DNA from: a virus
Lineage: Duplodnaviria; Heunggongvirae; Uroviricota; Caudoviricetes
Virus record (IMG/VR): IMGVR_UViG_2703718781_000003
Direction: 5' to 3' (one strand)
DNA length: 4,479 nt
In this document: positions 1 through 4,479 of the stretch, piece after piece
Layout: every line of letters starts with the position of its first letter
Numbering within the stretch: position 1 is the first letter of the stretch
Translations under genes and position numbers: made by a program
The notes under the pieces: model-generated
What the model was told of the DNA's origin: nothing
What the model saw: only the letters and a program-made list of their open reading frames with translations
Database searches by the model: none

Positions 1-1
1 C

Positions 2-421
2 ACCACGGCATACCGTGATGGTGCGGGTATCTGGACCATCTGCCGCGGTGCCATCTTGGTGGATGGTAAACCTGTCGTTCCGGGCATGAAGTTGTCGAAG
101 GAAAAATGCGACCGGGTTAACGCCATTGAGCGTGATAAGGCGCTGGCATGGGTGGAGAAAAACATCAAAGTGCCGCTGACCGAACCCCAGAAAGCGGGGA
201 TCGCGTCATTCTGTCCGTACAACATTGGTCCCGGTAAGTGTTTCCCGTCGACGTTTTACAGACGAATTAATGCAGGTGATCGAAAAGGTGCCTGCGAAGC
301 GATTCGCTGGTGGATTAAGGACGGTGGCAGAGACTGCCGTATTCGTTCAAACAACTGTTACGGTCAGGTATCCCGTCGTGACCAGGAGAGCGCGCTGGCG
401 TGCTGGGGAATCGACAGATAA
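2..421 (+). CDS. Phage endolysin, lysozyme type (T4/P21-like, GH24-like), C-terminal portion; 5' end lies upstream of the window
   Basis: Frame 2 is open from the window edge to TAA at 419-421. Translation begins TTAYRDGAGIWTICRGA..., which resembles the catalytic Asp/Thr region of T4/P21-type phage lysozymes (P21 R has ...VGVWTVCHGHTG...). It is not similar to the lambda R transglycosylase. It sits immediately upstream of the Rz/Rz1 spanins. Confidence 0.85.
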   Translation, partial: TTAYRDGAGIWTICRGAILVDGKPVVPGMKLSKEKCDRVNAIERDKALAWVEKNIKVPLTEPQKAGIASFCPYNIGPGKCFPSTFYRRINAGDRKGACEAIRWWIKDGGRDCRIRSNNCYGQVSRRDQESALACWGIDR

Positions 422-577
422 GAAGAATATTTTGCTGAAAAATGAGGTTTGCTCACACGGACGGATAACACGAAATCCTGCGAACTGACAAAACCTAAGT
501 GAATAAAAGTAAAAACCACGTTTGTTGGCAGCAAGCGGGGTTTTGTGTTTCTGACCTTGGATAAGGCAAGGGAGAAC

Positions 578-760
578 ATGGAAAAGTATAAACGAATTCT
601 GTTGAGGTTGACTATGAAAAACGGCCTTGAACTGAAAGCGCCAGTAACTGATGACATCAGCAGAGCACAGGCTTTTGCTATTAAGTGGGTGGCGGTCGGT
701 ATTGCTGTGTCTCCGATGCTGTATGGGCTGGCAAAACTGGTCATTGCGTTGAAATCGTGA
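578..760 (+). CDS. Hypothetical small protein (60 aa) with a C-terminal hydrophobic, probably transmembrane, segment; inserted between endolysin and Rz
   Basis: ATG at 578 is preceded by a Shine-Dalgarno-like AAGGGAGAA 5 nt upstream; TGA stop at 758-760. The C-terminal stretch [22 protein letters not shown] is hydrophobic. It is co-oriented with the late operon. No homolog recognised by eye. Confidence 0.45.
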
Positions 761-772
761 AGAGGATTAAAC

Positions 773-904
773 ATGTCAGACAAACTCATAATGCTGGCGA
801 AGATCCTCTGTGTAATCGTCGGCATTTCATTTTCACTAATGCTGGTTGCTCTTTTTCTTTCCATGGGCTGGATGATGTTATCTTCGTCGGGGCTGCTGGG
901 GTGA
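773..904 (+). CDS. Hypothetical small single-pass membrane peptide (43 aa)
   Basis: ATG at 773 is preceded by AAGAGGA 6-7 nt upstream; translation is [43 protein letters not shown], mostly hydrophobic. Its TGA stop (902-904) overlaps the GTG (901-903) that aligns with the lambda Rz start, a GTGA coupling arrangement. It is absent from the supplied ORF track, presumably because it is short. It is in the same frame as the 578-760 ORF, separated by one TGA. Confidence 0.4.
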
Positions 905-1374
905 GCATAAACCGAATGCTTTCCGCGTTTACCGTTATTCTGCTGGTGGTCTGTGGTGCGCTTAGTCTGGGGCTGAATCATTACCGCGATAACGCCATCA
1001 CCTACAAAGCGCAGCGCGATAAAAAAGCCAGAGAGCTGGAGCTGGCAAACGCAACCATTACTGATATGCAGGTGCGCCAGCGCGATGTTGCTGCGCTCGA
1101 TGCAAAATACTCGAGGGAATTAGCCGATGCGAGAGCTGAAAATGAAACTCTGCGTGCTGATGTTGCCGCTGGTCGTAAGCGCCTGCGGATCAACGCCACC
1201 TGCTCCGGTACCGTGCGTGAAGCCACCGGCACCTCCGGCGTGGGCAATGATGCCGCCGTCGAACTCTCTCCGGTTGCTGGACGAAACGTTCTCGGTATCA
1301 GAGACGGAATCATCAGCGACCAGGCTGCATTGAGAATGCTTCAGGAATATATCCGTACTCAGTGTATTAACTAG
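901..1374 (+). CDS. Rz: Rz i-spanin (inner-membrane spanin subunit)
   Basis: Translation ...[52 protein letters not shown]... is near-identical to lambda Rz as remembered, with an N-terminal TM segment followed by a coiled-coil region. The start is assigned to GTG 901 because GTG-AGC aligns with the lambda Rz start ATG-AGC (MS...); the alternative start is ATG 916. Stop is TAG at 1372-1374. Confidence 0.88.
1127..1333 (+). CDS. Rz1: Rz1 o-spanin (outer-membrane lipoprotein spanin subunit), embedded in the +1 frame of Rz
   Basis: Translation [44 protein letters not shown]... matches lambda Rz1 (MLKLKMMLCVMMLPLVVVGC...CVKPPPPPAW...). It has a lipobox-like VSAC and a proline-rich mature region, and lies wholly inside Rz in a different frame. 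Confidence 0.82.
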
Positions 1375-1397
1375 TATTTTTGTTATCCGGAGAATGC

Positions 1398-1622
1398 ATG
1401 AAGAAATTACTGGTAACCGTAAAGCCTTTTCAGGGAACAATTCCGTTCCGTATTTTGCAGCGTGGTCGTGTTCTTGTTGAAGGTTCGTTCAGTGGTAAAT
1501 GTACGCAATTACACTCCCGGACCTTTCAGGTGAATGCCACGAATGAAGAGCTAACCGTTGAGTGTACGATGAATGCCGCTAAATGCCGTATGGTATCGGC
1601 TGCATTACAGCCAGTGTGTTGA
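1398..1622 (+). CDS. Hypothetical small protein (74 aa, 4 Cys), moron-like gene between Rz1 and cos
   Basis: ATG at 1398 has GGAGA 6 nt upstream and sits 23 nt after the Rz stop. Translation is MKKLLVTVKPFQGTIPFRILQRGRVLVEGSFSGKCTQLHSRTFQVNATNEELTVECTMNAAKCRMVSAALQPVC. It shows no resemblance to lambda Bor. It occupies the Rz-to-cos interval, where lambda carries accessory genes such as bor. Confidence 0.5.
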   Translation: MKKLLVTVKPFQGTIPFRILQRGRVLVEGSFSGKCTQLHSRTFQVNATNEELTVECTMNAAKCRMVSAALQPVC

Positions 1623-1829
1623 GCGACCTTATTATCCATGCGCGGTATTGTCGCCGTATTCCCGTATTAACAGAGACCGCAGCCCGACAGGGAGACTCCT
1701 CTGCGCGAGTGTGCGGGGATAATCAAAAACGATACACACCGGGGTTTACCGCGTTAACGGAGCGCGGCGTTGTCCCCTCATGGTCGCTGGTCCGGTGCGA
1801 TGGTGGAAGAAACTGGACTTTGTTGCAAC

Positions 1830-1844
1830 TGATAATCATTATCA
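1830..1844. repeat. Perfect 15-bp palindrome TGATAATCATTATCA just upstream of cosQ
   Basis: TGATAAT-C-ATTATCA is its own reverse complement. The equivalent lambda right-end sequence (GATAATCATTATCAC) is, as remembered, essentially the same. Confidence 0.7.
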
Positions 1845-1851
1845 TTTTCAC

Positions 1852-1858
1852 GGGTCCT
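1852..1858 (+). other. cosQ-like element (GGGTCCT) about 24-30 bp upstream of the cosN nick region
   Basis: ACGGGTCCTTTCCGG matches the lambda right-end sequence preceding cosN. Placement of cosQ within this stretch is from memory of lambda and is approximate. Confidence 0.55.
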
Positions 1859-1881
1859 TTCCGGCGATCCGGGCCGTTACG

Positions 1882-1893
1882 GGGCGGCGACCT
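1882..1893 (+). other. cosN: 12-nt cohesive-end sequence GGGCGGCGACCT, identical to the lambda cohesive end
   Basis: The exact 12-mer GGGCGGCGACCT is present, preceded by GTTACG and followed by CGCGGGTTTTCGCTATTTATGAAAATTTTCCGG, which matches the lambda left end for about 33 nt. Confidence 0.9.
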
Positions 1894-1928
1894 CGCGGGT
1901 TTTCGCTATTTATGAAAATTTTCCGGGG

Positions 1929-2046
1929 AAAATCATGTCGGTACTTCTCGAACATAACTATTTGTTTTTTCTAATATCGAATCCGTAAAGGTCCGACATG
2001 AAAACGCCTGAAAAAGTCATTTTCGGGCACTTTCATGTCGGACCCT
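1929..2046 (+). other. cosB-like terminase small-subunit binding region with three R-like elements (core TCATGTCGG), distinct from lambda R sites
   Basis: Three copies of the core: AATCATGTCGGTAC at 1931-1944 (direct), GGTCCGACATGAAA at 1990-2003 (inverted) and TTTCATGTCGGACC at 2031-2044 (direct). The last two are perfect reverse complements. An AT-rich spacer (1945-1989) lies where lambda has the IHF site I1. The region is directly upstream of Nu1. Confidence 0.7.
1990..2044. repeat. Perfect 14-bp inverted repeat GGTCCGACATGAAA / TTTCATGTCGGACC with a 27-bp spacer (R2-like/R1-like pair)
   Basis: Read directly from the sequence; the two arms at 1990-2003 and 2031-2044 are exact reverse complements. 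Confidence 0.9.
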
Positions 2047-2068
2047 GTATTTGTTGTGAGACTGTTTC

Positions 2069-2588
2069 ATGAAGGTTAATAAAAAGAAACTTGCCGAAAT
2101 TTTCAAAGTGGATCCGCGAACGATTGAACGCTGGCAGTCTCAGGGGCTCCCTTGCGTCTCCGGAGGTGGTAAGGGCGTTGAATCTGTATTTGATACCGCC
2201 ACGGCAATTCAGTGGTATGCGCAGAGGGAAGCTGATATCGAAAATGAAAAACTCCGTAAAGAGGTTGAGGATTACAGGGCTGCCAGCGAGGCAGATCTCC
2301 AGCCTGGGACTATTGAGTACGAACGCCATCGACTTACGCGTGCGCAGGCTGACGCCCAGGAGCTGAAGAATGCCAGAGACTCCGCAGAAGTGGTGGAAAC
2401 CGCATTCTGTACTTTCGTGCTGTCACGGATCGCAGGTGAAATTGCCAGTATTCTTGACGGGATCCCTCTCTCAGTACAGCGGCGTTTTCCGGAACTGGAA
2501 AACCGACATGTTGATTTCCTGAAACGGGATATTATCAAAGCCATGAACAAAGCAGCCGCGCTGGATGAACTGATACCGGGGTTGCTGA

Positions 2589-2614
<26 letters not shown>
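2069..2614 (+). CDS. Nu1: Terminase small subunit (gpNu1 family); N-terminal DNA-binding domain diverged from lambda, C-terminal two thirds near-identical to lambda Nu1
   Basis: Translation [36 protein letters not shown]... then ...[60 protein letters not shown]...LSEYIEQSD. From ASEADLQPG onward it matches lambda Nu1 as remembered. TGA stop at 2612-2614. Confidence 0.95.

Positions 2615-4479
<1,865 letters not shown>

Follow-up and report, generated by a model that had tools for sequence, protein, structure and literature searches.

Two small genes, here called ORF1 and ORF2, lie between the endolysin gene and Rz in the 4,479-nucleotide stretch of viral DNA that has been analysed (the window), part of an E. 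coli prophage. Both are real protein-coding genes, each specifying a membrane peptide with a single predicted helix, and the site that they fill, in the late operon between the genes for endolysin and spanin, is an accessory slot prone to recombination. The order of the parts within this slot is fixed, a conserved spacer being followed by a swappable cassette, a small-peptide gene and then Rz. Regarding function, our best guess, held with low confidence, is that these are inner-membrane accessory peptides which are expressed late and act at lysis. They represent abundant and conserved "known unknowns" within one of the best-studied gene cassettes.

The slot extends from the lysozyme stop (421) to the Rz start (916) and holds ORF1 (578-760, plus strand) and ORF2 (773-904, plus strand). 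The lysozyme stop and the limits of both ORFs had been given exactly in an earlier note made on this DNA from its letters alone, and RefSeq has the same two CDSs (WP_072095843 and WP_001280927), both with ATG starts. The alternative Rz start at 901 offered in that note is unused, the start given by RefSeq being 916 in an E. coli O145 chromosome with 100% identity. Upstream lies the 3' part of the endolysin gene R (2-421, plus strand; stop TAA at 419-421), coding for a lysozyme (Pfam PF00959, E 6.5e-23; phrog_7 endolysin, E 2.8e-55) which in the identical O145 locus is RefSeq WP_000992128; a full-length copy of the protein begins MNAKIRYGLSAAVLALIGAGASA and has an N-terminal SAR (signal-anchor-release)-like segment. 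Downstream, Rz, the i-spanin (916-1374, plus strand; Pfam PF03245, E 1.2e-39; phrog_13 Rz-like spanin, E 2e-70), corresponds to the RefSeq 'lysis protein' WP_000947213. Rz1, the o-spanin, is contained within it in another frame (1127-1333, plus strand, in the ORF list), with a lipobox and an internal Met as the likely start, and homologous embedded lipoprotein genes are annotated within Rz in Sakai. In lambda, R (45493-45969) and Rz (45966-46427) overlap by 4 nt with no insert between them, in agreement with the earlier note, and the K-12 Qin genes rrrQ and rzpQ overlap by 4 nt likewise, also with no insert. The region had been described as one AT-rich insertion of about 480 bp carrying small membrane-protein ORFs. 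The ORFs stand, but the single insertion does not, since the segment resolves into a spacer, a swappable cassette of hairpin plus ORF1, and a constant ORF2; it is, moreover, only mildly AT-rich (43-49% GC, against 50-57% in the flanking genes).

The coding character of both genes is apparent from the way in which they vary. The pN/pS ratio is 0.16 for ORF1 and 0.51 for ORF2, compared with 0.7-1.9 in the other plus-strand frames of the locus and 0.37 in Rz (six haplotypes only). Conservation in related prophages, which had been proposed as a check, was found for both, every distinct full-length haplotype sampled being intact (24/24 for ORF1 and 21/21 for ORF2), and alignments of the two families, including diverged members found later, display conserved residue patterns. 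The Shine-Dalgarno (SD)-like sequences noticed at the outset are also present, AAGGGAGA at 568-575 ahead of ORF1 and GAGGA at 762-766 ahead of ORF2. A quite different reading is that the real gene is a 205-codon ORF on the opposite strand (981-364), of which ORF1 and ORF2 would be the shadows. Such an ORF does exist and spans the whole region, and, as it shares its third codon positions with ORF1 and ORF2, a similar substitution pattern would be seen in it. However, the distance between its flanking stops varies from 71 to 251 codons across related loci, it has no PHROG match and it is unannotated in the records examined; furthermore, an open minus frame is to be expected here whenever TTA, CTA and TCA codons are avoided on the plus strand. 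The probability left to this reading is practically negligible. An upstream extension of the Rz frame (685-1374) was also rejected, as a compositional shadow, because the third positions of that frame coincide with the second codon positions of ORF2, which are T-rich.

The 60 amino acids of ORF1 comprise a basic part at the N-terminus and a membrane helix towards the C-terminus, predicted at about residues 32-58. Its hydrophobicity is marginal (best 19-residue Kyte-Doolittle mean 1.9, Hessa-scale sum +3.8), two lysines (36 and 53) lying within the segment, and AlphaFold2 places helices at residues 2-16 and 23-59, with a pLDDT of about 90 over residues 31-60. Met13, with GAGG before it, is a putative second start. 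ORF2, with 43 amino acids, is a very hydrophobic single-helix peptide (best 19-residue Kyte-Doolittle mean 2.89, Hessa-scale sum -3.8), modelled by AlphaFold2 as one helix over residues 2-38 at a mean pLDDT of 89. The two transmembrane-like segments proposed in the earlier note are supported both by hydrophobicity, strongly for ORF2 and marginally for ORF1, and by the AlphaFold2 helices. According to the positive-inside rule, both peptides would be oriented with the N-terminus in. Neither has the make-up of a spanin, since only five residues of ORF2 (39-43) and a single one of ORF1 (residue 60) extend past the predicted helix, and neither carries a lipobox, Cys13 of ORF2 being preceded by K-I-L.

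Both genes are already annotated, as hypothetical proteins in RefSeq and as plain members of PHROG families which have no functional annotation, so that membership says nothing on function. Full-length HMM matches of ORF1 were obtained with phrog_1115 (E 6e-42), phrog_4493 (E 3e-29) and phrog_3246 (E 1e-18), residues 1-60 aligning with profile positions 8-67 of 67 in the first of these (E 5.9e-42), and residues 1-43 of ORF2 align with positions 7-49 of 49 in phrog_4906 (E 3.1e-21). These are the sole matches, and no family of known function includes either gene, in line with the earlier failure to assign them by eye. Profile scans of both peptides with Pfam, NCBIfam and PADLOC gave nothing significant, DUF3930 appearing with E 0.13 for ORF2 only, and no family of PADLOC-DB, a library which omits some exclusion proteins, matched either peptide at E up to 1. 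Neither of the two showed homology to a holin or any other lysis protein, to defence proteins or to known toxins, and the similarity of ORF2 to the N-terminal helix of Rz, to the holin and to ORF1 is a matter of composition only. In the literature on lysis cassettes no description of the two genes was found, and none of the top-ranked papers carries the Sakai tags ECs2740 or ECs_5740. A preprint on the Enterobacteriaceae microproteome leaves prophage or lysis genes unmentioned, and the supplements of a Sakai Ribo-seq study of small genes have no entry at ORF1 or ORF2, a source which is uninformative for repeats and for late genes in uninduced cells. Both genes are common among E. coli prophages and Shiga-toxin (Stx) phages: ORF1 DNA is present in 1,555 of 5,426 complete E. 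coli genomes (about 29%) and ORF2 DNA in about 31% of them. Homologues of ORF1 are found in Escherichia and Salmonella, while the ORF2 family, with 29 clusters among 1.84 billion representatives, bears names only from E. coli.

The first part of the slot, a conserved non-coding spacer or 'left arm' 3' of the endolysin gene (422-510, plus strand), was delimited by alignment with an Ant-type Stx1 phage. The sequence is near-identical between ORF1-type phages and one such Ant-type phage up to about position 515, a related spacer (GGATAACACRAAATC...) is found 3' of an unrelated GH19 endolysin in Salmonella, and a consensus scan gave no plus-strand promoter-like site within it. Positions 469-482 are predicted to be able to pair with 535-548. 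The cassette consists here of a bidirectional terminator hairpin, a leader and ORF1, whereas Stx phages have the antirepressor gene Ant instead. The hairpin (511-548, both strands) is GC-rich, lies between an A-run and a T-run, is terminator-like each way and forms the 5' end of the mobile ORF1 cassette; the terminator scan matched 519-537, followed by GGGTTTTGTG. It is located upstream of ORF1 homologues in every context examined, with the exception of a tandem pair of Salmonella paralogues (L094/L095). Its stems vary compensatorily (CCCCG/CGGGG, CCCCGG/CCGGGG, CCCCGA/TCGGGG and CGCCCG/CGGGCG), with unrelated loops. When ten variants were folded singly, all ten folded, the energies being -14 to -24 kcal/mol for the plus strand and -7 to -23.5 for the minus strand, the window's copy, which has an A mismatch, being the weakest. 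Between ORF2 and Rz the terminator scan gave no such hairpin, the one upstream of ORF1 being the only one.

Among annotated loci, the junction takes the form of ORF1 plus ORF2, Ant plus ORF2, other small peptides only, no annotated gene, or a direct R/Rz overlap. At least three small-peptide families are found in the slot, in varying numbers and with mosaic N- and C-termini, and the presence of the peptides is patchy across related prophages. In the GER2 subfamily an ORF1-like gene adjoins Rz in the place of ORF2, its stop 1 nt before the Rz start. ORF1 itself has been found after four endolysin types (SAR lysozyme, M15, GH108 and GH19), and in Salmonella its homologues also occur after tail-fibre genes near prophage ends, far from lysis genes and once as tandem paralogues. 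The slot is a tidy example of lambdoid mosaic assembly, with its spacer, a cassette having its own bidirectional terminator, and a short ORF abutting Rz.

Much of this would also suit a cargo unrelated to lysis, dedicated to superinfection exclusion, to anti-defence or to a host membrane protein target, and placed in a hotspot where the lysis site is merely tolerated. The slot is hypervariable and also hosts Ant, a non-lysis protein, and the changing peptide families with their mosaic termini, as well as their patchy occurrence, speak for such a reading. Moreover, the ORF1 relatives 3' of tail-fibre genes are typical of cargo, not of lysis machinery, and count against a lysis role. The concept of the moron, reportedly defined by Hendrix and colleagues in HK97/HK022, with lambda bor and lom as examples, comes close to this description. 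ORF1 and ORF2 resemble morons in being small extra genes, present or absent at the same fixed junction among close relatives, in a swappable cassette of GC content slightly below that of the neighbours. A classical moron, however, is transcribed in the prophage from a promoter of its own and is followed by a terminator, whereas a consensus scan detected no promoter belonging to ORF1 or ORF2 and the terminator is upstream of the gene. The classical moron picture is weakened for both of these reasons. In fact, no plus-strand sigma-70-like promoter was found in 300-2100 by this simple scan, which is blind to weak or non-sigma-70 promoters, and with a terminator upstream as well, one would not expect the genes to be active in lysogens, the setting in which exclusion is most important. 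The lack of PADLOC matches for either peptide and the strict position of ORF2 beside Rz also argue against cargo, which is a possible but rather unlikely explanation and would, if it proved correct, make for a routine result.

The same two features, no promoter ahead of either ORF and a terminator upstream, suggest the late expression on which the lysis-accessory reading is based. Both ORFs would be expressed solely upon read-through of the late operon by Q-modified polymerase, alongside holin, endolysin and spanin, and the likeliest role of the peptides would be that of non-essential inner-membrane accessory factors of envelope disruption. Lambda lyses normally and, like Qin, has no insert, which means that the peptides are inessential for lysis. 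ORF2 in particular might tune the timing or the efficiency of the final spanin-dependent steps or, alternatively, might do no more than bring ribosomes to Rz. For ORF1 a looser association is envisaged, that of a mobile membrane peptide whose silencing in lysogens may be due to the terminator upstream of it and perhaps also to an antisense RNA.

The association of ORF2 with Rz is a close one. In the examined loci with both genes, ORF2 lies directly before Rz whatever is upstream, an adjacency which holds with either SAR lysozyme or M15 endolysin. Its stop is 11 nt from Rz in the window, and the gap is 7 or 11 nt in 63 of 68 distinct loci, a spacing which, judged from the sequence, is compatible with translational coupling. 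Wherever there is any cassette between the endolysin gene and Rz, a short ORF ends 1-11 nt before the latter, irrespective of its family. Together with the direct R/Rz overlap in lambda and Qin, this regularity favours a reading in which the peptides do little, ORF2 being mainly a translated spacer that passes ribosomes to Rz once a cassette had parted it from R, and ORF1 a selfish hitch-hiker on a mobile terminator module. The pN/pS ratio of ORF2 points the same way, being near that of Rz (for which only six haplotypes were available), and so moderate a constraint also counts against a lysis role. Nevertheless, ORF1 is strongly constrained, and ORF2 has residues which would be unneeded in a pure spacer. 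All intact members, when aligned, share K4, G17, S19, F20, S21 and W33, and even members about 50% diverged keep as (near-)invariant K4, a G/C-I/L-S-F-S core, W33 and a C-terminal SGLxG. Peptides of so little consequence are considered very unlikely.

The region around the ORF1 start gives rise to another interpretation. The leader (549-577, plus strand) contains the SD sequence and a small hairpin, CCTTG-N7-CAAGG (555-571), able to occlude it. Its sequence is conserved in copies from both E. coli and Salmonella, apart from the first three bases of the loop, which vary, and the minimum-free-energy fold pairs 545-579, including the SD and the AUG (z -2.3), a predicted structure for which the copies offer no compensatory changes. 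On the minus strand, a hypothetical promoter-like site (585-614; TAGTCA, 18-nt spacer, TATACT) would give an antisense RNA of about 70-75 nt, starting near 578, ending at the hairpin terminator and covering the SD and start codon of ORF1. According to this interpretation, ORF1 would be a toxic membrane peptide under antisense control, as in type I toxin-antitoxin systems or P22 sar/ant, and the predicted RNA would suppress leaky translation of ORF1 up to the point at which it is outweighed by late transcription. In hok/sok, an example of the type I systems, and in P22, where the sar antisense RNA covers the ant ribosome-binding site, the likeness is that of a short hydrophobic peptide gene with an opposite-strand promoter-like site and a terminator placed for an RNA complementary to the ribosome-binding site. 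In addition to this suitable geometry, the hairpin has a T-rich tail on the minus strand in all variants examined, and both peptides have the size and the one membrane helix of type I toxins (under about 60 aa; Kyte-Doolittle, AlphaFold2), the size and hydrophobic character of ORF1 being typical of these. Synonymous variation is depleted in ORF1 codons 2-20 (5/18) compared with codons 21-60 (30/38; Fisher p 3.6e-4), and the diverged GER2/phiSTEC1575 subfamily keeps TATACT and the 18-nt spacer, with an improved -35, TGGACA, while its protein differs at those codons.

Set against these points, the site is the sole promoter-like match in 300-2100, where 2.1 are expected from shuffles, and it does not exceed chance. 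The -35 is lost in the Salmonella tail-fibre copies, the predicted antisense RNA folds with no exceptional stability (z -1.4), the scan revealed no promoter for a toxin mRNA, and the synonymous constraint may instead reflect a translation-initiation structure or a second start at Met13. Unlike hok/sok and P22 sar, the antisense RNA is here a prediction, and no sequence or Rfam similarity to known pairs was found. A scan of the whole window with Rfam at E up to 1 gave nothing in 422-915, the AgvB and AsxR families being unmatched; these prophage anti-sRNAs map upstream of lysis genes and not in the slot. One spurious Rfam match, to a plant microRNA, was obtained at an inverted repeat near cos. 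Furthermore, the list of Hfq-bound orphan RNAs in Table S2 of Tree et al. 2014 (Hfq-CRAC) has no peak at the copy in Sakai prophage Sp14, ECs_2740/ECs_5740 (2691727-2692053). The orphan EcOnc11 of the same Hfq-CRAC work lies downstream of Rz in the Ant-type prophage Sp10. Antisense control of a toxic ORF1 is regarded as quite unlikely.

Returning to accessory peptides acting at lysis, their possible partners can be judged from the company they keep. ORF1 and ORF2 are found with a class II holin and SAR lysozyme, or with a two-gene holin and an M15 or GH108 endolysin, and ORF1 additionally with holin_3_1 and a GH19 endolysin. Since the holins and endolysins concerned are unrelated, the peptides are not the specific partners of one holin type. 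Association with one specific holin, as would characterize an antiholin, was not found for either of them, and a holin-specific antiholin role is weakened accordingly. In this prophage family a phage-21-type pinholin (class II holin, PF04971) is encoded upstream, and ORF1 and ORF2 resemble it as small membrane proteins of the lysis cassette; they differ from it in having one helix each, not two, and in being 3' rather than 5' of the endolysin gene, and the PF04971 profile gave no match to either at E up to 1. Over a short stretch the ORF1 helix resembles pinholin TMD2 (QWVAIGVLGSLLFGL), with a BLASTP E of 0.001 in a single comparison and a block-shuffle p of 0.004. This resemblance is nominally unusual, yet it is not counted as homology. 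Descent of ORF1 from TMD2 was rejected, as a clean profile against the cognate holin gave an hhalign probability of 6.7%, the initial 92% having been obtained with a chimera in the alignment. The holin-ORF1 chimera (L180) represents a deletion with its junction at 10 nt of identical sequence.

A further comparison is offered by phage Mu, which is said to encode a 'releasin', a membrane protein of the lysis cassette regulating the Mu SAR endolysin. The likeness is in the presence of a small lysis-cassette membrane protein which is neither holin, endolysin nor spanin, the endolysin of the window's family also starting SAR-like. However, ORF1 and ORF2 also accompany M15, GH108 and GH19 endolysins, which argues against a role specific to the SAR lysozyme, and no sequence relationship with the releasin is to be expected.

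A bolder proposal, to which only a small probability is given, is that the single-helix peptides of the endolysin-Rz slot in lambdoid phages (the ORF1 family, the ORF2 family and phrog_6632) constitute an unrecognised class of lysis modulators. They would work at the inner membrane, for example by binding the helices of Rz or of the pinholin and so determining the moment at which spanins or holins fire, and ORF1 would also be under the control of a cis-antisense RNA that ends at its bidirectional terminator. Shiga toxin is released upon lysis of the cell by Stx phages, and any factor affecting the timing or efficiency of lysis could therefore affect toxin release and phage yield. If this proposal were true, lysis in Stx phages, nearly all of which have ORF2, and with it the release of toxin, would be subject to a control point that has escaped study. 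ORF2-like sequence adjoins Rz in at least 191 phage records, mostly of Stx converting phages, and for the phages with both genes (the PhiR12 and PhiR5 series) the listed host is laboratory E. coli K-12 or C.

The window corresponds to the late region of a lambdoid prophage, and several E. coli O145 chromosomes are 100% identical to it over 400-930. RefSeq annotates the O145 locus, in order, as a class II holin, a YdfR-family protein, lysozyme, two hypothetical proteins, a "lysis protein" (Rz), a hypothetical protein and the small and large terminase subunits. The earlier note had reported two small ORFs, each preceded by a Shine-Dalgarno-like sequence, between endolysin and Rz. Both were recovered at the positions it gave, with good Shine-Dalgarno sequences, as ORF1 (578-760) and ORF2 (773-904), lying between the lysozyme gene, which ends at 421, and Rz with its embedded Rz1 (916-1374). 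The lambda arrangement given there is also correct: since R and Rz overlap by 4 nt in lambda, and likewise in K-12 Qin, the 494 nt separating lysozyme and Rz here are extra DNA. The AT-richness claimed for this segment holds in that GC content falls, the drop being modest. Similarly, the hydrophobicity claimed for both products is extreme in ORF2 and marginal in ORF1, where two lysines lie inside the segment; AlphaFold2 predicts a single long helix for each.

Comparative analysis of copies extracted from about 170 related loci indicates that both ORFs are real genes. In fact, all 24 distinct full-length haplotypes of ORF1 and all 21 of ORF2 were intact, and pN/pS was 0.16 and 0.51, respectively, with 0.09 for lysozyme, 0.37 for Rz and 0.7-1.9 for the other plus-strand frames. 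Among complete E. coli genomes (5,426), 1,555 carry ORF1 DNA and 1,674 carry ORF2 DNA, single genomes having as many as seven copies. The two small membrane-protein genes are abundant, conserved and already annotated as hypothetical proteins, matching PHROG families without assigned function (phrog_1115/4493/3246 for ORF1, phrog_4906 for ORF2). A 205-codon ORF spanning the region on the opposite strand was dismissed as a shadow: it matched no family, and relatives have it at lengths anywhere between 71 and 251 codons.

The extra DNA had been described as an insertion, and its alignment with an Ant-type Stx1 phage resolves it into three separate pieces. The two are nearly identical between the lysozyme stop and about 515; beyond that point, some 900 bp including the Ant antirepressor gene stand in the Stx1 phage where the window has a hairpin (511-548), a leader and ORF1; and the alignment resumes from ORF2 onward. 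What stays constant is therefore ORF2, whereas ORF1 and Ant can replace one another. In the Sakai prophages, Sp10 and Sp11 have Ant, a 48-aa ORF2 homologue and then Rz, while Sp14 has ORF1 (ECs_2740), ORF2 (ECs_5740) and then Rz. The non-coding spacer (422-510) is kept in Ant-type Stx phages, and in Salmonella a related form follows a GH19 endolysin. This junction can also be occupied by phrog_6632, a third family of small peptides; in one locus (L006, 1724-1819) its 32-aa member, MAEKLSTWKFILIWLVFVIMASGYFIGQIRWW, is left without annotation and stops 1 nt short of Rz. Another (L005, 1600-2163) holds four small hydrophobic ORFs in tandem, with N- and C-termini mixed. Many chimeric proteins have been created by gene callers from such mosaics.

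About 30 nt 5' of each ORF1 homologue examined, except for a tandem Salmonella paralogue pair, lies a GC-rich hairpin with an A-run on one side and a T-rich tail on the other. Since the stems differ among variants in a compensatory manner, the loops being unrelated, and folding gives stable structures on both strands for all of them, this is a conserved, bidirectional, intrinsic-terminator-like element of the ORF1 cassette; the window's copy, which carries a mismatch, is the weakest. Given this upstream hairpin and no plus-strand promoter-like site from the lysozyme gene to Nu1, ORF1, ORF2 and Rz/Rz1 should, following established lambda biology, be transcribed only by the antiterminated polymerase of the late operon. 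The 3' half of the terminator together with its U-tract (535-548) can also base-pair with segment 469-482 (fold z -2.9), a pairing which could be an alternative to the terminator.

The region has a single promoter-like site, located on the minus strand within the 5' end of ORF1 (614-585; TAGTCA, 18 nt, TATACT), and a transcript from it would span the Shine-Dalgarno sequence and start codon of ORF1 and stop at the hairpin. Such an antisense RNA is a lead only, and that ORF1 is a toxic peptide under antisense control seems improbable. In favour of the RNA, codons 2-20 show significantly reduced synonymous variation (p 3.6e-4), and a diverged subfamily keeps the -10 and spacer, with a better -35, though the encoded residues differ there. 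Nevertheless, one promoter-like match does not exceed the chance expectation, the tail-fibre copies have lost the -35, the predicted transcript folds unremarkably, and an Hfq-CRAC survey of Sakai shows no orphan RNA at the site. The Hfq-bound RNA EcOnc11 (Tree et al. 2014) lies about 75 nt 3' of Rz in Sakai Sp10, on the strand opposite the late operon (minus strand, 1946819-1946867 of the L172 record), 3' of a minus-strand hypothetical gene; its equivalent is absent from the window. EcOnc12, in Sp9, has a near-identical offset (about 5.03 kb) from an AgvB-type sRNA locus.

The ORF1 family extends over Escherichia and Salmonella, wider than that of ORF2, and changes context among loci: after SAR lysozyme, GH108 endolysin or, in a P22-like prophage, GH19 endolysin; between Ant and Rz; and, in Salmonella, after tail-fibre genes near prophage ends, once as tandem paralogues. 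The latter (47 and 55 aa; L094, 3856-4168) lie 3' of a SASA-type tailspike gene and 5' of a DUF1353 gene at the prophage end. That ORF1 is mobile, occurs away from lysis genes and interchanges with Ant, together with a patchy distribution, favours generic cargo, and a non-lysis role of this kind for the two peptides, although rather unlikely, has to be considered. The diverged subfamily (phages GER2 and phiSTEC1575-Stx2k; ...KYKRFFLRLSIMKG...AFAIRIVAIAVLVWAIRWW) sits directly 5' of Rz or of a small lipoprotein gene. The conserved N-terminal KYKRxxLRL speaks for initiation at the ATG at 578; a second start is possible at Met13, which has a GAGG ahead of it, and many genomes have ORF1 called as a 48-aa form. 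Prophages whose endolysin is of the GH108 or M15 type encode, 3' of ORF1/ORF2-type peptides, a lipoprotein of 60 aa (lipobox LVGC; phrog_7528, no PHROG function; L008, 1882-2064; L176, 2649-2831), with no Rz-like gene seen near it.

The ORF2 family, judged from database searches, is very narrow. All named matches among 5.8 billion proteins were from E. coli, and searching 1.84 billion cluster representatives with a profile returned 29 clusters only, among which fragments and frameshifted calls were frequent. Conserved even in diverged members are K4, a G/C-I/L-S-F-S core, W33 and, at the C-terminus, SGLxG. ORF2-like sequence occurs in at least 191 phage records, mostly Stx converting phages. 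Moreover, an Rz-length ORF begins 7 or 11 nt past the ORF2 stop in 63 of 68 distinct loci, the adjacency being the same with SAR lysozyme or M15 peptidase upstream. This strict adjacency, the late-operon position, the upstream terminator and the location in the membrane speak for accessory peptides that act at lysis, which we regard as a tentative reading, or for an ORF2 that mainly serves to couple translation into Rz. A largely passive role is very doubtful.

The tools run assigned no known activity to either peptide, and no paper discussing them was found in the searchable literature; the analysis adds the dissection of the junction, the terminator travelling with ORF1, the ORF2-Rz link and the rejection of several tempting homologies. 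Among the latter, a short resemblance of the ORF1 helix to pinholin TMD2 vanished once clean profiles were compared. The comparison had been prompted by a holin-ORF1 chimera, encoded on a 554-nt metagenomic scaffold (L180, 43-222), in which a pinholin N-terminus is fused to the C-terminal helix of ORF1 at a 10-nt identity (AGTGGGTGGC) common to both genes. With ORF2 and a second ORF1 fragment 3' of the fusion, it looks like a microhomology deletion removing ydfR and the lysozyme gene.

In the position taken in lambda by bor, which is encoded there on the opposite strand, a 74-aa ORF directly 3' of Rz (1398-1622; phrog_2571, function not assigned by PHROG; WP_000735655) lacks a hydrophobic segment and matched neither Pfam nor PADLOC. 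Nu1 (2069-2614) is followed by the terminase large-subunit gene (2589-4295), broken by an N run at 3210-3292 that represents masked or unresolved source sequence. Just 5' of Nu1 lies a long, near-perfect inverted repeat (1985-2047; GGTCCGACATGAAA ... TTTCATGTCGGACC), on which an Rfam microRNA match, accompanied by a terminator-like match, was spurious; the repeat is presumably part of the cos/terminase-binding region.

Follow-up and report, generated by a model that had tools for sequence, protein, structure and literature searches.

Genes and features of the window

The stretch of DNA analysed here (4,479 nt; IMG/VR record IMGVR_UViG_2703718781_000003), referred to as the window, spans the lysis-to-packaging junction in a lambdoid (lambda-like) E. 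coli prophage. Its features are as follows.

1–421, + strand: endolysin gene, 3′ part (Pfam PF00959, E-value 4.8e-16; 'lysozyme' in the identical RefSeq locus)
512–544, + strand: terminator-like stem–loop with a U-rich run (pattern scan; RNA fold z-score −2.5)
578–760, + strand: ORF1, gene for a 60-residue small membrane protein (CDS WP_072095843.1 in the identical RefSeq locus)
758–760, + strand: TGA stop of ORF1, the in-frame stop between ORF1 and ORF2
761–772, + strand: 12 nt spacer AGAGGATTAAAC, carrying the Shine–Dalgarno (SD) sequence GAGGA of ORF2
773–904, + strand: ORF2, gene for a 43-residue small membrane protein (CDS WP_001280927.1)
916–1374, + strand: Rz i-spanin gene (Pfam PF03245, E-value 1.2e-39; 'lysis protein' in RefSeq)
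1127–1333, + strand: Rz1 o-spanin lipoprotein gene, inside Rz (Pfam PF06085, E-value 6.9e-21)
1398–1622: 74-residue ORF, 3′ of Rz (hypothetical protein in RefSeq)
2069–2614: nu1
2589–4295: terminase gene A, broken by a stretch of N; 3′ of A the next gene begins

The 376 nt segment from 540 to 915, which includes both ORF1 and ORF2, shares 100 % identity with an E. coli O145 prophage (strain RM9872), where RefSeq lists, in order, class II holin, YdfR-family protein, lysozyme, two hypothetical proteins (183 and 132 nt), 'lysis protein' (Rz) and hypothetical protein. The resident holin is a class II holin of the S21 type with 71 residues, and the lysozyme is 177 residues long in full-length relatives (the complete ORF is present in locus L011). 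In those passages of a survey of Stx-phage lysis cassettes that were searched (PMC8136144), lysozymes of the window's kind are predicted to be SAR endolysins and neither ORF1 nor ORF2 is mentioned. The Rz start lies 11 nt past the ORF2 stop, and an alternative Rz start at GTG 901 overlaps that stop as GTGA.

The 74-residue ORF 3′ of Rz matches a PHROG profile of 291 positions, phrog_2571 ('unknown function'), in its middle part only. A lambda-type cosN sequence (GGGCGGCGACCT...) is found at 1886–1897, and a 14 bp perfect inverted repeat (GGTCCGACATGAAA ... TTTCATGTCGGACC) at 1985–2047, just 5′ of nu1, is plausibly a terminase- or cosB-related site. When the whole window was searched against Rfam at E ≤ 1, no RNA element was found near the ORF1–ORF2 junction, and the only match was a meaningless sub-threshold one between a miRNA model and this inverted repeat. 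The nu1 and A genes overlap, and the terminase large-subunit gene is broken by 83 N at 3210–3292, from which it follows that the window derives from a scaffolded or masked assembly. The terminator-like stem–loop at 512–544 is located in the 156 nt gap between lysozyme and ORF1, and thus within what should be a single late transcript; the pattern scan returned as many such elements as are expected by chance.

Two further open frames cross this region. The Rz frame is open for 231 nt 5′ of the Rz ATG, through all of ORF2 (685–1374, + strand), and a 205-codon antisense frame (364–981, − strand) spans the whole ORF1–ORF2 region and is also open in relatives, its length varying from 126 to 251 codons. 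We treat both as effects of composition. In alleles of the L006 type an 11 nt deletion shifts ORF2 into the frame upstream of Rz, and the product is still 43 residues long, ending on the Rz ATGA.

The ORF1 and ORF2 proteins and their relatives

Three start codons are candidates for ORF1: ATG 578, with a close SD sequence, ATG 614 (M13; GAGG-N6) and GTG 545; many of the database entries are a 48-residue form. The N-terminal 30 residues of the protein are basic and are followed by a transmembrane domain (TMD) at approximately residues 31–57. ORF1 matches PHROG 1115 (E-value 5.9e-42), and families 1115, 4493 and 3246 are all listed as of 'unknown function'. Its 119 database relatives occur in E. 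coli, E. marmotae and Salmonella, the E. coli and Salmonella versions sharing 70–85 % amino acid identity; a scan of one genome per species returned no relatives, and a tblastn search of phage records found ORF1 in 14. In Salmonella prophages the homologue, which is 78–85 % identical, ends in TAA, Rz begins 10 nt later and ORF2 is absent; the holins that accompany this homologue belong to three different families and the endolysins to two types. In two loci (L098 and L099) ORF1 lies outside the lysis cassette altogether, after tail-fibre genes, where its stop is TAG and a terminator-like hairpin comes next. The Qin prophage of E. coli K-12 has no small genes at the corresponding place, rrrQ directly abutting rzpQ.

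ORF2 encodes a single, very hydrophobic TMD with no charged residue beyond K10, and matches PHROG 4906 (E-value 3.1e-21; 'unknown function'). Nearly all of its 119 relatives are 43–44 residues long and all of those with a named host are from E. coli; this length is kept down to about 65 % identity, and the core motif VG.SFS is invariant. The gene was found by tblastn in 191 phage records, including many Stx-converting phages. It also occurs without ORF1. Two Stx2 phages, VT2phi_272 and P13374 (the latter from an E. coli O104:H4 strain), carry it between ant (antirepressor) and Rz in a frame that differs from that of ant, and one annotated ORF2 start in this set overlaps the ant stop. In loci L002 and L010 it follows an unrelated gene for a 63–70-residue protein (PHROG 6632), with other stops and spacings, and L002 and L009 have the reverse order, with ORF2 ahead of a truncated ORF1. 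Small indels damage ORF2 in about 10 of the sampled loci, and it is therefore dispensable at least in the prophage state. No similarity was detected when ORF1 and ORF2 were compared with each other, so the pair is not a tandem duplication.

Coding constraint

RefSeq/PGAP and the phage records annotate two coding sequences here, both as hypothetical proteins, so that the two-gene annotation is already in the public databases and is not new. Neither ORF has a match in Pfam, NCBIfam or PADLOC, and we found no paper that names WP_072095843.1 or WP_001280927.1. The 48-codon core of ORF1 (20 distinct alleles, Salmonella included) has a pN/pS of 0.18 when read in frame, and the two shifted frames give 0.87 and 7.2; the corresponding figures for ORF2 (16 alleles) are 0.49 in frame and 0.71 and 1.28 when shifted. 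As the alleles were preselected by protein pattern, pN is biased downward and these values are indicative only. Both ORFs nevertheless look constrained as coding sequence, ORF2 only moderately so.

That one or both are not genes but frames left open by chance in non-coding DNA between R and Rz we regard as very unlikely. Such a reading would fit the lack of matches in the three collections just named, as well as the properties of ORF2 (43 residues, restricted to E. coli, disrupted in some prophages, pN/pS 0.49), and the region is likewise open on the antisense strand and in the Rz frame. Against it stand the excess of synonymous changes that is specific to the annotated frame, clear in the case of ORF1, the conservation of start codon, SD sequence and length across divergent alleles and different genomic contexts, and the existence of PHROG families for both proteins, ORF1 being shared between E. 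coli and Salmonella at the identity given above.

The ORF1–ORF2 junction

A preliminary description of this locus drew attention to the fact that ORF1 and ORF2 share a reading frame, with one TGA as the sole barrier between them. This is indeed so: ATG 578 and ATG 773 are in frame, the four codons of the spacer (761–772) contain no further in-frame stop, and the ORF2 frame then continues to TGA 902–904. The product of readthrough, anticipated there at about 108 residues with two hydrophobic segments, would have 108 residues and one such segment from each ORF, the best 19-residue Kyte–Doolittle windows scoring 1.90 (ORF1 residues 38–56) and 2.89 (ORF2 residues 11–29). The 72 nt sequence of the window junction recurs without change in 26 records of complete E. 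coli genomes, most of them O145, and since these carry the exact junction it does not result from a sequencing error. The arrangement is not unusual in itself, because by our own arithmetic about 28 % of adjacent genes are expected to show it by chance (a shared frame in one-third of adjacent same-strand genes, multiplied by about 83 % for four spacer codons free of stops). The SD sequence GAGGA (762–766) lies 6 nt 5′ of ATG 773 (GAGGA-N6-ATG).

We gathered 102 related loci from phage records, complete E. coli genomes, IMG/VR contigs and Salmonella and E. coli assemblies; 90 of these plus the window were read for a census of the junction, and 77 have an ORF1–ORF2 junction. The IMG/VR sample consists of the 80 loci most similar to the window ORF1, so that any bias favours the window type. 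The commonest spacer, in 60 of the 77, is 14 nt long (AGGGAGGATTAAGC) and places ORF1 and ORF2 in different frames; it reads AGGGAGGATTAA[AG]C in 59 loci and AGGGAAGATTAAGC in one. The in-frame spacer of 12 nt occurs in 16 loci, the window included, and in the remaining locus, L008 (about 84 % identity), ORF1 stops at TAA and a 17 nt spacer again puts ORF2 out of frame. The 14 nt arrangement has a stronger SD sequence (GGGAGGA) and the same gene order. Among 5,426 complete E. coli genomes there are 479 records with the exact out-of-frame 14 nt haplotype, 426 exact matches to an in-frame haplotype of the O157:H7 type and 26 to the in-frame haplotype of the window, and in all about 45 % of the complete-genome junction records, the O157:H7 lineage among them, have an in-frame spacer. 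Across all the relatives the spacers range from 10 to 17 nt with differing sequences, and the ORF1 stop is TGA in E. coli, TAA in Salmonella and L008, and TAG in L098.

The encoded proteins are essentially alike with either spacer length. The shared frame is thus a by-product of a common 2 nt length polymorphism in the SD region (AAGAGGA versus AAGGGAGGA), and since the proteins remain the same when this indel is present, neither a signal for recoding nor an obligatory fusion product is likely here, as neither would tolerate it. What the junction records is a neutral consequence of two bases, and neither a recoding event nor a broken gene. We note that the genome of RM9872 (NZ_CP028379.1) carries two prophages with the gene pair, at approximately 1,997,800 and 2,549,100, and that these have different in-frame junction haplotypes, which read AAAC and AAGC ahead of the ATG. 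Both spacer lengths occur in the population with both variants, so that all four types exist, a pattern that implies either recombination or repeated mutation inside some 10 nt.

Two genes, probably with separate initiation

These observations are best explained if ORF1 and ORF2 are two independent, probably coupled late genes for membrane micro-proteins whose common frame has no function, a reading to which we assign a probability of about 0.9. It corresponds to one of three possibilities raised in the preliminary description, that of two separate genes in which AAGAGGA serves as the ribosome-binding site, and it is borne out by homologous loci, which contain two genes with the SD sequence and ATG conserved. 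Both genes would be transcribed within the late operon under Q antitermination. Ribosomes would terminate at the TGA of ORF1, and ORF2 would be initiated afresh at its own ATG, 12 nt downstream, by way of the GAGGA sequence directly after the stop. Coupling of the two by termination and reinitiation is likely, judged by the layout of the genes, because the ORF2 SD sequence abuts the ORF1 stop and the spacing is tight. Each product is expected to be an inner-membrane protein with a positive N-terminus and one transmembrane helix, in a predicted N-in/C-out orientation that follows from the positive-inside rule.

The genes are on the same strand, separated by 12 nt, with an SD sequence at the end of the upstream gene, a layout that recalls the tightly packed, translationally coupled genes of lambdoid late operons (for example nu1/A and lambda S-R-Rz); the packing is as close between ORF2 and Rz. 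The ORF1 and ORF2 products are unusually small by comparison (60 and 43 residues), and coupling is here something that we infer. A predicted hairpin pairs the ORF2 SD sequence with 802–809, but it is no better than those of shuffled sequences (z-score −1.4), and no fold at the junction of a kind that might drive recoding or coupling exceeded the shuffled controls.

A second possibility is programmed readthrough, in which the TGA is read as sense by some ribosomes (with tRNA-Trp, for example), giving a functional 108-residue fusion with two helices. UGA is the leakiest stop codon in E. coli, and in phage Qβ programmed UGA readthrough of the coat gene gives the A1 protein; the dual starts of holin genes likewise produce two isoforms. 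The window resembles the Qβ coat/A1 arrangement in that a UGA is followed by an open in-frame extension in an E. coli phage, in-frame haplotypes are frequent (426 + 26 records), the spacer is free of stops, and a fused allele exists in one draft contig. In contrast to A1, neither the frame, the identity of the stop nor the linkage is conserved here, and the downstream part has initiation signals of its own. The frame relation is absent from 60 of the 77 loci and from 479 complete-genome records that encode the same proteins, the longer spacer putting the ORFs out of frame in most of the sampled relatives; TAA or TAG replaces the TGA in others, and the context of the spacer is no better conserved. 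Each gene also occurs alone, there is no known RNA element at the junction and the local fold is ordinary (z-score −1.4). Furthermore, the N-terminal flank of each protein has a net charge of +3, so that a fusion would place a +3 linker in the periplasm, on the wrong side of the membrane by the positive-inside rule. We therefore consider programmed readthrough highly improbable. Low-level readthrough of the UGA may occur in the in-frame alleles, which are common, and a fusion protein made in that way would arise incidentally from basal leakiness.

The alignment with homologous loci that had been proposed as a check on whether the TGA is a sense codon elsewhere gave a single positive case. In contig SKDT01000204.1 of the draft assembly GCA_004797465.1 (locus L091) the equivalent of position 758 is changed, TGA becoming GGA, and ORF1 and ORF2 are fused; this 979 nt contig encodes the only fused protein among the ORF1 relatives (P0039, 96 residues). 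None of approximately 1,000 matching complete-genome records has a sense codon at the ORF1 stop, the GGA allele has no exact match in the 5,426 complete E. coli genomes, and no ORF2 relative is longer than 73 residues. Since the contig differs from the window at just 2 of 979 positions, one of them being this change, the allele is derived and does not represent the ancestral form; the fusion is a rare derived mutation or an assembly error rather than the ancestral or usual state, although its presence in an assembly indicates at least some tolerance of a fused protein.

That a single ancestral gene for a two-helix membrane protein of about 108 residues was split by a nonsense mutation into a pseudogene is extremely improbable, for while the shared frame and the uninterrupted ORF of the GGA allele would accord with it, intact fusions are missing from the 5,426 complete genomes and P0039 is the sole one among the protein database hits, the fused contig is itself derived, the most divergent relatives hold two genes or just one of them, and selection is not relaxed, ORF1 being under purifying selection (pN/pS of 0.18, and 0.49 for ORF2, from alleles preselected by protein pattern). 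Homologues with two separate genes were the finding that the preliminary description itself had named as telling against both a disrupted gene and programmed readthrough, and on that ground the two readings fail.

The endolysin–spanin slot

As two separate genes, ORF1 and ORF2 occupy a position whose contents vary greatly. The gap between the endolysin and spanin genes (421–578 and 761–915 in the window; also L002, L008, L009, L010, L016, L051, L052 and L082) is a mosaic slot that holds, in combinations that differ between prophages, ORF1, ORF2, a 28-residue paralogue of ORF1, a 63–70-residue protein of PHROG 6632, a 49-residue protein or ant, as well as truncated and reordered gene copies. 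In L016 and L052, for example, ORF1 is followed by the 28-residue protein (MSAELIRAMAFAIRIVAIAVLVWAIRWW), a short paralogue of the ORF1 core (PHROG 4493); the motif RAxAFAI[KR] is common to ORF1 and these paralogues. Other small genes, and one for a 60-residue lipoprotein, come after ORF1 in L051 and L082.

Because of this position, and of the exchange there of genes for similar micro-membrane proteins, the most likely role of ORF1 and ORF2 is a non-essential, accessory modulation of the membrane steps of lysis, a suggestion that their location prompts. The main alternative is a moron-like role, since ORF1 is also found outside lysis cassettes, which weakens the case for a strictly lysis-related function. 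Both proteins have the general properties of holins or antiholins, being small, with at least one TMD, and encoded in the lysis cassette between lysozyme and Rz, and neither matches a holin family in Pfam or NCBIfam.

Phage P2 has in LysA an accessory small membrane protein of the lysis cassette. Others are the LydB, LydC and LydD proteins of P1, which are antiholins or extra holin-like small membrane proteins (PMC9025707), and the releasin gp25 of Mu (PMC9239132). The likeness of ORF1 and ORF2 to all of these is that of small TMD proteins encoded beside endolysin and spanin genes; no sequence relationship was found. ORF1 differs from these accessory proteins in being found beside further types of holin and endolysin too and, in one setting, outside the lysis cassette.

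We also consider, as a tentative and rather doubtful extension, that the slot is dedicated to interchangeable micro-membrane proteins (ORF1 and its 28-residue paralogues, ORF2 and PHROG 6632) that tune the membrane steps of lysis, to which trace UGA readthrough could add a two-helix isoform in alleles with an in-frame spacer. If so, these proteins could act on the pinholin, on release of the SAR endolysin or on the transmembrane helix of Rz. More generally, the locus presents two conserved, very small membrane proteins with no assigned role, one of which, ORF2, is encoded directly 5′ of the spanin genes and is present in many Stx-converting phages; if it affects the timing of lysis, then release of phage, and possibly of toxin, would be affected.

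A relationship of the ORF1 TMD to TMD2 of the S21-type pinholin, whether as a mimic or a relative, was considered and set aside, the similarity being too weak for homology (BLASTP E-value of 0.001 in a single comparison; hhalign probability of 5 % over 12 columns; score equalled by 17–20 of 5000 shuffles). A 59-residue protein (P0117) from a 554 nt ENA contig joins the N-terminus of an S21-type holin to the C-terminal helix of ORF1, exactly at the motif W[VA]A[VI]G that is common to both; this chimera could be a recombinant or an assembly artefact.

In prophages with a GH108 endolysin (annotated as such in L008; L008 978–1160, L051 and L082), ORF1, with or without ORF2, is followed by the gene for the 60-residue lipoprotein. 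This protein belongs to PHROG 7528 and has the lipobox LVGC and three cysteines in its mature part; there is no recognizable Rz alongside, and it is possibly an o-spanin-like protein for which no i-spanin partner is evident.

Follow-up and report, generated by a model that had tools for sequence, protein, structure and literature searches.

The DNA analysed here raises the question of whether cosB and the DNA-binding domain of the small terminase subunit were swapped as a unit within otherwise lambda-like packaging DNA and, if so, which packaging specificity the swapped unit would carry. It is a textbook example of how a DNA site and the domain that reads it co-evolve as a module, and lambda and phage 21 are the pair with which terminase domain structure and packaging specificity were worked out. 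A reading made from the sequence alone had proposed the swap and had suggested an alignment against lambda and phage 21 as a check.

The window, by which we mean the whole stretch of 4,479 bp, comes from a lambdoid prophage and covers the junction between the late region and the left end. It opens in the C-terminal part of a phage lysozyme gene, which ends at nt 421, and continues with Rz (916-1374) and its embedded Rz1 (1127-1333), cos, a small terminase gene of the Nu1 family (2069-2614, plus strand), the lambda-type large terminase gene A (2589-4295, plus strand, from the list of open reading frames and the lambda alignment) and, at the downstream end, the start only of a W-like gene. The Nu1 assignment comes from a match to the Pfam profile Phage_Nu1 (PF07471, E = 5.9e-91) that spans positions 1-164 of 164. 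The cos site of a PICI was considered and ruled out, as lysis genes and a full terminase are present in the window.

Some features of the surroundings are worth recording. Endolysin and Rz, which are adjacent genes in lambda, are spaced by about 500 bp in the window (422-915). Two small open reading frames are found there, 578-760 (60 aa) and 773-904 (43 aa), which matched phrog_1115 and phrog_4906, two PHROG families of unknown function; both contain hydrophobic segments, and the Pfam search gave no match for either. Between Rz and cos lies a 74-codon open reading frame (1398-1622), also with no match in the Pfam search. Its match covered only positions 100-172 of the 291 positions of phrog_2571, another family of unknown function, so the encoded protein may be a piece of a longer one. 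From Rz to cosQ (1600-1831), the sequence resembles neither lambda nor phage 21. Last, gene A is broken by a run of 83 N (3210-3292), and its 568-codon open reading frame seen here is the counterpart of the 641-aa gpA. In four relatives, namely lambda, IdasGreatGrand and two E. coli chromosomes, the sequences that flank the run are 302 bp apart, which indicates that the run is a mask or a gap of altered length, with no real deletion.

Mosaic breakpoints in the packaging region

A three-way MAFFT alignment was made of positions 1600-2700 of the window, lambda in circularised form (J02459) and the head operon of phage 21 (M81255), and the coordinates of R4, R3, I1, R2 and R1 were transferred through it from the M81255 annotation. 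On the cosQ side, the R4 box (CGGGTCCTTTCC, 1851-1862, plus strand; R4 of M81255, 136-147) is the same in the window, lambda and phage 21 and stands outside the swapped unit. The 12-nt cohesive-end sequence of cosN, GGGCGGCGACCT (1882-1893, plus strand), exactly matches the first 12 bases of J02459, and the mature chromosome is numbered from nt 1882. Then comes a lambda-type stretch (1894-1926, plus strand) made up of the right flank of cosN and the I2 IHF site (1911-1925). In the alignment, nt 1867-1926 matched lambda at 93% identity and phage 21 at 85%. Right of the cohesive end there are four informative sites (1899, 1905, 1923 and 1925), and the lambda state was found at each of them, in the window as well as in each of the 24 mosaic loci described below. 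The window tracks lambda to nt 1926, and the proposed lambda match through cosN and about 33 bp beyond it was thus confirmed.

At the left of cosN, GTTACG is preceded by GGGCC in the window (1871-1875) and by ACAGG in lambda. This is a minority variant, with four of the sequences compared carrying it, window included, versus 49 with GCGATCCGACAG. The cosN core is 16 bp long, and the variant lies outside it (PMC9026076).

The first 21-only sites are 1927-1929, which places the left junction between 1925 and 1927. The sequence-only reading had set the divergence exactly at the start of lambda R3. The break is real, but it starts 4 bp earlier, at nt 1927 (chromosome bp 46), lambda R3 being bp 50-65 (nt 1931-1946). 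From left to right, the counts of lambda-only and 21-only informative sites were 10 and 2 in 1832-1926, 13 and 112 in 1927-2262, 4 and 4 in 2263-2283, and 126 and 5 in 2284-2608. Fisher tests supported both switches, the left one with p = 1.4e-7 and the right one with p = 2e-50. Overall identities followed the same lines, 1927-2275 being 86% identical to phage 21 and 58% to lambda, and 2276-2608 being 94.6% identical to lambda and 58.6% to phage 21. The right junction falls within 2263-2283, with the best breakpoint between 2280 and 2284. The region is therefore not uniformly lambda-like, and the junctions expected near 1927 and 2280 are where the informative sites switch.

The 21-type DNA amounts to about 355 bp, from chromosome bp 46 to about bp 402, with junctions at bp 45/46 and in codons 65-72. 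The left junction lies between I2 and R3 and the right one at the end of the DNA-binding domain, for which the 1J9I construct has 68 residues. The flanks of the cassette, that is, the right flank of cosN with I2 on one side and the C-terminal two thirds of Nu1 followed by gpA on the other, are lambda-type.

Since cosB and the N-terminal domain are the most variable part of this region among lambdoid phages, one might suppose that no exchange took place and that we are looking at a fast-evolving stretch of the lambda lineage, resembling phage 21 by convergence or by chance. The alignment already refutes this and leaves it practically no probability. Informative sites were in the 21 state at 112 of 125 positions in 1927-2262 against 5 of 131 in 2284-2608, and the switches were abrupt, the left one taking no more than 2 bp and the right one about 20 bp. 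Moreover, the non-coding spacers between the R boxes are also 21-like, for which selection on binding offers no explanation. We thus retain an exchange as the origin of the mosaic. Judging from the aligned sequences, it may have brought a 21 cassette into a lambda backbone or gone the opposite way. A donor closer than phage 21 (86%) was searched for in E. coli and none was found.

Swapped cosB and chimeric small terminase subunit

Three exact copies of TCATGTCGG are present in the swapped cosB, at 1933-1941 (plus strand), 1993-2001 (minus strand) and 2033-2041 (plus strand). The number of exact matches expected in the window was 0.04, and three copies were reached in none of 200 shuffles. The three R-like elements had been described as direct, inverted and direct, and this is the arrangement that we found, with starts at 1933, 1993 and 2033. 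All three belong to sites of the phage 21 type. R3 (AATCATGTCGGTACTT, 1931-1946, plus strand, bp 50-65) was identical to the annotated 21 R3 at 15 of 16 positions. R2, which is inverted (1988-2003, minus strand) and contains the inverted copy, was identical to the annotated 21 R2 at 16 of 16, and R1 (TTTCATGTCGGACCCT, 2031-2046, plus strand) to the annotated 21 R1 at 14 of 16. The core common to the three boxes is CATGTCGG. No match to the lambda-type CGTTTCC box was found anywhere in the window.

Site geometry is kept as well. The position of R3 at bp 50-65 is common to the window, lambda and phage 21, and the distance from cosN to R3 is therefore conserved. The offset from R2 to R1 is 43 bp, as in phage 21, and the spacing and orientation of the R sites are the same as in that phage. 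At R3, the window has the 21 state, G, at bp 56 (nt 1937) as well as at bp 59 (nt 1940), where lambda has T and C, respectively. Between R3 and R2 lies a homologue of the I1 IHF site (1953-1967, minus strand), identical to the annotated 21 I1 at 13 of 15 positions. Its minus-strand sequence, AAACAAATAGTTA, is one mismatch away from the IHF consensus WATCARNNNNTTR, and it is the sole predicted site of this kind in 1880-2070.

The small subunit is a chimeric protein. Codons 1-71 (2069-2283, plus strand) encode a phage-21-type winged helix-turn-helix DNA-binding domain, and codons 72-181 (2284-2614, plus strand) encode the lambda-type part for self-assembly and TerL (gpA) binding. Residues 1-70 shared 84% identity with gp1 of phage 21 and 60% with lambda Nu1; for residues 71-181, the values were 50.5% with phage 21 and 97.3% with lambda. 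Within this second part, residues 141-181 were identical to lambda at 40 of 41 positions, with 29% identity to phage 21. About 75 N-terminal residues had been said to diverge from lambda; the divergence was borne out, over a length closer to 70 residues. The return to near-identity around nt 2280 was also found, A72-S73-E74 beginning at nt 2282. Alignment, repeat and protein figures agree, which indicates that the coordinates and description given by the sequence-only reading were right within a few bases.

The region of the recognition helix (residues 15-26) was identical to gp1 at 12 of 12 positions and to lambda at 7 of 12. Residue 24 is Ser in the window, as in gp1, and Glu in lambda; the three residues E20/R21/S24 of the window stand against Q20/N21/E24 in lambda. 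The top PDB match of the N-terminal domain was 7LWR (E = 3.7e-28), above the lambda structures 6HN7 and 1J9I. The 54-residue sequence of 7LWR is that of residues 1-54 of phage 21 gp1, to which residues 1-54 of the window protein are 87% identical. At codon 13 (2105-2107), two residues ahead of the 15-26 segment, the window protein has Lys13 where the widespread RefSeq protein WP_000867498.1 has Asn13, which is the sole difference between the two; lambda has Gly there.

Residues 1-70 hold 11 substitutions with respect to gp1, of which four are in or beside the wing (V30A, G32K, G34S and V37I relative to gp1). The wing reads SGGGKGV in the window versus SKGSKGI in phage 21, with K35 conserved. 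A lambda-like micro-patch in the wing (sites 2157, 2162, 2163 and 2168) was considered as a second recombination event and dropped, because GGGKG is present in lambda and in the 7LXS sequence also. For the same reason, the GGGKG wing looks like the common state, with no novelty, and the KGSKG wing of phage 21 looks like a derived one.

Distribution of the allele and its co-residence with lambda-type cos

Co-variation was scored in 100 scorable natural Nu1-family loci, drawn from IMG/VR and from one genome per species, using the 190 bp upstream. All 24 loci with a 21-type helix had three CRTGTCGG boxes upstream and none had CGTTTCC, and all 76 loci with a lambda-type helix were without the 21-type box. 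Binding sites and binding domain therefore co-vary as a unit, as had been claimed, with no exception among these loci. Both junctions showed the same pattern of informative sites in 24 of the 24 mosaic loci, which makes them one allele lineage with fixed junctions. The DNA to the left of cosN was variable among these 24.

Two side observations were made on this set of loci. First, codons 8-21 of gpA (2609-2650) read IDILRRD...A in the window versus VNRLRHF...S in lambda, with 71% nucleotide identity to lambda in surroundings of about 95%. This patch belongs to a part of gpA for which an interaction with Nu1 has been reported, and it reassorts without regard to the cosB/helix type: 16 loci with a 21-type helix had IDILRRD and 8 had VNRLRHF, and IDILRRD was also found in two loci with a lambda-type helix. 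Second, some near-lambda Nu1 loci (L089-L097, L109-L111, L113-L116 and L118-L119) were often on contigs that start at or near cos or are about 48.4 kb, in assemblies labelled Pseudomonas, Shewanella, Paenibacillus, Kitasatospora, Bradyrhizobium, Oceanobacillus and others. Such loci almost certainly reflect contamination with lambda DNA or spike-in, not prophages.

Of 5,426 complete E. coli genomes, 541 (about 10%) carried the full mosaic, for which a match to 80% or more of a 761-bp probe across both junctions was required. Carriers among the matches listed were mostly of the STEC serotypes O157:H7, O121, O103 and O178. The allele was also present in one deposited phage genome, that of the isolated Escherichia phage IdasGreatGrand, from an environmental sample and with E. 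coli as host, which was 98.4% identical over 801 bp. The cassette alone was found in 1,377 genomes, with 562 records at 95% identity or above, corresponding to the hybrid lineage, and 808 records at 80-90%. In O104:H4 2009EL-2050, the only example of the 80-90% group examined, gp1 was 100%/99% identical to that of phage 21, and hence this group is probably ordinary 21-type. An allele group at about 87%, with matches ending at nt 2262, had been considered as a further hybrid type and was dropped, as the O104:H4 example turned out to be 21-proper.

STEC chromosomes, which make up most of the carriers, contain many lambdoid prophages, and many of the prophages with the allele may be defective. 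The hybrid cos and small subunit could then be a non-functional relic, sitting in decaying prophages and packaging nothing. The best-matching genome, NZ_CP027338.1, has the adjacent lysis gene (Rz) annotated as frameshifted, and the window has its masked gap in gene A, two features that would fit such decay. Yet hundreds of genomes have the small-subunit open reading frame intact and 98-100% conserved, relatives encode a full-length large subunit (641 aa), and the same allele is found in IdasGreatGrand, which was deposited as a complete phage genome. The laboratory analogue discussed below is viable, moreover. Taken together, these points make a relic very unlikely, and we favour a cassette that would function in packaging.

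The lambda-type cos together with the Nu1 N-terminal region was found in 3,954 genomes. Evidence for co-residence comes from individual genomes. In NZ_CP037945.1 and in NZ_CP074963.1, the lambda-type probe matched at seven places each and the hybrid cassette at a single place, elsewhere on the chromosome; in NZ_CP028112.1, the 761-bp probe matched at five places and the cassette at one. Such counts suggest that one hybrid, predicted to be 21-specific, typically resides beside several lambda-type cos in a cell.

The Feiss group has put forward the idea that diverse packaging specificities are advantageous when related prophages are present. The carrier genomes are a natural setting for this idea; they reveal no new mechanism. 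It is possible, if rather doubtful, that the hybrid allele is kept in polylysogenic STEC for a packaging specificity that does not overlap with those of the other resident prophages, with TerL and heads of the lambda type being shared. If so, a lambda-type terminase would start no dead-end packaging at the hybrid cos, in cells where up to seven lambda-type cos are co-resident, and the hybrid terminase would not be wasted on these lambda-type cos. The tight junctions (bp 45/46 and codons 65-72) would then mark out a minimal exchangeable specificity cassette. A related possibility is that a 21-type DNA-binding domain allows TerS to escape hijacking by the Rpp proteins of PICIs.

Packaging specificity and known systems

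Lambda and phage 21 have cosQ and cosN in common, yet each packages its own DNA more than 1000-fold better (PMC4669245). The critical recognition positions, as defined by genetics, are bp 56 and 59 of R3, and Glu24 of lambda TerS contacts the T:A pair at bp 56 and clashes with the G:C pair that phage 21 has at this position (PMC4669245). The recognition helix corresponds to residues 17-24 and the wing to residues 31-39; wing residues are thought to touch the minor groove, and the contact zone is bp 55-63 (PMC9026076). We assigned the cassette to the 21 specificity class because of the bases at bp 56 and 59, Ser24, the 12 of 12 identity in the helix, 7LWR as the best match and the lack of CGTTTCC. 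In all likelihood, nt 1927 to about 2283 constitute a phage-21-type packaging-recognition cassette, made up of cosB (R3/I1/R2/R1) and the first 70 or so TerS codons, within an otherwise lambda-type packaging region, and 21-specific function would be part of it. Binding, discrimination and function in vivo would be expected from identity at the known determinants and from the fact that lambda-21 hybrids made in the laboratory are viable and 21-specific. As to the distinct packaging specificity put forward by the sequence-only reading, it holds in being unlike that of lambda; the specificity is probably not a new one and would be that of phage 21, long known.

In its strongest sense, that earlier wording is the claim of a third packaging specificity, distinct from those of lambda and phage 21. 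The cassette is just 86% identical to phage 21, R1 and R3 are slightly unlike their 21 counterparts, and the wing, SGGGKGV versus SKGSKGI, differs in residues thought to be minor-groove contacts. Also, the gap in E. coli between the allele (at least 95%) and 21-proper (about 87%) is unfilled except for 10 records at 90-95%. We nevertheless consider a third specificity unlikely. The recognition helix is that of gp1 in all 12 residues and R2 is that of phage 21 in all 16 positions; K35 is conserved, all R-box cores share CATGTCGG, and bp 56 and 59 are in the 21 state. The difference at bp 54 of R3, A for G, brings this box nearer to the core of R2 and R1 of phage 21 and lies outside the bp 55-63 contact zone, and the GGGKG wing, being found in lambda and 7LXS as well, looks like the common state. 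What is left is a small chance of a shifted affinity or specificity, given the 14% nucleotide divergence, the 11 substitutions in the domain, and the differences at 2 of 16 positions in R1 and 1 of 16 in R3 (bp 54).

With a cassette of the 21 class, packaging may be pictured as follows. The 21-type domain of the chimeric small subunit would read the 21-type cosB, and its lambda-type C-terminus (residues 141-181) would recruit or hold the lambda-type gpA, its partner. Held in this way, gpA would nick cosN at a fixed distance and dock on lambda-type proheads. With a 21-type N-terminal domain and a lambda-type C-terminus in one protein, 21-type recognition would be joined to enzyme and head components of the lambda type. 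Because the 21-type domain would read the DNA and the lambda-type C-terminus would hold gpA, the phage would be expected to package DNA with a 21-type cosB and to discriminate against lambda-type cos, using lambda-type enzyme and head parts. Current annotation calls all such proteins "terminase small subunit"; a signature combining the helix and the R boxes could give their specificity class.

The cosB/gp1 packaging specificity of phage 21 is reportedly tied to the names of Smith and Feiss (1993) and Sippy et al. (2015). Like phage 21 (M81255), the window has three CRTGTCGG boxes, arranged as R3(+)-I1-R2(-)-R1(+) with unchanged distances from cosN, G at both bp 56 and bp 59, and an identical recognition helix. 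It differs from phage 21 in the 14% nucleotide divergence of the cassette, in its GGGKG wing versus KGSKG, and in having the C-terminal 110 residues of the small subunit, the large subunit and the downstream head genes of the lambda type. With lambda Nu1/cosB, the window shares the Pfam Phage_Nu1 family, the cohesive end, the first 45 bp through I2, the R3-I1-R2-R1 layout and the C-terminal two thirds of the protein (97%). Unlike lambda, it has no CGTTTCC boxes, its helix has E20/R21/S24, and residues 1-70 are 60% identical. N15/Monarch and the Rpp proteins of PICIs are comparable in that the pair formed by the winged helix-turn-helix and cosB is altered, with cosN and TerL kept. However, N15 has a single R3, of another sequence, and PICIs use an extra protein, Rpp, which forms a heterodimer with TerS; of these two other known routes to a changed cosB recognition, neither is the one seen in the window.

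The closest parallel is found in the lambda-21 hybrids hy51 and hy33 (Frackman, Siegele and Feiss 1985), as they are presented in PMC9026076 and PMC4669245. In these accounts, the 5' part of gene 1 is fused to the 3' part of Nu1. As described there, hy51 combines the 21 cosB and the 21 N-terminal part of TerS with the lambda C-terminal part; it is viable and served as a 21-specific helper. By these accounts, TerL binding was placed in the C-terminal half by means of the chimeric TerS. The natural allele is thus like the laboratory hybrids, as these sources describe them, in setting a 21 cosB and the 21 DNA-binding part of TerS on the lambda TerL-binding C-terminal part. By the same accounts, the laboratory exchange is a left-end segment of about 600 bp, whereas the natural cassette is about 355 bp long, internal and widespread. 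It is internal and not a left-end replacement because the first 45 bp (cohesive end, right flank of cosN and I2) are lambda-type.

What is already established comprises the specificity class, the co-variation of site with domain, and the fact that a chimera of this design is viable. No paper on a natural hybrid of this kind or on phage IdasGreatGrand was found in the literature searched, which is no proof of absence, and the natural allele and its tight boundaries may be undescribed. The allele is the natural counterpart of the viable lambda-21 hybrids by which the Feiss laboratory defined the domains of terminase. It is a tighter chimera than these hybrids, bounded by the start of cosB on one side and the end of the DNA-binding domain on the other.
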